This document shows positions 1-58,198 of a DNA stretch of 58,198 nt, piece after piece. Origin of the DNA: Cyanobacteriota bacterium. Its GTDB lineage: Bacteria > Cyanobacteriota > Cyanobacteriia > SKYG9. The DNA is taken from positions 1-58,198 of the forward strand of contig JANWZG010000001.1 in the NCBI GenBank assembly GCA_025054735.1, given 5' to 3'. A program made the position numbers and the translations under genes. Within the stretch, counting starts at the first letter, position 1, and every line of letters begins with the position of its first letter. The notes under the pieces are model-generated. The model did not search any database and was not told where the DNA came from. It saw nothing but the letters and a program-made list of their open reading frames with translations.

Positions 1-1
1 G

Positions 2-151
2 TTGGACAGTTATCTAGCTGGTTTGGGACTAGACTCTGGCTGGCTGGTGATCTTTGACCAGCGATCGGGGGTGCCGCTGATCGCCGACCATACAACGACT
101 GAAGCGGCAGTCACACCCAGCGGTAGGGCAGTGGTAGTAATTCGGGGATAG
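2..151 (+). CDS. 3' end of a gene cut by the window edge; C-terminus of a cyanobacterial AAA-ATPase-like family
   Basis: Frame 2 reads LDSYLAGLGLDSGWLVIFDQRSGVPLIADHTTTEAAVTPSGRAVVVIRG with TAG at 149-151. It is absent from the ORF track because it has no start in the window. Family assignment is from memory of the conserved GL..GWLVIFD C-terminal motif. Confidence 0.45.
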   Translation: MDSYLAGLGLDSGWLVIFDQRSGVPLIADHTTTEAAVTPSGRAVVVIRG

Positions 152-237
152 GACTGACAGCGAAAAGACGGGCAGCCTGCTTGCGTAATAATGGTGCTGT
201 AGAGATGGGTGCTTATGCTTGTGTCTTGGTTTGAACC

Positions 238-2535
238 ATGGCGGATTTGGTACTAGTTGGGGGAGGGCATAGTCATGCGATTGTCCTCAAGCTGTGGAGT
301 ATGAATCCCTTGCCGGGAGTGCAGCTTACGCTGATCAGCGATGGGGTGCAAACGCCCTACTCTGGCATGTTACCAGGGTATATTGCTGGCTATTACAGCG
401 CTGAAGAGTGCCACATTGACCTACAAACCTTAGCAACGGCTGCTGGGGCAAGGTTGATTTGCGATCGGGCGATCGGGTTAGATTTAGCCAACCAGCAGGT
501 AATTTGTGCTCATCGCCCTGCCATTAGCTTTGATGTAGTGTCCATTGACATTGGCAGCACACCCAATACCCTGACTGTACCCGGAGCCAAAGACTATGCA
601 ATTCCTGTTAAACCCATCGCCCAGTTTTTGCATCATTGGCAAGCGCTACTGGCCAACCTATCCGATGAAGCGGGTTTAACCCTTGGCATTGTGGGTGGGG
701 GTGTAGGCGGGGTGGAACTGGCACTAGCAATGCAGGCTAGGTTGGGTAAGCTCTATCAACAGGCTGGACGATCGTCAGATGCCCTCACCATTCACTTGTT
801 TCAGCGGGGCGATCACCTCGTGCCCGATCGCCACCCTCGCATTGGTCGCCGTCTCTACCAAGTTCTTGTGGAGCGCTGCATCCATGTTCATCTCCATGCA
901 ACTGTTACTGCGCTCACTTCCCCGTCTTCCCATGCCCCTATCCACGTGGTCTGCGAATCTGGCCTAACAGTGGCCTGCGATCGCCTGTTTTGGGTCACCC
1001 AGGCAGTAGCAGCTCCTTGGCTGCAAACCTCTGGTCTGGCAACGGATGATCAGGGTTTCATCCAAGTCAACGATCATCTGCAATCCATCTCCCATGCTTG
1101 CGTGTTTGCTGCGGGTGACATTGCTACCATGGTCAATCATCCCCGTCCTAAGGCTGGTGTCTTTGCGGTTCGGCAGGGCCAGCCCTTGTTCCACAATCTG
1201 CGCCATGCGCTACTGTGTAAACCCCTACGGACTTTTATTCCCCAACGTGATTTTCTAGCCTTGGTGGGTACGGGGGATGGACGGGCGATCGCCCTCCGTA
1301 ATGACATGGCATCACCACCGTCTGCCCTGCTCTGGCGCTGGAAGGACTGGATCGATCGCCGCTTCATGGCCAAATTCACAGACTTGAAGCCAATGGCTAT
1401 GGGGAGTTCAGAAGTCAGAGTGCATGGCATGGGACATCAACTCCGCGCTCCTAACTCTGCATTTCCATCGCCAATGTATTGTGCTGGTTGTGGATCTAAG
1501 GTGGGAAGTGATAGTTTAGGGCGATCGTTGACCCGGTTGCGGCAAGAATATCCTGATTGGGGCGACTCCCCAGACGTGTTAATTGGGCTAGATGCCCCCG
1601 ATGATGCCGCTGTGGTACAGGTGCCCTTGGGTAAGGTGTTGGTGCAGACGGTGGATCATTTCCGTGCACTGATCACCGATCCCTTTTTGCTGGGACAGAT
1701 CACGGTCAACCATTGCCTGAGTGACCTGTTTGCCATGGGGGCCGAGGCCCATAGCGGGCTGGCGATCGTCACCCTTCCCTACGGATCACCCCGACAGCAG
1801 GAAGAGACCCTGTTCCAACTGTTGGCAGGAATTCTCAAAGCCTTACGCTACAACAACGCTGCTCTAATCGGCGGCCACACCACTGAGGGCGAAGAACTGG
1901 TTGTTGGTCTTGCCTGCAATGGCTTTGCTGAACCGCACCATCTATGGCGCAAGTCTGGCCTGCAACCTGGCCAAACCCTAATTCTCACCAAGGCTGTGGG
2001 TACAGGAACCCTATTTGCGGCTAATATGCGCCTGCAAGCCAAGGGATGCTGGATTGAGGCGGCTATTGAGTCGATGCTACTTTCCAACCAAGAAGCTGCT
2101 GCCATCCTACGTCGGCATGGAGCTTCCACCGGCACGGATGTCACTGGCTTTGGGCTGCTAGGTCATTTACTAGAGTTAGTCCGTGCTTCCCAGGTTGCTG
2201 TCCGTCTTGATGTGGAAGCTGTCCCTGTCCTAGCGGGTGCCCTTACTACTGCCCAGCGGGGCATTCTCAGTTCCTTACATCCCCAAAATCAGCAGGCTGC
2301 TCGTACTATCACTGTTCCAGACTACATTGAGCAGCATCCCCATTTTCCCCTGTTGTTTGACCCCCAAACGTCTGGCGGTCTCCTTGCGGCTGTTCCTGCC
2401 GATCGCACCACTGCTTGCCTTGCGGATCTACATGCTGCTGGCTATCCTGCGGCAACGGCGATCGGCCAAATCTGTGAGCTAGCAACCATCTCTGATGGTT
2501 CCATGGTTCAGGGGTCAACTCTCATCGTTTTTTAA
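238..2535 (+). CDS. selD: Bifunctional protein: FAD/NAD(P) pyridine-nucleotide-disulfide oxidoreductase (NDH-2-like) fused to selenide, water dikinase (SelD)
   Basis: Single 765-aa ORF. The N-terminal half has dinucleotide folds (LVGGGHSHA, IVGGGVGGVE, AAGD). The C-terminal half is SelD/AIR-synthase-like: a CAGCGSKVG loop (Cys and Lys align with E. coli SelD Cys17/Lys20), DAPDDAAVV, GGHT and TDVTGFGLLGHL. Confidence 0.85.
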   Translation: MADLVLVGGGHSHAIVLKLWSMNPLPGVQLTLISDGVQTPYSGMLPGYIAGYYSAEECHIDLQTLATAAGARLICDRAIGLDLANQQVICAHRPAISFDVVSIDIGSTPNTLTVPGAKDYAIPVKPIAQFLHHWQALLANLSDEAGLTLGIVGGGVGGVELALAMQARLGKLYQQAGRSSDALTIHLFQRGDHLVPDRHPRIGRRLYQVLVERCIHVHLHATVTALTSPSSHAPIHVVCESGLTVACDRLFWVTQAVAAPWLQTSGLATDDQGFIQVNDHLQSISHACVFAAGDIATMVNHPRPKAGVFAVRQGQPLFHNLRHALLCKPLRTFIPQRDFLALVGTGDGRAIALRNDMASPPSALLWRWKDWIDRRFMAKFTDLKPMAMGSSEVRVHGMGHQLRAPNSAFPSPMYCAGCGSKVGSDSLGRSLTRLRQEYPDWGDSPDVLIGLDAPDDAAVVQVPLGKVLVQTVDHFRALITDPFLLGQITVNHCLSDLFAMGAEAHSGLAIVTLPYGSPRQQEETLFQLLAGILKALRYNNAALIGGHTTEGEELVVGLACNGFAEPHHLWRKSGLQPGQTLILTKAVGTGTLFAANMRLQAKGCWIEAAIESMLLSNQEAAAILRRHGASTGTDVTGFGLLGHLLELVRASQVAVRLDVEAVPVLAGALTTAQRGILSSLHPQNQQAARTITVPDYIEQHPHFPLLFDPQTSGGLLAAVPADRTTACLADLHAAGYPAATAIGQICELATISDGSMVQGSTLIVF

Positions 2536-3364
2536 ACTTCTCTAGCAAGACCAGCCAAAGAAACGGTGAGTCTTCAACTAAGTAGCGCCGCCACAGCCGC
2601 TTAGGCTCGTGAGCAAGCCGATAGACCCACTCCATACCCAGGTTACTTATCCACTTGGGCGATCGTGGCTTTTCTCCGGCCTCAAAGTCAATGGTGGCCC
2701 CAATGCCCATAAAAATCCTAACCGTCGTGAACCGATGATGGTATTTGGCAATCCACTTTTCCTGTTTGGGCGAGCCAACTCCCATTGCTAGCACTGTTGC
2801 CCCAGACTGGTTGACTATATCGATGATGCGATCGCATTCTGTCTCACTTTTTTCAAACCCAAAGGGTGGAGAATAGGCCCCAATGACAATATCACGTCCG
2901 ATTCTACGGTTGATTTTTTCCTGTGCTCGCTTAGCAACACCCTCTGCTGCTCCCGCTAAAAAAATGCGAATATCCTCATTGTGACGGTGGTAGTTGCAAA
3001 ATGCTGGAAAAATGTCAGATCCAGAAAGCTTTTCGCGAATAGGGGTGCCTAAAAAGCGGGACGCGAAGATAATCATCATGCTGTCACAGGTGCTGTAGTC
3101 AGCCAGTTTATACGCCTCACGAAACTCAGCATCCTTACGGAGGCGCATGATGTGATCCACGTTGGGTGTAAACACAATGCCGCGATCGAGGGACTGCAAA
3201 AATTCTGTCATTGTCAGGTTATCAATTTCAGTACCCAGGATGTTGACTCTCGGACGGCGAATTGATGCCATAGGCAGATTCTCTAAATGATGAAAGCTCT
3301 TTGAAATGCAAAGGATTTGGTCAGTAACCAATGCCCGGATTATACCGTGTTCAATGTCTGTCAC
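2522..3364 (-). CDS. WecB/TagA/CpsF-family (GT26) glycosyltransferase
   Basis: 280 aa with family-typical segments (FTPNVDHIM, IFLAGAAEGVA, LAMGVGSPKQEKWI, MEWVYRL). It converges on selD and overlaps its 3' end by 14 nt. Confidence 0.75.
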   Translation of the reverse strand: MTDIEHGIIRALVTDQILCISKSFHHLENLPMASIRRPRVNILGTEIDNLTMTEFLQSLDRGIVFTPNVDHIMRLRKDAEFREAYKLADYSTCDSMMIIFASRFLGTPIREKLSGSDIFPAFCNYHRHNEDIRIFLAGAAEGVAKRAQEKINRRIGRDIVIGAYSPPFGFEKSETECDRIIDIVNQSGATVLAMGVGSPKQEKWIAKYHHRFTTVRIFMGIGATIDFEAGEKPRSPKWISNLGMEWVYRLAHEPKRLWRRYLVEDSPFLWLVLLEKFKKR

Positions 3365-3420
3365 CTCTTGAACTCGGAAATATCCAAGTTAAGCCTCTCA
3401 AAGCCCTACTGCTCTCATGT

Positions 3421-3825
3421 TCATTGCCGAAAGCTGAAGGTATAGCCTGCGTAGGTGTTACCTTCATATAACACAATCAGCCACACTTGGGGGTCAAACT
3501 CCATCGGATACGCCTCGCGATCGAGCATCGTCCCGGTATCCCCCTTGATCTGAGACAGCCGACAGTAGGGAACCCCAACGATCGCCTGTACCGTCTGCTT
3601 AGAATTTGGTGATGCCATCGTTAGCAACTGGGAGAGCTGATGGCGAGACAGTACAGCTCCTGAGCGAATGGTCTCTCGGCATGTTTCCTGCCTAGCGCTG
3701 GTCAAGCGCCAGCCTGACCCGATCGTAGACAGACCAAACTGGTGCACTAGCAATGCCAAGCCTGCCAACAGAAATGCCCCAGCTAGCCAGAACTCTGGTT
3801 GCACCTTAGTCGCTCTATGGCTCAT
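3421..3825 (-). CDS. Hypothetical membrane-anchored protein
   Basis: 134-aa ORF with one N-terminal hydrophobic helix (FWLAGAFLLAGLALLV). No recognisable motif. Confidence 0.4.
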   Translation of the reverse strand: MSHRATKVQPEFWLAGAFLLAGLALLVHQFGLSTIGSGWRLTSARQETCRETIRSGAVLSRHQLSQLLTMASPNSKQTVQAIVGVPYCRLSQIKGDTGTMLDREAYPMEFDPQVWLIVLYEGNTYAGYTFSFRQ

Positions 3826-4126
3826 TCGTGAAGTCCTCGATGTGGAAACTAATCTGTGCTACTGAGAGCAAATCATGGAAGGACAAGCCATGCACGATCG
3901 CTCCTACTCAGATGATCCCCTATTGTATAGTACATTTGTTTTGAATAAGTCAAAAATTCTTGCGGATCTACATATTGCCTTATCGATTAGAGGGGTTGCC
4001 TATGGCTAAAGGTGCTGATCGACAGCAGCAGCGACTGTGTATGGCATGAGATGTTCCCCTGATTATCGAGCAAGATGGTCTAGGGCAACAGTTGAATTGA
4101 GATAGTCCAAGTTATATAGTCAAGGG

Positions 4127-5155
4127 TCAATTTTCCGGTGGCAAGTTACGCAAGGTATCTTCTAACTGGGCAATAGTGGGCAAGCTCCCCTGCAATCCCT
4201 CTGGCAGTGCATCTCGCAGTTGATAAGTGGAAACTCCGATCGGCTTGGCTATATCTCGCAATGCATATTCAACGATGGTTCGATCCTTTGTACGGCAGAG
4301 GATGATGCCGATCGTCGGTTGGTCTTCTGGTTGCCGCAACAAATCGTCAACGGCAGAAATGTAGAAATTCATCTTGCCAGAAAACTCTGGTTCAAACTCT
4401 GCCACCTTTAAGTCCACCACCACATAACAATGCAGCCGGACATGGTAGAAGAGCAAATCCAAACGGTATTCACGATTGCTGACCTGTAGGGGATACTGAC
4501 TGCCCAGAAAGGCAAACCCTACGCCTAGTTCCAGCAAAAAGTCTCGGATGCGATCTACCAATGCCCGCTCAATATCCCGTTCTTGGGCCTCATTCCCCAA
4601 ATCTAGAAAATCAAAGGTGTAGGGATCCTTAAGGACTTCTTGCGCCAGTTCCGATTGAGGTGCAGGCAAGGCACGATCGAAGTTAGTAATCGCCCCACCC
4701 CGCCGCTCATACAAGTTGCCATCTAGTTGATAGGTAAGGGTTTTACGACTCCATCCATGCTGAATCGTCTGTTGTATGTACCACAAGCGTTCCTCAGTTC
4801 CCTTCACCGCTTCTAGGATCCGCACATTGTGCCCCCAGGGAATTAGTGCAACAGTCTGTTGCACAATCTGCTCATCGGGGTAAGCTTCGGCCAGCGATCG
4901 CATGTAATGCAGATTACGGGACGAAAACCCCTTGATTGTAGGAAACGCCCGTCGCAGATCAACTGCCAAGCGATTAATAACTTGACTGCCCCACCCCTGC
5001 TGCTGTTGTCGTTGCAAAATCTCTCGCCCAATTTGCCAGTAGAGCAGAATCAATTCTCGATTAACTGCTAGTGCTGCTCGCACCTGAGCGCTGTGAATTT
5101 TCTGCTTAAGGTCGTTCAACAGGTTTTCATAGTCCTGGAAGGGCAGGTCAGTCAT
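4127..5155 (-). CDS. YhcG/DUF1016-type PDDEXK nuclease-domain protein
   Basis: 342 aa. The N-terminal region matches the DUF1016 pattern (AALAVNRELILLYWQIGREI). The C-terminal region has a PD-(D/E)XK core (RLDLLFYHVRLHCYVVVDLKV). Confidence 0.75.
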   Translation of the reverse strand: MTDLPFQDYENLLNDLKQKIHSAQVRAALAVNRELILLYWQIGREILQRQQQQGWGSQVINRLAVDLRRAFPTIKGFSSRNLHYMRSLAEAYPDEQIVQQTVALIPWGHNVRILEAVKGTEERLWYIQQTIQHGWSRKTLTYQLDGNLYERRGGAITNFDRALPAPQSELAQEVLKDPYTFDFLDLGNEAQERDIERALVDRIRDFLLELGVGFAFLGSQYPLQVSNREYRLDLLFYHVRLHCYVVVDLKVAEFEPEFSGKMNFYISAVDDLLRQPEDQPTIGIILCRTKDRTIVEYALRDIAKPIGVSTYQLRDALPEGLQGSLPTIAQLEDTLRNLPPEN

Positions 5156-5285
5156 GGTGTGTTGTCGATTCGGCAGAGATCCTTGATATTGGAATGTTGG
5201 CCTTTTTCTAGTGAGCTTATCGGGCTATTCAGTCACGTTGAGTGAGCAGTCAATCACCTATTCATAAAGAAAATAAAAAATTTGG

Positions 5286-5315
5286 TTACAAAAATTCATT
5301 AATTTGTCTTACAAT
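5286..5315 (+). promoter_or_regulatory. Candidate sigma70-type psbA promoter
   Basis: TTACAA (5286-5291), 18 nt, then TACAAT (5310-5315) in an AT-rich tract about 75 nt upstream of the psbA ATG. Motif reading only. Confidence 0.35.
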
Positions 5316-5387
5316 TGTGGCTACCGACTCAAACAGTTCGGTAACCATTCATAACTTGTTCATTTGTACTTGTACTTGGACTTATAG

Positions 5388-6473
<1,086 letters not shown>

Positions 6474-6497
6474 TTGAGCTGATTCGGTAGTTTGCGT

Positions 6498-6523
6498 AGC
6501 GCCTCCTACGGGGGCGCTTTTTG
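6498..6523 (+). terminator. Intrinsic terminator downstream of psbA
   Basis: AGCGCC (6498-6503) pairs with GGCGCT (6513-6518), followed by TTTTT. It lies 25 nt after the psbA stop. Confidence 0.6.
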
Positions 6524-6810
6524 CTGTTAAGAATTGAGGAGTTCCATGATGTATTTCCGCTTATGGATGCTAGAAGACTTTGCTATGCCATTTCAGTCTG
6601 GGTGGTATGGTATTTGAAGCACAATAGGCGGGATGCTAATACCTTTGTGATGATGGTAAACCGCCTGAGATCTCACGATCGCCGAGGGGTAACTATCTGA
6701 TTATCTGAGCTATCTAAGTGCAGACCGTGAAGCAGTAATTGCTGAGTTTGTGGCCTATATCCGCATGTTTATTTGGCAATCCGTATATTTGTTTGGAGGT
6801 AGTTTGCTGT

Positions 6811-8250
6811 CTAGGACGATCGCCGCACAGCTAACGCTCCTCTAATAGCAGCTTGCTGAATTGATTTTGGCTTTGGCTTGGGTGCTGGCTGTTTCAGAGC
6901 CGATGGTTTCATGGCGAAACCTGTTAACCCACCAATAACTAAAAGATAGGTGGGGTTAAGCATAGCGTTCTGGAGACAGTCGATCGTGTAGAGTAGTAGC
7001 CCTACAGCTAGGAAAACAACCGGGGCAATGTCTGGCCTCATCCAGGTGCGAGCTGGATATTTCCAGCAGATAGCCCAAATTGGAACTAGCATAGTTCCTA
7101 AAAAGCTCACTAGGCCAACAATGCCATTCATGCCAAAGGCAATGATCCACAAACTGTCTTGAACGGCTCGTTTACCATCCTCTGGACGAATCGTTGTTGA
7201 GCGATCCCATCCACCCCAGCCAAATAGGATTTGTTTGCGGGCATGGTCAACTAATACCTCTTCATTATTAAAGCGATACGCTAGGGATTGAATGCGATCG
7301 GGTGGAAAAATATTAGACAGATAGTCGATCAACTGGTCTGTGAAGTAACTTTCTGTCATCGTGTTGGTGTAGAGATAAACGCAAATAGCAATAATGATGA
7401 CAAATACCAACAAACCTGTTTTGAGAAACCTACCCGTGCCCATGATGATCAAACCTAGGAGTAATGACACGTAGGCTCCAGTTGATTTCAACAGCACGAA
7501 GGTGAGGCTAAGTGCCATCACCAACCACTTGGTTTCAATGTAGAAGAGTTTTTTACCTAGGGTTTTTGACTGCAATAGCCAGATTCCTGCTAAGGTGGCA
7601 ATCATCATCCAAGCCCCCACAGCTAAACCGTGGGACATAAACACAGTGGGTCGAAAACCTCCGTAGCGGATGGCCTGACTAAAATCTCCAGATGCATGGG
7701 CACCGTAAACAATTCTGTGGAGTTGAGGGCTAAGGCGCACTTCAAACAGACAGAATGGAATGTACACCACACCGCCAATAAAAATGCCTACGGCTATATC
7801 CTTGAGTCCCTGTAGGTTACTGAGGTAAAGACGGCCTAGCAGGTAAGGTACTCCCCAGGAAATAGTTTGAGCGATGACTGCGGATACGCCATCATATGCT
7901 CCCAGTCCATTGACGATCGAGGTCACAAATGGGCAGAACCACCACACAAGTATTGGAATATCTAACAGTCCAGGCTTGAAGGTGCTAAACCGTCCTGGAT
8001 CAAAGAGCATGATGGCGACTAACGCTGCGTAAATGGTAGCGGATGCCTTGCTGTAGTCTGGTAGGCCAGGTAGAGAGCGAGCGATTTCTGGGAGAAACAA
8101 CCAGGCAGCAATGATGCCAATAACTAACGCTCGCCTAGGTGGATATTGCTGAAATAGGAAAATGAAGAATGGTAACCATGCCACTATCACTAAGACTGCG
8201 ATCGCATTAGGGCTACCAAATGGGTTAGTTGGAATAACAAAGCCACCCAT
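6811..8250 (-). CDS. O-antigen ligase / Wzy-like polytopic membrane protein
   Basis: 479 aa with at least 10 hydrophobic helices and a large loop region. It sits in a polysaccharide locus. Family call is from topology and context only. Confidence 0.55.
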   Translation of the reverse strand: MGGFVIPTNPFGSPNAIAVLVIVAWLPFFIFLFQQYPPRRALVIGIIAAWLFLPEIARSLPGLPDYSKASATIYAALVAIMLFDPGRFSTFKPGLLDIPILVWWFCPFVTSIVNGLGAYDGVSAVIAQTISWGVPYLLGRLYLSNLQGLKDIAVGIFIGGVVYIPFCLFEVRLSPQLHRIVYGAHASGDFSQAIRYGGFRPTVFMSHGLAVGAWMMIATLAGIWLLQSKTLGKKLFYIETKWLVMALSLTFVLLKSTGAYVSLLLGLIIMGTGRFLKTGLLVFVIIIAICVYLYTNTMTESYFTDQLIDYLSNIFPPDRIQSLAYRFNNEEVLVDHARKQILFGWGGWDRSTTIRPEDGKRAVQDSLWIIAFGMNGIVGLVSFLGTMLVPIWAICWKYPARTWMRPDIAPVVFLAVGLLLYTIDCLQNAMLNPTYLLVIGGLTGFAMKPSALKQPAPKPKPKSIQQAAIRGALAVRRSS

Positions 8251-8424
8251 GAACAGTTCTGATGAAAATAGCAGATCGACTGAAGGCTGGCCACGAATGG
8301 GTGCATGAACAACCTCACAGCAACCCTAACGCTTATCAATCTGAATTGTCCATAGTTTTTATCAGGTTTCACTTAATCAGGTTTCAATTGACAGCAGTTC
8401 GTGTTACAACAATGACCGCACTGA

Positions 8425-9180
8425 GTGAAGAGGTTGTCAGTTGTGAGCGATCAGTCGAATACCTTCAAGCAGTTATCGATGGTGGTATCGGGTTTTAGTC
8501 GTGGAGTTGTGTTTGCTGACATTATTCAGGATTGGTTTACCTTTTTGGGTGGCAAGCCCGGTGAGGTGGTTGTTGTCGATAGTGGCAGTGACCTCGCGAC
8601 CCAAGCAATTTATTGGCAATTGTTCCAAAACAAGGTGATTGACAAGCTGCACATTGTTCGTGGCCAACATGATTCGGGCGATCGCAACCAAGCAGATCGC
8701 CAAGACTATATGGCAGTTGCAATTTCTAACAAACCCTATGTGCTGTTGTTTGGGCTAGACACTATTCCCCAGCGCCAAGGCTATGACTACTGGTTCGATG
8801 AGGCTATTAACAATCTTGATCGTGACGGCGTATTCGCAGTGAGTGCTGCTGAAAAAAACCTCACCAAGCATAGTGATGCCTGGGATCACTGGTACTACAG
8901 TACAGACAGTAACCCTGCGTTTATGGTGCTGAAGCGCAGCATGTTTATGGCAGCGCACCATGAGTTTGCTAGTAATTTCATCCTTTCTGGCTTCAAAGGA
9001 GATAACCCAGCCACAGCGATCAATCCAGAGCGATCATTCAGAGACGTGGCTTTCGCCCAATACTGTAAGACTCACAACCTGCTGACACTGTGCAGGGCAA
9101 CAACTCCAGACTGGCAGCCATTTTTGGCGCGACCTGCTGACGATCGCCTACAGCAGATAGGCAATACAAGGGCTAGCTAA
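8425..9180 (+). CDS. Hypothetical protein, possibly GT-A-fold-like
   Basis: 251-aa ORF with a GTG start; an alternative ATG lies at 8479. It has VVVVDSGSD and LLFGLDTIP segments reminiscent of GT2 nucleotide-binding and DxD regions. Weak. Confidence 0.35.
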   Translation: MKRLSVVSDQSNTFKQLSMVVSGFSRGVVFADIIQDWFTFLGGKPGEVVVVDSGSDLATQAIYWQLFQNKVIDKLHIVRGQHDSGDRNQADRQDYMAVAISNKPYVLLFGLDTIPQRQGYDYWFDEAINNLDRDGVFAVSAAEKNLTKHSDAWDHWYYSTDSNPAFMVLKRSMFMAAHHEFASNFILSGFKGDNPATAINPERSFRDVAFAQYCKTHNLLTLCRATTPDWQPFLARPADDRLQQIGNTRAS

Positions 9181-9191
9181 AATGTTTGTAA

Positions 9192-9209
9192 TGAGGACTT
9201 AAGTCCTCA
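9192..9209. repeat. Perfect 18-bp palindrome TGAGGACTTAAGTCCTCA (GGACT-NAA-GTCC hairpin family)
   Basis: Read directly, 12 nt after the stop of the 8425-9180 ORF. Related hairpins occur at 15110-15129 and 27858-27889. Confidence 0.6.
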
Positions 9210-9259
9210 CGATGAGCCTTTACAGAAACTAGGTAACTACTCATCCTATGGCCATACGG

Positions 9260-10486
9260 TCACCTATTGCCGTTTACTGGATCACGGGCAGTACGTACCC
9301 ATTTGGTTTGACGGCGCACCAGAAATTTAGCGTAGAGGGGAATTTTCCAAAGGATGTAGCCGGGAATGCTCAAGAGCAGACCGGGCGGAAGCAAGCTGCG
9401 CCCAAATATTGCCCAAGCTCCCAAAATGGCAAGACTGAGGCATAAACCTTGGATAATCATAATGACAAAGGGAAGCCAAATTCCTAATGGCGTGACTAGG
9501 GCAGTCAATAGAGTTAGACCTAACCAGAGTAAAACCAGCAATGACAGGGGCGGGACGGCTAAGTCTAGTGCCATTGCTAGCAATGCAAAGCGCTTTTGCC
9601 GTAGGGCAGCGGTGAGTAGGCGGGGAACTTGAGTTAGCTGGGTCTGTAGATGGCCGTGTTCCCAGCGGGTGCGCTGACTTTTAGCCGCTTGTTCTTGTTG
9701 AGGTAAGCGTCCGAAGACTGTGACAGAACGACAAAGACGGGGAGGATAGCCTGCGATCGCCAAGTCAACCCCCAGCTGCATATCTTCCACAATGTTGCCA
9801 CTTGCCAGGGAAATCGTTTGCACAATGTTCCAAGGAAACGCCATACCAGTGCCTGTTAGCAAGCAAGGCATTCCCAATCGAGATAACCCCAGAGGGCGTA
9901 CCAGATTTTTGACTAAAAATGCCAGGGACGATACTGCATCTTTAGCGGTAGGGTGAGCTGGTTTTTCCATTAAGTAAATAGCCTGCACTGGACGCTGGGT
10001 TATGTAAGCTTGGTGAGCTAGTTGATCAACGGCTGGTGAGGGCATGTCACAGTCAGCGTCTACCAGAACTAGCACATCTGGCGGGTCAGCGGCCAAATGT
10101 TGAATACCATAATCTAGGGCGTAGCCTTTGCCGCGATGCTCCAGATCCGTTCGTTCTAAGACGATGGCACCCCGATCGCGGGCGATGTCTGCCGTATTAT
10201 CGCTACAGTTGTCGGCAACCACAACGAGACGATCGGGGGCAGTCACTTGTGGTAACAGCGTATCTAACGTGGCTGCAATGCCAAGGGCTTCGTCATGGGC
10301 GGGCATGAGGATGGCAACGCGAGGACGTGTTTCTGGGCGATCGCCCATTGAGTTATCCTTGGGTGGCCGGGGAAGCGTCTGGCTATGGTGAGAAAACACC
10401 GCAACCATACACTCAGTGAACAGCACCAGCACTGGAACCGAAAGCAGGAGTGCTAGTGTTAACAAAACGACATGAACAAGTGCCAC
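9260..10486 (-). CDS. Membrane-bound family 2 glycosyltransferase (processive-synthase-like)
   Basis: 408 aa. It has an N-terminal TM helix, a GT2 core (AILMPAHDE, VVVADNCSDNT, VLVDADCD, a QRTRWEHG QxxRW-like motif) and C-terminal TM helices. Confidence 0.8.
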   Translation of the reverse strand: MALVHVVLLTLALLLSVPVLVLFTECMVAVFSHHSQTLPRPPKDNSMGDRPETRPRVAILMPAHDEALGIAATLDTLLPQVTAPDRLVVVADNCSDNTADIARDRGAIVLERTDLEHRGKGYALDYGIQHLAADPPDVLVLVDADCDMPSPAVDQLAHQAYITQRPVQAIYLMEKPAHPTAKDAVSSLAFLVKNLVRPLGLSRLGMPCLLTGTGMAFPWNIVQTISLASGNIVEDMQLGVDLAIAGYPPRLCRSVTVFGRLPQQEQAAKSQRTRWEHGHLQTQLTQVPRLLTAALRQKRFALLAMALDLAVPPLSLLVLLWLGLTLLTALVTPLGIWLPFVIMIIQGLCLSLAILGAWAIFGRSLLPPGLLLSIPGYILWKIPLYAKFLVRRQTKWVRTARDPVNGNR

Positions 10487-10550
10487 AAGCTATTCACCAA
10501 TCCATTCACCAATGTCATCACCCTGAAGTGTAGCGCTTTCATTCACTGCT

Positions 10551-12881
10551 TTAGCTATCAATAGACAGGGTGCTGGAATCTTGGGTGACGCGACCGAGTT
10601 CAGGCAGCTTCCAGCTAATTTCTCGATCGCCAATCTGGATTGTCTCTGGAATTTCCAAACTCTTTGCCTTTTGGGGATGGTTGGCAATAATACCCAAGAT
10701 AGGTAAATGATATTTCTCTAACTGTTTAATTACCTTGTTGACTGCCGAGCGTTTGGTTTCTCGCACAGCAACTACCATCAAGATGCCATCTGTGTAAGTT
10801 GCCAAGAAGTTAGCATCCAGAGGGCCTAGTAGGTCAGGAGTATCATAAATAACAAGATCAAACTGTTCTTCTAGGCGTTTTCTGAGGGTTTGCATTTGAG
10901 CCGAAGCCAGCAGCTTGGCAGAACCAGGAATAGCCCGACCAGAGGGCATGACATAGAGGTTTTCTGCCACAGGCGACTGTTGAATCAGGTAACTGGGTTC
11001 GACCTGATCCACTAGAAAATCACTCAGCCCTTTGGCGTTGGAAATATTCAGGCGATCGTGAATATCGGGCAGGCGCATGTTAGCATCCACCAGCAGAACC
11101 CGTTGACCCATGCTAGCTGCTGCCTGGGCTAAATGTAGCGCTACAGTTGACTTGCCATCTCCAGAAGATGCAGAACAAATAGCTACCGATCGGGGTGGAT
11201 TAAAAAACAACAGCTTTAGGTTGCCATAGAGTGTATCAAAAGCATTAAGAAAACTGGCTGTATTTGAAGCAGCTTCTAGATCGTCATCTACCTTAGACAG
11301 ATCTACAGGATCTGAGGAACTAAGTAGGTGTTGATAAAAAGGAATTGACCCCAAGAGTGGGAACGGCAATCCATCTTCCACATCTTCTACGCTGTAGAAA
11401 ATATCGCGGTACATCTCCCAAAGTATGGCCGCACCTACCCCTAACATCAAACCAGCTATCACCCCTAATAGCTGCTTTTTACGGTCAGGAGACTCTGCCA
11501 CCGGATTACCGTTGACATCTCTGGGGATACCTGGCTTGGAAATTAGTTCCCACGGTACTTGACTTTGGGCTGCCTCTACCCGCAGGGTTTCTCGTTGCAC
11601 TAACAGTTGATCTAGGGTGCGCGTAGCAATCTCTAACTGCCGTTGAATTTCAGTATAGCGGCCTGCAATCTCTGGGAATTCCCGCAGACGTGCTTCTAGT
11701 TCCCGCTTGGTTTTGGCAATGTCTTGACTGCGTGCCTCTAGGAGTTGAATCTGTGTAGTAGCGGCAACAAGTTGCTGAATCAATCCCAGCCGCACACTGT
11801 CCTGATAGGCAGTGACTTGGGGATTACTTAACACTCCAGTTAAGCTCTCTCCTGCGATCGCACGAGCCTCGTTTTGCAAGAGAGCTAACAGAGTCTGCTT
11901 TTGCTCTTGCAATGCTTGAATATTAGGGCTATCTGGCTGAAATCGAGTAGAATCAACAGCAATTTGAGTGTCAACAGCAGCTATTTTGGTGATAATTCCC
12001 TGATAGGTGGGATTTTGACTAATGGCAGCCGCAACGACTGCTTCCTGAGGCGAGAATCGTAACTGACTAGTCAGAGAATTGAATAATGTTTGTTGCTCAA
12101 TGAGCTGTCGTTGAGTATCTTGCTGTTGGACAGTAGTTTCGTTCAGCCGAGAAAGCAAGTTTCCGCCTTGGGCAGCCGGGTCAATCATCTGATACTGCTG
12201 TTGGAGTTGCCGCAACTGTTGCTGAAGCCCTGATACCCGTGCTTGTAAGCTTGGAAGTTGGTCTTCAATAAACTTAACCCCTTCACCCAGCCTACTTTTG
12301 CGCTCTTCCAGACTGTACTTTAGGTACTTGCTGGAGACGACCTCTAGTACATGTTGTACTAGGTCAGGGCTGTAGCCCTGATAGGTAACTTGTAAAATTT
12401 TTGTCTGCCCGTTTTCATCAACTCGCTTAACTTCCAAACCCTCTCTCAGGCTACTAGAGTTAAAGTCAGGAAACTTAGTCTTGACCTGTTCGCTAATTTC
12501 TGAAAGGATTTTGGGACTTTTGAGAATCTCTAACTGGGTTGCGTAGTCTAGCTCGGCGTTGGTTTGTGGGCCACCCCTAGCCACTACGGTGGGGTCTGTC
12601 AGCTTGGCCTCGGTCGAGACAGGCTCAACTAGAACTCGAAAGCCACCCGCGTAAATAGGGGGGCCTGGGTCACCTATGATAAACCCTAGTACGCCGACGG
12701 CAAAGGTGACAGAGGCAATGATGATTGAGCGCCGCTTGATAGTACGCAGGTATGGACGGAAGTTTAAGCCTTTTTTGGGTGTTGCAGAGTCATCAAATTC
12801 ACCGTCACTGGCAGGTTCTGGTACTACTTGCCGTGGTTGATAACTTGTCCCTATCGCCTCTACCCCGTTATGAAGTTCCAT
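10551..12881 (-). CDS. Wzc/GumC-like polysaccharide co-polymerase with a C-terminal BY-kinase-type P-loop domain
   Basis: 776 aa. It has a Wzz-like N-terminal part with TM helices and a long coiled-coil periplasmic region. It then has Walker A (SSGDGKST), A' (LLVDANMRLPD) and B (DLVIYDTPD). Confidence 0.85.
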   Translation of the reverse strand: MELHNGVEAIGTSYQPRQVVPEPASDGEFDDSATPKKGLNFRPYLRTIKRRSIIIASVTFAVGVLGFIIGDPGPPIYAGGFRVLVEPVSTEAKLTDPTVVARGGPQTNAELDYATQLEILKSPKILSEISEQVKTKFPDFNSSSLREGLEVKRVDENGQTKILQVTYQGYSPDLVQHVLEVVSSKYLKYSLEERKSRLGEGVKFIEDQLPSLQARVSGLQQQLRQLQQQYQMIDPAAQGGNLLSRLNETTVQQQDTQRQLIEQQTLFNSLTSQLRFSPQEAVVAAAISQNPTYQGIITKIAAVDTQIAVDSTRFQPDSPNIQALQEQKQTLLALLQNEARAIAGESLTGVLSNPQVTAYQDSVRLGLIQQLVAATTQIQLLEARSQDIAKTKRELEARLREFPEIAGRYTEIQRQLEIATRTLDQLLVQRETLRVEAAQSQVPWELISKPGIPRDVNGNPVAESPDRKKQLLGVIAGLMLGVGAAILWEMYRDIFYSVEDVEDGLPFPLLGSIPFYQHLLSSSDPVDLSKVDDDLEAASNTASFLNAFDTLYGNLKLLFFNPPRSVAICSASSGDGKSTVALHLAQAAASMGQRVLLVDANMRLPDIHDRLNISNAKGLSDFLVDQVEPSYLIQQSPVAENLYVMPSGRAIPGSAKLLASAQMQTLRKRLEEQFDLVIYDTPDLLGPLDANFLATYTDGILMVVAVRETKRSAVNKVIKQLEKYHLPILGIIANHPQKAKSLEIPETIQIGDREISWKLPELGRVTQDSSTLSIDS

Positions 12882-13193
12882 CGCAACCTCTGCATGAAAA
12901 ACATCCTGACGAACTCAGCCTTACACCCTTTGGCGATCGTTGAGTACCTCTACGTCATGGCTAGCGCTGTATCAGTACTCATAACATCATAAACATGTAC
13001 CTAAAATCCAGACAAACTCAGACTCTACCTAACGACAGATTATTCATCATTCTTTAAATGGTACTAACATCTAATTGTTCATATGGCAAAGTTTTCGTTA
13101 AATTAACTAAATTTGCTCAAAGAATGTGTAGCTAATTTGCCACTATCTGTCTCCTGAAGCTAAGGATAGTTCTGGTAACGAAAGTCGTGCTGT

Positions 13194-14306
13194 TCACAGG
13201 TCTCGGTAAGATTGGGTGGTTTCTAGGATCAGGCGTTGATCACGGGCACCATTGGGCAAATCATAACGCAGTAGTACAACACCTCGTAGAAGTGTAGCTT
13301 GGGGGGTTAGCCCTAGTTGATCTAACCGTAGGGCTACAAGGGGGATAACTTCTGGTGGGGGGGTTACCGCGCCTGGTGAGCTAGGGAGTAGTCGAGCACC
13401 AACGTTGCTGTAGACTGGAATCCAACGATTATCCTTGCGAGCATAGATTTGGTAAACAGCATTAGCATAGGTAGTTTGAGGCTTGTTGCGAATGGTTAAC
13501 TGTAGGGCGATCGCCGGTCGTCCTTGACTGCTAACCCTGAGCAGGTTCACCGTGCCGCTCCAGTGTTGAGCACCCTTGCCCTGGTCTAGGGGAAATACAG
13601 TGCCTGGAAACAATTGGTTATAAGACTGCTTGAGAGCATTGAACCCTGGCAATGGCTCTTGAAAACTCTGGAACAGGTCGCTGTTGAGAATCTGGTTAAA
13701 TTCCTGCTGAGTTAAGGATTGCACCTGTCCAGGAATGCCCCGGTTGTTAATGGTTACTCGTCGTCCCGGTGTGAGGATGACGGGTGGAGCAGTGGGGCGA
13801 TCGCGGCGCGTCAGGTTCACCTGTCCCTCTAGCACTGTAAACCTTTCGTGCTGTTGTTCGTCTACATCGATCAGGTAAAGGGTGCCTCGCACACCAGCAA
13901 TGTAATTGCGAGTGCAGGCATTGGCAGCGCCATTGACCAATACTTGTCCTTGTTGAACATGCACACACTGGTTGCCTACGGTGAGCACAGCGTTTGTGCC
14001 TAAGCGCCCGATCGCTCCAGTGTTAAAGCGAAGACTGGCTCTAGCCTGCCCTGTGCGAATCCGCTCGCCCGATCGGGCAATGTCGCGCACCTGCGCTAAC
14101 CGGTTTTGGATATACACTTGATTACTTTGCAGAATTTCGGTGATAGTAGCTTGGGTGATGGTTCTGCTCTGAGCAAAGGCAGGAAGACTGTGCAGCCCGA
14201 TCGTCAACAGACAACTGCAAACAGCAACCGCTAGCCAGCCTATAACTCGTCCGTACCGGTTATCTAGCCATCGTTTCAGCTTACGTACTGTGAGGTTAGT
14301 CGTCAT
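13194..14306 (-). CDS. FecR-domain secreted/anchored protein
   Basis: The preferred start is ATG 14306, preceded by AGGAGA; the track ORF extends to 14426. It has a signal anchor (IGWLAVAVCSCLLTIGL) and a FecR-like segment (ASLRFNTGAIGRLGTNAVLTVG). Confidence 0.6.
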   Translation of the reverse strand: MTTNLTVRKLKRWLDNRYGRVIGWLAVAVCSCLLTIGLHSLPAFAQSRTITQATITEILQSNQVYIQNRLAQVRDIARSGERIRTGQARASLRFNTGAIGRLGTNAVLTVGNQCVHVQQGQVLVNGAANACTRNYIAGVRGTLYLIDVDEQQHERFTVLEGQVNLTRRDRPTAPPVILTPGRRVTINNRGIPGQVQSLTQQEFNQILNSDLFQSFQEPLPGFNALKQSYNQLFPGTVFPLDQGKGAQHWSGTVNLLRVSSQGRPAIALQLTIRNKPQTTYANAVYQIYARKDNRWIPVYSNVGARLLPSSPGAVTPPPEVIPLVALRLDQLGLTPQATLLRGVVLLRYDLPNGARDQRLILETTQSYRDL

Positions 14307-14739
14307 GGCTTGTCTCCTGTTCAAAACCGTGCAAGGGTACAAAAAGTACAGAACACGTCTATAGATTTGGTGAAGACAGACAGGAACGCCCGGTTCCAGC
14401 AGATGTCCCAGAAAGATAAGTGTCACTAATGGGGTCTAGGGACGATCGTGACTGCGAGGTCAGCAGTACATCAAGGCCAAACCCTGATCAACACAGAACT
14501 GATAGCAGGGAAACTGTAAGTTGTAACACTTTTGTAGTATGACAAGTGAGTCCAATTCTTAGTCCAAGGTTGTAGTACGTTCCCAAGCAAGCATCAGTAA
14601 AATTTATTATTGAAGTGCCCTAACCGACTTGACAATGTGCAATCTTGTGTCACTTGGGGCTAGATCAGGTAATCCACTCCTAAAAACCTGCACTATAATC
14701 ACGGCAATCAAGTTGAGCGTAGCGTTTGAGGATACAGTC

Positions 14740-15069
14740 ATGAACAAGGGCGAATTAGTAGATGCCGTTGCAGGCAAGGTTTCGGTTACGAAGAAAGATG
14801 CAGATGCGATCATCACAGCGATCGTAGACTCGATTATGGAAGCGGTCTCAACTGGCGATCGAGTGACTCTAGTGGGCTTTGGCACCTTCGAAGCTCGCGA
14901 TCGGCAAGCACGAGAAGGGCGCAACCCCCAAACAGGCAAAACTATGACTATCCCAGCTACTCGAGTACCAGCCTTTTCTGCCGGGAAGGTGTTTAAGGAT
15001 AAGGTATTAGAAGCTAGGGATGCTGAAGAAGCTAAAGCAACTAAAGGTAAGGCTAAGGGCAAAAAATAG
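14740..15069 (+). CDS. hup: HU-family nucleoid protein with a Lys/Ala-rich C-terminal tail
   Basis: MNKGELVDAVAGK...FGTFEARDRQAREGRNPQTGKTMTIPATRVPAFSAGKVFKD is canonical HU. The start is placed at ATG 14740; the track ORF starts upstream at 14629. It carries an extra tail, EARDAEEAKATKGKAKGKK. Confidence 0.9.
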   Translation: MNKGELVDAVAGKVSVTKKDADAIITAIVDSIMEAVSTGDRVTLVGFGTFEARDRQAREGRNPQTGKTMTIPATRVPAFSAGKVFKDKVLEARDAEEAKATKGKAKGKK

Positions 15070-15109
15070 GCGATCGTCGCAGAGGCTAGGCAACAGGGGT
15101 AGCGCTTGG

Positions 15110-15129
15110 TGCGGACTGAAGTCCGCACT
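15110..15129 (+). repeat. Perfect hairpin GTGCGGAC-TGAA-GTCCGCAC downstream of hup (same GGACT-NAA-GTCC family; possible terminator stem)
   Basis: 8-bp stem and 4-nt loop read directly. There is no strong U-tract after it. Confidence 0.5.
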
Positions 15130-16013
15130 ACAATTATGGCTTTGGCCCGACAACCAAGTGACTATTTCTTAATCAGGTCATTGTCTGCGAGCAAGTGCTT
15201 TGGCTTTGCTTCGTCGATACGGTTGATGATCCGTTTAGACTCTTCCACATCACGAATTGTCTTAGAAACCAAGTGTGGTTAACCCACGCTGTGGAATGGG
15301 TAGGCCTAGGACTTGGAACTAGCATAATTTTTAATCGCCGTAGGTAAAGTCTCCGGTATGTCTGGTTGATGATTGCATCCTATCCATTGGGTCTGAGAAG
15401 CTACAATGAGCGACTACAAGCTACAGGAGAGTGACGATACTGGTTGAATCGGGGTGAACTAGAGTGAAGAGGGGTGAAGTAAGCTGAGTATAAGCCTTAC
15501 TGCCTGAGGGTATAGATCATGAATAGAGACGAGTTGATTGCTTAGTGACCTCGTCAACAGCAAGAGTCATTAGTTGCTCAGCTAACTCAGCCTATTGGCA
15601 TGACTCGATCACGAGCAGAATGCTTTGTGCGTTTGTGGATATATCGTAAGTCAAGCAACAGCAGGCACAACATCCACAGTTAAAACCACCCTTGTCAGCT
15701 CCACTCGTGCTGTACCCCATCACATGGCCCGACTATTGCGCACTTGGGCTAGTCAATACAGCCGAGGTATAAGGGTGTTGCATCGATCGCTTCCTAGTGC
15801 TGGACATAGAGCAGGCCATAGCATCATTCCGTGATACAGACTACGCCCTGTCAAACAATAGAGTTATCCTTCTTGCTACTCATTGAACTTTCTTGCTACC
15901 TAATTTAGAATAATCTGCTTTCATGGTCTGAAACCGTAAAGCCTGTCATAATCACCACAGGGATTGTTTGCACACTACCGCACTCGAATAACCGTAGCCC
16001 TGAAAATATCGCT

Positions 16014-17492
16014 ATGAGCCATGAAGACCCACTAGAACCGTCTGAGCACGAACCTGTAATAGATAGCTCTGATCATGCCGAGCCATCAGCCACAGCTAGC
16101 TCTCCGGAGGATCAACCCCAAGACTCAGCAACCCAAACTCCTTCTCTAAAACGAAAAGCTGTGATTGGTTCCGTTTGGGCCTTAGCCAATCATGGTGCTA
16201 AACAAGTGTTGCGCCTAGCTAGCAACATCGTGCTTGCTCGACTGCTGTTTCCTGAAGCCTTTGGTTTGATGACCCTGGTACAAACCTTTATGGTTGGTCT
16301 GGAAATGTTTTCAGACTTAGGCATCATGCCTAGCATTATCCAAAACAAGCGTGGTAACGATCCTGCATTCCTCAATACGGCTTGGACGATTCAAGTAATT
16401 CGCGGTTTATGTCTGTCTCTATGTGCCCTTGGACTTGCTCCTCTAGCAGCACAGTTTTACCGAGAACCATTTCTAATGCAGTTGTTGCCTGTGACAGGTC
16501 TACAGGCATTTATCAGTGGGCTGAATTCCACAAAGCTGGCCACAGCTAACCGCAGCCTCATGTTAGGCCGCTTGACTGCGATCGAGATTGGCTCCTATGT
16601 AGTGCAACTAGTCGTTACCATTGTTGCTGCCCTGCTGTATAGATTGAACGGAATTTCTGACTTTCGCGCTGTTTGGTCGCTAGTTCTGGGAGGCTTTGCT
16701 GGTACCGTTGCTCTGATGTTGGGCAGCCACTTTATATTAGAGGGTGAGCAGAATCGCTTCCATTGGGACAAAGAGGCGTTTCATTCCCTTAACCGGTTTG
16801 GACGCTGGATCTTTGTCAGCACAGTGTTTGGTTTCTTTGGCCTCCAGGGCGATCGCCTCATCCTAGGCCGTTTGCTCGATGTCAAAGCCCTGGGAGTTTA
16901 TTCCATTGCCCTTGGCCTCTCCAGTATTGCCATTCAACTGGTTGACCAAGTGAGTAGCAAAGTGTTGTTCCCCTCATACTCTGAATTGATTCGAGAACGC
17001 CCCGAACGCTTGTACCGCAATCTCCGCAAAGCTCGGTTGATCCTAGTTGGGCTGAGTGTTGGTTGTTCTGTGGGTATGGTGCTACTTGGTCGGCTAGCTA
17101 TCCAGATCCTTTATGACAATCGCTATGCAGATGCTGGATGGATCTTGCAAATCTTAGCTGTTGGCCTAATGGCGAGGGCATTGAGTATTACCTATGGTGA
17201 TGCGCTGATGGCAACGGGCAAAACTGTGCTGTTGGCTGTGTTAATCGGCTCTAGTATTACTATTCAGCTTACCTCAATGATTGTAGGTCACCATCTGGGT
17301 GGGTTTCCAGGCTTTGTAGTTGGTATCGCAGCCGCCAACTGGCTAATTTATCTAATGGATGCCACTGTCTTTTCCCGGATCAAGCTTTGGCAACCTGAAA
17401 TTGACCTGCCAGTGGCTGGGCTAGCGATCGTTATGTCCCTTGTTATCTATTTTTGGTCAGCAATCACATCAGTCATAACTGGCTTGCTTTGA
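16014..17492 (+). CDS. Wzx-type oligosaccharide flippase (MOP superfamily)
   Basis: 492 aa with a hydrophilic N-terminal tail and then about 12 TM helices. It has typical polysaccharide-biosynthesis-protein segments (NIVLARLLFPEAFG, LGIMPSIIQ). Confidence 0.75.
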   Translation: MSHEDPLEPSEHEPVIDSSDHAEPSATASSPEDQPQDSATQTPSLKRKAVIGSVWALANHGAKQVLRLASNIVLARLLFPEAFGLMTLVQTFMVGLEMFSDLGIMPSIIQNKRGNDPAFLNTAWTIQVIRGLCLSLCALGLAPLAAQFYREPFLMQLLPVTGLQAFISGLNSTKLATANRSLMLGRLTAIEIGSYVVQLVVTIVAALLYRLNGISDFRAVWSLVLGGFAGTVALMLGSHFILEGEQNRFHWDKEAFHSLNRFGRWIFVSTVFGFFGLQGDRLILGRLLDVKALGVYSIALGLSSIAIQLVDQVSSKVLFPSYSELIRERPERLYRNLRKARLILVGLSVGCSVGMVLLGRLAIQILYDNRYADAGWILQILAVGLMARALSITYGDALMATGKTVLLAVLIGSSITIQLTSMIVGHHLGGFPGFVVGIAAANWLIYLMDATVFSRIKLWQPEIDLPVAGLAIVMSLVIYFWSAITSVITGLL

Positions 17493-17512
17493 ACTGTTAT
17501 TGCTCTGGAATC

Positions 17513-18421
17513 ATGATGACTGCATCTCCAAAGGTTTCTGTTTTGATGCCCATCTATAATGCTGAGAAATACTTGGCAAAGGCACTCAAAAGTGTCCTCA
17601 ATCAAACCTTCACAGATTTTGAGGTGATTGCTATTAATGATGGGTCTACTGATAGTTCTGAAGCCATACTCCACAGATTTGCCCAGCAGGACGATCGCAT
17701 ACGCATCTTCAGTCAGCCTAACCTCGGCCTCATTGATACCCTAAACAGAGGCATCACCTACGTTAACGGACAGTATATCGCCCGCATTGATGCGGATGAT
17801 GTTGCCCTACCAGAGTTGTTTGCTAAACAAGTTGCTTTTTTGGATAGTCACCCAGAGTATGTGGCAGTGGGTACACAGGTGCTCATGATTGATGCGGATG
17901 ATGCTCCCATTAAAGTTCACAATGATGTCATCACCCATGAAGAGATTGATGCTGAGCACCTGCTGGGAAACGGTACTTTTCCCCACTCAGGCGCTATGAT
18001 CCGCCGGGATGCGATCGTAAAGGTTGGTGGTTACCGGGAAGAACTTAAATCAGCAGAAGATATTGACTTGTGGCTACGGCTAGCAGAAATTGGTAAGCTG
18101 TGCAATCTACCAGAGGTGTTACTGAAGTATCGTCTACACCTGAAAAGCATTGGACACAGCAAGCGTAAACAACAAATTGAATCAACTCGCCGACTGATTA
18201 TCGATGCTCACCAGCGACGCGGGTTGCCCGTGCCTGAAAATCCTTATCCTACCGATGACAAGGAAGACTCTATATACGGAACCTATCAACGTTGGGGTTG
18301 GTGGGCAATTCAGGGAAAAAATCTCAAGACAGCACGTAAATATGCATTTCGTGCTCTCTGGAAAAAGCCTTGGTCTTTTGAGTCTTGGAGGCTGCTGTTC
18401 TGTGCCCTGCGGGGATGGTAA
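17513..18421 (+). CDS. Family 2 glycosyltransferase
   Basis: The start is placed at ATG 17513 (MMTASPKVSVLMPIYNAEKYL). It has INDGSTD and RIDADD (DxD) motifs. Confidence 0.85.
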   Translation: MMTASPKVSVLMPIYNAEKYLAKALKSVLNQTFTDFEVIAINDGSTDSSEAILHRFAQQDDRIRIFSQPNLGLIDTLNRGITYVNGQYIARIDADDVALPELFAKQVAFLDSHPEYVAVGTQVLMIDADDAPIKVHNDVITHEEIDAEHLLGNGTFPHSGAMIRRDAIVKVGGYREELKSAEDIDLWLRLAEIGKLCNLPEVLLKYRLHLKSIGHSKRKQQIESTRRLIIDAHQRRGLPVPENPYPTDDKEDSIYGTYQRWGWWAIQGKNLKTARKYAFRALWKKPWSFESWRLLFCALRGW

Positions 18422-18452
18422 GGTTGAGCTTGAACTTGCCTCAGCAGGAGCA

Positions 18453-20591
18453 TTATGGTGACTCAAATGCTTCTAATACGGGTTTGTGAATGCCTTCTCG
18501 AATCAGGGTGTCTCGATCGTTTACCGGAGTCCAGCCTAGTTCGCGCTCGGCCTTGGAGGAGTCAAAGCGGGCAGCAAAGCTGCGACCTTCCCAGTCAGCA
18601 TAGCTGGGCATAGTGGCGTTGGGATCACGCCCGATGCTTTTGATCGCCCATTTCACCAAGGCTTCTAGGTAGTTGCGCCAGCTTGGGGTAGGGATGCGTT
18701 TGAGTTTGATGCCCGCCTTACGCTCAAATTCATCGAGATAGTCATTGGCGGTAATGGTGGTAGGGCTAGTGAGGTTGTAGGATTCACCATCAATGCCAGG
18801 AATGGTAAGGGCCTTGACCATAGCATCGGCAACATCATCAACGAGGACGATCGGCAGGGGATGGTTACCGGATCCCCAAAGGCGACACACGGAGTTGTAG
18901 GGCCATGCACAAACTCCCCAGTGGTGGGGATCGCCCCCAGACCCTAATACAATACCGGGGCGAAAGATAACTACGGATAAGCCTTTGTTTTTGTAGAGTT
19001 GCAGTAGCACGTTCTCGTTTTCGGCCTTGGAGCGGGCGTAGGGGGCTGCTCGTAACAAGCCGGGATGGGGTTTAGTAGCTTCGGTAATGGGGGGCACACC
19101 ACTACCTGCATAGTAGATGGCGATCGATGAGGCATAGAATAAACGCTTCACTCCATGCTTGATGCATAGTTCTCCCACCATGCGGGTTGGCTCTACATCA
19201 AACTTGAGGAATTCAGGCCAAGTTTTGCCATAGCCCCTGGCTAGGTGATAGACGTATTGAATGCCGTCTAGGGCTGCATCTACTGATTCAGCGTTGGTGA
19301 AGTCGCCCTTGGTTAGCTCTACACCCAACTGGCGCAGCTCAGCCGGGCAACTATTGGGATCGCGCACAAGAATGCGGACACCATGCCCCTCTTGGCGTAA
19401 GCGTTTTACTAGGGCTTTGCCAATAAATCCGGTTCCACCAATCACTAGCACTGTGGATGGGGGTGGCGAGGGGGCAATGGCATCGCTGACAGGGGCCGTT
19501 TTTTCTATAACAGGGAATTGGGTTTCTTGGGCAATCCACTCGGCAAGGACAATCGCCTGTTCCCCTAACTCTGGACTGACGCGCTCATCCAAGATTCGCT
19601 TCCAGTTGGTGTAGAAGCTTGCCGTAGCGCGAGTGATGCTATGGGAAAAAGGCCCTGCTATTTTGGAAAGCTTCATCTTGGAGAGCACAAAGTTGGTTAG
19701 GGTTTCCCTAGCCTGCCGAGAGGCATCCCTAGCCATGGTAGTGACGTTGAGGTAGCGATCGACATCTAGAGGATAGGGGGTATGTTCCTGGCGAGTGTAG
19801 GTATTGTTCTCGAAATCTACATGACCAACCCCATTGGTGCCTCGGACGTGGATGTAATGTTCTGAGTAACCATCAATGAAAGAGAAGCGGAGACGAATGC
19901 TGGTGTTGCCTTTCCAACCACGAATTTCCCAGCGGCGATAGAACTCTAGGCCACGGGGCAGGTCTACCCGATCGCGCACATCTACGGCGACGGTATCAGG
20001 CATTCCCAGCAAATGCACCACATGTACAAACGAGTGGGGGGCAACTTCAAACAAAATGTTCTTAGGTGTTTGCAGCATCCAAGCTCCAAAGGGGCCTCCC
20101 TTCAGTTGTCCCAGTTCTTTGTTCCAAATGATGTCTACTTGGTCAATGCGCCCCAGTCGTCCGCTGCGCATATCGGTAACTAGCTGCTCATAGGCAGGAA
20201 AGTAGAGAAAATTGTGACTCACGCCAATAATGCGGTTACGATCAGTCGCCATCTGGCGTAAGGCTTGACAGTCAGCAACCGTATGGCACAGGGGTTTTTC
20301 GATAAACACATCTACCCCAGCTTCCAACACTGGAGCTGCCGTCTTAAAGTGGAGATTGGGGGGCGTGAGCACATGGACTACATCCAGAGGCACTGAAGAC
20401 AGCATGGTGCTCAAGTCATTGTAGACATGGGGAATTCCCTTGGCTTGAGCTAGTTGCTCAGCTAGCCGTTGGTTTAGGTCACAGACGGCTTTTAACTCCG
20501 CTCCTGGAAACGACTGTACCGCCGTCGCGTGGAAATCGGCAATATAGCCAGCACCTAGCAACCCTACCGCAATTTTCTTGCCCTCAGCCAT
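18453..20591 (-). CDS. Fusion protein: Gfo/Idh/MocA oxidoreductase (N-terminal) plus NAD-dependent epimerase/dehydratase SDR (C-terminal)
   Basis: 712 aa. The N-terminal part has IAVGLLGAGYIADFH and VFIEKPL. The C-terminal part has a Rossmann motif (VLVIGGTGFIGKALV) and a YxxxK motif (YARSK). Confidence 0.8.
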   Translation of the reverse strand: MAEGKKIAVGLLGAGYIADFHATAVQSFPGAELKAVCDLNQRLAEQLAQAKGIPHVYNDLSTMLSSVPLDVVHVLTPPNLHFKTAAPVLEAGVDVFIEKPLCHTVADCQALRQMATDRNRIIGVSHNFLYFPAYEQLVTDMRSGRLGRIDQVDIIWNKELGQLKGGPFGAWMLQTPKNILFEVAPHSFVHVVHLLGMPDTVAVDVRDRVDLPRGLEFYRRWEIRGWKGNTSIRLRFSFIDGYSEHYIHVRGTNGVGHVDFENNTYTRQEHTPYPLDVDRYLNVTTMARDASRQARETLTNFVLSKMKLSKIAGPFSHSITRATASFYTNWKRILDERVSPELGEQAIVLAEWIAQETQFPVIEKTAPVSDAIAPSPPPSTVLVIGGTGFIGKALVKRLRQEGHGVRILVRDPNSCPAELRQLGVELTKGDFTNAESVDAALDGIQYVYHLARGYGKTWPEFLKFDVEPTRMVGELCIKHGVKRLFYASSIAIYYAGSGVPPITEATKPHPGLLRAAPYARSKAENENVLLQLYKNKGLSVVIFRPGIVLGSGGDPHHWGVCAWPYNSVCRLWGSGNHPLPIVLVDDVADAMVKALTIPGIDGESYNLTSPTTITANDYLDEFERKAGIKLKRIPTPSWRNYLEALVKWAIKSIGRDPNATMPSYADWEGRSFAARFDSSKAERELGWTPVNDRDTLIREGIHKPVLEAFESP

Positions 20592-20717
20592 TACTTTTCT
20601 CCCTTATGGAACAAAATCTTACCCAATGCTGGTTCATGACTCGCACCCTTGGTTATTGTCTTACGTTGTTCGCTCGATGAATAGAGTGGTTCATTGTCAT
20701 TCATGGTTCGCGATCGC

Positions 20718-21764
20718 CTAGCCGCCCGCATTTACTCCTTTGTACTCGATAATTTTGTGTTGCCGCTTGCGCCAGCGGGTGATGTAAAAATTGATCACCC
20801 CTAAAGCTTCTGGAAATGCAGACAGGGCACAGGAAATTCCCCATGGCACGCTATCAGCCTGGGAAAAGCCTCGCTTTTGAGTATTCAGAATAGTTTTGAT
20901 CGCAGTTAGGGGATAGCGCCCCCACACCAGCAGTGACCAACCATAGGTGGGAACGGCTAACACTAGGGAGGTTAAGGGGATAATGACTCCCCAGAGTAGG
21001 CTTCGGCGCACTTCTTTGACAAACTTGCGTTCCGGCAGTCGTCCATGCATGGACGATACTTGGGCATAGGCATAGCCACAACGCTTGGCTCGTTGCCACC
21101 ACTGGCGCACGCTGTGCATGTCTGCATCGTGAACGGTACTATGGCGATCGATGCGGATCAGCCGCCCCCCAGTTTGCCGTAGTCGCACCCCTAGTTCATC
21201 ATCCTCTGCGGCAATGACCTTGGGGTTATAGCCTCCCACAGCGGTGAAGGTTGCTGCCCGAATCATCACATCACCGCCAAAGCAGCTAATTTCCCCCACA
21301 GGCCCTATGTGCCACTCTACATCACAAATGCGGTTGAAGGGGCTGCGCTCTGGGTAACGTTCTCGTCGCCAACCACAGACGGCTACCACATCGGGTTGTG
21401 CATCCATGACGGCAGCAGCAGCTTCAATCCATCCTGGCAAGACTTCACAGTCACCATCAAAGAATTGCACGTAGTCTACTGTAGGATCTATTTGCAGTAG
21501 GCGATCGAAGCCAGCGTTACGAGCACGAGCAGCCGTGAAGGGAATAGACAGGTCTAAAGCCACAACCTCTACACCACGTTGACGGGCTGCTTCGCAACTG
21601 CCATCGGTGGAACCAGAGTCAACGTAAACGATCGACATGTCATGGGAGCGTTGCGCCACCAGAGAGTCGAGACAGCGAATCAACCGTTCTCCCTCATTGC
21701 GCCCAATTGTAACAACACCAACACGGCTCATAGAGTTATTAGTTACCACTGAATCAGTCAACAC
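20718..21764 (-). CDS. Family 2 glycosyltransferase
   Basis: 348 aa with VGVVTIGRNEGERL, VYVDSGSTDGS, FFDGDCE and C-terminal TM helices. Confidence 0.8.
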   Translation of the reverse strand: MLTDSVVTNNSMSRVGVVTIGRNEGERLIRCLDSLVAQRSHDMSIVYVDSGSTDGSCEAARQRGVEVVALDLSIPFTAARARNAGFDRLLQIDPTVDYVQFFDGDCEVLPGWIEAAAAVMDAQPDVVAVCGWRRERYPERSPFNRICDVEWHIGPVGEISCFGGDVMIRAATFTAVGGYNPKVIAAEDDELGVRLRQTGGRLIRIDRHSTVHDADMHSVRQWWQRAKRCGYAYAQVSSMHGRLPERKFVKEVRRSLLWGVIIPLTSLVLAVPTYGWSLLVWGRYPLTAIKTILNTQKRGFSQADSVPWGISCALSAFPEALGVINFYITRWRKRQHKIIEYKGVNAGG

Positions 21765-22964
21765 CTACTTGGTCTTACCATACCAACTAGACTTGAGGCG
21801 GCGGTTGTACAGCCATTGTCGATTTTCTGGCGAGTCAAACAACCATCGCTCAATCAATTCGCCCCATTTGACCGGAATTTGTAGCCGTTGCCAAGCTTCA
21901 GCAGAGGCCTGGGATAGCGCTTGGTAAAGGCTAGCGTCTGTTTGTAGGGTTTTGATAGCCCTAGCGAGGGCTGTTGGCTGTCCGGCGGGGAAGATTATGG
22001 CGTTAGTCTGGTGGTGAAGTTTTCCTAAAAACATGGGGTGATCGGAGGCTATGATCGGCGTGCGCGAACACATGGCTTCGTAGAGAGTCATGGGGAACCC
22101 TTCTGGATACTCGTGACGACTAGGTACTACCACTGCGTCTGCCTCTCGCATCAGATGCACAACCTGCTTGTGGGGCACCAATCCCAGAAATTCCACTTGG
22201 TCAACAATTCCTAAGCTGGTAGCCTGTGCCTTAAACGCCTCTAGATCACCACGTCCAGCTACCTTCAATCGTGCCACTAGCCCTTGACTTCGCAACTGGC
22301 TAAGGGCATCTAGAATGTCACCTACCCCCTTAGCGGCGATGACTGAGCCGACATACACCAGCTTAAAAGGCTGTGTTGAATCTGGTTGGCTTTTGGGTGT
22401 AAAGTCATCGGGTCGCATGGAGTGGGGCCAATCCCAGGGGATGATTTTATTGGGATTAACCCCGATTGCTTGTAGCGATCGGGCTGAGTTTTCACCATGG
22501 TTGCCCACCCAGTTCACTAGGGGATGGTTGAGCTGGCGTGCCAACAAGAAGCCTTTAAATTTCTCCTTCAGCTTAGTGTGGTTGAAGGAATCAGCTAGTA
22601 ACCCTAGGGTTTTAAACTGCGACTGAATTGCCCAGGCAAACAGCTTGCGGTCAGGGAAGCCAATCGTTACATGGGTTGGATTTTGAGCCGCCACTAGAGC
22701 AGCCAATTCACCAGCATTGATACTACCGGAAGAACCAGCTCCGATCGCGCGCACATCATTTGCTAATACCTTGTTGTAAGGTGCCGGTGTACGGTTACAA
22801 ATCACGGTGAGGTCATCAATTTTCTGGCGGAGATCGCCCACAAAATCTACCGAGTAGCGCTGAGCATAGTAGGTCTCGTCACCACCGGCTGCAAACCGTT
22901 CAAAGGCATCACCATAGTCACCGGCATATTGCAGCATCACTAGCCGAATGCCACTAGTGCTCAT
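21765..22964 (-). CDS. GT4-type (GT-B) glycosyltransferase
   Basis: 399 aa with a C-terminal EX7E-like region (PSRHEYPEGFPMTLYEAMCSRTPIIASD). It abuts the next gene with no gap. Confidence 0.75.
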   Translation of the reverse strand: MSTSGIRLVMLQYAGDYGDAFERFAAGGDETYYAQRYSVDFVGDLRQKIDDLTVICNRTPAPYNKVLANDVRAIGAGSSGSINAGELAALVAAQNPTHVTIGFPDRKLFAWAIQSQFKTLGLLADSFNHTKLKEKFKGFLLARQLNHPLVNWVGNHGENSARSLQAIGVNPNKIIPWDWPHSMRPDDFTPKSQPDSTQPFKLVYVGSVIAAKGVGDILDALSQLRSQGLVARLKVAGRGDLEAFKAQATSLGIVDQVEFLGLVPHKQVVHLMREADAVVVPSRHEYPEGFPMTLYEAMCSRTPIIASDHPMFLGKLHHQTNAIIFPAGQPTALARAIKTLQTDASLYQALSQASAEAWQRLQIPVKWGELIERWLFDSPENRQWLYNRRLKSSWYGKTK

Positions 22965-22968
22965 TGTA

Positions 22969-24087
22969 TTAGCTCCTTAACATCTGGTTGACTTGAGCCG
23001 CCTTACTGCGTTCGATTGCCCGGTATAGACCTTTCTCAAACAAATCCGTGGCATCATCCCAGGTATAGCCGATAACAGTTTCGTAGGCGCGATCGGACAA
23101 CTGTTGCCACTCCTCGTTGGACATCGACAATACCTGCACTAGCTTCTCTGCTAGAGCTTTTGCATCGCCACAGGGAGCCAAATAGCCATTGACACCATCA
23201 ACAATGATATCCAGAGGGCCACCCACTGCCGTTGATACCACAGGACAGCGACAAGCCATGGCTTCTAGAGGAGGTAAATGAAACCCTTCGCTCCAACTGC
23301 CACAGAGCCAAACATCACATTGGGCGTAGATATCACGCAGGGACTGTTGCTCTGGCTTGAGAAAATAGTCTGAATTTGCTGGTAGGGGTAGCTCTGGGGA
23401 TAAAGGGTAGGTGCCAAAAGCAACCATACGCAAATTTGGAATCTTTTGAGATGCCAAGTCAAAGGCTTTCAGGCTGACTGCACAACCCTTCCAGTGAGGT
23501 GTTGCATATAGCATACCTACTGTTGGCACGGGCTGCTTACTGCGCCGGGGGGCATAGAACTGCTCGGTGTCAACACTATTCGGCACAAAGGTAACGTCTG
23601 TGTCCCCATATTCGTCGCGGGCCAGATCGACCAGCCACTTAGAAATTGTAATTTTGTGGAGCGGGAGCCGCCATGTTGCTTTCACTCGCTCCACGGGCAG
23701 ATAGTCGAATACTTCATGATGCTGAAGAAAGTAAGCTTTTGCACCTTTAGCGGGTGACAGCTTGGCGACCCATTCAGCCGTTTCCCACCAAGTGGCGATG
23801 ACGACATCTGCATCTGGTAGATCGGCATCGGTGACAGGACGATCGCGATCAATCACGTAGTGAGGCACATCCACATTGTCCATATGGGATGGCAAACGCT
23901 TTGGATAGGATAACCAACCACGACCCTGGAGTAGTGATTTGACCTGTTCTTTCCATGTTGGTTGATAGTGTGGCACCGAAATCACTGTAACATCATGCCC
24001 TCGTTTCTTGAGACGATCAGCATAGATGGCAACCACCCGGATACCCCCAGCCAATGTTGCTACAGGCAATACAAATGTCACTTTCAT
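22969..24087 (-). CDS. GT4-type glycosyltransferase
   Basis: 372 aa with GSWSEGFHLPPLEAMACRCPVVSTAVGG. Confidence 0.8.
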   Translation of the reverse strand: MKVTFVLPVATLAGGIRVVAIYADRLKKRGHDVTVISVPHYQPTWKEQVKSLLQGRGWLSYPKRLPSHMDNVDVPHYVIDRDRPVTDADLPDADVVIATWWETAEWVAKLSPAKGAKAYFLQHHEVFDYLPVERVKATWRLPLHKITISKWLVDLARDEYGDTDVTFVPNSVDTEQFYAPRRSKQPVPTVGMLYATPHWKGCAVSLKAFDLASQKIPNLRMVAFGTYPLSPELPLPANSDYFLKPEQQSLRDIYAQCDVWLCGSWSEGFHLPPLEAMACRCPVVSTAVGGPLDIIVDGVNGYLAPCGDAKALAEKLVQVLSMSNEEWQQLSDRAYETVIGYTWDDATDLFEKGLYRAIERSKAAQVNQMLRS

Positions 24088-25340
24088 ACAGAAGGATACC
24101 CATCCACAACTGCTTCAAACAACTGCACTAGTTTTCTAGCTTCAATAGATGCACTATGCTCGCGAGCAACTCGCTCCATACCAACGTTGCCCATGTGAGA
24201 CAACTTTTCAACCGATGCTGTTAACACCGATCGCATTGCCTCTGCTAGGTGGCTGACAGAACCCGCGGGCACTAGCCAACCACAAACCCCCGGTTCTACT
24301 AACTCTGGAATGCCTGCAACATAGGTGCTGATGACAGGACGCGCCAGCGCTAATGCTTCCATAATCACCACGGGCAGCCCCTCAGCAAAACTAGGGAGCA
24401 CAAGGGCACGCGCATTTAGCAACTGTTGACGCACCTCAGCGCTACTTGCCCAACCCGTGATCACGATATGATTCTGTAGGTGATATTCGGCGATCGTGGC
24501 CTCAATCTGCCGCCGTAGCGGCCCGTCTCCCACAAAGATCAATTTGAACATTACGCCGTCTAAGGCCAGCTTTGTTGCTGCTTCTAGCAATAGTAGATGT
24601 CCCTTTTGTTCACTCAACCGTCCTACACAAACTAAGATAGGTGCTTCCGGCACAGGCGTATAAGGCTGATTCAAAAACTCATCATCAACTCCACAGTGAA
24701 TGACATGGATCTTTTGCCAATGACGATAGTCGCACCAGCGGTAAAGTTGGCTTCTACCAAAGGAACTGACTGCTACCACAAAGGCAGCATGACGAATCTT
24801 TTCCTCTAGAGCGATCGCCCCTGGTTTGTCAAACTCTTCTGGGCCATGCACAGTAAAGCTATAGGCAGGGCCACCCAGATAACGACAGAGCAACGCTACG
24901 GTTGCTGAATTGGTACCAAAATGCACGTGTACATGCCCAACACCTGATTGTTGAAACCAGCGGAGCAATACACAGGCTTCCGCTAGGTAGGCAACATGCA
25001 GCACCAGTCCCCGCTCAGACTTCAAACCTAGTCGCACTGTGGCACCCACAGTCTTTGCTAGAGACAGTGGTCGGGTAACCAACGCCCAGAGCAGGCCAGA
25101 GAGCAAGCTCAACCCTGCACCTTTCAGCCCACCAGCGAGCACTACTCTGGTTTTTGCTAGCTCTGCTTTGTCGCCCTCGTCTACCAGCTCAGCATCACAG
25201 GCCCGGATGGAGCACCGCAATACCTTGATTCCACAGGCTTCAACTGCAAGGATTTCTCGACGGATAAAACTATGACTAACTTTAGGATACTGGTTGACTA
25301 GATAGGCAACAGTAGAAGCCATCGGTGTTGATTGCGTCAT
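24084..25340 (-). CDS. GT4-type glycosyltransferase (WcaL-like N-terminus)
   Basis: 418 aa with YLVNQYPKVSHSFIRREI and PSFAEGLPVVIMEALALARPVISTYVAGIPE. It has an ATGA overlap with the downstream GT4. Confidence 0.8.
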   Translation of the reverse strand: MTQSTPMASTVAYLVNQYPKVSHSFIRREILAVEACGIKVLRCSIRACDAELVDEGDKAELAKTRVVLAGGLKGAGLSLLSGLLWALVTRPLSLAKTVGATVRLGLKSERGLVLHVAYLAEACVLLRWFQQSGVGHVHVHFGTNSATVALLCRYLGGPAYSFTVHGPEEFDKPGAIALEEKIRHAAFVVAVSSFGRSQLYRWCDYRHWQKIHVIHCGVDDEFLNQPYTPVPEAPILVCVGRLSEQKGHLLLLEAATKLALDGVMFKLIFVGDGPLRRQIEATIAEYHLQNHIVITGWASSAEVRQQLLNARALVLPSFAEGLPVVIMEALALARPVISTYVAGIPELVEPGVCGWLVPAGSVSHLAEAMRSVLTASVEKLSHMGNVGMERVAREHSASIEARKLVQLFEAVVDGYPSV

Positions 25341-25474
25341 GACTCCCTAAATAGTAACCTGTCCATCGTTATCTATTCCCCTCAAATATCGCTGGTTACA
25401 CGACACTTCAATGTTGAATTACAAACAACTTGCTACAATAAGTTAAGATTTGTGACAAAGAGCAGGTATCACCC

Positions 25475-26056
25475 GTGCTGACGACAGAACCGCAGGATCA
25501 AACCCTTCGACCAGATTTGCGCCGATCGCTCACCCGCAGCCACATCAATCCAGCGATGCTGAGTCCATTCCAGCGCATTCTGTTGACGACAGACGGCACG
25601 GTCACTGACATTTTAGAAGCGTACCTGTTTGAGCAAATTCAAGTGGTGAAGCTGGCGGAAGCTCTGCATCCTAGCCCGCAGGCTATTCCAGAGTTGGATT
25701 TACCATCAGGGACGGAAGTGATTGATCGCAAAATTCTGCTCAAAGGCAAAATTAGCCAGCGCCACTTCATCTATGCCGAGTCAATCATTGTTCCTAGTCG
25801 GTTGGATGATCAGTTTCGCCATGAGTTACTAAAGACACGCACGCCGATCGGCAAAATTTGGCTGGATCAAAGGGTGGAAACTTTTAAGGAGATTATCATC
25901 TCTGGCAAAGAACCTGCTCAGGACTTAGCTGACTATTTCAGTATTGCTCCCGATGATTCGTTATTGTTCCGCACTTACCGCGTGATTTCTAATCGTCAAG
26001 CTACAATGCTGATTACCGAAAAGTTTCCCGAAAGCTACTTCCGGCGAGATTTTTGA
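25475..26056 (+). CDS. Chorismate-lyase-like (DUF98) protein
   Basis: 193 aa with a GTG start. It has the LLTTDGTVTDILEAY motif typical of the UbiC/DUF98 fold. Confidence 0.55.
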   Translation: MLTTEPQDQTLRPDLRRSLTRSHINPAMLSPFQRILLTTDGTVTDILEAYLFEQIQVVKLAEALHPSPQAIPELDLPSGTEVIDRKILLKGKISQRHFIYAESIIVPSRLDDQFRHELLKTRTPIGKIWLDQRVETFKEIIISGKEPAQDLADYFSIAPDDSLLFRTYRVISNRQATMLITEKFPESYFRRDF

Positions 26057-26120
26057 TCACCCAAGCTAGGTGAGAGTTCATCTCGGTCGTTAGTAACCAT
26101 CACCGACACCAACTCTTGGC

Positions 26121-27155
26121 ATGTCTGAGACTGTCACCATTGACGACTTTTTCCGAGCACCCGGAGTGATTCTGGATGTCCGCAGTCCGGCTGAATATGC
26201 TGATGGGCATATTCCTGGAGCCGTCAGTTTTCCCCTTTTCAGCGATGAAGAACGAGCGCTAGTGGGTACTTGCTACAAGCAGCAGGGGCGAGACTTGGCG
26301 ATCGAACTAGGCTTAGAACTGGTTGGCCCCAAGTTAGCTACCTTCGTCCGACAAGCTAAGCAACTGACAGCCGATCGCACCCTGCGAATTCACTGTTGGC
26401 GAGGGGGAATGCGCAGCAGCAGCATGGCTTGGTTACTGGAGACGGCTGGTTTTTCCACCACTGTGCTGACGGGCGGATATAAGGCATTTCGCCAATGGGT
26501 ACGCCAAACCCTGGCAATTCCCAAACCTATCCTGACCTTGGGCGGCATGACAGGTACAGGCAAAACTGCTGTGCTGACTGCATTAGCGGCACTGGGTGAA
26601 CAAGTATTGGATTTAGAAGCCTATGCCCATCATCGGGGCAGTAGCTATGGCAGCTTGGGATTGCCCCCACAACCAACCCAAGAGCAGTTTGAAAACCATG
26701 TTGCTCTGGCATGGGCTGCCTTGGATGCTCAGCGCCCAATTTGGATTGAGGCCGAAAGTCGTCGGATTGGACTGTGTCGTATACCCGATGAGTTATTTCA
26801 GCCCATGATGCGTGCGCCGGTAGTGCAAATTGTTCGATCGCGGTCTGAACGCATTGCCCTGTTGCTAGCAGAATATGGCTCTGCAGACCCTGAAGGCTTA
26901 GTCGCTGCAACTGAACGTCTGCGCAAGCGGTTGGGTGGTCTGCGCACTCAACAAGCTGTGGAGTTTATTCGCACAGGACAGCTAGCCGCTGCGATCGACC
27001 TAGTGCTGGATTATTACGACAAAACCTACACCTATGACTTGCAAAAACGTCAAGTCCCGATTTACACAATCAACGCTACTGGGTTGGATGCTCAACAAAC
27101 TGCTCAACTGCTAACCGAGAAAGCCGCCTTTGGTCATTTTCAAAGGGAGAATTGA
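26121..27155 (+). CDS. selU: tRNA 2-selenouridine synthase
   Basis: 344 aa. It has a rhodanese domain with active-site CWRGGMRS followed by a P-loop (GGMTGTGKT), which is the SelU/MnmH (YbbB) architecture. Confidence 0.9.
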   Translation: MSETVTIDDFFRAPGVILDVRSPAEYADGHIPGAVSFPLFSDEERALVGTCYKQQGRDLAIELGLELVGPKLATFVRQAKQLTADRTLRIHCWRGGMRSSSMAWLLETAGFSTTVLTGGYKAFRQWVRQTLAIPKPILTLGGMTGTGKTAVLTALAALGEQVLDLEAYAHHRGSSYGSLGLPPQPTQEQFENHVALAWAALDAQRPIWIEAESRRIGLCRIPDELFQPMMRAPVVQIVRSRSERIALLLAEYGSADPEGLVAATERLRKRLGGLRTQQAVEFIRTGQLAAAIDLVLDYYDKTYTYDLQKRQVPIYTINATGLDAQQTAQLLTEKAAFGHFQREN

Positions 27156-27228
27156 TGATTGCTACATAGTCAATCTGTCGTAGGTTATAGCAGTGCACAA
27201 GGTGACGTAGAGCCAGCACGGAGGTCAA

Positions 27229-27850
27229 GTGGCCTATAGTGACTTTACCCTAGAGATGGTGGTTGACCAGTTTAAGTTGACGATTCGAGAAACGTCAGCG
27301 CTGATACAAAGCCAGCCTGTGCAACCGACGGATTTGCTTGTTGCTATTCTGAAGTGGGAATTTGCCTTGGGCGATCGCAGTTGGGTCTGAAATTGCCCGC
27401 TATAGCGGCATCATTACTCAAGTCTTGCTGGATGTGCGGGCGCTGAGGCAAGAGCAAATCAGTGTTTTTGCTGGCAGAGAGTTCAATGTTGACCCTGCCC
27501 AGAAGCTCACTGGCTACTGTAATTTTTTGATTAGCCTTAGCCCGATTCAATCCATCATTCAAGCACCTGTGGTCATGATTGCTGAAGCAACGGGCGGCAT
27601 CTTAGAAAATGGTCTAGGGCAATGTGCAGCCATGATAGTCGCTGCGCAACAGTTTAACCACAACCACAACCTTGCCATTTCTACTGTCTATGGCTGTGTG
27701 ACGAATGGCAGCAATTGGAAATTTTTGCAACTTGTAGGTACCGAGCTGACCATAGACATTACTGAGTATGACATTGTCAACATCGAGCACCTGCTGGGTA
27801 TTCTGCTAGCGATGGTTACTCCCTCTGAACCGGTGGTAGGGCTGGTATAG
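27229..27850 (+). pseudogene. Frameshifted PD-(D/E)XK-like conserved cyanobacterial gene
   Basis: Frame 1 starts at GTG 27229, preceded by GGAGG, and reads VAYSDFTLEMVVDQFKL...LKWEFALGDRSWV to TGA 27388-27390. The family continues in frame 2 (track ORF 27362-27850: SEIARYSGIITQVLLDV...GYCNFLIS...VVMIAEATGG...GQCAAMIVAAQQFN). The shift maps at or near the HIP1 site 27371-27378. Confidence 0.5.
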
Positions 27851-27857
27851 TCTGTAG

Positions 27858-27889
27858 TTCGTAGTAGGGACTTAAATCCTTACCACGAA
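27858..27889. repeat. Imperfect hairpin TTCGTAGTAGGGACTTAAATCCTTACCACGAA (GGACT-NAA-GTCC family)
   Basis: Read directly, 8 nt after the stop at 27850. Outer arms are TTCGT/ACGAA and inner arms are GTAGGGA/TCCTTAC, with one G-U pair and one mismatch. Confidence 0.5.
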
Positions 27890-28055
27890 GTTCAGTCCCA
27901 CATATGCTTCGGCTAGCACCTGTGGTAACCTGTGCGATCGTTGTGCAGACTACCATTTTTGGTCACTATCTAGTAGACAATCGGCCTATCAAAAATCGAA
28001 AGACTTTCTTAGAAGACTTTCCTGCTTGTGTATCCCTTATCGCACAGTTCTACCT

Positions 28056-29366
28056 ATGACAACAGAATCATTAGTTATTGACCAGTCTCAAGCTGAGGAA
28101 GATTATCCACTTTCCCCAGTGCCCATGAGCGCTCGTCGCCCCATTTGGTCGTTGGCACCACTGTTAATGGGCTTTACTCTCACATCCACGACTCTATTTG
28201 CAGGCGGCAAACTCGGCAATGCCTTCAAGTTCACTGACATTATCTGGATCACGATCGTAGGCAATCTTCTCCTGGGCATTTATTGCGCAACCCTCGGTTT
28301 TATTACAGCCCGTAGTGGGTTGAACACAGTCCTCATGGCCCGATTTAGCTTTGGCAATATTGGTTGCCGCTGGGTCGATTTTATTCTCGGTTTTACCCAA
28401 ATCGGCTGGTTCGCGGTCACCAATGCCTTCGTTGCTGATGCTCTCAACACCCTAGTGGGAATGCCAAAATCTCTCAACTGGCTGGTGATTTTATTCGTCA
28501 CTTATGCATTTTGTGCTACTGCCTACTTTGGCTATACTGCAATGGATTGGCTCAGTCGCCTAGCTGTGCCTGCTATGTTGATCTTGATTGGCATCAGCAT
28601 GACGATCGCCACCAAAGATGCTGGTAGCTTTGCCCAACTGCAAGCGATTACCCCTAAAGAACAACTGGCAGCAGGTGCCGCCCTTGCCGTCGTCATTGGT
28701 TCGTTTATTTCTGGGGGCACCCAAGCTACCAACTGGAGCCGTTTTGCTGATACCCCCAAAAACGCCATCTTGAGCACCCTGGCTGCTTTTACCTTTGTCA
28801 ACGGTAGCCTCGTCTTCATTGGTGCCTTTTGCACCCTGGTTTATGGCAGCCAAGACATTGTAGAAGCCATGGCTAAGCAGGGTATTCTGTTCGCGGGCTT
28901 GATTCTTCTCATCCTCAACGTGTGGACAACCCAAGACAACACTATTTACGCCTTCTCTGTGGCAGGGGCAAACTTCTTTCGCAATAGCAAGCGCAACTTA
29001 TTCGTGTTGGGTGGGGCAACCTTAGCCTTAATTCTGTCCTTAGCTGGCATCTACAGCCTACTGATTCCCTATCTGATTTTTCTAGGTGCCGTCATTCCTC
29101 CCGTGGGGGGTATTGTCATGGTAGACTTTTGGCTACGTCATCAGGGCCAGTTTCCTCCCCTAGAGTCCAGGCTACCAGCCTTCAACTGGGCTGGTGCAAT
29201 TGCCTATGTGGTTGCTTCGGTAGTTGCCTATCTATCGGGGCAGATGAATCTTGGGGTGGCTCCTATTAATGGTATTGTCGTAGCGGCTATTCTCTACGCC
29301 ATCTTGATAAAGATGATTCCTCAGCCAATTCGAGAGCCAGTTCAAGAGCCAGTTCAAGAGAGCTGA
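28056..29366 (+). CDS. NCS1-family purine/cytosine permease (CodB-like)
   Basis: The start is placed at ATG 28056; the track ORF starts at TTG 28026. It has about 12 TM helices and NCS1-like segments (FAGGKLG, LMARFSFG, GGTQATNWSRFA). Confidence 0.7.
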   Translation: MTTESLVIDQSQAEEDYPLSPVPMSARRPIWSLAPLLMGFTLTSTTLFAGGKLGNAFKFTDIIWITIVGNLLLGIYCATLGFITARSGLNTVLMARFSFGNIGCRWVDFILGFTQIGWFAVTNAFVADALNTLVGMPKSLNWLVILFVTYAFCATAYFGYTAMDWLSRLAVPAMLILIGISMTIATKDAGSFAQLQAITPKEQLAAGAALAVVIGSFISGGTQATNWSRFADTPKNAILSTLAAFTFVNGSLVFIGAFCTLVYGSQDIVEAMAKQGILFAGLILLILNVWTTQDNTIYAFSVAGANFFRNSKRNLFVLGGATLALILSLAGIYSLLIPYLIFLGAVIPPVGGIVMVDFWLRHQGQFPPLESRLPAFNWAGAIAYVVASVVAYLSGQMNLGVAPINGIVVAAILYAILIKMIPQPIREPVQEPVQES

Positions 29367-29425
29367 TCAAGCATCGCAGACAAGCTGTCACTATCAGCTT
29401 AGGAACACAACCTAGTAACACCTGT

Positions 29426-29459
29426 GGTCATGGAGTAGTGTCTCTGTGACCTTTTTTTT
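29426..29459 (+). terminator. Intrinsic terminator after the permease gene
   Basis: GGTCATGGAG pairs with CTCTGTGACC (10-bp stem with two G-U pairs, loop TAGTGT), followed by T8 (29452-29459). Confidence 0.7.
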
Positions 29460-29493
29460 GCAAAATGTTTTGTGAAAAATGCTGCGTCAAGAT

Positions 29494-29515
29494 TTAATCA
29501 TAACGTTATGATTAA
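29494..29515. promoter_or_regulatory. Candidate parS / par operator: perfect 22-bp palindrome TTAATCATAACGTTATGATTAA
   Basis: Read directly, 27 nt upstream of the parA ATG. Its 20-bp core TAATCATAACGTTATGATTA recurs inside parB at 31068-31087. Confidence 0.55.
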
Positions 29516-29541
29516 CTCAACAACCTACTACACCTGAGCCT

Positions 29542-30297
29542 ATGAGTCGGGTAATTGCCCTGTTTAACCAAGCGGGAGGCGTAGGTAAATCTAGTGTGAC
29601 GATGAACCTAGGCTATAGCCTCGCTCAGCACGATCGGCGTGTGTTATTGGTAGACCTTGACCCCCAAGCTTCCTTAACTCTATTCATGGGGCTAGAACCC
29701 TCAGAATTGCAACAAACCATCTACGAGTCCTTGCTGGAAGACAAAGAACTGGCTATTCACAGCAATCTGCACGGCATGGATCTTGTACCAGCCAACATTC
29801 GCTTGAGTGGGGCTGAACTGGAACTGGTTACTGCTGACATGCGCGACCTACGTCTGAAGGAAGCCTTGAGGCCAGCCCAAAAACACTATGACTTCATCTT
29901 GGTGGATTGTCCTCCTAGTCTGGGAATTCTAAGCTACATTAGCTTGGTAGCAGCCCACTATGTGTTGGTGCCTATCCAAACGCAATACAAGGCGTTTTGT
30001 GGTACGGAAATGTTACTGAGCACAGTGGCGCGGGTACGATCGCGGGCTAACCGCACTCTCAAAATAGCTGGTTTTATCCCTACAATGTACACTGCTCGTA
30101 ACTCTCAGGATGTGCGGGCCTTGGAGGCCATTCAACAGCAGATGGCTGAGTTTGGGACGGTGTTTGCACCGATCGTCCGTGCTACTGCCTTTGCTGATGC
30201 TGCCGAAGCCCACCAACCCTTAGCCATCTACAGTCCTCGCCATCCATCCCTAGAAATCTTCGATGACATTGCTACCTACTTAGAAAGCCTATCTTAG
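29542..30297 (+). CDS. parA: ParA/Soj-family partition ATPase
   Basis: 251 aa with a deviant Walker A (FNQAGGVGKSSVT), LLVDLDPQ and ILVDCPPSLG. Confidence 0.9.
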   Translation: MSRVIALFNQAGGVGKSSVTMNLGYSLAQHDRRVLLVDLDPQASLTLFMGLEPSELQQTIYESLLEDKELAIHSNLHGMDLVPANIRLSGAELELVTADMRDLRLKEALRPAQKHYDFILVDCPPSLGILSYISLVAAHYVLVPIQTQYKAFCGTEMLLSTVARVRSRANRTLKIAGFIPTMYTARNSQDVRALEAIQQQMAEFGTVFAPIVRATAFADAAEAHQPLAIYSPRHPSLEIFDDIATYLESLS

Positions 30298-30564
30298 CTG
30301 GTAGACACTACGTTAACCCCCAAGGGAACTGCCCATGAAAACGTTAGCAACCATCCCCTTGTGCCTGATCCAACAGTTTCCTACACCTTCCGCAGCTACT
30401 TTGAACTGCGGTTTGCTCCGTCTGAATATCTTGGCAAATTTGGCTTTTACCTTTAAGCGCGACCACCTCAAGTTGCCTCAGTCCGGTCTGCGGACGATCG
30501 CTGACCTTCAGCAACGTACCGCCACGTGTCTTTCCTATACCGAGTCCCCAATGACCTCAGAACC

Positions 30565-31494
30565 ATGACCCGCAAACGCGACCAACCATTTCGTCAAATC
30601 AAGGCCCAGGGCCTAGATGCACTGTTTGGAGATGCACCACCACCAGCAGGTGAATACATTTCCCTAGACCAGATTGTTTTACCAGCGCAACAACCCCGTC
30701 GCTATTTCGACCCTCACAAGATGGCGCAACTGGTGCAGTCGGTGAAAACTCACGGCATCTTGGAGCCATTGATTGTGCGTCCTTTACCCGATGGTCGTTA
30801 TGAGTTAGTAGCCGGAGAGCGGCGCTATCGGGCTGCCCGTGAGGTGGGGTTAACGGAGGTGCCGATCGTCAAGCGTGACCTCACTGACCAAGAGGCACAG
30901 CAATTTGCCCTTGTGGAAAATCTTCAGCGGGAAGACCTAAACCCCGTCGAAGAAACAGAGGGAATTTTGCACCTGTTGGCCATTAACCTGAACTGTGAGA
31001 TTGCTGACGTGTCATCCCTGCTCTATCGCATGAACAATGCTGCCTTAGGAAACATTAAGGAAGAATCTAATCATAACGTTATGATTAGCGACGAGGCGAC
31101 GATCGTCCAGGATGTGTTTCAAGGCTTAGGGCTAATGAGCTGGGAATCATTTGTACGCAATCGCCTCCCCCTGCTGAAGTTACCTGAAGACGTACTAGAG
31201 GCATTGCGCCAAGGCCAGCTTGCCTATACTAAAGCCAAGGAAATTGCCCGCATTAAGGACTCTACATTACGGCAAGAACTGCTACAAACCGCGATCGCGG
31301 AGGATTTATCTCTCGCTGATATCCGCACTCGCATTGCTGAACGGATGACCAAGCTAGAAACTACTCCACCATCATCCCTAAAGCAACGGTTCAAGACTAT
31401 CGTTCGGCAAGTCAGTAAATCTAACCTTTGGGATGACCCCAAAAAAAGCAAGCAACTGGAAAAACTGTTGTCGCAATTAGAGGCAATGCTGTAA
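30565..31494 (+). CDS. parB: ParB/Spo0J-family partition protein
   Basis: The start is placed at ATG 30565 (MTRKRDQPF...GLDALFG); the track ORF starts at GTG 30526. It has ParB box motifs (GILEPLIVRP, YELVAGERRYRAAREVGL, VENLQREDLNP). Confidence 0.9.
   Translation: MTRKRDQPFRQIKAQGLDALFGDAPPPAGEYISLDQIVLPAQQPRRYFDPHKMAQLVQSVKTHGILEPLIVRPLPDGRYELVAGERRYRAAREVGLTEVPIVKRDLTDQEAQQFALVENLQREDLNPVEETEGILHLLAINLNCEIADVSSLLYRMNNAALGNIKEESNHNVMISDEATIVQDVFQGLGLMSWESFVRNRLPLLKLPEDVLEALRQGQLAYTKAKEIARIKDSTLRQELLQTAIAEDLSLADIRTRIAERMTKLETTPPSSLKQRFKTIVRQVSKSNLWDDPKKSKQLEKLLSQLEAML
31067..31088. promoter_or_regulatory. Second candidate parS: perfect 22-bp palindrome CTAATCATAACGTTATGATTAG inside parB
   Basis: Read directly. 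It encodes ...SNHNVMIS... in ParB. Confidence 0.55.
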
Positions 31495-31535
31495 CCCTCA
31501 CTGCCATATGCGCTCTAGCATCATTGTTCCACTAG

Positions 31536-31934
31536 TCAGGTTGGCAACCAGGAAACATGGGCAGAGATAATGCGCCAGCCTACACCAGGGAAACGATGCC
31601 AAAGCTGGGTCTGACGACCATTATGCGGCGGCTTACCCACAACACCGCCATAGAACTCTAGGGTGACCATAGCTACATCAGTGCCGATCGCCAACACCTT
31701 GAAGTTTTTTACCTCTCGCTGAATTCGCAACGTTGCTGGCCCTCTCGCTTGCCGAAAGGCTCGGATAGCCTCAATGCCGTATAAGTTCTCAGTGGCACCA
31801 AAGCGGATAACGTCAGGGGAATCCCAAAATAGAGCATCCATGGTCTCTAAATCGTTCTCACACAATGCGGTTTCATAGCGCTGATACAGAGCAGTGACCT
31901 CAGCTATAATCGCAGGTTGATTGATCTCCATCAT
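31536..31934 (-). CDS. HpxZ/AtzH-like NTF2-fold protein (DUF3225)
   Basis: 132 aa. EINQPAIIAEVTALYQRYE...NLYGIEAIRAFRQAR...WRIISAHVS closely follows the HpxZ pattern as remembered. Confidence 0.7.
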   Translation of the reverse strand: MMEINQPAIIAEVTALYQRYETALCENDLETMDALFWDSPDVIRFGATENLYGIEAIRAFRQARGPATLRIQREVKNFKVLAIGTDVAMVTLEFYGGVVGKPPHNGRQTQLWHRFPGVGWRIISAHVSWLPT

Positions 31935-33178
31935 GGGTTACAGAATCGTTCCTCTGCTAAACATGCCAATTCAGCCTGCAACACTGCTTGCATATCTGCA
32001 TCTCCTTGGTTTTGAGCAAGCTGCAATGCTCTCGTGTAATAGTTACCTGCCAAGATCGTTAACCCAACTTGCTGATGCAGTTCTCCTAAGCGTCGGTATA
32101 CTGCTATGGATTGGTCATCGCGTCTGGTTAGGGATGTTAACTCTGCGATCGCATTGGTAATGAAAAAATTCTCAGCCCAAATCTGAGTGCGTGCCAGCGT
32201 CTTCGCCACTGGTGTTAGTGGTTGATTCGATACTTGAGTTACTCTGTCAAGCCGATCTAGGTTGCTTTTGGCGTTGCTGAGTTCGTTGGTTGCAGTGCTA
32301 AAGTCTTGCACAATAAACTGTTGACGATCGACATGAGCAGCAGCCATGTTATCAGACACATACAAGGTATAGCGAGTAGGGGGCAATTGCCCTGGGTAAT
32401 CCACCCTTGTAGTAGATAGTTGCGTTTGCCAAAAGACATCGCTGCGTTCAAGACTGATCAGATAGCGAGATGCTGTCGCCACACCACGCCAACTCAGCAT
32501 CAGTTTTTTAGCTACCGTTGGTGGACTGGTTATCGGTAGAGCCTGTTCCTGCCGCAAAAGAAATCCCTTATCTCCATAAGCCTCTACCACAAAGCGATAG
32601 TTGCCTGCTGACAGTCTAGGGTCACGATCACTGGTCGGATAACTGAGTTGAGTGGTAATGGTTTCTCCTTCTGCAAAGGGCACCGACTTAAACCAGGGTA
32701 CTTGAAACAATTTCACCTGATAACTCGCGGCCCGATTTGGCCCATACCAGGCCAATGTGGGCCTAGCCCCGACAACGATCGTCTGTCGAGGGGTAATGAT
32801 GTAAGGTTTGCTTGCGTCACGGCCACTCGTTGGGTCACCAATCTGAAATAGCGATAGCTCTGTAGAACGAGCATTAGAAGCAACGCTGGGGCAAATTTGT
32901 ACAAAACCGCGGGTATTGCCGTCAGCCGGAGCCGCGATCGGTAACCCATTTGGACACTGCACCATGGCAATTGCTCCTGGTGGCACCCTCAACAAATCAC
33001 CAGCCCGGAGGGTTTGACCAGCTTGGGGCTTGCGGAATTCACCCCGTCCTTGCGGCTTGATCAGCACACCTCCACTAAACTGCACAATTTGCCCAGTAGG
33101 TCTACGCCCTGCTGCAACGGCACTATTGGCAACAGTAACCAAAACCATCACCGTGCAAATGCAAACCTTTGTGTTCAT
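31931..33178 (-). CDS. Secreted hypothetical protein with a C-terminal TPR-like region
   Basis: The start is placed at ATG 33178 (MNTKVCICTVMVLVTVANSAVAA, a signal peptide). This overlaps the stop of the upstream gene (ATGA). The track ORF extends to 33268. Confidence 0.5.
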   Translation of the reverse strand: MNTKVCICTVMVLVTVANSAVAAGRRPTGQIVQFSGGVLIKPQGRGEFRKPQAGQTLRAGDLLRVPPGAIAMVQCPNGLPIAAPADGNTRGFVQICPSVASNARSTELSLFQIGDPTSGRDASKPYIITPRQTIVVGARPTLAWYGPNRAASYQVKLFQVPWFKSVPFAEGETITTQLSYPTSDRDPRLSAGNYRFVVEAYGDKGFLLRQEQALPITSPPTVAKKLMLSWRGVATASRYLISLERSDVFWQTQLSTTRVDYPGQLPPTRYTLYVSDNMAAAHVDRQQFIVQDFSTATNELSNAKSNLDRLDRVTQVSNQPLTPVAKTLARTQIWAENFFITNAIAELTSLTRRDDQSIAVYRRLGELHQQVGLTILAGNYYTRALQLAQNQGDADMQAVLQAELACLAEERFCNP

Positions 33179-34545
33179 CGTCTCTCCCCATTTGATTTTG
33201 TTGACTCCGTGCGGCCACCATCTGCACTGGGCTGTGATTTCATATAGACTTGGGCTGCACCTACCCACTGATCAGCCTCAGGCAAGCTAGGATTTGCATA
33301 CTGAATACACCGCTCCCACTCTGTTGCAATGTCCTTAGTTTTCTGTAGGGCAGTGTATACCTGTGCCCGCAGGCAATGGGCAGACCCCAAGCTATCTTCA
33401 AGTGCAGGAAGCACAGATGTGTCAGATCTGCTAGAGCTATGGGCTACCTGGTTGTCTTGACTCGCTGTGTCAGAGGGCTGTCCTTGGTCACCGGGTTGTG
33501 AGCTACTGGCTAACGCGATCGCTTGTGTTAGGTATGCATCCGCTTCAGCATAGCGTTTTTGTCCATACCGTGCCCAGCCCATATTTTTATACCAAGCCAT
33601 CTGCACTTGGGGAACACGGGCAACTTCCTGCGCTACCTCTGGTTGTTGCAGCCCAGTCCACAGAATCCGAAAAGCTTCAGAATAGTTTCCTTCAATGTTA
33701 TAAATGCGCGATAGGTTATTGAAGGCAAGGGCTTCACCACCTTGAACAGCTAACCGATACTGCTCGGTAGCTTTGCCTAACTCACCCAAATCTTCATAAA
33801 GTGACCCTAGCTTAGCGTTGCAAACCACCATCTGGGGCCATAGGTCTAGGGCACGTTTGTAGTTTGCTTCCGCTAGACTAAACTGTCCGTCTTTTCGTTG
33901 AGTGTCGGCTTTTGTCATGTAACCTTTCGCAATTACCGGTAGGGAAAGTCGGAACCCTAACAAGCTAACTAGCAACACCAAAGACATCAGGGCTTGGGTC
34001 TCGCGCCAAAGATAGGGAGGAATCCGCAGGCTAGTGAGCACCGTTTGGATGATTTTGCGTCCTTGCTCGGTCAGTGCCCCACCAGTTAACAGCGCCATGG
34101 CACTCTGCCCCACGATAGCGAAGGAACCAAAGGTATCGGGCACGGTTGCCAAAAATTTGCTGGAAATATCCACCAATAAGCTGACGGATGGTGTAAGCAA
34201 CAACAGGGTTAGCCCTTGCCATGCCCAGTCAAAGCGATCGAGCCGATGAGTTACTGGCTCTAGATGCCACCACCAGTTGCCCTCTGGGGGTTTCAAGCTA
34301 ATCCGCACGGACTCTAGATCAATCGCACTGAGAAACTTGTCACGCCCATTGCGCAGCCGACTATCTAGCTGAATGAGCTGTACCAGGTTGGCAGTCGAAT
34401 TATCAGCCATCAGCATAGATTGCACCCGATCGCGCACCCTCAAAACAGCCAACGCCTCCTCAGCACCGGGCTTTTCTGACTTCTCTAGCGTTGTTAAGGC
34501 AAGATCATAGGCCGCTAGAACAGACTCAAACTCAGAGGAAGACAT
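33175..34545 (-). CDS. Membrane protein with a cytoplasmic N-domain, about 4 TM helices and a C-terminal TPR domain
   Basis: 456 aa with hydrophobic segments (GLTLLLLTPSVSLLV, FAIVGQSAMALLTGG, ALMSLVLLVSLLGF) followed by TPR-like repeats (AEANYKRALDLWPQ...). Confidence 0.5.
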   Translation of the reverse strand: MSSSEFESVLAAYDLALTTLEKSEKPGAEEALAVLRVRDRVQSMLMADNSTANLVQLIQLDSRLRNGRDKFLSAIDLESVRISLKPPEGNWWWHLEPVTHRLDRFDWAWQGLTLLLLTPSVSLLVDISSKFLATVPDTFGSFAIVGQSAMALLTGGALTEQGRKIIQTVLTSLRIPPYLWRETQALMSLVLLVSLLGFRLSLPVIAKGYMTKADTQRKDGQFSLAEANYKRALDLWPQMVVCNAKLGSLYEDLGELGKATEQYRLAVQGGEALAFNNLSRIYNIEGNYSEAFRILWTGLQQPEVAQEVARVPQVQMAWYKNMGWARYGQKRYAEADAYLTQAIALASSSQPGDQGQPSDTASQDNQVAHSSSRSDTSVLPALEDSLGSAHCLRAQVYTALQKTKDIATEWERCIQYANPSLPEADQWVGAAQVYMKSQPSADGGRTESTKSNGERR

Positions 34546-34616
34546 AGGCCAAGTTGTAAATGCACGATTGTCACTAGTGTATAGCCTACATAGCTATTAC
34601 CGCCGGTTAACTGTTG

Positions 34617-35336
34617 TTACCGTTGGGATGTCTGTAGCCGTAACGTCTGGAGCAGTCGCAATGTTTCTTGATAGCGTGCCATTTCTCCTTGCTGCTGATA
34701 CAGTTCACTAGCCCGCTGGAGGTCAGCTAGTGCCCGTTGACGATCGCCCAAGCGCCGATAGGTGTTACCTCGGTTGTAGTAGGCGTTGGCATAGTTTGCG
34801 TCAATGCGAATCGCTTGGGTGTAATCGGCGATCGCACCCTGAGCATCCCCACTATCGTCCTTAGCGTTACCGCGGTTCAGGTAAGCAGCCGCATAGTTGG
34901 GTTGCAGGCGAATCGCTTGGGTGTAGTCGGCGATCGCACCCTTCATATCAGCCAAATCATAGCGAACTGTTGCCCGGTTATAGTAGGCATTGGCCATCGC
35001 CTGACCCTCCCAGTTTTGGTTCACTTGAATGGCCGCAGAAAAGTCAGCCAGCGCTGCCTGCTTGTTCCCCAGCTTGTAGTAAGCAATACCCCGGTTGTAG
35101 TAGGCCGGAGAAAATTTAGGTTGCAGGCGAATCGCTTGGGTATAGTCGGCGATCGCCCCTTGCAAATCACCCCGCTCGGCCTTATCTACTCCCCGATTCA
35201 TCAATTCAACAGCATTCACCTGAGTCACCTGTGCCAGCACAGGCATCACATTGCTAGCTGGTAGCTCACCCAATATCCAGACTGCCCCTGCCAACATCGC
35301 AGAGCAATATACCTGCTTCATCATCGGCAACACCAC
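34617..35336 (-). CDS. Secreted TPR-repeat protein
   Basis: 239 aa with a signal peptide, then 5-6 TPR units with the recurring consensus GAIADYTQAIRLQPNYAxAYxNRG. Confidence 0.8.
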   Translation of the reverse strand: MVLPMMKQVYCSAMLAGAVWILGELPASNVMPVLAQVTQVNAVELMNRGVDKAERGDLQGAIADYTQAIRLQPKFSPAYYNRGIAYYKLGNKQAALADFSAAIQVNQNWEGQAMANAYYNRATVRYDLADMKGAIADYTQAIRLQPNYAAAYLNRGNAKDDSGDAQGAIADYTQAIRIDANYANAYYNRGNTYRRLGDRQRALADLQRASELYQQQGEMARYQETLRLLQTLRLQTSQR

Positions 35337-35545
35337 GATCGCACATTTACTATTCGTAACAATCTAAGGGACTATATCACGTTTGACCAATTTGGCAAAA
35401 ACTCTCCCCGTCTCCTTGTTATGAATCGTCACTAATTGCTAGCAGTACAATCGTTGCACCTGTGTCTTCACCTGCGTTATTTGACTATATATGAGGTTTT
35501 TTCTGATACCTATCGCCATCAATAATCCATTGGATCCTACTCAAC

Positions 35546-35947
35546 TCACTCAGTAATTTGCTGCCACAAACTAGCAACGTCTATTTCATCCCAACACTCC
35601 ACAATTTTGTTGTCTCGGATTCTATAAATCACGATTCCAGAAAACTCTACATATCGGTTAGTAGGAGCAACACCATGAAACATTTTCCTGTGGGTTCCCC
35701 TTGTGGTGACGCGCAGCACAACTCTATCATTTTCAGCAATTAAGTCCTCTATGGCATAGTTGGCATCAGGAAATGCATCCACAAATGCTAATTCCAACCG
35801 TTGAAGTTCGTGAAAACCAATCAAACCACGTCTACTATGTCCAATAAAGTTGGAAGCAATATAGTCTTCAAAACTATCAGAAAATCCACGATTACCATTA
35901 GTAATCCAACGTTTAATGAGATCTTTATTGCTTTCTTGATCTGTCAT
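35546..35947 (-). CDS. SnoaL-like/ester-cyclase family protein
   Basis: 133 aa with NKDLIKRWITNGN...FIGH...AIEDLIAENDRVVLRVTTRGTH...IYRIRDNKIVECW. It lies in a low-GC stretch. Confidence 0.6.
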   Translation of the reverse strand: MTDQESNKDLIKRWITNGNRGFSDSFEDYIASNFIGHSRRGLIGFHELQRLELAFVDAFPDANYAIEDLIAENDRVVLRVTTRGTHRKMFHGVAPTNRYVEFSGIVIYRIRDNKIVECWDEIDVASLWQQITE

Positions 35948-35974
35948 GAGTTGTCTAGAAATTCTGTAGAGATA

Positions 35975-36421
35975 CTAAACTTTTGCTGATTCAACTATTT
36001 GAATTCCATACTTCTCAAGAATTACAGGCAGCCTAGGTAAATCATCAGGCAAATTTTTAATATGTTCTGAGGTTTCTATAAAGAAGTCATCAATAGCACC
36101 TCCAATCGTCCATGCAAGAAACTTGATGGATTGACCAGACTTGTTCCTATATCCGTGTGGTATTCCTACAGGAACATGCACAAAGTCACCTGGTTCCACT
36201 GTAAACTCAGCATCATCTACATACATGATCATTGACCCTTCTAGCATGTAGTAGCTTTCTTCTTCTTGAGCATGGGTATGGGGAGGAACAAAGCCATTAG
36301 GTGGAACATCAACGGTGACCACAACCATGCGGTTAGGAGAGTGCTCAGATCTTAATTTGATGCACACCGTATCACTCAAAACTTGTACACGTTGACCTTC
36401 TTCACGCTTCAGCACTGTCAT
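35975..36421 (-). CDS. Cupin-domain protein
   Basis: 148 aa with cupin motifs (PPHTHAQEEESYYMLEG and GDFVHVPVGIPHGYRN). Confidence 0.75.
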   Translation of the reverse strand: MTVLKREEGQRVQVLSDTVCIKLRSEHSPNRMVVVTVDVPPNGFVPPHTHAQEEESYYMLEGSMIMYVDDAEFTVEPGDFVHVPVGIPHGYRNKSGQSIKFLAWTIGGAIDDFFIETSEHIKNLPDDLPRLPVILEKYGIQIVESAKV

Positions 36422-36993
36422 AATTTTCCGCTTTTCCCTAAGGCTAATGCTCCAACAACCCAGTGTTTAGAGCTAACGTCTAGAGATACGCACACCTAGG
36501 AATCCTGGATCTTTGGGTTCTAACGTAATTTGCTGAATAGCATTGTGACTGTACAAACAAATTTTGCTATCTGAGCACAAGGTCAGCATGTGACACCTTG
36601 GTGAATCGAAGGTGAAATGTAGAGGATAGTTCCTATCCAGGATAGGCAACCCCAAGCCCGCTATGCTGATTGCAGGAGACAATGCGATCGCCGCAGCAAC
36701 GATCGTCAGCTTACGCCAAGGACTGGACTGGGAACCTGTAGATTGTTGGCAACCTAGCCATGAGTTTTCACTTGGAACCTATGACCTTGCTGTGGATTCA
36801 CATGGCAAGAGTGCAAGGGTTGGGTTTGGAGTTTGTCTAGGCAAGACTACAACGGTAGCTTGCGATCATGAAGCTTGCAATCATAAAAAGTGGGTGCAAG
36901 GGGAGTCATGTATCCCTTACACCCATCTACTTCACTATCCTTGGTTCATCTAGAAATCACGACAATCCATCGTTGTTGACTTCTCACTGGATA

Positions 36994-37455
36994 CTAGTTC
37001 GCTTCAGTTGGCACATCGCCCACGTTCACTTTCACCACGCGGTTGATGACCTCAGGTGCCTTGGGCAGAATTAGAGTCAACACACCATGCTCCAGACTAG
37101 CTTGGACGTTAGTGTTGTCTACGGGCATCGGTAGCGCTACCACCCGGCGGAACTTGCCATAGGTAAACTCAGAGCGATGATATCCCTTGGTTTCTTCTGC
37201 ATCGCTGCGGTAGTCGCCACTAATCAACACAGACTCACGAGTGACTTGGATATCAAGGTCTTCTTGGCGAACACCAGGCAACAGGGCGCGTACCTTCAGG
37301 GCTTCAGGCAACTCCTTAATTTCTACAGCCGGAACCCAAGGGGCACGATTGCCGTTACTGTGGTTGCCATTAGGGGTTAGGTCTTCAAACAGTTGGTCAA
37401 TCTGACGTTGTAGAGAGCCAAATTCCACGATCGGTTGCCAGCGCATTACTACCAT
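36994..37455 (-). CDS. hspA: Hsp20/alpha-crystallin small heat-shock protein
   Basis: The start is placed at ATG 37455, preceded by AAGGAGA; the track ORF extends to 37530. It reads MVVMRWQPIVEFGSLQRQIDQLFEDL...EHGVLTLILPK. Confidence 0.88.
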   Translation of the reverse strand: MVVMRWQPIVEFGSLQRQIDQLFEDLTPNGNHSNGNRAPWVPAVEIKELPEALKVRALLPGVRQEDLDIQVTRESVLISGDYRSDAEETKGYHRSEFTYGKFRRVVALPMPVDNTNVQASLEHGVLTLILPKAPEVINRVVKVNVGDVPTEAN

Positions 37456-37585
37456 AGCGTTTTCTCCTTGCGTTCCCATCATGCGGGTTAACTTACACTT
37501 CTCATAGTGCAACGCAACACTGATAGACAACAGTCAGGAGAACCCACCAGAGTAGGGGATAGTTACCGAATAGGTTTTAGGTTCT

Positions 37586-37642
37586 AGGTGATAGGTGCGA
37601 GGTGCGAGGCTTGTCCCCCAACACCTAACACCTAACACCTAA
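37586..37642. repeat. Heptamer tandem repeats (ACACCTA x3) facing imperfect inverted copies (AGGTGAT AGGTGCG AGGTG), giving a long imperfect hairpin
   Basis: Right arm is 37622-37640 and left arm is 37586-37604. Hand alignment gives 16 of 19 complementary positions. The right arm abuts the stop codon (37643-37645) of the 557-aa gene. Confidence 0.6.
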
Positions 37643-39316
37643 CTACTGCCGCTTGAAAGCATCAATCCACTGGCGAATTTGCTCGGCGGCTATATCTCGT
37701 CCACCCAAACCAAAGGCAATGGCAACAGCGACGGCGATCGACCCTAGAATGAGGCCAAATGCCAAGTTAACAATGTTGGTAGCAATGCCAATCTGTTGTA
37801 ACGACATAGCAATCACAAAAGCAATGATCACAATGCGGGCAGTTTGTGCCAAGACGCGGGCTTGTCCGCTACCAGAGCTAGCAATGAGCCGGAATACGAG
37901 GTTCGCCAAGTAGAGGCCTACGCCAAAAACCAGTACACCGACCAGAACCCGACCGAGAATAGCCATCAAACCTGCCATCAAGACAGATAGTTCCTTGAAT
38001 TGCAGGATGTTGATTGCAAACAGAACAGCAAACAGCATAATGCCAACCAGGACGATCGTGCCCACAATTTCTGATGGCGTGCGCACTGGAACATCCCCCG
38101 TGGCAGGTTGACCCTCCGCTGGAGCATCTACTGGTTGCTGAGGAGCTACTGGTGTAGGTAGCCCCAACCACGTAAATACATTATTGAAACCAACAGCAGC
38201 CAAGATGCTGGCTACTAAGTCCCCTAGGTAACGCCCAACTACAAAGGCCACCACAAGGGTGAGAATAGCAGCAAACACCTGCGGCAAGGTATCAAAGGTC
38301 TGCTGAAGCATGGACTTTGCTGGCTCAGAAATACCCTGAATGTCCAGTTCTTCTAATGCTGCTACACCGACGACAATCAAAATCAGGGTGTAGACCACCG
38401 TACCGATAATCCAAGAGGGAGATTGCCTACCAGCCTCAGGACTGAGGCCAGCCCGCGCTCCTGCTTGGTCAATCCCGGTTGCTGACAGCAGGTTGCTGAT
38501 AAATCCACGAGAAATGCGGGCAGCTACCCAACCAACCACAGCAATAATAACGGCGGTGACAATTCGCGGTACTGCTGCCAAAATTTGCCTGAGCAGGTTT
38601 TCTAGGGGTTGCAGTTGCTGTTGCAGGCCAAGGGTGCCCAGGGCGAAATAGAGGGCAAATACTAGAATGAACCAAAATAGGGCATTGCCTAAAGTTTCGT
38701 TTAACAAGAGGGGACTAGACTCAGCCGTTGCACCGAGCGCTTCATTTAGGCGATCGTCTAGGCGAAAAGTTTGCAAGCCACGGGTTAGTAGCAGCTTTAC
38801 CCCCGTTGCCAACAGCCAGCCACCAGCCAACCACGCAACGGCTGCACCAAACTGAGGCAAATAGGCAAAAATCTTGTTGAGAAAACTATTTAGTGGTTGA
38901 GACACAACCTCTAGCTGGAGAGCGTTGAGGAACGCTACCAATACAAACAGCATGACAATCCAAAAGACGATCGTCGCGCCCCATTTTTCTGCTGAGGGTG
39001 CCGAGGCACTTTGCTGTCCCTGCTGTCCCTTAAACCAAGCGGCGATATTGTCATCAATTTTTGTCTGATGTAACAGTGACTTGGTAATTGCTGCAGCAAC
39101 GATCGCAATAATCCAGCCAACGATCAGAATTGCGATCGCTGACAATAGATTAAGAGCAACCTTTACAGGCTCTGAATTGAGAAAGTCTTGTGATAAACCA
39201 AAAATACCAGATGCCGATGATGCGCCGTCAGCTTGAGCCAACAGCAAACCTTGAAGCATCATGGGCATTGTTAAGCCAAATGCTTGGATAGTCCCATCCA
39301 TAGTTTTTTCAACCAT
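37643..39316 (-). CDS. Polytopic membrane protein with repeated 'conserved TM helix' units (CmpX/MscS-associated type)
   Basis: 557 aa with four or more recurrences of the pattern LPxxxxAxxxLxxGWxxAxxxxxxxxxxL. Confidence 0.5.
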   Translation of the reverse strand: MVEKTMDGTIQAFGLTMPMMLQGLLLAQADGASSASGIFGLSQDFLNSEPVKVALNLLSAIAILIVGWIIAIVAAAITKSLLHQTKIDDNIAAWFKGQQGQQSASAPSAEKWGATIVFWIVMLFVLVAFLNALQLEVVSQPLNSFLNKIFAYLPQFGAAVAWLAGGWLLATGVKLLLTRGLQTFRLDDRLNEALGATAESSPLLLNETLGNALFWFILVFALYFALGTLGLQQQLQPLENLLRQILAAVPRIVTAVIIAVVGWVAARISRGFISNLLSATGIDQAGARAGLSPEAGRQSPSWIIGTVVYTLILIVVGVAALEELDIQGISEPAKSMLQQTFDTLPQVFAAILTLVVAFVVGRYLGDLVASILAAVGFNNVFTWLGLPTPVAPQQPVDAPAEGQPATGDVPVRTPSEIVGTIVLVGIMLFAVLFAINILQFKELSVLMAGLMAILGRVLVGVLVFGVGLYLANLVFRLIASSGSGQARVLAQTARIVIIAFVIAMSLQQIGIATNIVNLAFGLILGSIAVAVAIAFGLGGRDIAAEQIRQWIDAFKRQ

Positions 39317-39469
39317 TAAAGAGCAGCATTGTTTGTGAAATCACCAACAACACGCCTATAGCTTGCAAGTTCACCGCACCTGAGTCAAGTAGCCAGTGAA
39401 CTAAGTCCAGCAAAAGTTAACAAATTTGTCATTTACCCAATCGGTGATAGACAGAAACCTAACAGTTAA

Positions 39470-39877
39470 TTACTCATCTTTGCTAGGCGCTAACCCAGGC
39501 ACAGCAGCAGCAGCAGGGAGAGTCACCTTTGCAGCATCTTTAGTCTCGATGTAACCAACATACATAGCTCCAGGGGCAATATCTAAAGCATTGGCAACCA
39601 CGTCACCCTCTAGCCGTGCCGTGCCACTCAGGAGCAATTCACCCGTCAGTGTGACCCTAGCTTTGACTACACCATGCACAACCAAATTATGAGCACGGAT
39701 TTCTGGGCCTTCCACTAACCCAGTAGCGGTAACTTCCATCGTTCCTAGAACTTCGACCGTGCCATGAATAATACCATCAACTCGCAGGTTACCCTCAACG
39801 TGGAGGTTTCCCTGAAACTCGCTCGCAGCGGCGATATAGGTTAAAGGGCTAGTTGGGGTTTGCTTTCGTCTCAGCAT
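39470..39877 (-). CDS. Bactofilin-family cytoskeletal protein
   Basis: It has beta-helix repeats (FQGNLHVEGNLRVDGIIHGTVEVLGTMEVTATGLVEG...). ATG 39877 is preferred over the TTG at 39901 used by the track. Confidence 0.7.
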   Translation of the reverse strand: MLRRKQTPTSPLTYIAAASEFQGNLHVEGNLRVDGIIHGTVEVLGTMEVTATGLVEGPEIRAHNLVVHGVVKARVTLTGELLLSGTARLEGDVVANALDIAPGAMYVGYIETKDAAKVTLPAAAAVPGLAPSKDE

Positions 39878-40479
39878 CACATCATGACAGGGAAAGAACA
39901 ACCTGAAGATACCACTATCTGGTGTGGGGAAATACAGACAGTTTATGCAATGAACATTAAAAATCGCTGGCTATTTCAGAGGTAGCTGCTTCCCTGCGAT
40001 GTCCGCGCAAATACATTTGATGGCACCACTACTCTCTCGTCACTCACTCGTCACTCAGATAACCAGCAAAGTGCTTGGCAATACCCTGAACATAAATTTG
40101 CCACATTTCTTTCCGCAGGGCTAGTCTATCTGGGGTAAGGGCAGTGTATTGTCCTCACCGATCGTTAGGGCACCGCTTCCAACCAAGCAATCCTGCTTCT
40201 CCCCATTTGGGAGAAGGGGCTGAGGGATGAAAGTCTGCAAAGGTGACATGCTCCCGAACCTAATGCTAGCAGGTACCTTTTCAGGTATATCCCTATTAGT
40301 AGCTTGAGGCAGCATAACGGCAGTGCAGCAGCGGCAGATAGCCTTGAACTCTCACCGATAGCCTCTGTACCGTCCGCACCAACGCAGTGTTAAGGCGCTG
40401 GCTAGCGCTAACCAACTGATTGCGAAATCTTAATACTTATCAATCGAGGAGTCGCTAGTTATAATTTCTTGAATAATCT

Positions 40480-40705
40480 CTCACTTTTCCAAGGTACTCT
40501 TTACCAAGTGGTCACGATAGAGGTTATTCCAGATTTTTCTCTGCCAATACTTGAAATCTTGAGAAGGAGCTGTGTTAAGACACTTGTATACGTGCCCAAA
40601 ATAGCCATCAGCAAAAATAACAACTCTAATTTTTGAAAAACAAAGTTAAGTTTTTCCAGGCGATCCATCTAGTAATATCAAATACTTTAAATAGCAAAAT
40701 AAGCT
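40480..40705 (-). pseudogene. vsr: Decayed very-short-patch-repair endonuclease (vsr) remnant immediately downstream of the C5-methyltransferase
   Basis: Minus-strand frame 40644-40483 reads LLFSKIRVVIFADGYFGHVYKCLNTAPSQDFKYWQRKIWNNLYRDHLVKSTLEK*. This aligns with the E. coli Vsr core CVIFTHGCFWHHHHCYLFKVPATRTEFWLEKIGKNVERDRRDISRL. An upstream piece (LLDGSPGKT*, cf. LPGRPDF) is in another frame. The N-terminal half and the C-terminal GW..WEC are missing. The conserved HGC position reads DGY. Confidence 0.55.
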
Positions 40706-40721
40706 TCATTTCATTTACTTA

Positions 40722-41690
40722 TCAAACATGCCTGCCATAACCATAAATACTCTCAAATAACTTCAACTGAATATCGGGAAAATGATAAACATTATTAGAG
40801 TCATCTCTAATATATTCAAGAATACATTTGGCTACGTACTCGGCAAGCTTTACGGGAACCGCATTGCCAATCATTTGCTCTAAGTCTGTCTTATTCCCCT
40901 CAAATTTGAAGGTTTTAGGAAATGTTTGGATATAGCTCCGCTCAATAGTAGTTAAAGGTCGTAAGTCTTCAGTAATATCACATGGGTCTCCCTTATGCTT
41001 CTTATATGTTTTTGGAATTGGTCGATTAACTCCGCGAACTGTTGGACTAGGTTCATAAATACTAAAAACAGCTCTCCTCTTATAGCTTCTAGGATGACGA
41101 TAGAAATACTCAATTCCCAAACTGTGACCTAAGTAATCAAAGACCGTCATAGGTTTTTTTGACTGATTTTTTCTTAAGTAATAATTCAAAGCATCGTCTA
41201 TTCCATGAAGTTGACCAATTAGAAAATATCGCTTTCTAACTTGAGGAACACCACACAAACTCGCATCAAGCATTACAGAAGTTAAGCCATATTCACTTTC
41301 TTTGAATATCTGTAGTGCTGATCTCAAAACTTGACTTTTGGCAATCCTCTCAACGTTCTCCATAACAAACCATTGAGGCTTAATGTAAGCAATGATATCC
41401 GCAAAACTCAAGGTCAAGTCTGCCCTGCCAAGACTTTCATCTCTTTTCCCTGCGCTCGAAAAATCCTGGCATGGAGGTCCCCCAATGATTATTTCTGGTT
41501 TTAATTGAGCGATAGTTTCACACGCATCGCTTTTTGAAAGATCCATATTAAAAATAGGATGCCGAAAGTTATTCTTGTACACTTCAATCGCCGGCAGCCA
41601 AGAATCAAACGCTGCGACTATGTCAAATCCAGCATTTTGGAAACCAAGTGACAAACCTCCACAACCACAAAATAGATCAACTGTCCTCAT
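40722..41690 (-). CDS. DNA (cytosine-5)-methyltransferase
   Basis: 322 aa with motif I (DLFCGCGG), motif IV (GGPPCQDFS), motif VI (ENV), motif VIII (QVRKRYF) and motif X (GNAVP). Confidence 0.92.
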   Translation of the reverse strand: MRTVDLFCGCGGLSLGFQNAGFDIVAAFDSWLPAIEVYKNNFRHPIFNMDLSKSDACETIAQLKPEIIIGGPPCQDFSSAGKRDESLGRADLTLSFADIIAYIKPQWFVMENVERIAKSQVLRSALQIFKESEYGLTSVMLDASLCGVPQVRKRYFLIGQLHGIDDALNYYLRKNQSKKPMTVFDYLGHSLGIEYFYRHPRSYKRRAVFSIYEPSPTVRGVNRPIPKTYKKHKGDPCDITEDLRPLTTIERSYIQTFPKTFKFEGNKTDLEQMIGNAVPVKLAEYVAKCILEYIRDDSNNVYHFPDIQLKLFESIYGYGRHV

Positions 41691-41715
41691 TGCTAAGACA
41701 TGAATTTAGATTTCT

Positions 41716-42810
41716 CTAATTAAATAAATCAGGAGAATTATAAATTATAGCGTCAAATCTCCTTTCAGGACTTAACAAGTTTTGACCTCCGCCTAAAATA
41801 ATTTCTTTAATTTCATCCTTTTGAATCCTTGGCATTCTTAAAACTTCTGATCTCATATAAAGATTTGTAAATCTCCCATTAACTGAAAAAGCTTTATCAT
41901 TTTTCGTATTATATGCAATATCAATAATTCTTCCCTGATCAAATTGAGACTGCAGGCTAAAATCATAAATCATCTTAAAGAGCCAAACAATGGCACGAAT
42001 ATGTCTACCAATAGTTATCGTTTGAGTTAAATTTCTATCTAATCTGCTCGAATCTAAAATTAGTTTTATAAAAGCAAGATTGCTCCAAATAAATACATCT
42101 AAACAGTTATCCGCAAGCTTAGGAGATTTTCCCATAGTTTTCCATATAGGCTGCATTATAGAAGGCTTTTGTGCTTCTATCATTGCCAATATGATTGCTC
42201 TGATGGAGGCAAACATATTAGAGAGATGGGGTATTACTTCTAGAGGTTCTGTCCAATCATTTATTTCCTCAAAATTTCCTGTAATCAAACTTTGAAGCAA
42301 ATTAATATTCTGTTCAAAATATTCAGCAATACTACAAGCTAGATAGACAATAGTATCAGGTCTTACAACTATTTCACATCCATAAAGATTCTCGTCTAAA
42401 AAGTCACATGTTGAGTTATCTGGTAACGCTGTTAACTTTATTTCAACCGCTTGTAAGCAAGCCCCGGTGTCTCTTCGCTGAGTCACCAGATCTGCTCTTG
42501 GAAGAGCACCAATCAAGTATTTTTGATATGGTGTAAATTGAGTTTCAAAAGCGTAAAAAATATTCTCTGAGTTTGGGTCAATTCTGTAAAAGGATTTTGT
42601 ACTGATACTTGAATGTTCAATTTCTAAATTTGAGTTGAGAATGATATATATGCTGTCGAGATTTTTACTGTATAAGTAAGAACAAAGAGAAGCTGGAAAC
42701 GATGTGTTAAAACAATTTTTGCCCCAGGCTTCCTTTTGAGTAAAGTCTCGATTGCAATACCTTAACGCAAATAATCCAGGTTGCTGTTTTGGGCTATTTC
42801 TTGAAATCAC
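41716..42810 (-). CDS. Probable type II restriction endonuclease partner of the C5-MTase; family not assignable by eye
   Basis: 364-aa intact ORF, 25 nt upstream of the MTase on the same strand, sharing the same extreme AT-richness. An EIKLTALPDNST segment resembles catalytic E-x-K regions of several type II REase families. Confidence 0.55.
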   Translation of the reverse strand: MISRNSPKQQPGLFALRYCNRDFTQKEAWGKNCFNTSFPASLCSYLYSKNLDSIYIILNSNLEIEHSSISTKSFYRIDPNSENIFYAFETQFTPYQKYLIGALPRADLVTQRRDTGACLQAVEIKLTALPDNSTCDFLDENLYGCEIVVRPDTIVYLACSIAEYFEQNINLLQSLITGNFEEINDWTEPLEVIPHLSNMFASIRAIILAMIEAQKPSIMQPIWKTMGKSPKLADNCLDVFIWSNLAFIKLILDSSRLDRNLTQTITIGRHIRAIVWLFKMIYDFSLQSQFDQGRIIDIAYNTKNDKAFSVNGRFTNLYMRSEVLRMPRIQKDEIKEIILGGGQNLLSPERRFDAIIYNSPDLFN

Positions 42811-43151
42811 AAGCTACAACTACAAAAACAATTCAGTTGGTCAGTTTACTCTAAATCAATCATTTAGAGTAAATGGCTCTTCTGGGTTCGTGATCGAACT
42901 GTATATTAGGATGCATTTGATGGTACTGAAAGTGCTGAAGCCTTGTTAGGCAAAGTATAAATCTGGCTTATTACCGGATACTCAGAAGATCTGGTTAGAT
43001 CAGGACGATTGTACCATAAATTGTCTTACAATATCCTAGCTCTCTCGATGATTCTCAACCCGTCCATTACAGCCAAATTACTGAAACGTAGGACTAGGAC
43101 ATAATGCTTTGTCTTCTTCCTACCAGCTAAATGAAGTGACCTAACTACGTG

Positions 43152-43319
43152 TCAAGCACCAAGTTGACCGCAGAGGTAATGTTCCATGGGATAGGCATAA
43201 ACCGTTTTCTCGGCACCACCATGCACTGTCAAATCTGCCTGTTGATCACCGTCTAGATTGAGCGATCGCATCATCATTCGTCCCTTAAAGTACCTGTTGC
43301 GACTACCTTTCCCTTCCCT
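43152..43319 (-). pseudogene. Internal fragment of a MOSC-domain (YiiM-like) gene
   Basis: The minus strand reads ...REGKGSRNRYFKGRMMMRSLNLDGDQQADLTVHGGAEKTVYAYPMEHY..., bounded by stops at 43320-43322 and 43152-43154. It matches the YiiM motif LNLDGD.QADL..HGG..KAVYAYP but spans fewer than 60 codons. Confidence 0.5.
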
Positions 43320-43509
43320 TCACGCAGCAAGCCAACACAAACTGAAATCAACCTCATAGCAGCTCCAATTACACGGCTCAGTAAAGGATGAATTTAGATG
43401 ATGCCAGTGCGCTAGTGGATGGACGCAGTTCTCTTAATGTACGGGGAGGAACTTCCACAATCAATCTCTATAGCCCAATGGGGCGTATTTTTCCTAAGGA
43501 GAGATCGGA

Positions 43510-43854
43510 CTAAGTTTGTCGCTTTTTCTTCTTATCAGGAAGAAATACTATTGCAAGTAGGGCAGGAGGAAAGAGAGCAAACAACCCATACAAAGGAGAA
43601 TATCCTTTTGCCTGAGCTAGTGTAGTGCAAGCCCACGAAAATAGAGCATAAAGGATTATGTAGTAAGTTGCTTTGCCTACAAAGAGTGCATCAGAGATAG
43701 AGAGAATATTAGAATCAAGCAAAACTCTCAAAATAATTGCAATTACAAGCTCTCCAAGGAATAGAAAAATCCATACAATGATGCCCAGTAGCTTGGCTCG
43801 ACGCTCGTATTTTTGAATCATATTAGATCCTGAAACTATGGTTATATTCATCAA
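43510..43854 (-). CDS. Small hypothetical membrane protein
   Basis: 114 aa with 3 hydrophobic helices and a KKKKRQT tail. AT-rich. Confidence 0.4.
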   Translation of the reverse strand: MMNITIVSGSNMIQKYERRAKLLGIIVWIFLFLGELVIAIILRVLLDSNILSISDALFVGKATYYIILYALFSWACTTLAQAKGYSPLYGLFALFPPALLAIVFLPDKKKKRQT

Positions 43855-43936
43855 AGCAGATATGCCTAGAATGCCTAATAGATAGAAAAGATGCTGAGCT
43901 AAATTTTTAACTTTCTCTCTCCATGCTCCATTTTTA

Positions 43937-44818
43937 TCAAGTGGATGGCTGCACTACTGAAATGCCTGATATTTTGAGTTGACCGTTAGTGCGGCGCAGG
44001 TAGTAGCGCACAGTAGTGGTTTTCCAGCCGCTAGCACGGGTGTTGAGTTGTCCGTTTTCAAAATAGGTGATGTATTCACCAACGCGAACCTCAATGATGG
44101 CTGCTCCAGATTGGTCGGCGCTGAACATGCGAGTTTCTTCAATACCTTGTGCCCCATATTCGTACCAAGCGTTGTTTCGTCGCAAGAATGCAACAGGGCC
44201 GTTGTCGCTTAGCAATTCTTGACGCAGGTTGCCTGTGGTTAGCTCTTCGATGCGTTGTCGGCTGTAGGGTGGCGCAAAAATTTCTCGCTTTGCCTGCAAC
44301 CATCGATTCACCAAGTTTCTGGCTTGCTCACGGGTTATTGCGCCGCCATTACGAGCACTAGTTTGTAAGGATGTGGTGGAGAATCCTCCATTGGGTCGGC
44401 GACGCTCGCAGATATAGCGCAGTGTAGCGTCTCCATTGGTGTCAGGTATGACAGTGGTTAAATTTGTGGGGACGGTGAGATAGCTTTGGTCAAAGCTGTC
44501 AACTACTTCACCATAGTGATCGTGGTAAACCGCTCGCAGTGCTCCTATTTGTTGAGTTGTACAGTTTACGTACATCAACATAGTTGAACTTCGATGTCGG
44601 CGGTAGCCATAGGATTGATCTTCAAAAAATACAATTCTTTGCCAAAACGTTCTGCTATCGCCTGTGCCTCTGATGCTGTCTACATCAACTTCACCAGTTG
44701 CCCTAGAGTTACTCCAAATCGTAACCCATTGCCTTGCCAAGGCAGGAGTTGCCTGTAATGTGAGCATGCCAGACATGAGAGTAGCTAAACTAACAAGTAG
44801 AGTGCGCCATGTAACCAT
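43937..44818 (-). CDS. Secreted protein with a C-terminal DUF4101 (ARC6/Ftn2 IMS-like) domain
   Basis: 293 aa with a signal peptide (LVSLATLMSGMLTLQATPALA). The C-terminal region (AR NLVNRWLQAKREIFAPPY...VRYYLRRTNGQLKI) follows the DUF4101 pattern as remembered. Confidence 0.5.
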   Translation of the reverse strand: MVTWRTLLVSLATLMSGMLTLQATPALARQWVTIWSNSRATGEVDVDSIRGTGDSRTFWQRIVFFEDQSYGYRRHRSSTMLMYVNCTTQQIGALRAVYHDHYGEVVDSFDQSYLTVPTNLTTVIPDTNGDATLRYICERRRPNGGFSTTSLQTSARNGGAITREQARNLVNRWLQAKREIFAPPYSRQRIEELTTGNLRQELLSDNGPVAFLRRNNAWYEYGAQGIEETRMFSADQSGAAIIEVRVGEYITYFENGQLNTRASGWKTTTVRYYLRRTNGQLKISGISVVQPST

Positions 44819-45203
44819 AGAACAAATGATGCGTTAGAGGTAAGCAATTAGAGCAAACCTGGCAAAGCTAGCTTGCAATCTAGAATCTTTAGAAATTCTT
44901 AAGATATTTTATGTTTATACTCACATAACTCGTGTCTGACTACACCTGTAGTTTCACTGAGAAAATTTGCTGCGATCGTCCCTAATATTTGATGCGTGGT
45001 GGAGCTGGAGATGATCGTCAAGCATTTCATCATCCAGACTTAAACTAGATGATGTCTTCCTGTGTTTACCTCAAGACGACATGACGCTGCGAAATCCTTG
45101 TAGGACATCATGCATTGGCTTGTACAACATTAAGCCCTTGTTACAAGACTAGTATCATGTCAGTGAATTGGGCATTTTTGGCTCCTACATTTGGTAAGAG
45201 TAG

Positions 45204-45368
45204 ACAGAAACGAGTGATGTTGATGTCCCAGTAGAGTTTTCTGCAACACCGAGCCTACTACGGCAAGTAGAAGACTATTTGCGAGACATGTTGGATGCTG
45301 TTGCGGCAATTGAACAGTTTACGGTGGATATTGATTGGCAAGATTTCTCACAACGGCAAGGTAAGTAG
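45204..45368 (+). pseudogene. Collapsed MNT-HepT (nucleotidyltransferase/DUF86) toxin-antitoxin remnant
   Basis: An open frame after TAG 45201-45203 reads TETSDVDVPVEFSATPSLLRQVEDYLRDMLDAVAAIEQFTVDIDWQDFSQRQGK*. SDVDV.VEF...SLL resembles the MNT core. YLRDMLDAVAAIEQF resembles the HepT/DUF86 N-terminus. Both are far too short to be functional. Confidence 0.4.
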
Positions 45369-45374
45369 TTACGG

Positions 45375-45791
45375 TTAAGTATTGTGATGGATTGCTAGCT
45401 CGATGAAGCCAGTTTGAGGGTCGAACTGGCGATCGAACACGATTCCCTGACACTCTCCATAGACAATCTCGGCAGTAGTGTAAATTAGGCAGCCGTCACA
45501 GACATGACCGCCGATTGTGCGTCCTGTGTGGTCGGCGATCGCCATGTGCAGGTGAATGCCGTGCTGAGAGAATAACCCGCTCAGGGCGAGGATTTCAAAT
45601 CTGCCAGGGAGGATGGTGGGGGTTGGCTGGTCAGCATAGCGAATGGCGGCTTGGGTGAGGCTACCGATCGCCGAGAGGATAAACCCAGCGTGGATGGATT
45701 GGTTAACGGCGATTGTCAGGAGGCTCTGACGCAGGTCATCACCAGGATTCAGGCGCAAGGCATGGGGGGCAAGCGATGTTGAACGATGCAT
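45375..45791 (-). CDS. PPC/DUF296-domain protein
   Basis: 138 aa. LRLNPGDDLRQSL...GFILSAIGSLTQAAIRY...FEILALSG...HLHMAIADHTGRTIGGHV follows the PPC-domain pattern. Confidence 0.6.
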   Translation of the reverse strand: MHRSTSLAPHALRLNPGDDLRQSLLTIAVNQSIHAGFILSAIGSLTQAAIRYADQPTPTILPGRFEILALSGLFSQHGIHLHMAIADHTGRTIGGHVCDGCLIYTTAEIVYGECQGIVFDRQFDPQTGFIELAIHHNT

Positions 45792-45850
45792 GTTAACAAT
45801 GATAACGATAGTGACTTAGTGATAGCAGCGCATGGAAAATCCATAGATGC

Positions 45851-46498
45851 CTATTGGCTAAGACACTGCCTGACAAAAGCTCGGAATGTTTTCTCAGCTT
45901 CGATTTCATCCTGTTGAGCTTGGTTCAAAAAATCATAGAGGTATACCTTTTCTACCCAAGGGAAGGTAGGACTACGATCGCACACCTGATACATCCCATC
46001 TTGGAGAGCATAGATTTGCCAGTCTTGTCCATCGTAGCGCCACAACTCAGGAACTCCTATGGCAGCATAGAGGCGATTTTTGTCAATATTAGTGTGGGTG
46101 ATGTCCACTTCCACAACTAGGTCTGGAGGGGGGTCTTGTGTTAAGTCTATTGAGCGCCCTGCTACTTGAGGCTGGTGTCGGATGTAGTAAGCATTGTCTG
46201 GTTCTGCACCACGGTCTAAGTCTGGTCGGTTTAGCGTTGTGGAACGTAGGGACTTCAGTTTTAACCCCATTTCTCCCACTAATATGCGGATAAACAACCC
46301 AATTAGCTCGCTAGCATACTCATGGTGTTCTAAGGGCATAACAATTTCTAAGGTTCCCCGATCGTAGGTCAGACGGGCAGCGCGACTTTCGGGTAGAACT
46401 TGGAGAATCTGCTGATAGGCTTGCCACGTTAACCCATACAATGTCACACGCTGTTCACCGAAGTGTTCCTGAGGCACGGGTGGTGCAATGGCAATCAT
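45851..46498 (-). CDS. Uma2-family (DUF820) putative endonuclease
   Basis: 215 aa with LTYDRGTLEIVMPLEHHE...PDLVVEV..., typical of Uma2. Confidence 0.8.
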   Translation of the reverse strand: MIAIAPPVPQEHFGEQRVTLYGLTWQAYQQILQVLPESRAARLTYDRGTLEIVMPLEHHEYASELIGLFIRILVGEMGLKLKSLRSTTLNRPDLDRGAEPDNAYYIRHQPQVAGRSIDLTQDPPPDLVVEVDITHTNIDKNRLYAAIGVPELWRYDGQDWQIYALQDGMYQVCDRSPTFPWVEKVYLYDFLNQAQQDEIEAEKTFRAFVRQCLSQ

Positions 46499-46543
46499 AG
46501 GGGGCGCATTTCCCGATGAATCAGACCTAGTTTCATTATGATG

Positions 46544-47272
46544 CTAGTTGCTGCTGAGTTGATGGGTGATCTGCTGGAGAGCATTGATATCTGCACTGCA
46601 AATAGTGGTGAGGTTTTCGGTGATGGTGGTAATATCCCAATCCCACCAGCAGATGCTGAGGAGGGCGTTGATGGTGCTGTCGTCAAAGCGCTTGCGGATG
46701 GGTGTGGCTGGGTTGCCGCCGACGATCGTATAGGGTTCCACATTGCGGGTGACAACAGACTTGCTGGCGACGATCGCCCCGTCACCGATCTGGATTCCTG
46801 GCATGATGGTGGCATTGTAGCCAATCCAAACATCGTTGCCGATGACGGTATCTCCTTTGTGGGGCCAGCTTTCTGGCATTGCCTTCTCCCATCCGTTGCC
46901 AAACACAGGGAACGGATAGGTAGTGAACCAATCAGTGCGGTGGTTGCCGCCGTTCATGATGAAGGTAGTTTTTGCTGCGATCGAGCAAAACTTACCGATG
47001 ATCAGCCGATCGCCCTCGAAGTCGAAATGGTAGAGAACGTTGCGCTCAAAGCCTTCGGGGTCTTCGGGGTCGTCATAGTAGGTGTAGTCACCGACGATGA
47101 TCATGGGGTGGGTCACCACATTTTTCAGGTAAACCAAGCGCGTTTGTCCCCCTAGGGGGTATTTCGTATCAGGGGAAGGTCCAAACACAGGTGATCGTTT
47201 AATTGAGCTACTGGTAGAACCGTAGCATAGCACTCTTATTTCCAGACTGCACCTAGTATTGGTCGGGGTCAA
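46544..47272 (-). CDS. Vat/CatB-type xenobiotic (streptogramin A / chloramphenicol-class) O-acetyltransferase, hexapeptide-repeat
   Basis: YHFDFEGDRLIIGKFCSIAAKTTFIMNGGNHRTDWFTTYPFPVFGNGWE...GDTVIGNDVWIGYNATIMPGIQIGDGAIVASKSVV...GGNPA..IRKRFD...WWDW closely tracks Vat proteins. The true start may be GTG 47188 rather than ATG 47272. Confidence 0.85.
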   Translation of the reverse strand: MTPTNTRCSLEIRVLCYGSTSSSIKRSPVFGPSPDTKYPLGGQTRLVYLKNVVTHPMIIVGDYTYYDDPEDPEGFERNVLYHFDFEGDRLIIGKFCSIAAKTTFIMNGGNHRTDWFTTYPFPVFGNGWEKAMPESWPHKGDTVIGNDVWIGYNATIMPGIQIGDGAIVASKSVVTRNVEPYTIVGGNPATPIRKRFDDSTINALLSICWWDWDITTITENLTTICSADINALQQITHQLSSN

Positions 47273-48155
47273 TGCCTTGCGCTCGGAGGAGGTCGGCTAG
47301 GCGCTGCGATCGTAGTCGTTCTTGCTCTGCCTGGTATTCGGCTTGTTCTGCTCGCAGCCGTTCCTGTTCTGCTTGGTGTTCGGCTTGTTCTGCCCGCAGT
47401 CGCTCCTGTTCTGCCTGGTGCTCGGCTTGCTCTGCTCGGAGCCGCTCTTGGACAGTTAAGGTTTCTAGCTCGTCCGATCGCAGCAGACGCTCACCGGTCT
47501 GTCCATCTTGAATGACTAACCGACCATCTTGCAAACTAATCCACAGGTCTAGGGTTTGGCAGTAGATACGTCCGTCGTCATCCGGGCTGATGGGTTGATA
47601 GGTTCCTAATGGTGTCAGACGGTAGCCTAGTACCTCGTCGATCATCTGTTCTCGATAGGGACGACGGTCAACGATCACATATTCCTGAACTCTAGCAGTG
47701 GCGTAGTGTAGGACTTTGATTTCGCGATCGGCTTTGCGATAGCGGGGCGAAACCACCTCTAGCACAAAGGCAGGACGTACTCCTTCGTTTGACACAATAA
47801 ACTTGGTGCGGTTTTGCTCCTTGTTGCGGATGCCAAAAGCAACGCAAACATCGGGGGAGTGAACCTTCAGATCGGGGATATCCCACTCGATGAGTAGATC
47901 GTGAAATACACCAACATCGGAGCGATCGGCATAGCGACGGGCAGTGATATCTTTTGCGTCTAGGCTAGCTTGGTCATGGAAAGTGCTGTTGGGCAAACGG
48001 TAGTCCTCCTGGGGATGCAAAAATTCCTCCTCTGTCAGGGGCACCATTACCTCCGTCGTGGTGCCGTCAGCCAGCACAATCGTCTCATAGCGCCAGCCGC
48101 ACTCTGCCAATTCAGTAGACAAGTCAGTGGGAATAGTTGTCGTCACTATAGTCAT
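47253..48155 (-). CDS. Uma2-family putative endonuclease with a C-terminal coiled-coil repeat extension
   Basis: The start is placed at ATG 48155, preceded by AGGAGA; the track ORF extends to 48203. It has a Uma2 core (PDVCVAFG..., FVLEVVSP) followed by ERLRAEQAE(H/Y)QAEQ x3. Confidence 0.75.
   Translation of the reverse strand: MTIVTTTIPTDLSTELAECGWRYETIVLADGTTTEVMVPLTEEEFLHPQEDYRLPNSTFHDQASLDAKDITARRYADRSDVGVFHDLLIEWDIPDLKVHSPDVCVAFGIRNKEQNRTKFIVSNEGVRPAFVLEVVSPRYRKADREIKVLHYATARVQEYVIVDRRPYREQMIDEVLGYRLTPLGTYQPISPDDDGRIYCQTLDLWISLQDGRLVIQDGQTGERLLRSDELETLTVQERLRAEQAEHQAEQERLRAEQAEHQAEQERLRAEQAEYQAEQERLRSQRLADLLRAQGIDPDQY
47317..47442. repeat. Three in-frame 42-bp tandem repeats
   Basis: Units are 47317-47358, 47359-47400 and 47401-47442, aligned by hand. 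They encode the 14-aa ERLRAEQAEHQAEQ repeats. Confidence 0.85.
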
Positions 48156-48174
48156 GAAGCGTCTCCTGCAATGG

Positions 48175-48516
48175 CTATTTGTTAAATACCGACGATACAA
48201 CAATGGTCACTGTCGCGGCGGCAATCAGGCTAAAGGCTAGCTGTACGACCCACTGGGTAGCTTTCTGGTAGGTCTCAAATTTGTCGTTAAACATACTGAC
48301 TTCTTGCTTGTAGCCTAGGACTTCTTGCTTGTAGTTCAGGACTTCCTGTTTGTATTCAGCTACTTCATGCCGATAGCTTTCTACATCCTGCCGGAGCTGC
48401 TGGACTTCGGCCAAGACCGATCGCATCTGTTGGACTTCGGCCAAAACCAACTGCATCATCTGCCGGAGATCGTCTAGTAACTCAGTAGATGGCTGTGATG
48501 ATTCAGCGGATGACAT
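48175..48516 (-). CDS. Hypothetical coiled-coil protein with a C-terminal TM anchor
   Basis: 113 aa with heptad repeats (YKQEVL x3) and a hydrophobic tail (VVQLAFSLIAAATVTIVVSSV). Confidence 0.4.
   Translation of the reverse strand: MSSAESSQPSTELLDDLRQMMQLVLAEVQQMRSVLAEVQQLRQDVESYRHEVAEYKQEVLNYKQEVLGYKQEVSMFNDKFETYQKATQWVVQLAFSLIAAATVTIVVSSVFNK
48298..48360. repeat. Three in-frame 21-bp tandem repeats
   Basis: GACTTCTTGCTTGTAGCCTAG, GACTTCTTGCTTGTAGTTCAG and GACTTCCTGTTTGTATTCAGC, read directly. Confidence 0.8.
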
Positions 48517-48553
48517 GAGAGCTAGTTCAAGATGACTAGTTTCATCATACTGC

Positions 48554-51500
48554 CTAATCAGGGCGTTGGAGGTCAGCGGGGGGCAGCCAAGTTGTGATTC
48601 GCCCCTCTGCTGTCAGACAAGCGATGCCATCACTGGTGATGCTATGGACAATGAGAGTGCCGGGATACTGACGCTGCAAGTTGGGATGGTTACCGATGTA
48701 AGCAACTCGATCGCCAACCGCAAGGGGACAAGGGACGATCGACGCAGCATCTACAGCCTTTAACGTTGGATCAATTTCATCAACACTTGTCTGAATATCC
48801 CCCCGCGACGGGCTATGGGAAGTTGATCTCTCCAGCAACGATTGATCAATACCATTTCCAGCATCATCTCGGTCATTAGTTTCATCGCCCTGGACAGATC
48901 CAGAGCCAGGAGGACTGCCACTCAAGGTGGATGATTCTTTCACATCGTCTGGGAAAAGGGGTACAGGGACTTGGCTGATCACCTCTCTTGCTGGGGGGGA
49001 TAGAGGATATGCTTCTGCGTCTAGCTGGGGTCTAGTATCGGCGGCAGCAGTTGATGGCTGATCGGGCAATTGTGGATCAGGATCAATGCCAATATCTGGC
49101 TCTGGGAAAGGGTCGATCGTCCCTGAATTGATCAATTGTTGATGGTCAGCATCCCTCTGATTCTCGATGAGAGAAAAGGAGTTGAGGGGGGTAGACAGGC
49201 TGGCAGTTTCCTGTAGAGTAGGCACACTCTGACCAGAGGGTATATACACCGACTCAGCACCCACGCCCTCGATCGTCCCGTGACCCGCAGCAACCAGGGT
49301 TTGCATCAACTGGCGAATTTGCTCCACGGGCATCCGCCGCAGGGCATAAACACCGCTCTTAGCTTGGGAAGCTGTGACCCTGCCCAGTTTTTCGGCATAG
49401 CGTTGCAGTTTCAGGCTAGGGCCTTCTAAACCAGCGTCGGGAGAGTTGTGGGTGTAAATCAGGCGGTATTGCCAGAGGTAGTAGGCAGCTAGTTCGATCG
49501 CCTTTTCCATGGTGTCGCCGGTGATCACTTGGGTGGGACGATCGCCGCGCAGGGTCGCATTCACCAAATGTAGCCATAGTGCCAGCCGACTGGTGTAAGA
49601 CTCTATTTTGGGATAGACTGCCCGCAGTCCCACTGCTGATTCCGTAATCTGAGCATCGACTAATTGATGTTGCCAGGTTTCTAGCAGTTGTTTTGCCTCG
49701 TAACTGAGCAGGTAGTCTTGGGGAGGAAGCTGCTCCAGGTCGCGGTAGAGGCGCATCAAGGCTTCAGAGATGCCTGTATCTTGGTCATCTTGCAACAAAC
49801 GGAGATAGCGCCGGGGGAGTTTGGGGGCACAGAGCAACCAACGGGCAAAGCTACCATTGAAATCAGTGTGGTCGCCCATGAGCTGGCTCAGGGTTTCCCA
49901 TTGGTAGGCTCCGGTGCGAGAGACCGCAGACTGGGCAAGGCAAACGGATTTTTCGGCACGATCGTACAAAATCGCTGCCCCATTCCACTGGTCTAGTTCG
50001 GCCTCTTCATCGGCACCCACACCACCTCTGTACATATTGCGAGATTTAACATTGCCCACCAATTCATCGCGATAGTAGAGGATGCCGCGTGGGTTTTCGC
50101 TGTGAATACGTTGCAGGGTTTCCAGGGTGACATCCTTAGTAACATAGCGCTTGCGAGTAGGGGGCTGGCGATAGTCTCCATCCTGGGACTTGTTGGCAGC
50201 CTGTTGCTCTGCTTTGTAGTCGGCAAGGTCTAGTTGGTAGCGATCGTGTGCCTCCTTTTCCAAGGCAATTAGAGGATCGATAATCACCCGCTGCACTGGC
50301 GTTTTCAAGGAGCCAGAATCTGCTACCACCGCTGTCCAAAACACCATTGGTTGAGTATATTTGGCACTAGGCTTGACTACGACCCGTGCTCCGGTACCAA
50401 TGCGCGAAGCAGCAGCAGGCAACAACGTCGTGAATAGCATTTCTGGAGCCGTTGGCATGGCCCTAGCTGTATCAATCAATTGTTGAGCAAAGGCTGGCTC
50501 TAGGTAACGGTGTAGATTGAGTTGCGTGTGGCGGATGTTCAGCAGGTTGTGCAGTTTTTGAATGGCATCGGCTAGGTTGGTTTGCAGGTCAACTTCAATC
50601 ATCAAGGCCTGTGCTAGGTGAGAAATATCACGGTAGTAATAGCCTGCCGTTTGTGCCAACTCCATCAGGGCAAACTCTCTCTGTCCTGGGGAATCGTGCT
50701 GCCGCAGAATCGTGAGGATCTGATCCCGGAGAGAGGGAGAAGCTGACGGAGGATGGAGAACAGGGGATGGAGGGACAGCAAGGGCGGCAGCAGTGAGGAA
50801 ATCTTGCCAGGTGTAGCCGACATCAAGGGCATTGGAAACATCCCAGCCAGCGATCGGGCAATCCTCTGGCATGGGCACTTGGGCAATGCGTCCCCGATCG
50901 CCCAGCACCAGCGCTAGTTTTTCTGCCCCAGCCTCTCCTGGAACTACACCATCTTTACGAGGTTCGTCATTACGATCAAAGAAAATCGTCACTGTACCCG
51001 GTAAGGGATCCAACTGGTCAAGGGGTGGTATGGTGCCGCAGCCTGCGGTAGAACAAGCAACAGCAATCGATGCCCCCTGCTGTTGTGCTTCCCAACCAAG
51101 ACGCATCCCATCCCATTCCCCTTCACAGAACCAAGTCTCTGTAGCATTCTCTGGGTGATAGGTCAGCCACACCGTTGCCGGAACCCCGTACTGGCTCCAG
51201 CGGCTCAGACCATCGGGACGATCGTCCCCCGTTAGCCATGGTGCAATGCGTAACTTGCGGTAAAACTGTCCCGGCTGGTTGGGTACAGGAATGTGCAGGG
51301 CGATCGCCCACACATAGCGTAACTGCGGGTGATCCTTGAGGGGATAGCGCTCCAACCCAAGCTGGAAATGGCGGATCATGTCACGGGTAAAGCCGCGACC
51401 CTCTAGCCAGCAAAGAGCCTGCTGTTGATCTGGTTGACTCGCACTGAGCAGACGATCAACTGACTGCTGCACCTGCCGTCGGCTAAAGACCTGTGGCGAA

Positions 51501-51820
51501 CGCAGCCCGACCTTTGTGACCTTCGTGTCTTTGTGGTGTTCTTGTTTGCAGTGTTCTTGAACAGAGAACCCAGCACTCGCAGCAAACGGTAGCGGTGCAT
51601 TCAACGCCGCCCGGATCTGCTCTGGCGTGCAGCCGCGATAGCACCAATACTTGCCGTTGTCATTGACCTGAAGGTTTTTCTGCTTGAGCTTGCCGTCCTG
51701 TTCGCAGCTAGGACAACTCGCCCGCCCATTGTGAACTTCGATGTAATTACGAATGTCAAATTTACACCCGTTGCGGGTGTGCGCTACAATCTTACTAAGC
51801 ATGATAAATATCCAGCTCAT
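48554..51820 (-). CDS. Large primase-helicase-like replication protein (zinc finger + Toprim-like + DUF3987-like), plasmid or mobile-element type
   Basis: 1088 aa. It has a Cys-rich finger (CPSCEQDGK...WCYRGC) and acidic Toprim-like motifs (WFCEGEWDG, TIFFDRNDEP). A DUF3987-like centre follows (PRGILYYRDELVGN, GGVGADEEAELDQWNG). The protein ends in a P/S/D-rich low-complexity linker and a small C-terminal beta domain (VGDRVAYIG...LIVHSI). An alternative start is ATG 51802. Confidence 0.8.
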   Translation of the reverse strand: MSWIFIMLSKIVAHTRNGCKFDIRNYIEVHNGRASCPSCEQDGKLKQKNLQVNDNGKYWCYRGCTPEQIRAALNAPLPFAASAGFSVQEHCKQEHHKDTKVTKVGLRSPQVFSRRQVQQSVDRLLSASQPDQQQALCWLEGRGFTRDMIRHFQLGLERYPLKDHPQLRYVWAIALHIPVPNQPGQFYRKLRIAPWLTGDDRPDGLSRWSQYGVPATVWLTYHPENATETWFCEGEWDGMRLGWEAQQQGASIAVACSTAGCGTIPPLDQLDPLPGTVTIFFDRNDEPRKDGVVPGEAGAEKLALVLGDRGRIAQVPMPEDCPIAGWDVSNALDVGYTWQDFLTAAALAVPPSPVLHPPSASPSLRDQILTILRQHDSPGQREFALMELAQTAGYYYRDISHLAQALMIEVDLQTNLADAIQKLHNLLNIRHTQLNLHRYLEPAFAQQLIDTARAMPTAPEMLFTTLLPAAASRIGTGARVVVKPSAKYTQPMVFWTAVVADSGSLKTPVQRVIIDPLIALEKEAHDRYQLDLADYKAEQQAANKSQDGDYRQPPTRKRYVTKDVTLETLQRIHSENPRGILYYRDELVGNVKSRNMYRGGVGADEEAELDQWNGAAILYDRAEKSVCLAQSAVSRTGAYQWETLSQLMGDHTDFNGSFARWLLCAPKLPRRYLRLLQDDQDTGISEALMRLYRDLEQLPPQDYLLSYEAKQLLETWQHQLVDAQITESAVGLRAVYPKIESYTSRLALWLHLVNATLRGDRPTQVITGDTMEKAIELAAYYLWQYRLIYTHNSPDAGLEGPSLKLQRYAEKLGRVTASQAKSGVYALRRMPVEQIRQLMQTLVAAGHGTIEGVGAESVYIPSGQSVPTLQETASLSTPLNSFSLIENQRDADHQQLINSGTIDPFPEPDIGIDPDPQLPDQPSTAAADTRPQLDAEAYPLSPPAREVISQVPVPLFPDDVKESSTLSGSPPGSGSVQGDETNDRDDAGNGIDQSLLERSTSHSPSRGDIQTSVDEIDPTLKAVDAASIVPCPLAVGDRVAYIGNHPNLQRQYPGTLIVHSITSDGIACLTAEGRITTWLPPADLQRPD
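51762..51790 (+). promoter_or_regulatory. Candidate sigma70 promoter on the strand antisense to the rep gene
   Basis: TTACAC (51762-51767), 17 nt, then TACAAT (51785-51790), read directly inside the first codons of the rep ORF. Confidence 0.4.
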
Positions 51821-51869
51821 GGCTGGGCGAATGACGACCCACTAGCTCGCAACTAGTGGGTTTTGTTTT
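51797..51869 (+). ncRNA. Candidate ~70-nt antisense RNA covering the rep start codon(s) and 5' leader
   Basis: Bounded by the promoter above (predicted start near 51797) and the plus-strand terminator at 51838-51869. It is complementary to both possible rep start codons (51818-51820, 51800-51802). Confidence 0.35.
51838..51869 (+). terminator. Plus-strand intrinsic terminator with no plus-strand gene to terminate
   Basis: CCCACTAG (51838-51845) pairs with CTAGTGGG (51853-51860) around a 7-nt loop, then TTTTGTTTTGGGTTTTG follows. On the minus strand the hairpin is followed by non-U-rich sequence. Confidence 0.6.
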
Positions 51870-51932
51870 GGGTTTTGTGTTTGCAAATAACTGGAAAATG
51901 AGACCGGAATGCCGCCCTCACCCAGGTGCTAA

Positions 51933-52166
51933 CTAGCCCTCTGCACCTTCGACGCGACGGGTGCTGTCCAGATCTTGAACTCGCACTAGTTTGTAAGTAC
52001 CTCGTGCTAGTTGCTCCAAAAGTTCGCACTTTGTCCGCACATTTTCTTGAGCTGCTAGCTTGTCTAGGGCTAACAGAGCTGTAGGTGTGAGAGACAGGGT
52101 GGTGCGCGTTTTTGGCTCACCCCATGCCAGGGGACGACCCAACCGTTCGCGTTTTCTGGTTTGCAT
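51933..52166 (-). CDS. Small ribbon-helix-helix-like DNA-binding protein upstream of rep
   Basis: 77 aa with a basic N-terminus, then a beta-strand-like RTTLSLTP and two short helices (TALLALDKLAAQENV, RTKCELLEQLARG). Confidence 0.45.
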   Translation of the reverse strand: MQTRKRERLGRPLAWGEPKTRTTLSLTPTALLALDKLAAQENVRTKCELLEQLARGTYKLVRVQDLDSTRRVEGAEG

Positions 52167-52204
52167 TGGACGTAACAGCAGTTGAAAAATAGTGATCCTG
52201 ATCT

Positions 52205-52254
52205 TAATGCATAACTAATGCATAAGAAAGTATTTGGTATGCATTAATGCATAA
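52205..52254. promoter_or_regulatory. ATGCAT-core repeat cluster (candidate operator/iterons)
   Basis: TAATGCATAA occurs at 52205-52214, 52216-52225 (11-bp phasing) and 52245-52254. A perfect 16-bp palindrome TATGCATTAATGCATA lies at 52238-52253. All are 39-88 nt upstream of the RHH start. Confidence 0.55.
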
Positions 52255-52349
52255 CATTTTGTTACGCAGCACTGGTTTAAACACCGATCGCCCTGTTACA
52301 GATCGATCACTTTTGGGAAAAGCTTTCAGGGCTTGCGATAGATAACTAC

Positions 52350-52393
52350 TAATGACTCAAGTAATAATGACTTAATAATGACTCAAGTAATGA
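52350..52393. repeat. TAATGA(C) direct repeats at the island/rfbD junction
   Basis: TAATGACTCAAGTAAT occurs at 52350-52365 and 52376-52391. Partial copies are TAATGACTT at 52365-52373 and TAATGA at 52388-52393. The cluster ends 2 nt before the rfbD stop codon. Confidence 0.6.
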
Positions 52394-52394
52394 T

Positions 52395-53279
52395 TTAAGC
52401 TGCAAGCATTTGACGGAGCATTACTCGTAAGGCCGATCGCCAGTGGGGCGGAATCGTTCCTAGTGCTGCTGACACTTTCTTGCCGGACAGTACCGAATAA
52501 GCTGGGCGCTTGGCTGGGGTGGGATATTCGGCAGTGGTAATAGGAACGACCCGCTGCATGGCTAGGGACATGTCTAAGGCAGCCGCCTCTTCAAAGATGG
52601 CCACAGCGAAGTCATACCAGCTAATGGCTCCACTGTTGGTATAGTGATAGGTGCCAGGACTGATCGTCTCCTGCAAGAGACCTAGAAGTAACTGGGCGAT
52701 CGCGGTGGCCAAGTCCCCTGTCCATGTAGGTGTGCCTACCTGGTCAACCACCACCCGCAGTTCTTCCCGCTCTTTGCCCAGCCGCAGCATCGTTTTCACA
52801 AAGTTGCCTTTGCCGCCTACACCATAAACCCACGCCGTGCGCAGAATCAGATGGCGATCGCAGGCTTGGCGCACCCCATCTTCTCCCAGCAGTTTGGACT
52901 TGCCATAGGCACCAACGGGATTGGGGGTATCATCTTCCAAGTATGGGGTGTTCTTCTGGCCATCGAATACGTAGTCAGTAGAAATGTGGATGAGAGGAAT
53001 GTGCAACTCCTGTGCCACCTCTGCCATGACTGTGGGTGTAGTGCCATTGATCGTGTTAGCAAGGTCTGCCTCCGACTCTGCCTTGTCTACTGCTGTGTAG
53101 GCAGCGGCATTCACGATCGCCCTCGGTCGCCAGTCCCGAATCTTTGTCCGCACCTGCTCCGGTTGTGACAAGTCCAGTTCATCTCGACTGACTGGCATCA
53201 CCTCACCCACTGTGGCTAACACTGGTTGGAGGTCGTGGCCTAATTGTCCTGCTGCGCCTGTTAACAAAATTTGGGTCAT
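52395..53279 (-). CDS. rfbD: dTDP-4-dehydrorhamnose reductase
   Basis: 294 aa with [31 protein letters not shown] and YGKSKLLGE (YxxxK). Confidence 0.9.
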
Positions 53280-53821
53280 GGGTATACCTCCGCTGTGGCA
53301 AAGGGTGTACCAGCTTGGTCTTTTTTAGAAAGGATTGGCTCACCCTCTAGCTTCCAGTCAATTCCCAAGTCTGGATCATTCCAAAGAATGCTGCGCTCAT
53401 AGGCAGGTGCATAGTAGTCTGTTGTTTTGTATAACACTTCTGCTGAATCGGATACTACTACAAATCCGTGGGCAAAGCCGGGGGGCACCCAAACCTGACG
53501 CTTGTTGTCGGCGCTGAGGCTGACTCCTGTCCATTGACCAAAGGTGGGGGACGATCGCCGAATATCCACCGCTACGTCGTAGATTTCGCCAGCAATCACC
53601 CGCACCAACTTGCCTTGTGCTTGCTGAATTTGGTAGTGCAACCCGCGTAGCACATTCTTGACAGACTTGGAATGGTTATCTTGCACGAACCGCACACTAA
53701 GGCCAGTTTTTTCACAGAAGACTTGCTCGTTATAGCTTTCAAAAAAGAAGCCCCGATCGTCGCCAAATACCCGTGGCTCAAGAATCAAGACATCAGGGAT
53801 TTCAGAGGGAACAATATTCAT
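53276..53821 (-). CDS. rfbC: dTDP-4-dehydrorhamnose 3,5-epimerase
   Basis: 181 aa with [40 protein letters not shown] and YY. It has an ATGA overlap with rfbD. Confidence 0.92.
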
Positions 53822-53825
53822 GAAC

Positions 53826-54857
53826 TTATATATTAGACAACGATGCTGAGGACGGTGGAGTTACCCGTCCAGAAATAGTGCGCTTAAAGAATACACTGTT
53901 GGTGAAGAAATCTATCAGCACGTAGGGTGGATCGTTATTAGGCTTGCACTGAATCAATTGCCGTAACCGCCATAGGGATCGACCGAGCAGCCAGATTATG
54001 TCGGCAAGGGCAGCATAGAGCCAGCCGTAGTTTTTTACAAAGAATCGGCGGCGCGACACGAACAAGTAGGGTGGTAGCCGTTTTGGACGTTGATCGCGGA
54101 CGGTGACACCAGTGCTTTGCCCAGCAATGTGCATAACGCGGCTTTCAGGCACATACCAGCAGGGCCAGCCAGCCCGTTTGGCCTGCAAGCAAAAGTCGGT
54201 TTCTTCGTAGTAGAGGAAGTAGTCCTCGTCCATGAGGCCGATCGCGTCGAAGACTTCCTTGCGAATCATCAAGCTAGCACCGGGGAGCCAATCGATCGGT
54301 TGGGCCACAGGTGTTAAGGTTTGAGGAACAACATGTTTTTTCAGCAACTTGGTGACAAAGCCTAGGCGTAGGCCATCGTCCAGTTCGCTCCAAAGGGAGG
54401 GAAATTTGAAGCCGATCGGCCACAGGCTACCGTCGGCATTTTCAAAGCTGCTACCAGCAATGCCGACGTGGGGGTGATGCTCCATGAAGTCCAACAGGGC
54501 ATGGAGTGCACCAGGACGCACCTGAGTATCAGGATTCAGCAGCAGCACGTAACTGGGAGGATAGGCTGACTGCAAGGCCGGACGAATGGCAAAGTTGTTG
54601 CCGTAGGCATAGCCGCCGTTGTAGGGAGCAGGCAAGAGATACGCCCAATCATGCCAGTGGTTTTCAGCGATCGCAGCGCTGATTTGGGCTACCGAGTCAT
54701 CTCCAGAGGGATTGTCAACCACGGCAACACGTACACTGGGCAGTGCTTTTACTTCTGGGTATAGCGATCGCAAACAATCGACAACTAAATCTGGCCGACG
54801 ATAGTTAACAATGACAACCAGAAGCTGTAGCGGGCTGGTCCAAACACTAGCAGTCAT
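53826..54857 (-). CDS. Family 2 glycosyltransferase (rhamnosyltransferase-like)
   Basis: 343 aa with [32 protein letters not shown] and YYEETDFC. Confidence 0.8.
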
Positions 54858-54861
54858 AGGG

Positions 54862-57800
54862 TTAAAGAATGGCTGATAAATGATTAGATGCAGACGAGGC
54901 AGGCATTTGAGTGGTGATGTAGTTTCGCAGAATTTCTGCCATCACAGCGACATTTGGCTCTTGGAGCATACTGGCATGACCGCCAGGTACATCGTACACT
55001 TTCACGCCCTTGATTGTTCGTCGCTCCCAGCCTAGTAATGGGTCGCTGTAAATATGGCTAAACGGCTCATCAGTGCCTGTGCCTTCCGTTGCTCGCAACA
55101 ATACTAGCTCACCGTCAAAGGGTTCAAGGGGACGATAGTCTAGCTCGGCGTAGTTGTAGGCTGTACGTACAGAAATGGGTGCTAGCCAAGCTGGTATCGG
55201 ACGGTTGCGATCAAGGCAATAACGAAACAAGCGCATCTTCAGGTTTTGCTGTAGTCTCTTGAAGCGGCTAGTCACCTCGTATTGCACCAAGTTAGTTACC
55301 TTTTGCCAGACTTTGGTGAGGATAAATAGCCAGCGCTGCCAGTGGGGTAGCTTGCTGCCTTGACTCAGTGCTTCAGAAAAACGGCTCATGCGTTGTCCAG
55401 CAATGTGGCCAACCCGTTTAGGTGCTGCTACATCGGCAGAATCCATCAGGGCTACCAAACCAATCTGCTGACCTTGTGCTCGCAGTTGCCGTGCCACTTC
55501 ATAGGCCAACACGCCACCCGCGCACATGCCTCCCAGAAAGTAGGGGCCAACGGGTTGCACGCCGCGAATTTGGTCAGCGTAGTAGCTTGCCATGTCTGTA
55601 ATGCGAGTATGGAGCATGGGAAATTGGTCGTTGCCAAGGGGCTGCACACCATAGACAGGTAAAGATGGATCCATGCGCTTTGCTAGGTTGCGATAGAGCA
55701 GGGTTTCGCCGTCACCATCGTGGATTAGAAACAGAGCGTAGTTGGCATCTCCGGGCTTCAGCAAGACAACGGATCCCTTAACGGTTTGCTGATCAGTTTT
55801 GTTGATCAAGTCAGCGAGTTGGGCGATCGTGGGTGCTGCCAAAATCGTTGTTAGAGGCAGTTTTTTGCCAAATTCTTGCTCTATCCAAACAAATAGCTCC
55901 ACCGCTAGTAGAGAGGTGCCGCCTAGGTCAAAGTAGTTATCTTCGATACCAACGGCATCAAGGCGCAACAGCTTACACCACTGTGCCGCTAGCAGGTGTT
56001 CTGTAGCGGTCTGTGGGGGCACAAACGCTTGCTTTAGAGAGCGAGCTGATTTTGCTCGTCTTTCCAATTGGGCAAGGATTTGCTCTGGCTGATATAGCTC
56101 AAGGGCAATGCGTGTCTGTTGGGCAGATTTGTCGATCGCGGTAGCCTGACTACCATTCACGCTAGAACTCTTTGCCTTGGGCTTCTCGTCTGCAAGGGCC
56201 AGCACTTCAGCATTAGGTGTATGGGTAACTGTAGCAGCATAGTCTGCTGGAAAGCGATAACAGGCACCGTCTCCGTCGGGTTGTTTGTAGGCTGCCCCCA
56301 CACTGTCAAGGAAGTTGAGGACAGGCAGGTTTTTCTTAGTAGGACGGTAGGGTATTAGTACGTAGTTCAATCCCTTGCTCTGGGCAACAGTCCCCAAATG
56401 GTTGAGCATAGCATGTTCTACCCCTCGTCCCAGTACTCGGCAACTGAGTAAGAAGGAATCAACTTGCAGAGCATTATCAGCCGTGCCGAAGATCATCACT
56501 CCCACAAGCCCATAATCGCCAAAACGATCACTGACCTGCACCATACGGCACTCTAGCCCAGCTTGGGCAAGCTGCTGAATCTCTGTCTCTGAGCGTCGGA
56601 TCGTGGTGATATTAAACTGGTTAGTGCGCTGAGTAAGCTGAGAAACACGAGGAATTTGCTCCTCTGTGGGAACGTCGATTGTAATCGTGAGGTTAAGACC
56701 AGCCAGGAAGTCACTGATTGTGGGAGCCTCTTTTTGGAAGCGCGATCGCTCTATATTTTGCTTGTAGAGTGCTGTGCGCTGCTTGTCTTCCTCTGTCACC
56801 TTCAGGTGATCAAACGCCCATATATGGTTCAGGAACTGGGGAATATCTCCTGCGATCGGTAATTGCAACGTCAACACCTCTGGACAAGCTGATCGCACCT
56901 CTGCACATTCCACTGGGTTATCATCGATAAAAATGAAGCTATCTAGTCCTAAATTTAACTCCTGAGCCAGGGACTTTAAGTTTTCAGATTTGGGCATCCA
57001 GTTTACTCGCCATGCCACCAAGTGTTCCCGCTTTAGGATCATGTCTTGACGCTGATCAAACACTTCCATGACATCAGCTTCAATGTTCTTGCTACAGAGA
57101 CAGATCACCATTCCTGCCTGTTGCTGCTTCACCATAAAAGCCTGCAATTCTTGCCAAGGAGGGGGAATCTCAATACCCATAACCCCATCTTCACCTACAA
57201 CTCCCTTCCAAAGGGTGTTATCGCAGTCTAGGACAATCACCTTATAGGGTGGATGTTTGAGGGCATAGATCTTGCGAGCCAAGATAGTGCCCAAAGTGGC
57301 AAAGAAGAGTGGCGTGAAGGGGATATGCCCCAGCTTGTCTCGTGATGGGTCGTAGTAGTTAGCTACGGGGTACAGAGCAAAATCTGCTGTTTGCACCAGG
57401 TACAGACCAGGAATGCTGCTGGTCTCAGCTATAAATTGCTCAGTAATCCGCTGGAAGAAAGCAGCTCGGCTGGGATCTGCCTGCACGGCTGGTGAAGACG
57501 GGCATAGCCCAACTATGTAGGGTGTTGATGATCGTCCTGTTGCTGCTCTGAGAGCTACGATTAGGTCATCTAGATTACGCTCTACTTGGGCGATCGAGTC
57601 ATCGTGTTCTGCTAGTTCCCGTTGCCAGTCTTCCCAGCGTACTAGGATAATATTCACACCTTGGCGATTTTGGGCTAACAGACTAGACGGGTTCAGCAAC
57701 TCTTGAAAGATTTGATTGTAGGGAGCAAATTCCACTCCAGCAGACAAGTTGAGAGTTTGTAGCCAGAAGCTGAGTGAGTCTTCTAAAGGTTCTGCTGTAA

Positions 57801-57870
57801 ACGTAGCCGCAATTGCGATCGTTTGGTCTTGGGCGCGGGGTTCCTTGACTACAGCCGCTTCAGTAAGCAT
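54862..57870 (-). CDS. Multidomain FkbH-like HAD-IIIC phosphatase/loader + GNAT-like region + carrier protein (ACP/PCP) + thioesterase
   Basis: 1002 aa. HAD motifs are VIVLDCDNTLW (D215/D217), CSKN and IFIDDNP. The carrier motif is FDLGGTSLLAVEL (Ser653, codon 55912-55914). The alpha/beta-hydrolase TE has LFLIHDGDG and a nucleophile elbow GGMCAGG (Cys783, codon 55522-55524). Confidence 0.8.
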   Translation of the reverse strand: MLTEAAVVKEPRAQDQTIAIAATFTAEPLEDSLSFWLQTLNLSAGVEFAPYNQIFQELLNPSSLLAQNRQGVNIILVRWEDWQRELAEHDDSIAQVERNLDDLIVALRAATGRSSTPYIVGLCPSSPAVQADPSRAAFFQRITEQFIAETSSIPGLYLVQTADFALYPVANYYDPSRDKLGHIPFTPLFFATLGTILARKIYALKHPPYKVIVLDCDNTLWKGVVGEDGVMGIEIPPPWQELQAFMVKQQQAGMVICLCSKNIEADVMEVFDQRQDMILKREHLVAWRVNWMPKSENLKSLAQELNLGLDSFIFIDDNPVECAEVRSACPEVLTLQLPIAGDIPQFLNHIWAFDHLKVTEEDKQRTALYKQNIERSRFQKEAPTISDFLAGLNLTITIDVPTEEQIPRVSQLTQRTNQFNITTIRRSETEIQQLAQAGLECRMVQVSDRFGDYGLVGVMIFGTADNALQVDSFLLSCRVLGRGVEHAMLNHLGTVAQSKGLNYVLIPYRPTKKNLPVLNFLDSVGAAYKQPDGDGACYRFPADYAATVTHTPNAEVLALADEKPKAKSSSVNGSQATAIDKSAQQTRIALELYQPEQILAQLERRAKSARSLKQAFVPPQTATEHLLAAQWCKLLRLDAVGIEDNYFDLGGTSLLAVELFVWIEQEFGKKLPLTTILAAPTIAQLADLINKTDQQTVKGSVVLLKPGDANYALFLIHDGDGETLLYRNLAKRMDPSLPVYGVQPLGNDQFPMLHTRITDMASYYADQIRGVQPVGPYFLGGMCAGGVLAYEVARQLRAQGQQIGLVALMDSADVAAPKRVGHIAGQRMSRFSEALSQGSKLPHWQRWLFILTKVWQKVTNLVQYEVTSRFKRLQQNLKMRLFRYCLDRNRPIPAWLAPISVRTAYNYAELDYRPLEPFDGELVLLRATEGTGTDEPFSHIYSDPLLGWERRTIKGVKVYDVPGGHASMLQEPNVAVMAEILRNYITTQMPASSASNHLSAIL

Positions 57871-58054
57871 AATAACCTCATTGACACTGACACTATATTA
57901 AGCTGGGTGCTCTAAAAAATTATGTAAAGTGCTGGTAAAAAGCACAGTTGCCCCTTCATCATTTTTCCCTACCCCCAGTTAACCGCTACTCATATTGGTG
58001 CCGACTGACCAGTGCCAACAAGCTAAACTTAAAATTAACCATTCCCCTATACCC

Positions 58055-58198
58055 ATGCCCCGCTGGTTCAACACCGCTGGCCCCTGCCGTGCCGACATTC
58101 ACTACATGCTGCCCCCTACTGGCCGGTTGCCGCAACTGGAGCGCCTGATTGCGCAAGAAACCTATTTCGTCATCCACGCCCCCCGGCAGACCGGCAAA
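58055..58198 (+). CDS. 5' end of a gene running off the window; N-terminus of the same AAA-ATPase-like family as the left-edge fragment
   Basis: ATG 58055 opens MPRWFNTAGPCRADIHYMLPPTGRLPQLERLIAQETYFVIHAPRQTGK, which runs to the last base. It has the FNTAGPC...HY signature and the beginning of a Walker A (APRQTGK). Confidence 0.6.
   Translation, partial: MPRWFNTAGPCRADIHYMLPPTGRLPQLERLIAQETYFVIHAPRQTGK

Follow-up and report, generated by a model that had tools for sequence, protein, structure and literature searches.

The window analyzed here is the whole 58,198-nucleotide stretch of contig JANWZG010000001.1 (assembly GCA_025054735.1, a Cyanobacteriota bacterium of the GTDB lineage SKYG9). 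It contains a parA-parB locus, whose features are collected in Table 1. Upstream of parA lies a cytosine-permease ORF (28026-29366). The contig further carries selD-like, psbA, polysaccharide-synthesis, SelU, and rmlD genes, together with a DUF3987 Rep-like gene, and the neighborhood is partly syntenic in two relatives.

Table 1. Features of the parA-parB locus, with positions numbered from the first letter of the window
Feature	Coordinates	Strand	Description
Terminator-like hairpin with T-run	29426..29461	+	End of upstream cytosine-permease gene; 10-pair stem, then TTTTTTTT
Palindrome copy 1	29494..29515	.	TTAATCATAACGTTATGATTAA; predicted upstream parS and probable operator
parA	29542..30297	+	251-aa Soj-like ParA ATPase; PF13614 (176 bits), PF01656
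parA-parB spacer	30298..30564	+	267 nt; what is left of a 214-aa gene, degraded and frameshifted
parB	30565..31494	+	309-aa ParB/Spo0J-type protein; PF02195, PF17762, TIGR00180
Codons N157-N158	31033..31038	+	At the end of helix 146-160; would read the outer arm, bases ±7 to ±9
Palindrome copy 2	31067..31088	.	CTAATCATAACGTTATGATTAG; predicted intragenic parS, within parB
Codon N199	31159..31161	+	In recognition helix WESFVRNRLPLLK (193-205); would read ±4 (T here)

The ParA protein lacks a DNA-binding extension at its N terminus. The Walker A sequence, NQAGGVGKS, departs from the deviant KGGxxGK[ST] pattern in that the signature lysine is missing; throughout the ParA family studied here the motif is NQ[AS]GGVxK[ST]. 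K150, conserved in 68 of 69 sequences, resembles K151 of a Cyanothece plasmid McdA-like ATPase, which replaces the signature lysine there (PMC7182216). Judged by its PF13614 match, the protein is still a P-loop ATPase of the ParA superfamily. The relative L108 has the 214-aa gene intact between parA and parB, and tblastn picked up the remnant in the window's spacer as hits in two different frames, one at 51% across 39 aa and one at 41% across 76 aa. The remnant is outside the mechanism proposed below.

ParB matched PF02195 at 105 bits (E = 1.6e-30), PF17762 at E = 1.1e-10, and TIGR00180 at 119 bits (cutoff, 58). It is laid out as an N-terminal CTPase-fold domain, a helix-turn-helix (HTH) domain, and a C-terminal helical region, and the N-terminal motifs GERRYRA (residues 84-90) and ENLQRE (118-123) are invariant across 50 homologues. 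The top Foldseek matches were Noc, ParB, and Spo0J, at probability 1.0. PF17762, Foldseek, and alignment of the recognition helix to xSTVANxLRLL all identified the HTH as ParB type; in solved ParB/Noc structures, the counterpart of N199 is the conserved Asn of the VANxLRLL helix. The AlphaFold model had a pLDDT of 82, with values below 50 for residues 167-171 in the palindrome-encoded loop. This protein is the genome's only true ParB.

A preliminary description of this DNA had reported two perfect 22-bp palindromes with a common 20-bp core, one 5' of parA and one inside parB, and had put them forward as non-canonical parS candidates. We confirmed the coordinates; the identical core is TAATCATAACGTTATGATTA. 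Copy 1 ends about 26 to 27 nt 5' of the parA ATG (29542). Copy 2 encodes S168-S175 (SNHNVMIS), and its center, at 31077/31078, coincides with the N171/V172 codon boundary. With up to three mismatches allowed, 100 dinucleotide shuffles of the window yielded 0 matches to the palindrome. Frequent occurrence of the 20-mer would have spoken against the proposal. The 4.0-Mb assembly (3,997,674 bases, 715 contigs, 95.8% complete) contains only these 2 sites at up to three mismatches, and the sequence is not common genome-wide: 2 sites match exactly, none has 1 to 3 mismatches, 2 have 4, and 16 have 5. Perfect palindromes centered on AACGTT with arms of at least 7 were limited, across the genome, to the two window copies and one unrelated 14-mer. 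The palindromes therefore have the location expected of parS, within the par operon or adjoining it and seldom anywhere else. They had also been called unlike the canonical parS (TGTTNCACGTGAAACA), and rightly: the central ACGT is the sole common part, and at 2 mismatches the genome gave 5 canonical matches against 10 for the reversed control, which is not above control.

What might copy 1 do upstream of parA? The terminator-like hairpin confines the parA promoter to about 80 nt before the start codon, and copy 1 sits midway in this sole available room. Two promoter candidates were read by hand here: TATGAT (29507-29512), in the right arm of copy 1, resembles a -10 box, and TTGTGA-17-TTTAAT (29470-29498) is the other. 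A promoter scan called no sigma-70 promoter over copy 1; hence, the case for an operator is one of geometry. Copy 1 probably serves also as an operator for parAB.

The preliminary description had assigned the system to a plasmid or secondary-replicon type. This agrees with the placement of the window ParB in a common cyanobacterial-plasmid ParB family (362 plasmid records at E ≤ 1e-20). The window's exact 20-mer was not found in related loci at up to five mismatches, and it was this failed search that revealed a separate spelling at each locus. Of roughly 8,000 homologues, we compared 100 parB genes from cyanobacterial plasmids and chromosomes and from Thermus megaplasmids. About 95 of the 100 contain an in-gene palindrome of at least 16 bp, and in about 88 the center falls on the same Asn/Val codon boundary. 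Palindrome length ranges from 16 to 30 bp. The arms take 42 distinct 18-mer spellings, and every arm change is compensatory. At the center, by comparison, the codons are AAC in 84 of 86 genes and GTT in 86 of 86, versus background codon use of 38% and 33% (P about 1e-33 and 1e-41, respectively, with related genes treated as independent). The encoded peptide is variable: N171 is invariant in the protein alignment and V172 nearly so, but the residues that flank them are hypervariable, and their codons always form reverse-complement pairs. The window locus itself has the features of this loop-embedded parS clade, a palindrome of at least 16 bp with its AAC/GTT center on the Asn/Val boundary. Some parB genes hold two in-frame copies in an expanded loop, and Deinococcus relatives have neither the loop nor the in-gene site.

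L108 offered a closer comparison, its ParB being 83% identical in amino acids and 74% in nucleotides. Both 22-mers are conserved at 22/22 positions and in the same places, with diverged flanks, and the in-gene site lies within one of only three exact runs of at least 17 nt in the alignment of the two parB genes. We conclude from these computations that the palindrome is a DNA-level feature under selection and is specific to the par locus. A parS in or next to parB had been described beforehand as the classical arrangement, and the first parS of Bacillus subtilis also lies within spo0J. The in-gene site bears this out, but the description was understated: a dedicated loop holds the site, and holds it at a single fixed codon boundary.

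Extra palindrome copies at other loci always have the same spelling as their own locus. They are placed upstream of parA, downstream of parB, in arrays, or clustered on the chromosome. Arrays of 5 to 12 copies occur downstream of parB; the 12-copy array of locus L080 has a 211-bp period. In a complete genome with a chromosomal parB, 8 of 12 sites are clustered within 30 kb of the gene. Several complete plasmids have no copy on the replicon other than the in-gene one. The first nine related loci had no second copy upstream of parA, from which it follows that conservation does not extend to the upstream copy. The defining, conserved site is the one inside parB.

Perhaps ParB is a KorB-like regulator, and the palindromes act only in autoregulation, as a promoter site and an intragenic roadblock with no centromere role? 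The position of copy 1 within the approximately 80-nt promoter region fits this proposal, as do the copies that recur 27 to 115 nt upstream of parA in other loci, and KorB is among the structural relatives of ParB. However, the many complete plasmids with the in-gene copy alone argue that the conserved site is not at the promoter. The downstream arrays and the 30-kb chromosomal cluster are centromere-like, and the ParA partner is conserved in the operon. Moreover, operator and centromere roles are compatible rather than exclusive. We therefore regard a purely regulatory function as improbable.

The arms of the palindrome vary together with ParB. Base ±4 corresponds to residue 199 (T with Asn in 44 of 44 cases, A with Ser or Thr in 26 of 28, and C with His in 6 of 6), and base ±9 corresponds to residue 158 (A with Asn in 62 of 63 and G with His in 14 of 16). 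When all alignment columns were scanned, N199 was the best column that is not palindrome encoded (p = 2.3e-8; next best, 7.5e-4); for base -9, residue 158 was the top column of all (p = 1.7e-6). Covariation between the loop peptide and the site is trivial, since the site encodes that peptide. Both correspondences held in a phylogeny-aware test: at base -4, 14 of 16 changes share a tree branch with a change of residue 199, compared to 1 to 5 for control columns. The window ParB fits the same pattern, its N199 being paired with T at -4 and its N158 with A at -9. We conclude that the palindrome coevolves in sequence with the ParB of its own gene, namely, with two elements that bind DNA.

These data bear on two further explanations. 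The palindrome could be an RNA element, a hairpin in parB mRNA that acts in stability, translational pausing, or attenuation, the DNA symmetry being incidental. The in-gene copy is indeed transcribed, could form a 9- to 10-bp stem, and has a fixed position in parB. Against this, identical palindromes are also present where the DNA is not transcribed or is transcribed differently (5' of parA promoters and, in either orientation, in the arrays downstream), and the AACGTT center is itself palindromic and invariant, which no hairpin loop needs. The covariation of arm bases with ParB helix residues also speaks against an RNA, and the stretch 29000-32000 matched no RNA family in Rfam. An RNA role is thus very unlikely. 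We hold it to be just as unlikely that the palindrome serves some other protein (for example, a resolvase or recombinase, a restriction-modification enzyme, or a host regulator) and is linked to par by happenstance. Tyrosine recombinase and restriction-modification genes are often near par on plasmids of this family, and AACGTT is a typical 6-bp target of the type II restriction kind. Yet the arms are locus specific and follow ParB residues, no other gene was consistently linked to the palindrome among the loci examined, and a length of 20 to 30 bp is far beyond that of a restriction-modification target. The last alternative, that the palindrome arose by chance or merely mirrors a conserved peptide, as the constancy of N171 and V172 might suggest, is effectively refuted already by the fixed synonymous choice at the center, by reverse-complement codon pairs throughout hypervariable flanking residues, by the identical 20-mer in noncoding DNA, and by the lack of any match in the window shuffles.

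We consider it highly probable that both palindromes serve as parS in the ParA-ParB partition system of the neighboring genes. The earlier proposal of a non-canonical parS is thereby supported on several sides, namely, uniqueness to the par locus, conservation in L108, the family-wide palindrome, extra copies in the spelling of their own locus, and covariation. By analogy with established ParB biology, a ParB dimer would bind each twofold-symmetric site through its HTH. In the recognition helix, residue 199 would be the reader of base pair ±4; positions ±7 to ±9 would fall to residues 157 and 158, and the AACGTT center to conserved ParB residues. ParB at the site would then bind CTP, shut into a clamp, and spread to form a partition complex, which is consistent with the intact GERRYRA and ENLQRE motifs. 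The Soj-like ParA would position and segregate this complex. The intragenic copy may be the ancestral and obligatory centromere of this ParB family, and a site written into a disordered ParB loop would make gene and site inseparable by recombination. The copy about 27 nt upstream of parA would provide a second ParB loading site. Since it fills the middle of the approximately 80-nt promoter region, we infer that ParB probably represses the parAB operon.

A broader proposal is that a large ParB clade of Cyanobacteriota and Thermus, with plasmid and chromosomal members, carries its centromere within its own coding sequence, in a loop that serves mainly to host the site, and has a readable specificity code. 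We lean toward this proposal; its view of the loop draws on the Deinococcus relatives, which have neither loop nor in-gene site, and on the members with two in-frame copies. In the code as we would write it, N, S/T, or H at residue 199 calls for T, A, or C, respectively, at ±4; N or H at residue 158 calls for A or G at ±9; and residue 157 corresponds to ±7/8. A search for the force behind the diversification gave a null result: among co-resident ParB copies, 5 pairs were similar and 32 of 37 were different, and 10% of random pairs were similar. Because 90% of random pairs are different anyway, these counts give no support to incompatibility avoidance as the driver.

A parS inside parB has already been reported, with another palindrome, from Thermus. 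For the ParABm system of the Thermus thermophilus HB27 megaplasmid pTT27, parSm was placed inside parBm; ParBm binds sequence from within parBm itself and, expressed alone, gives foci in Escherichia coli (Li et al. 2015, PMC4409726). The window ParB and ParBm are clearly homologous and agree in domain order and in the loop. Where the window has its in-gene site, the homologous stretch of parBm reads TAGGGACAACGTTGTTCCTA, and the residues of ParBm fit the code of the window family (H199 with C, N158 with A, and K157 with GG). The published parSm, defined by EMSA, is a different 14-bp palindrome, AAGGACGCGTCCTT, located 170 nt downstream at codon 220. The half-sites of the two palindromes are similar (AGGAC versus GGGAC), and the spacing is different. 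T. brockianus has no counterpart of the published parSm and keeps an AACGTT-centered palindrome at the loop position. The published parSm was considered as the positional homologue of the window site and was rejected, codon 220 being outside the loop. As the EMSA palindrome is off the homologous position, Thermus is a precedent for a parS inside parB in general terms only.

Other known systems share some of these traits. In the Bsr systems of Burkholderiales secondary replicons, parS is a replicon-specific 16-bp sequence with a central CG (PMC5450999). As in the window family, related ParBs each have their own palindromic parS, with a common center and differing arms; binding is narrowly cognate, which suits a multireplicon genome. 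Unlike the window family, with its 18- to 30-bp sites, AACGTT center, and single parB codon boundary, Bsr parS is 16 bp and is not described as fixed inside parB. The canonical ParB/Spo0J-parS system has the same fold and motifs, a twofold-symmetric site, and an ACGT center. In ParB and Noc, specificity comes from a few residues in or beside the recognition helix, and the conserved Asn aligned to N199 is listed among the parS-contacting residues (Jalal et al. 2020, PMC7383237). That Asn is invariant in ParB/Noc (N178 in Caulobacter), whereas in the window family it is a variable specificity residue (N/S/T/H/A). The window-family ParB also differs from canonical ParB/Noc in an extra helix and loop (146-175) inserted in the DNA-binding domain. 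KorB of RK2 is likewise a ParB-family CTPase whose palindromic sites (OB) act as centromere and operators. It matches the window ParB structurally at 22% identity and is far more distant in sequence, and the OB sites are dispersed at promoters, unlike the site at a fixed codon in the window family. In the open-access literature searched, we found no description of the parS of the window's ParB family or of its loop-embedded clade, nor of the centromeres of cyanobacterial plasmids and chromids in general.

If the proposal is true, parS would be predictable from ParB sequence for hundreds of replicons, each family member being expected to have its centromere where the Asn and Val codons of the ParB loop meet. 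For the Thermus megaplasmid, a concrete doubt arises as to which of two palindromes is the true parS, and under the proposal the functional parSm of pTT27 would be the AACGTT-centered one, instead of or besides the published site. Natural members of the family could also yield non-cross-reacting ParB/parS pairs for DNA labeling and locus tagging. For the window genome, the sole ParABS system and both of its predicted sites are identified. For the family, the specificity variants of ParB/parS number more than 40, with two reader positions pinpointed, and make up a natural data set, one that bears on how DNA-binding specificity evolves where a single gene encodes both the site and its reader.

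The preliminary description had reported two perfect palindromes with a shared 20-bp core, upstream of parA and inside parB, and the coordinates bore this out (table); the core is identical in both, and 26 nt separate the first copy from the parA ATG. How specific is the core to this locus? The genome-wide 20-mer search that had been proposed returned the two par-locus copies only at up to 3 mismatches: there was no further match at this threshold in the window or across the whole 4.0-Mb, 715-contig assembly, and 100 shuffles of the window gave none. A relaxed scan found two sites at 0 mismatches, none at 1 to 3, 2 at 4 and 16 at 5. The site had also been called unlike canonical parS. The canonical consensus was not enriched genome-wide, with 5 matches at 2 mismatches compared to 10 for a reversed control. 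The window ParB is the genome's only true ParB_N protein.

Coordinates of the partition locus and of related features (L, homologous parB regions; G:C, genome and contig)
Feature	Location	Sequence	Details
Palindrome copy 1	window 29494-29515	TTAATCATAACGTTATGATTAA	perfect 22-bp palindrome
Palindrome copy 2	window 31067-31088	CTAATCATAACGTTATGATTAG	perfect 22-bp palindrome, within parB
parA	window 29542-30297		251-aa ParA
ParA residues 9-17	window 29566-29592
parA-parB gap	window 30298-30564		267 nt
parB	window 30565-31494		309-aa ParB
DUF3987 gene	window 48554-51820, minus		1087 aa, 17 kb from parB
Gene between parA and parB	L108 5256-5900		214 aa, intact
Two-copy expanded loop	L040 ORF 1073-2251, minus-strand orientation		26 codons apart, copies encode xxxNVxxx
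Two-copy expanded loop	L061 parB 7620-8714		27 codons apart, copies encode xxxNVxxx
Two-copy expanded loop	L079 parB 4953-5885		13 codons apart, copies encode xxxNVxxx
parBm loop palindrome	L047 (HB27 pTT27), parBm at 18938-19831, minus	TAGGGACAACGTTGTTCCTA	nt 471-490 of parBm, one mismatched pair
Tandem array	L080 (G331:C4), +1009 to +3330 downstream of parB	GAGGAAAACGTTTTCCTC	12 exact copies of own palindrome, strict 211-bp period
Chromosomal sites	G106:C1:477252-507432	ACGGAAAACGTTTTCCGT	8 of 12 genome-wide sites (at most 1 mismatch), within 30 kb of chromosomal parB
Extragenic copies flanking parAB	L111 1920-1941, 2019-2042, 3795-3810	TGAATTACGTAATTCA	two upstream of parA, one right after parB

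We then compared about 100 parB genes from cyanobacterial genomes, complete plasmids and Thermus pTT27. The window's exact 20-mer was absent from the related loci; related parB genes each carry their own palindrome in the same place. Of the roughly 100 genes, 95 carry a palindrome 16 bp or longer in which no more than one pair is mismatched; in about 88 of these, its centre coincides exactly with the codon boundary corresponding to N171|V172 in the window ParB. AAC|GTT forms the centre in nearly all of these. With the centre placed between two codons, the codons on either side pair as reverse complements (H/M, D/I, Q/L, R/S and E/F). Arm spellings (42 distinct 18-mers in 86 unique genes) are constant inside ParB clades and change from clade to clade. 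In some genes an expanded loop holds two in-frame copies, spaced 13 to 27 codons apart.

Is it the peptide or the DNA that is constrained? The palindrome-encoded peptide is hypervariable across homologues. In the AlphaFold model of the window ParB (mean pLDDT 82), residues 161-175 form the sole low-confidence internal loop, with pLDDT below 50 at residues 167-171. The central Asn codon is AAC in 84/86 genes, compared to 38% elsewhere in the same genes, and the central Val codon is GTT in 86/86, compared to 33%; these counts treat genes regardless of relatedness, a concern eased by the 42 spellings and by tree-based tests. The constraint at the palindrome works at the DNA level.

Two ParB positions outside the palindrome-encoded segment, 199 and 158, track the site sequence. 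Counting bases outward from the palindrome centre, N199 goes with T at ±4 (44/44), S or T at 199 with A (26/28) and H199 with C (6/6, Thermus included). At ±9, N158 accompanies A in 62 of 63 cases and H158 accompanies G in 14 of 16; K157 occurs with GG at ±8/±7 (11/11). Parsimony on the ParB tree placed 14 of 16 changes of base -4 on a branch shared with a change of residue 199, while seven control columns gave 1 to 5 shared changes. When all columns were scanned against base -4, N199 was the best outside the palindrome-encoded columns (p 2.3e-8; next, 7.5e-4); against base -9, N158 was the top of all columns. By HMMER alignment, N199 corresponds to the conserved recognition-helix Asn of the solved Noc, Spo0J and ParB structures, which is among the parS-contacting residues listed by Jalal et al. 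(PMC7383237). At positions 199 and 158 the window ParB has N, matched by T at ±4 and A at ±9, as the code predicts. By computation, the site is locus specific, acts at the DNA level, is 2-fold symmetric and co-evolves with the ParB residues predicted to read it.

Extra palindrome copies always have the spelling of their own locus. The window, L022, L032, L040 and L070 each have one directly upstream of parA, and a copy probably also lies upstream of a divergent parA at L021, L028, L100, L103 and L104, where parA was undetected by tblastn and is placed by position. Copies also occur downstream of parB on pCC7120epsilon, on a Tolypothrix plasmid and, five in number, at L088; the 12 copies at L080 form a centromere-like tandem array. 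On several complete plasmids, the in-gene palindrome is the replicon's only copy. Since 8 of 12 sites in G106, a complete 3.8-Mb cyanobacterial chromosome, cluster near the chromosomal parB, the partition system of that lineage looks like a chromosomal ParABS. Family conservation, own-locus extra copies and residue-base tracking all support the earlier reading of the palindromes as a non-canonical parS, and we conclude that the evidence supports a ParABS locus with a lineage-specific, predicted parS.

Among relatives whose DNA could be compared, L108 is the closest, with a ParB 83% identical to that of the window (74% at the nucleotide level). Both 22-mers are unchanged there and in the same positions, whereas the intergenic DNA around has diverged. 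The unusually long parA-parB gap of the window is a decayed remnant of a gene of unknown function that is intact in L108: the L108 gene matches the gap in two frames by tblastn, and the C-terminal end of the remnant, LYRVPNDLR, overlaps the parB start region. L109 (ParB 81% identical) retains parB and an identical in-gene palindrome; it has DUF6036 and a 96-aa gene in place of parA upstream of parB, and on the downstream side its synteny with the window takes in SnoaL-like and TPR genes.

Among experimental work, the nearest precedent comes from the megaplasmid of T. thermophilus, whose ParBm binds a palindrome inside parBm and forms foci in E. coli with no other partner expressed (PMC4409726). 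ParBm is a homologue of the window ParB. The published 14-bp parSm, AAGGACGCGTCCTT, lies 170 nt downstream of the parBm loop; its half-sites are similar to those of the loop palindrome, but their spacing differs. The loop palindrome agrees with the residue-base code, and T. brockianus keeps a loop palindrome while lacking a counterpart of the published parSm. The loop site may account for the published foci and EMSA data, or contribute to them. We also noted that this site consists of AT-rich codons inside a GC-rich genome. The Deinococcus homologues (L111, from a plasmid of Deinococcus sp. QL22, and L110, from D. radiodurans pMP1) have neither loop nor in-gene palindrome, and L111 instead has three extragenic copies of another palindrome around parAB, which suggests either that the site was extragenic until the loop captured it or that the loop has lost it. 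The best analogy is with the Burkholderia Bsr systems, in which related ParBs each have a replicon-specific palindrome (PMC5450999).

From established ParB biology, ParB dimers would bind the palindrome, take up CTP, close as a clamp and spread into a partition complex, which ParA would then segregate. The CTP-binding motifs of the window ParB are intact. The upstream copy sits in the middle of the ~80 nt separating the preceding gene's terminator from the parA start; a promoter scan called no promoter at this copy, which probably also permits ParB to repress parAB. The ParA itself has no signature lysine in its deviant Walker A motif at residues 9-17, and all family ParAs have NQ[AS]GGVxK[ST] in place of KGGxGK[ST]. 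Lysine 150, conserved in 68/69 and present in the window ParA, resembles K151 in the McdA-like ATPase encoded by a Cyanothece PCC 7424 plasmid (PMC7182216), an ATPase type partnered here by a true ParB and not by an McdB-like protein.

The proposal of a plasmid-type system fits the distribution of the ParB family, the one that cyanobacterial plasmids commonly carry (with 362 plasmid records at E<=1e-20; best match 61% identity, on an Allocoleopsis PCC 7113 plasmid), also found on some chromosomes. For co-resident ParB copies, no excess of difference over random pairs could be demonstrated. Two relatives share part of the contig's synteny. Its genes include psbA, a selD-like gene, polysaccharide-synthesis genes and rmlD, alongside the Rep-like DUF3987 gene. 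Plasmid pMIC7113.01 likewise has a DUF3987 gene close to parAB. The contig could therefore belong to a chromid or plasmid, or contain an integrated one.

In the openly accessible literature searched, we found no description of a loop-embedded site or a residue-base code. The window itself would carry a lineage-specific parS. Across the family, the prediction is of a centromere anchored to a single codon boundary in the ParB loop and following a specificity code that can be read from the sequence.

Follow-up and report, generated by a model that had tools for sequence, protein, structure and literature searches.

Here we report that two minus-strand genes on a 58,198-nucleotide cyanobacterial contig (the whole stretch that was analysed, hereafter the 58-kb window) are best explained as a module that replicates a large cyanobacterial plasmid or chromid and controls its copy number. 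It would operate through a ribbon–helix–helix (RHH) repressor, an antisense RNA, a primase–helicase Rep and ParA/ParB. We put the probability of this reading at roughly 0.6; the contig itself is probably a fragment of this plasmid or chromid. Both genes lie where a preliminary description, made from the sequence alone, had placed them, and its broader proposal, a replication module of the plasmid type, stands: the closest homolog on a complete replicon is on a plasmid beside related ParA/ParB genes, and the predicted control elements are of the copy-control type.

48554–51820, minus strand: primase–helicase gene (ORF call, 1088 aa, or from 51802 as annotated by NCBI)
51933–52166, minus strand: CopG-like RHH repressor gene, 77 aa (family profile)

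The start annotated by NCBI for the large ORF is six codons downstream of the ORF-call start. The encoded protein consists of a four-Cys zinc ribbon, a DnaG-type core, a DUF3987 domain, a winged helix, a disordered linker and an SH3-like β-barrel, in that order.

51596–51763, minus strand: zinc-ribbon region, residues 20–75 (C36-x2-C39 ... C60-x3-C64; conserved cysteines, pLDDT 74–83)
50771–51493, minus strand: DnaG-type RNA-polymerase (primase) core with a Toprim fold, residues 110–350 (Foldseek and invariant motifs)
50453–50740, minus strand: helical linker, residues 361–456 (all-helical model, pLDDT 74–93)
49451–50452, minus strand: DUF3987 AAA+ helicase domain, MCM-like, residues 457–790 (Pfam PF13148, Foldseek and Walker motifs)
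49232–49432, minus strand: winged-helix domain, residues 797–863, candidate origin/DNA-binding (predicted structure and Foldseek)
48761–49231, minus strand: disordered P/S/D-rich linker of ~155 residues, 864–1020 (pLDDT 22–28)
48566–48724, minus strand: C-terminal SH3-like small β-barrel, residues 1033–1085 (separate model, pLDDT 85)

The Cys-rich finger, the Toprim-like acidic motifs and the DUF3987-like centre of the preliminary description are all borne out. C36, C39, C60 and C64 are each kept in at least 90% of 50 homologs. The AlphaFold model of residues 110–350 (pLDDT ~90) has DnaG catalytic cores as its best 16 PDB matches (Foldseek, E 2e-7 to 4e-5, probability 1.00), and the homolog alignment reveals invariant residues in this core: E233-G-E-W-D237, D282/D285 (DxxD) and G325-W-D327. 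No Toprim or DnaG model of Pfam or NCBIfam scores above threshold in the protein, and the primase region gives weak matches to DnaG_N/TIGR01391 and to phrog_239 primase/helicase. The DUF3987 region matches PF13148 (E 1.3e-42; 146.8 bits, cut-off 27) and phrog_2373 DNA helicase (E 6e-21), its K506 (Walker A) and D585-E586 (Walker B) are invariant, and its model resembles MCM subunits (Foldseek, probability 0.77–0.96). Among the domains for which the preliminary description had suggested a search, DUF3987 was matched, zf-CHC2 of Pfam gave no match, Toprim stayed below threshold and DUF3854 was absent. The D5_N, DUF5906 and DnaB models have no match in the protein, and such models do occur in relatives with the same N-terminal primase.

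The winged helix, modelled with a helix–helix–helix–strand–strand order, resembles the wHTH proteins AspA/pNOB8 over 61–63 residues (Foldseek, probability 1.00), and a C-terminal wHTH is typical among DUF3987 proteins (PMC4889955). The P/S/D-rich linker noted earlier lies in a part of the model (residues 864–1056) with pLDDT below 50, evolves with dN/dS 0.45–0.51 and carries indels among relatives. The small C-terminal beta domain, also noted, was modelled in isolation from 14 sequences, and its closest folds are Tudor, KOW and SH3 (probability 0.98–1.0, TM 0.6–0.7, E ~0.1); it is the terminal domain in 14 of 120 homologs, including fusions of the DnaB/AAA_25 type. The protein model resembles phage DUF3987/Toprim primase–helicases in BFVD (best E 1e-28, 884 columns).

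Most of the 126 homologs occur in filamentous cyanobacteria; the clade is restricted to cyanobacteria, mostly filamentous ones, and no member was found among IMG/VR viral contigs. Orthologs are intact in two related MAGs (1080–1089 aa), and in a third relative (L040) the gene is broken into two. Purifying selection on the gene is strong (dN/dS 0.10 overall, 0.07–0.09 in the primase core and 0.02 in DUF3987), and its dS is close to that of the flanking rfbD (0.57 versus 0.53), a substitution pattern indicating that the gene is functional.

The upstream protein is, by its family profile, a true RHH protein, as had been proposed. The 77-aa query alone falls below the Pfam cut-off (16.2 versus 20.5 bits), and 16 of the 17 family members match RHH_1 (best E 7.8e-10); the nearest solved relative of the family profile is CopG of pMV158 (best PDB match, E 1.2e-4). 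The protein is 97–99% identical to its counterparts in two related genomes (L001 and L036), its gene evolves with dN/dS 0.02–0.06, and in Kamptonema an RHH homolog precedes a related primase gene. The AT-rich repeat region that the preliminary description had recognized is upstream of the RHH gene.

52167–52290, no strand assigned: AT-rich non-coding block (conserved; GC 0.34–0.43)
52205–52254, minus strand: four TTATGCATTA sites, three direct and one inverted, candidate RHH operator

Across 52150–52399 the GC content is 33–43%, against ~52% in the flanks, and all but one of the window's five TTATGCATTA-like sites fall inside the cluster. In four genomes, 80–97% of the columns of the AT-rich block are invariant, a level equal to or above that of coding DNA, and the figure for the cluster is 93–97%. 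The cluster overlaps a candidate −10 element (TAAGAT, 52206–52201); a promoter scan of 4.5 kb returned no minus-strand promoter there. We infer that the block may act as promoter and operator, with the TTATGCATTA sites as the candidate binding sites of the RHH protein, and possibly as an origin as well.

Beyond the preliminary description, the analysis points to a new element, a predicted antisense RNA over the start codon of the primase–helicase gene.

51797–51880, plus strand: predicted antisense (counter-transcript) RNA, ~80 nt (promoter-like site and terminator at its ends)
51761–51790, plus strand: antisense promoter-like site, TTTACA – 18 nt – TACAAT, within codons 11–20 of the large ORF
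51836–51862, plus strand: terminator of the antisense RNA, a hairpin with a 10-bp stem and a 7-nt loop, then TTTTGTTTTGGGTTTTGTGTTT (folding and conservation)

The predicted RNA spans both candidate start codons (51820–51818 and 51802–51800) and the leader of the primase–helicase mRNA. Its hairpin folds at −14.5 kcal/mol (z −5.9) and the whole RNA at −25.6 kcal/mol (z −2.3). In four genomes 93–95% of its columns are invariant, against a coding background of 65–75%; the conserved island spans 51730–51869, and dS in the first 33 codons is 0.055, a ten-fold drop from the gene-wide 0.57–0.80. A precedent on a cyanobacterial replicon is asRNA1 of pSYSA (PMC9978351), and the CyRepX asRNAs begin ~25 nt downstream of start codons (PMC10899382). 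The pMIC7113.01 homolog described below has neither the RHH gene nor the hairpin.

The hairpin of the leader, together with the conserved start of the coding region, could instead constitute a DNA or sense-RNA element, a reading that we regard as possible and rather unlikely. It might serve as an origin or as a site for loading a primase/helicase, set the stability of the mRNA, be a target of RNase, or control translation. The inverted repeat is foldable on both strands, yet a T-run follows it on the plus strand alone; on the sense strand it is preceded by an A-run and lacks a trailing T-run. Conservation drops sharply just past the T-tail. Promoter-like and terminator-like matches are each no commoner than in shuffled sequence, and Rfam ctRNA families give no match above threshold for the predicted RNA (15.4 versus 45 bits); however, the promoter-like site is the top match of the 4.5-kb scan (10/12), lies on the same strand as the T-run, 46 nt upstream of the hairpin, and has both hexamers unchanged in four genomes. 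In L036, one stem pair has changed from A-U to G-C, a compensatory change, and one from U-A to U-G; these leave the stem fully paired on the antisense strand (−15.8), whereas the sense-strand hairpin gains a C·A mismatch (−13.3 versus −16.0), with which it still folds; this comparison involves one variant sequence among four. Origins often adjoin rep genes and none was located elsewhere here: an origin search identified neither iterons nor DnaA boxes, and the GC-skew minimum of the contig is ~5 kb from the rep gene and ~9 kb from the block upstream of the RHH gene, not at the module.

The plasmid reading of the contig draws on its partition genes, a candidate partner of the replicon.

29542–31494, plus strand: ParA, small ORF and ParB partition genes (Pfam; 17 kb from the module)

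The best plasmid match of ParB is on pMIC7113.01 (61%), its top matches are all on cyanobacterial plasmids of 75–300 kb, and none of its 120 closest relatives is on a contig larger than 264 kb. ParA is 71% identical to that of pMIC7113.01, and this circular plasmid, which has no CyRepA-type Rep, carries the only full-length plasmid homolog of the primase–helicase (59%). Apart from a weak methyltransferase-domain match, ParA, ParB and the primase–helicase (59–71% identity) are all that the window and pMIC7113.01 share. ParB and the module are 7–17 kb apart in the window, L001 and L040, despite shuffling of gene order, and DUF3987 proteins are the sole large ORFs of 7-kb cyanobacterial plasmids. 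Core housekeeping genes are absent from the window; its SelD, SelU, HU and thioredoxin-type genes are compatible with a chromosome too. As there is no closed replicon and the contig ends have no terminal overlap, the case for a plasmid is circumstantial.

A competing account, which we hold to be rather unlikely, is that the locus is what remains, as a relic or in domesticated form, of an integrative mobile element in the chromosome. The RHH/primase–helicase pair would formerly have driven episomal replication of an excised P4-, PICI- or integrative-plasmid-like island that lost its integrase, and would now be fixed in a chromosomal region of polysaccharide and accessory genes. Homologs indeed lie directly beside tyrosine integrases on a 6.28-Mb contig, one with an excisionase-like DUF1233 gene, and another adjoins a large serine recombinase and CI/Cro-like regulators on a 553-kb contig; because family members occur beside integrases in chromosomes, the protein type is not plasmid-specific. 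The window, however, contains no integrase, as had been remarked, and no transposase, excisionase, att-like repeat or tRNA. Its flanks (rfbCD, glycosyltransferases, SelD/SelU, HU) resemble ordinary cellular genes and the locus co-diverged with them, but decay would not give dN/dS 0.02–0.09 across all catalytic domains, and control elements near-invariant in four genomes are unlike those of a decaying relic. The linked ParA/ParB genes are plasmid-like, and the backbone shared with a real plasmid also argues against this account.

Far less probable is a toxin–antitoxin or anti-phage defence locus, with an RHH antitoxin or regulator and a large ATPase effector. RHH proteins are often antitoxins, and the family profile weakly matches some (E 0.04–0.12); neighbouring Uma2 proteins match the PADLOC candidates PDC-S03/S17, but PADLOC matches neither the large protein nor the RHH protein, and the large protein has a complete and conserved primase and helicase catalytic set. 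DUF3987 proteins are found with pAgo islands (PMC11724360), where the protein is itself interpreted as the replicative helicase of the element. The least probable is the family suggested earlier, a Rep of the CyRepA type like that of Synechocystis pSYSA, which offers a loose functional analogy (both large primase-plus-helicase proteins, with a small ORF upstream and antisense control; PMC9978351), but genuine CyRepA1 (Slr7037) has DUF3854 (E 3e-50) and SF1-type helicase models, neither of which is found in our protein. CyRepA1 and the protein here share nothing collinear by BLASTP and have an hhalign probability of 2.7%, and tblastn with CyRepA1 finds no match in the window. The assignment is wrong, refuted at the level of sequence and profile: real CyRepA1 has no similarity to the protein here.

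For the plasmid or chromid module, we propose the following mechanism. A promoter in the conserved AT-rich block would transcribe the RHH–rep operon, and a CopG-like RHH dimer bound to the TTATGCATTA repeats would repress it. A constitutive antisense RNA of ~80 nt, starting ~24 nt within the rep ORF and ending at the intrinsic terminator in the leader, would base-pair where translation of the rep mRNA begins, limiting Rep synthesis according to gene dosage, a logic like that of CopG plus RNAII in pMV158. Rep would combine initiator, helicase and primase in one protein: its winged helix may recognize the origin, the DUF3987 (MCM-like AAA+) ring would unwind DNA, and the zinc ribbon and DnaG-type core would supply the host polymerase with RNA primers. 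Tethered by the disordered linker, the SH3-like barrel may recruit a partner or nucleic acid, and ParA/ParB, 17 kb away, would segregate the replicon.

A comparison with known systems places the protein closest in layout to DnaG/Toprim–DUF3987 fusions of phages and mobile elements (PMC4889955), in which an N-terminal primase, a DUF3987 SF6/MCM-like helicase and a wHTH follow in the same order; as a group, DUF3987 proteins are helicases related to SF6/MCM, with frequent fusion to a DnaG or AEP primase (PMC4889955). Sequence identity to such fusions (for example BFVD A0A510E8K7, Serratia phage Eta R9VYI0 and uncultured Caudovirales 'Archaeal primase DnaG/twinkle TOPRIM' proteins) is only 11–17%, and the protein here has the additional disordered linker and SH3-like barrel and is accompanied by a CopG-like RHH protein and a putative antisense RNA. 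P4-type alpha proteins have a D5/SF3 helicase, a type not detected here. Zinc finger, Toprim-type primase and hexameric helicase in one polypeptide recall P4 alpha and T7 gp4/Twinkle, and P4 alpha ends in a winged helix that binds the origin; by analogy, our protein probably works like these. The helicase superfamilies differ (SF3 D5-like in P4, SF4 DnaB-like in T7, DUF3987/SF6-like here), the P4 likeness drawn earlier is an analogy only, and the integrase of P4-like elements is absent here.

AgaPH, a PriCT–DUF3987 protein of pAgo-carrying integrative elements, is an ATP/dATP-dependent 5′–3′ helicase (PMC11724360) and, as the sole biochemically characterized member, the source of the activity expected for the protein here. 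It shares with our protein a DUF3987 ATPase that bears Walker A/B motifs and, at the C terminus, a small domain, but it carries a PriCT domain and works with a separate AEP PrimPol where our protein has a fused DnaG-type primase. CyRepA1/CyRepA2 and CyRepX of Synechocystis plasmids are also large Reps with primase-related and/or helicase domains (PMC10079941, PMC9978351, PMC10899382), regulated by antisense RNAs close to the 5′ end, and their homologs are found on plasmids and chromosomes alike; no homology to our protein was detected, and the domains that define CyRepA (DUF3854 and a DEXDc-type, SF1-type helicase; PMC10079941) and those of CyRepX (DEXDc/HELICc-like) are unrelated to those here. 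The predicted control circuit resembles copG–repB of pMV158, in which a small RHH repressor gene directly precedes rep, a repeat operator lies at the operon promoter, and RNAII is a short counter-transcript with an intrinsic terminator, complementary to the rep translation-initiation region. Unlike RepB, a rolling-circle HUH nuclease of a 5.5-kb Gram-positive plasmid, the Rep here is a predicted primase–helicase, for which replication of the theta or strand-displacement type would be expected, and its replicon would be no smaller than 58 kb.

Two open reading frames on the − strand, together with the control region between and upstream of them, make up the module analysed here.

48554–51820, − strand: primase-helicase (Rep) gene, 1088 residues
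51761–51790, + strand: promoter-like site, TTTACA-18-TACAAT
51797–51880 (approximate), + strand: predicted antisense RNA
51836–51862, + strand: 10-bp hairpin, followed by a T-rich tail
51933–52166, − strand: RHH gene, 77 residues
52347–52394: three TAATGACTCAAG(T)AATAAT direct repeats, directly after the rfbD stop codon

The large gene, labelled 'DUF3987 domain-containing protein' by NCBI with a start six codons downstream, very likely encodes a DnaG-type primase joined to a DUF3987 helicase. A Pfam match, conserved residues and structure-model matches together give a predicted seven-part architecture, consisting of a zinc ribbon, a DnaG-type primase, a helical linker, a DUF3987 helicase, a winged helix, a disordered linker and an SH3-like barrel. 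The DUF3987 domain (PF13148) spans residues 457–790 (E = 1.3e-42, 146.8 bits against a Pfam cut-off of 27) and covers profile positions 2–363 of 364. Across 50 aligned homologs, the Walker A residue K506 and the Walker B residues D585–E586 are invariant, and G503 is present in at least 90 %. C36, C39, C60 and C64 are invariant or nearly so and form a C4 zinc site, as against CHC2. The Toprim acidic motifs (E233-G-E-W-D237, D282/D285 and G325-W-D327) are likewise invariant, the second being DxxD where the canonical motif is DxD.

An AlphaFold model built on this alignment has a pLDDT of ~90 for residues 110–350 and is confident for most of 360–860, with residues 864–1056 predicted to be disordered. 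The best 16 PDB matches in Foldseek are DnaG catalytic cores only, from four bacteria (E = 1.8e-7 to 4.4e-5, probability 1.00, target TM 0.45–0.49). Next in the ranking come MCM4, MCM3, MCM6 and MCM5 of CMG (E = 3e-3 to 4e-2, probability 0.77–0.96), a match to be read with residues 584–631, inside the DUF3987 domain, modelled at a pLDDT below 50. The winged helix (residues 797–863) gives a ~62-residue Foldseek match to the AspA/pNOB8 wHTH proteins (probability 1.00), and the best matches among viral models come from phage primase/helicases of DUF3987 and Toprim type, with 884 columns aligned in the top one (E = 1e-28). Modelled alone from 14 sequences, the C-terminal 68 residues form a small SH3/Tudor/KOW-like barrel (pLDDT 85); its HMM matches the extreme C terminus in 14 of 120 homologs, including proteins with DnaB/AAA_25-type helicases, indicating that the barrel is an independent module. 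Single-sequence PDB searches with the large protein and with the RHH protein were uninformative. The anatomy proposed in the preliminary description (zinc finger, Toprim-type primase, DUF3987 centre, linker and C-terminal beta domain) is thus borne out by Pfam, conserved residues and fold matches. At the level of domain models, DUF3987 was recovered as it had anticipated, but the Toprim, zf-CHC2 and DUF3854 models, like those for DnaB/D5, give no threshold match. DNAG_N (E = 0.14) and TIGR01391 (NCBIfam, 10 bits against 283.6) match below threshold, and the PHROGs family phrog_239, 'DNA primase/helicase', weakly matches residues 30–368 (E = 1e-6).

Proteins of this type are already known from the DUF3987 literature. 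Kazlauskas et al. placed DUF3987 among the SF6 (MCM-related) replicative helicases, as a divergent member that often has an AEP or DnaG primase fused to it or beside it and a wHTH behind it (PMC4889955). It is predicted to stand in for MCM, RepA or DnaB in the primase fusions of mobile elements (PMC5862659), and a PriCT-DUF3987 protein was shown biochemically to be an ATP/dATP-dependent 5′–3′ helicase (PMC11724360). The family of the present protein comprises 126 matches at E ≤ 1e-3 in a protein search, often with several copies per genome; its members reside in integrative elements and on plasmids, which range in size from 7 kb to several hundred kb. Its zinc-ribbon/DnaG N-terminal module recurs, at 42–55 % identity, in other cyanobacterial proteins (P0098–P0120; loci L022, L024 and L027) whose helicase ends are D5_N/DUF5906, DnaB/AAA_25 or zf-CHC2-containing architectures. 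The C-terminal barrel is retained in several of them: the N- and C-terminal ends are conserved, and the helicase between them has been exchanged.

The 77-residue protein is very probably a CopG-like RHH protein. By itself it scores below the Pfam cut-off for RHH_1 (16.2 against 20.5 bits); a HMMER search through the full set of 1.8 billion representatives yielded 21 relatives, with the family consensus GRPxxWGExKxRxxxxLTPTAxxxLDxLAxxxxLSRSELxEQxARG. RHH_1 is matched by 16 of 17 family members (best E = 7.8e-10), and the best PDB match of the family profile is CopG of pMV158 (E = 1.2e-4), which upholds the earlier description of a small RHH-like upstream gene. In Kamptonema, a co-oriented family member precedes, by ~500 nt, a related primase gene whose product is joined to another helicase. 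The AT-rich repeat region described upstream of the RHH gene was also found: the DNA there has 33–43 % GC, and of the five TTATGCATTA-like sites in the window, four cluster there, conserved, in a stretch of 50 bp. These four sites are a candidate RHH operator, and the promoter is likewise a candidate. The TAATGACTCAAG repeats probably do not belong to the module, as they are missing from the related MAG locus L001 and their stretch is almost wholly unconserved among relatives.

A further element, beyond those described earlier, is a probable antisense RNA. The best + strand promoter-like site of the region is followed, 46 nt on, by the hairpin and T-rich tail, and the predicted ~80-nt RNA (−25.6 kcal/mol, z −2.3) would be antisense to the leader of the large gene as well as to its two possible start codons. 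Taken one by one, promoter and terminator consensus matches are not commoner than in shuffled sequence; the case for the RNA rests on conservation. Across the window and three related MAG loci with an orthologous module (L001, L036 and L040; Rep proteins 75–100 % identical), positions 51730–51869 are 93–95 % invariant, compared with a coding background of 65–75 %, and conservation drops to 20 % just past the T-tail. Moreover, dS is 0.055 in the first 33 codons of the primase-helicase gene, compared with 0.57–0.80 gene-wide. In L036, the one informative sequence for covariation, the stem substitutions (A-U to G-C and U-A to U-G) keep full pairing on the + strand (−15.8 kcal/mol), whereas the sense strand gains a C.A mismatch (−13.3 versus −16.0). 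Metagenome scans found no further relatives of the leader or hairpin, and Rfam returned only ctRNA_pGA1, at chance level (15.4 bits against a gathering threshold of 45, E = 4.2). Antisense terminators proposed by one scan in the related loci L024, L027 and L028 were not reproduced by another terminator scan and were discarded; the L024 hairpin is bidirectional and would serve better as a sense terminator. By prediction, the unit has the make-up of a ctRNA, that is, a short antisense unit with a promoter and an intrinsic terminator over the rep initiation region. On balance, we favour an ~80-nt counter-transcript that would overlap the translation-initiation region of rep.

The 58-kb window, a contig of a cyanobacterial MAG, contains no tRNA, transposase or integrase, the last in agreement with the preliminary description; it carries polysaccharide genes, SelD/SelU, a restriction–modification pair and ParA-ORF-ParB (29.5–31.5 kb). 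DUF3987 proteins occur on 51 plasmids, nearly all cyanobacterial, but a full-length homolog on one only, pMIC7113.01, which is circular, 146 kb long and devoid of a CyRepA-type gene. Comparison of all window ORFs with this plasmid returned ParA (71 %), ParB (61 %), Rep (59 %) and a weak methyltransferase domain, and nothing else; the window thus combines a partition system with backbone homology to a known plasmid. pMIC7113.01 also provides the best plasmid match of ParB, the other top matches being cyanobacterial plasmids of 75–300 kb, and none of the contigs of the 120 closest ParB relatives exceeds 264 kb, whereas Rep homologs do occur on a 6.28-Mb contig. On 7-kb plasmids of Oscillatoria and Microcystis, the DUF3987 protein is the sole large ORF. 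Gene order is shuffled between the window, L001 and L040, yet ParB lies 7–17 kb from the module throughout. Purifying selection on the primase-helicase gene is strong (dN/dS 0.10; 0.02 in DUF3987), and its divergence matches that of the flanking rfbD. The contig's relatives are all MAG fragments, none longer than 58 kb. Against a plasmid, the contig is not closed and has no terminal overlap, and homologs in chromosomes have a tyrosine or serine recombinase as neighbour, an arrangement typical of integrative elements. Weighing both sides, we put the probability that the contig is a plasmid at roughly 0.55–0.6.

Two of these related replicons have features of their own. pMIC7113.01 (NC_019739.1) is conjugative and encodes its own pol III gamma/tau, delta, delta′, beta clamp and SSB, as well as a PolA-like polymerase, thymidylate synthase and a nucleotide kinase beside the primase-helicase, a replication set that is unusually complete for a plasmid and phage-like. 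The 6.28-Mb contig carries two paralogous elements ~200 kb apart (L033 and L034) with a common layout of DUF5895 and small ORFs, primase-helicase, small ORF and Arm-DNA-bind_2 integrase; the small ORF before the integrase is excisionase-like (DUF1233) in L033. With a third paralog on the same chromosome, these represent an integrative-element family multiplying inside one genome.

Several neighbouring genes of the window are also distinctive.

238–2535 and 26121–27155: selenium-utilisation genes (a SelD fusion and SelU)
40722–42810: low-GC island with a HindVP-type restriction enzyme and a C5 DNA methyltransferase
45851–46498 and 47253–48203: Uma2-family (putative endonuclease) genes, either side of a hexapeptide acetyltransferase gene
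47311–47450: three 42-nt tandem repeats ending the larger Uma2 gene, coding for ERLRAEQAEHQAEQ
48175–48516: ssr2422-family thylakoid-membrane protein gene

SelD is fused to a pyridine-nucleotide oxidoreductase domain, and the selenium genes are kept in L001 and L040. The restriction island (~35 % GC versus ~50 %) is missing from the syntenic region of L001 and is therefore probably a recent insertion. In PADLOC, the Uma2 genes match two families of candidate defence systems, PDC-S17 (E = 2e-39) and PDC-S03. The ssr2422-family protein (NCBIfam, E = 5e-23) has a coiled coil and a TM segment, and its gene contains internal 21- and 30-nt repeats; it starts 37 nt past the primase-helicase stop codon, a position kept in L001 and L036, and may therefore be co-transcribed with the module. 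In L040 (8830–12163), a stop within the linker that follows the DnaG domain divides the primase-helicase into ORFs of 370 and 720 residues; a natural separation of primase and helicase, a pseudogene and a misassembly are all conceivable explanations.

Searches for iterons, DnaA boxes and GC-skew signals did not locate an origin for the module. No iterons beyond the candidate operator repeats occur in 47–53 kb. The cumulative GC skew of the window is strongly organised, with extremes near 19.9 and 43.4 kb and a range exceeded in 0 of 2000 block shuffles. Its minimum (~43.4 kb) lies ~5 kb from the rep gene in a gene-free stretch (42811–43509), where gene orientation is unchanged and neither iterons nor DnaA boxes were found. 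The pattern could reflect a replication polarity switch or mosaic ancestry.

Among other assignments of the large protein, the P4-like kinship suggested earlier survives as a functional comparison only, because no D5/SF3 module was detected. Membership of the P4-alpha/D5 group was rejected, as neither D5_N nor DUF5906 matches the protein and the window has no integrase. The CyRepA family, named earlier for this domain combination and defined by DUF3854 plus DEXDc (PMC10079941), was ruled out by direct comparison with Slr7037, the CyRepA1 of Synechocystis pSYSA. DUF3854 is matched by Slr7037 as a positive control (E = 3.4e-50), and the primase-helicase has no match at E ≤ 1 with the whole protein or at E ≤ 10 with residues 1–442. 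AAA_30, Herpes_ori_bp and ResIII, marking the SF1-type helicase, match Slr7037 alone. BLASTP gave no collinear alignment of the two proteins, hhalign of the family profile with Slr7037 gave a probability of 2.7 %, and tblastn of CyRepA1 against the window gave no match. A DnaB-type helicase was rejected for want of any model match; D5 and DnaB-type modules were found only in relatives with the shared N-terminal primase. A defence or toxin–antitoxin system and a viral origin fall away, with no PADLOC match for either gene and no relatives in IMG/VR.

The best reading is a plasmid or chromid replication and copy-control module partnered with ParAB, in which a ZnF-DnaG-DUF3987-wH-IDR-SH3 replicase would be restrained by a CopG-type repressor and by a counter-transcript starting inside the rep ORF. 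The module is uncharacterised, is made of known kinds of parts and is not CyRepA. To our knowledge, the characterised cyanobacterial plasmid replication proteins are few (CyRepA1/A2, CyRepX1/2 and the pANS/pUH24 Rep), and the primase-helicase family is unrelated to them. Tentatively, and at somewhat less than even odds, the module may represent an uncharacterised replicon class of large cyanobacterial plasmids or chromids, distinct from CyRepA, CyRepX and pANS-type Reps, with an 'all-in-one' replicase under pMV158-like dual control and a 3.8-kb cassette that would be self-sufficient and portable in filamentous cyanobacteria. Vector choice limits genetic work, above all in filamentous strains. 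Should the RHH/antisense RNA/primase-helicase cassette replicate autonomously, it would add a compatible replicon to those in use, with a copy-control circuit that is built in and open to dissection. It would also provide a tractable case of the DnaG-DUF3987 replicases, fusions that, as far as we know, have so far been inferred mainly through phage genomics. If the cassette does not replicate by itself, the strong conservation of the control region would still want explaining.

The RHH gene and the predicted antisense RNA have the same arrangement as CopG and RNAII of pMV158. A cyanobacterial precedent with a like arrangement is asRNA1 of pSYSA (PMC9978351). The CyRepX genes, whose antisense RNAs start ~25 nt inside the gene (PMC10899382), show an arrangement like that predicted here for the primase-helicase.

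Follow-up and report, generated by a model that had tools for sequence, protein, structure and literature searches.

Does the DNA opposite the translation start of rep, a primase-helicase gene, encode an antisense RNA that limits the supply of the initiator? The locus lies in a stretch of 58,198 nucleotides of cyanobacterial DNA, which was analysed as a whole and is called the window below. The initial annotation had read its plus strand over the rep start as a candidate countertranscript gene with its own promoter and intrinsic terminator. All sequence-level checks agree with that reading: the promoter hexamers are invariant, the codons beneath them are those that favor the promoter, synonymous change is suppressed, pairing is kept on the plus strand, conservation ends at the U-tract, and a CopG-like gene lies upstream of rep. 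On this basis, we lean slightly towards a cis-encoded countertranscript that would occlude the ribosome-binding region of rep and would work alongside a CopG-like repressor, an arrangement known from pMV158. The features are listed in Table 1.

Table 1. Features of the rep start region (positions refer to the window)
Feature	Position	Strand	Remarks
rep, primase-helicase, 1082 aa, DUF3987	48554..51802	-	Start codon 51802-51800 inside predicted RNA
-35-like hexamer TTTACA	51761..51766	+	Overlaps rep codons Cys13-Lys14; part of 10/12 site
Inverted repeat ACACCC-N5-GGGTGT	51763..51781	.	Inside promoter spacer, rep codons 7-13
-10 hexamer TACAAT	51785..51790	+	Rep codons Ile5-Val6 (ATT GTA) on the opposite strand
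Predicted countertranscript, ~74 nt	~51797..~51870	+	5' end inferred 7 nt past -10; 3' end inferred in U-tract
Single-stranded AU-rich 5' tail AAGCAUGAUAAAUA	51797..51810	+	Complementary to rep start codon and adjoining upstream spacer
Hairpin 1, (U)CCAGC-UCAUG-GCUGG(G)	51811..51827	+	Complementary to rep-mRNA hairpin with first ATG and Shine-Dalgarno-like GGA
Terminator hairpin	51836..51862	+	10 bp (8 core pairs, A-U, G.U); loop CUCGCAA
U-tract UUUUGUUUUG, predicted 3' end	51861..51870	+	9/11 alignment columns invariant
77-aa probable ribbon-helix-helix (CopG-like) gene	51933..52166	-	Upstream of rep, same strand, 130 nt gap
ATGCAT-centred conserved repeats and invariant TAAGAT (52206-52201)	52201..52256	-	Upstream of CopG-like gene

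The rep gene and its neighborhood

The rep product matches Pfam DUF3987 (1.3e-42) as well as the PHROGs helicase (6e-21) and primase/helicase (7e-7) families, and its homologs were found in 51 plasmid records, including cyanobacterial plasmids of 7-8 kb. The contig itself contains mainly polysaccharide genes. Its ends do not overlap, and the ORFs checked on it include no genes for partition or transfer. For these reasons, "plasmid copy-number control" is an assumption here. Iteron-like repeats at 52347-52394 are not conserved in relatives and were given no weight.

Two in-frame ATGs, at 51820 and 51802 on the minus strand, could open the rep reading frame, and NCBI places the start at the second. 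The first is TTG in relative L031, so the second is likely the true start. The initial annotation had the RNA pairing with both possible start codons and the leader; both ATGs are indeed covered, and only the one at 51802 is a likely start. On the sense strand, a hairpin CCAGC-CAUGA-GCUGG contains the first ATG and a GGA triplet located 8 nt ahead of the real start.

The 77-aa protein encoded upstream is named "CopG family transcriptional regulator" by NCBI and is 87-99% identical in relatives. Its match to Pfam RHH_1 (E = 0.01, 16.2 bits) lies under the cutoff of 20.5 bits, and a PDB profile search returned no match. The AlphaFold2 monomer model has low-confidence helices at residues 28-41 and 46-54 after a TTLSLT segment and, at a pLDDT of 53, is unfit for a fold search. 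No conserved promoter was found in the spacer between this gene and rep, and the two genes are likely co-transcribed. The conserved repeats upstream of the 77-aa gene are the probable promoter and operator of the operon.

A promoter-like site inside rep codons

The candidate promoter on the plus strand has the register TTTACA-18 nt-TACAAT (51761-51790), with a sigma-70-like score of 10/12 at the motif level, and is the top promoter-like site within the 5.5 kb scanned. The location and the TACAAT hexamer are those first proposed, while the original register, TTACAC with 17 nt, gives way to one shifted by 1 nt because its -35 element is poorer.

Both hexamers overlap rep codons, and the choice of these codons was compared with the synonymous alternatives. 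TGT-AAA, under the -35, is the best synonymous option for a -35 match. ATT-GTA, under the -10, is the best among 12 options, and GTA makes up only 21% of the Val codons in the window. Of the 48 synonymous combinations, ATT-GTA with TGT-AAA alone gives the highest opposite-strand sigma-70 match (neutral probability 0.03). The -35 and -10 hexamers are invariant in 7/7 distinct relatives, despite their location in coding sequence. We infer that a non-coding plus-strand RNA of about 74 nt would be transcribed from this promoter of its own, embedded in rep codons 5-14.

The promoter spacer holds an inverted repeat whose stems are invariant in the seven relatives and whose loop varies at 3/5 positions. 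From its sequence, it could be an operator or a hairpin of the rep mRNA.

Extent and fold of the predicted RNA

The intrinsic terminator, originally described as an 8-bp stem (51838-51860) followed by a U-rich run, is present and extends to 10 pairs. The core stem is CCCACTAG/CTAGTGGG (51838-51845 / 51853-51860), the hairpin begins 45 nt beyond the -10 hexamer, and the tail that follows it is UUUUGUUUUGGGUUUUG. Transcription would thus stop between the CopG-like gene and rep, at this intrinsic terminator. Folding of 51797-51873 gave -25.6 kcal/mol (z = -2.46), and an identical fold was predicted in all 7 relatives, with z from -2.5 to -2.8. The 5' tail was unpaired in all folds. The terminator loop contains a YUNR motif (CUCG), to which no weight is given since about 1 in 5 such loops would be expected to contain one by chance.

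The predicted RNA spans the rep AUG, the GGA at 51815-51813, and about 68 nt of the rep leader. The claim that no plus-strand gene exists here holds at the locus: an ORF inside the predicted RNA has 14 codons and loses its ATG in relative L031, for which reason a small encoded peptide was rejected. Two further contacts were also dropped, one a pseudoknot of a loop with the downstream sequence and the other a match of the terminator loop to the loop of the spacer inverted repeat; neither co-varies in L031.

Conservation in the relatives

Searches with Rep and the 77-aa protein yielded seven distinct relatives, all of which have the 77-aa CopG-like gene followed by rep. Among them, pairwise identity is 0.98 in hairpin 1, 0.95 in the U-tract, and 0.92 in the terminator; the 5' tail (0.86) and the linker (0.80) are the two least conserved segments of the predicted RNA. 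Identity falls from about 0.95 to 0.50 immediately past the U-tract; elsewhere between the CopG-like gene and rep (-130 to -70) it is only about 0.6, and indels occur. The conservation peak, from -76 to +100 (0.94-0.98), exceeds the level in the rep body (about 0.8-0.9). The fraction of variable synonymous sites is 0.19 in rep codons 1-30 against 0.53 gene-wide, and the reduction is significant over codons 1-35 (Fisher p = 7e-4), bearing in mind that low synonymous change at the 5' ends of genes has other possible causes.

The terminator stem differs between its two readings. On the plus strand, 70/70 cells are paired (10/10 pairs in 7 relatives), whereas the minus-strand reading introduces C.A mismatches: L029 and L033 have them in the stem, and most sequences have them at the outer pairs. 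The changes comprise one compensatory pair, from A-U to G-C, and swaps between A-U and G.U at three pairs. By parsimony, these include about four independent one-sided transitions in the stem, all favoring the plus strand (p ~0.06). Covariation is thin, as there is one two-sided pair change, in one sequence, and 65/500 shuffles do equally well. All 6/6 pairs of hairpin 1 are invariant, which makes it uninformative for covariation.

Beyond this group, the element was searched for in several collections. A covariance model (R1) scored 90-108 bits, in the seven relatives only. At the corresponding position of Rep loci with 32-60% identity, no antisense terminator is present, and the model found no matches there; Rep homologs at 55-60% identity are among those that lack the element. 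The element is thus not family-wide; on the sequences searched, it is specific to one narrow clade and not traceable deeper. No further copies were found in the plasmid collection by megablast or blastn, and viral contigs gave 0 matches. The JGI metagenome contigs gave 0 matches with the degenerate coding pattern and 0 with the hairpin pattern, in a collection that is incomplete, given that the hairpin pattern does match JGI contig L033. A further protein search with the Rep N-terminus returned only relatives below 50% identity, and Rfam reported nothing at gathering thresholds for the whole window.

Proposed mechanism and alternative explanations

The predicted RNA has full complementarity to the final ~68 nt of the rep leader, the Shine-Dalgarno-like GGA, and the AUG at 51802. 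It would pair with the mRNA running from the CopG-like gene into rep and occlude the ribosome-binding region, so that less primase-helicase would be translated. Pairing would probably initiate at the AU-rich single-stranded 5' tail or at the loops. The 77-aa CopG-like protein, for its part, probably acts at the ATGCAT repeats as a repressor of the operon promoter; RNA and protein would then provide two layers of negative feedback on the supply of initiator, as CopG and RNAII do in pMV158.

The same conservation might be explained by hairpins that act solely in the sense leader of the rep mRNA, through sequestration of the GGA and AUG or as a stability stem, with no antisense RNA and with an incidental promoter and U-tract. 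Both hairpins form on the minus strand too, the consensus folding energies are nearly equal (-36.7 kcal/mol on the plus strand and -36.0 kcal/mol on the minus strand) and do not discriminate between strands, and the sense hairpin encloses the first ATG and the GGA. Likewise, the invariance of hairpin 1 and of the inverted repeat in codons 7-13 does not distinguish the strands. The explanation is nevertheless unlikely, as the main stem suffers the C.A mismatches in the sense reading and keeps every pair on the plus strand; moreover, it leaves the conserved A run 5' of the hairpin, and the end of conservation exactly there, with no role, and the best-of-synonymous codons under the hexamers unexplained. 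An element acting at the level of DNA, either part of an origin (e.g., a single-strand initiation hairpin for the primase-helicase) or an autoregulatory binding site for Rep or the CopG-like protein, would account for a perfect 9-bp inverted repeat beside phased A/T tracts directly upstream of the initiator gene, and for nucleotide-level conservation that extends into rep codons. It also speaks for this account that the surroundings of the module yielded no other conserved repeats resembling an origin, and a single-stranded DNA hairpin is compatible with the strand asymmetry, because G.T is the most tolerated mismatch in a DNA hairpin of the plus strand. We regard this account as quite unlikely. 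It does not predict invariant hexamers at 18-nt spacing, a rare GTA that is optimal for the -10, or a conservation edge at the T-tract; the compensatory change from A-T to G-C is expected of a folded strand and unnecessary for a duplex binding site; and the motif proposed as operator of the CopG-like protein is another one, the ATGCAT repeats.

The antisense RNA could also be real and act by another route, namely by triggering cleavage and decay of the rep mRNA through RNase III or E, by interfering with transcription, or by attenuating it ahead of rep in the manner of pIP501 and pT181. The RNA itself is then backed by the same evidence as in the preferred reading, and a weak terminator-like hairpin with a U-rich tail lies on the sense strand just before the rep AUG (51826-51812), the usual position of an attenuator. 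There is also a precedent in pSYSA, where the sense ssr7036 transcript is cut by RNase E and overlapped by an abundant antisense RNA (PMC9978351). However, the sense tail is lost in L031 (AAUCUAAAUAUG) and its stem has just 5 pairs, so attenuation is not conserved, and the pIP501/pT181 type was dropped for this reason. Decay may accompany a translational block, and the two are inseparable by sequence. Given the full overlap with the AUG and the ribosome-binding region, a direct translational block is the simplest route, and we give the others little credence. Lastly, the motifs might be meaningless promoter-like and terminator-like strings. In the chance test, a promoter of at least 10/12 had to be followed by a terminator of at least 8 bp within 20-150 nt, on both strands of the window and of its dinucleotide shuffles. 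The real 58-kb window has 1 such pair, the one described here, and a pair occurs in 12% of shuffled windows; the pair alone is therefore not significant window-wide. What carries the weight is that the pair lies over the rep start and is conserved in relatives, not the motif pair as such. Chance is very improbable, since the nucleotides are conserved well beyond the level of the gene body or the adjacent spacer, synonymous change is suppressed, and substitutions have left the pairing intact.

Comparison with known copy-control systems

The closest parallel to the countertranscript reading is pMV158, a streptococcal rolling-circle plasmid in which a small ribbon-helix-helix repressor gene lies directly upstream of rep in the same orientation (PMC4485353, PMC5717011), as does the probable CopG-like gene here, whose RHH_1 score is sub-threshold. 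In RNAII of this plasmid, an unpaired 5' tail precedes a G+C-rich terminator hairpin that is followed by a U tail; the RNA is complementary to the region between copG and repB and acts by inhibiting translation of repB (PMC4485353). The RNA predicted here would share the opposite-strand origin, the short length, the AU-rich 5' tail, a terminator hairpin of 8-10 bp with a loop of 6-7 nt, and the U tail. It is also complementary to the intergenic and translation-initiation region, and inhibition of rep translation would be expected by analogy. In contrast, RNAII, at 48 nt and with a single hairpin, stops just upstream of the signals for repB initiation, whereas our candidate of about 74 nt begins within rep, covers the AUG, and has an additional small hairpin. 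The initiator also differs, being a primase-helicase of 1082 aa rather than a small rolling-circle nickase. No sequence homology to the pMV158 system was found for any part.

In plasmid R1, CopA is the main copy-number sensor and blocks translation of the leader peptide tap, which is coupled to repA. The R1/IncFII CopB-CopA-CopT arrangement resembles the one proposed here in that a repressor gene is co-transcribed with rep and a stem-loop antisense RNA acts on the rep leader (CopB: PMC5717011). Leader-peptide control of the R1 type was discarded for our locus: there is no separate leader ORF, and the sole upstream ATG shares the rep reading frame and is lost in L031. Furthermore, CopB represses a second promoter inside the operon, while the corresponding spacer is unconserved here. 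In ColE2-type plasmids, antisense RNA I (~115 nt) is directed against the 5' untranslated region of the mRNA of Rep, a plasmid-specific primase, and keeps its translation low. An initiator with primase activity and a cis-encoded countertranscript over the leader, predicted in our case, are common to both; ColE2 differs in having no known CopG-like partner, an unrelated Rep family, and a longer RNA.

Synechocystis pSYSA, which is also cyanobacterial, has a small ORF directly upstream of a large primase-helicase-type Rep and a cis-antisense RNA within the module, as predicted here (PMC9978351). Its asRNA1 is abundant, about 153 nt long with three stem-loops, and has been proposed to exert ColE1-like control of a priming transcript (PMC9978351). 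Unlike our candidate, which lies over the rep start, asRNA1 overlaps the coding region of the small ORF; the plus strand opposite the 77-aa gene yielded no promoter-like site. By BLASTP, Rep and CyRepA1 are not meaningfully similar (best E = 0.003 over 37 residues), so a common family was not borne out, and the 77-aa protein has no similarity to Ssr7036. In a permissive Rfam search, ctRNA_pGA1 (RF00236) was the only model of the right kind that touched the right strand and span (51809-51875, plus strand); its membership was rejected, as its score is at chance level (15.4 bits against a gathering threshold of 45 bits, E = 2.5).

Implications

Antisense control of initiator translation is textbook plasmid biology, and the mechanism itself would not surprise a specialist. 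To our knowledge, replication control of cyanobacterial plasmids is poorly known, with pSYSA as the main studied case, which works differently. We also know of no description of how DUF3987 primase-helicase genes are regulated, common as they are on cyanobacterial plasmids (51 records in our plasmid search).

A more speculative possibility, which we consider improbable, is that the CopG-like gene, the countertranscript, and rep form the self-contained copy-control core of an uncharacterised cyanobacterial DUF3987 clade, in which the invariant ACACCC-N5-GGGTGT would serve as an operator for Rep or the CopG-like protein in the countertranscript promoter and so link the initiator level to antisense output. 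We are not aware of such initiator-to-antisense wiring among the classical constitutive copy-control RNAs.

If the countertranscript is confirmed, the repressor, the countertranscript, and the initiator would form a compact portable module of less than 4 kb. A synonymous mutation of the -10 hexamer would then be a way to raise copy number, which would be useful for cyanobacterial vectors, and the locus would add a further example of a promoter inside a coding sequence that is maintained through codon choice.

Candidate promoter and terminator opposite the rep start

The plus strand carries a sigma-70-like site matching 10 of 12 consensus positions (TTTACA, an 18-nt spacer and TACAAT), which was the top such site within the 5.5 kb scanned. 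The hairpin GACCCACUAG-CUCGCAA-CUAGUGGGUU, followed by UUUUGUUUUGGGUUUUG, lies 45 nt past the promoter. Both features were found where the initial annotation had placed them; a one-base shift of its -35 register, to TTTACA, gives a better fit. It was also right that no plus-strand gene exists here; the predicted transcript contains a sole ORF, 14 codons long, whose ATG is lost in one relative.

Requiring a promoter of at least 10/12 and, within 20-150 nt downstream, a terminator of 8 bp or more, we found one pair in the window, at the rep-start site. Of the dinucleotide shuffles made from the 58-kb window, 12% contain such a pair; on its own it is barely more than chance, and the case therefore rests on position and on the relatives. 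Three further pairs were recorded, each with a promoter-like site and then a terminator within 150 nt, against about four expected in shuffles; these are possibly small transcripts or chance.

Features at the rep locus and further promoter-terminator pairs
Feature	Position	Strand	Remark
-35 hexamer	51761-51766	+	TTTACA
-10 hexamer	51785-51790	+	TACAAT
Inverted repeat	51763-51781		ACACCC-N5-GGGTGT
Terminator hairpin	51836-51862	+	
77-aa ORF	52166-51933	-	upstream of rep
Spacer	between 77-aa ORF and rep	-	~130 nt
rep, 1082 aa	start 51802	-	primase-like N-terminal third and DUF3987 helicase domain
Repeat block	52201-52256		upstream of 77-aa gene
Triple direct repeat	52347-52394		AT-rich, iteron-like
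Further pair	11968-12117	+	9/12 site, 9-10-bp terminator
Further pair	22289-22483	+	9/12 site, 9-10-bp terminator
Further pair	26652-26774, reverse-complement coordinates	-	9/12 site, 9-10-bp terminator

The rep start was placed at the second in-frame ATG, because the first (51820) is TTG in the relative L031 and distant Rep homologs have 8-13 residues ahead of the conserved FDIR motif (the second ATG gives 14, the first 20). The NCBI annotation of the large protein uses the same start. With transcription beginning about 7 nt past the -10 hexamer, the predicted RNA would span rep +5 to -68, covering the rep AUG, a GGA triplet that precedes it by 8 nt, and a small sense hairpin containing both. 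Separately, rep is called as two ORFs (370 and 720 aa) in assemblies L030 and L036 versus one ORF (1113-1121 aa) in L038-L040, with an identical leader; a frameshift or an assembly error could account for the two-ORF form, or it could be a pseudogene.

Conservation among relatives

The window is a contig from a cyanobacterial MAG. Starting from Rep and from the cluster of the 77-aa protein, we gathered contigs of relatives from NCBI, Logan, ENA and JGI. Seven distinct leader versions were obtained (the window, L028, L029, L030, L031, L033 and L042), with Rep identity to the window, obtained for three, of 86% (L028), 81% (L029) and 75% over the C-terminal part (L030). The small gene precedes rep in all relatives and the upstream flanking genes differ, so the module travels as a unit.

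A four-sequence profile along the locus gave two peaks, one over the small gene and its upstream region (0.90-0.97) and one spanning the rep start from -76 to +100 (0.94-0.98); identity in the rep body is about 0.8-0.9. Between the peaks, from -130 to -70, the spacer contains indels and its identity is only about 0.6. This implies high neutral divergence and, over the segment with the candidate RNA and its promoter, nucleotide-level selection. Block by block, pairwise identity among the seven sequences was 1.00 in the -35 and -10 hexamers, 0.92 in the promoter spacer, 0.86 in the 5' tail, 0.98 in hairpin 1, 0.80 in the linker, 0.92 in the terminator hairpin and 0.95 in the U-tract, falling to 0.50 in the 20 columns just past it; this drop lies at the predicted 3' end.

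The element was absent from Rep homologs at 32-60% identity, and is, on the sequences compared, confined to a narrow clade. No further copies were found in the plasmid, viral or JGI collections searched; the JGI negatives are weak, since the hairpin pattern matches L033 (JGI 3300033063) exactly and the scan returned nothing, so that collection lacks some JGI contigs.

Codon usage and folding strand

The promoter sits within rep codons 5-14, where it is read on the opposite strand: the -10 coincides exactly with the Ile-Val codons ATT GTA, and the -35 with the Cys-Lys codons TGT AAA. Among columns with identical amino acid, synonymous differences were 0.19 in codons 1-30 versus 0.53 gene-wide, and 7/31 versus 412/762 for codons 1-35 (Fisher p = 7e-4); within codons 1-14 they are confined to the promoter spacer. 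No other of the 48 synonymous combinations fits the promoter consensus as well as the observed codon set (probability 0.03 given the window's codon usage, in which GTA makes up only 21% of Val codons), and the ATT-GTA/TGT-AAA combination is kept in all seven relatives.

All seven versions give an identical predicted fold (z -2.5 to -2.8), in which an AU-rich 5' tail of 14 unpaired nt leads into a hairpin of 6-7 bp, and a short linker connects this to the terminator. Read on the plus strand, the 16 proposed pairs form in every sequence (112/112 cells); in the terminator stem, both partners of one pair are replaced in L029 (A-U to G-C), and three pairs show A-U/G.U switching. The same substitutions on the minus strand give C.A mismatches, with 13-15 of the 16 pairs formed. 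A U-A to U.G change is present in L029 and L033 and missing from L030 and L042, which are their nearest relatives; it therefore probably has two origins. Some four independent transitions, each one-sided, all point to the plus strand (p ~0.06 if the strands are equally likely). The shuffle control of covariation was not significant (65/500), hairpin 1 has no variation among the seven sequences, and the consensus energies are nearly equal (-36.7 and -36.0 kcal/mol on the two strands). These data are suggestive, not decisive, of plus-strand folding.

The stems of the inverted repeat between the candidate -35 and -10 (rep codons 7-13) are invariant in seven relatives, while its loop varies at 3 of 5 positions. 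It could be an operator of the antisense promoter or a rep-mRNA hairpin just past the start codon. For the inverted repeat of the terminator hairpin, a role at the DNA level, in an origin or in single-strand initiation, is a less likely alternative, and it would leave the promoter evidence unexplained. We hold with moderate confidence that the site encodes a countertranscript that would repress rep translation; the countertranscript reading of the initial annotation finds support in the comparative evidence and is still a prediction.

The CopG-like gene and its upstream region

Autorepression by the 77-aa protein has indirect support. It carries the NCBI name 'CopG family transcriptional regulator'. 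Its match to RHH_1 is sub-threshold (E = 0.01), and a low-confidence structure model has a strand-helix-helix pattern. The repeat block upstream of its gene holds TTAATGCATAAC in three direct copies and one inverted. Two of its ATGCAT palindromes, 11 bp apart, adjoin a minus-strand TAAGAT that does not vary. Kept in all relatives, the block is probably the operon promoter with a CopG-like operator. Since rep has no candidate promoter of its own in the unconserved spacer, the simplest interpretation is co-transcription.

The 82-aa CopG-like versions P0121 and P0123 (L029, L030) carry a 5-residue tandem duplication (RVQDL RVQDL/RVQEL) at residues ~60-70, in the C-terminal tail. The triple direct repeat is TAATGACTCAAGTAAT with 11-15 bp spacing; its region is unconserved, and the relatives lack equivalent repeats.

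Comparison with known systems

No Rfam model matched at threshold. A permissive scan placed ctRNA_pGA1 (RF00236) on 51809-51875 (+), with the right strand and span, at 15.4 bits versus a gathering score of 45 (E = 2.5); membership was rejected, the match being at chance level. Control of the R1 type works via a leader peptide, and attenuation of the pIP501/pT181 type requires a sense terminator; each was rejected, as the rep locus has neither a leader peptide nor a conserved sense terminator.

The nearest functional match is pMV158, in which CopG and the 48-nt RNAII control repB (PMC4485353). RNAII combines a single-stranded tail of 17 nt and a U tail with an 8-bp hairpin whose loop has 6 nt. 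Its sequence is complementary to that between copG and repB, it inhibits translation of repB, and its binding is driven by the tail and not by loop kissing (PMC4485353). In contrast, the predicted RNA here is longer, has an extra hairpin, starts inside rep and covers the AUG, and the initiator is unrelated and much larger. The logic of a Cop protein plus antisense RNA is common to R1 (PMC5717011). In the studied cyanobacterial case, pSYSA, gene order is alike, but asRNA1 lies over the small ORF, and the role proposed for it is control of a priming transcript (PMC9978351), whereas the predicted RNA here covers the rep start. Neither Rep nor the 77-aa protein is similar to its pSYSA counterpart.

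Replicon context and proposed mechanism

The contig is mostly a polysaccharide-synthesis cluster (exopolysaccharide genes for a Wzz/BY-kinase-like protein, flippase, epimerases, glycosyltransferases, rmlC/rmlD) and also carries Uma2-family genes and a C5 DNA methylase. Among the ORFs checked, none for partition or transfer was found, and the contig ends have no terminal overlap. Cyanobacterial plasmids, some of them 7-8 kb in size, commonly carry the initiator family, and copy-number control is the role that we infer for the predicted RNA. The proposed cis-encoded countertranscript would pair with the rep translation-initiation region and block ribosome binding, and alongside it the upstream CopG-like protein would autorepress transcription as a second layer.
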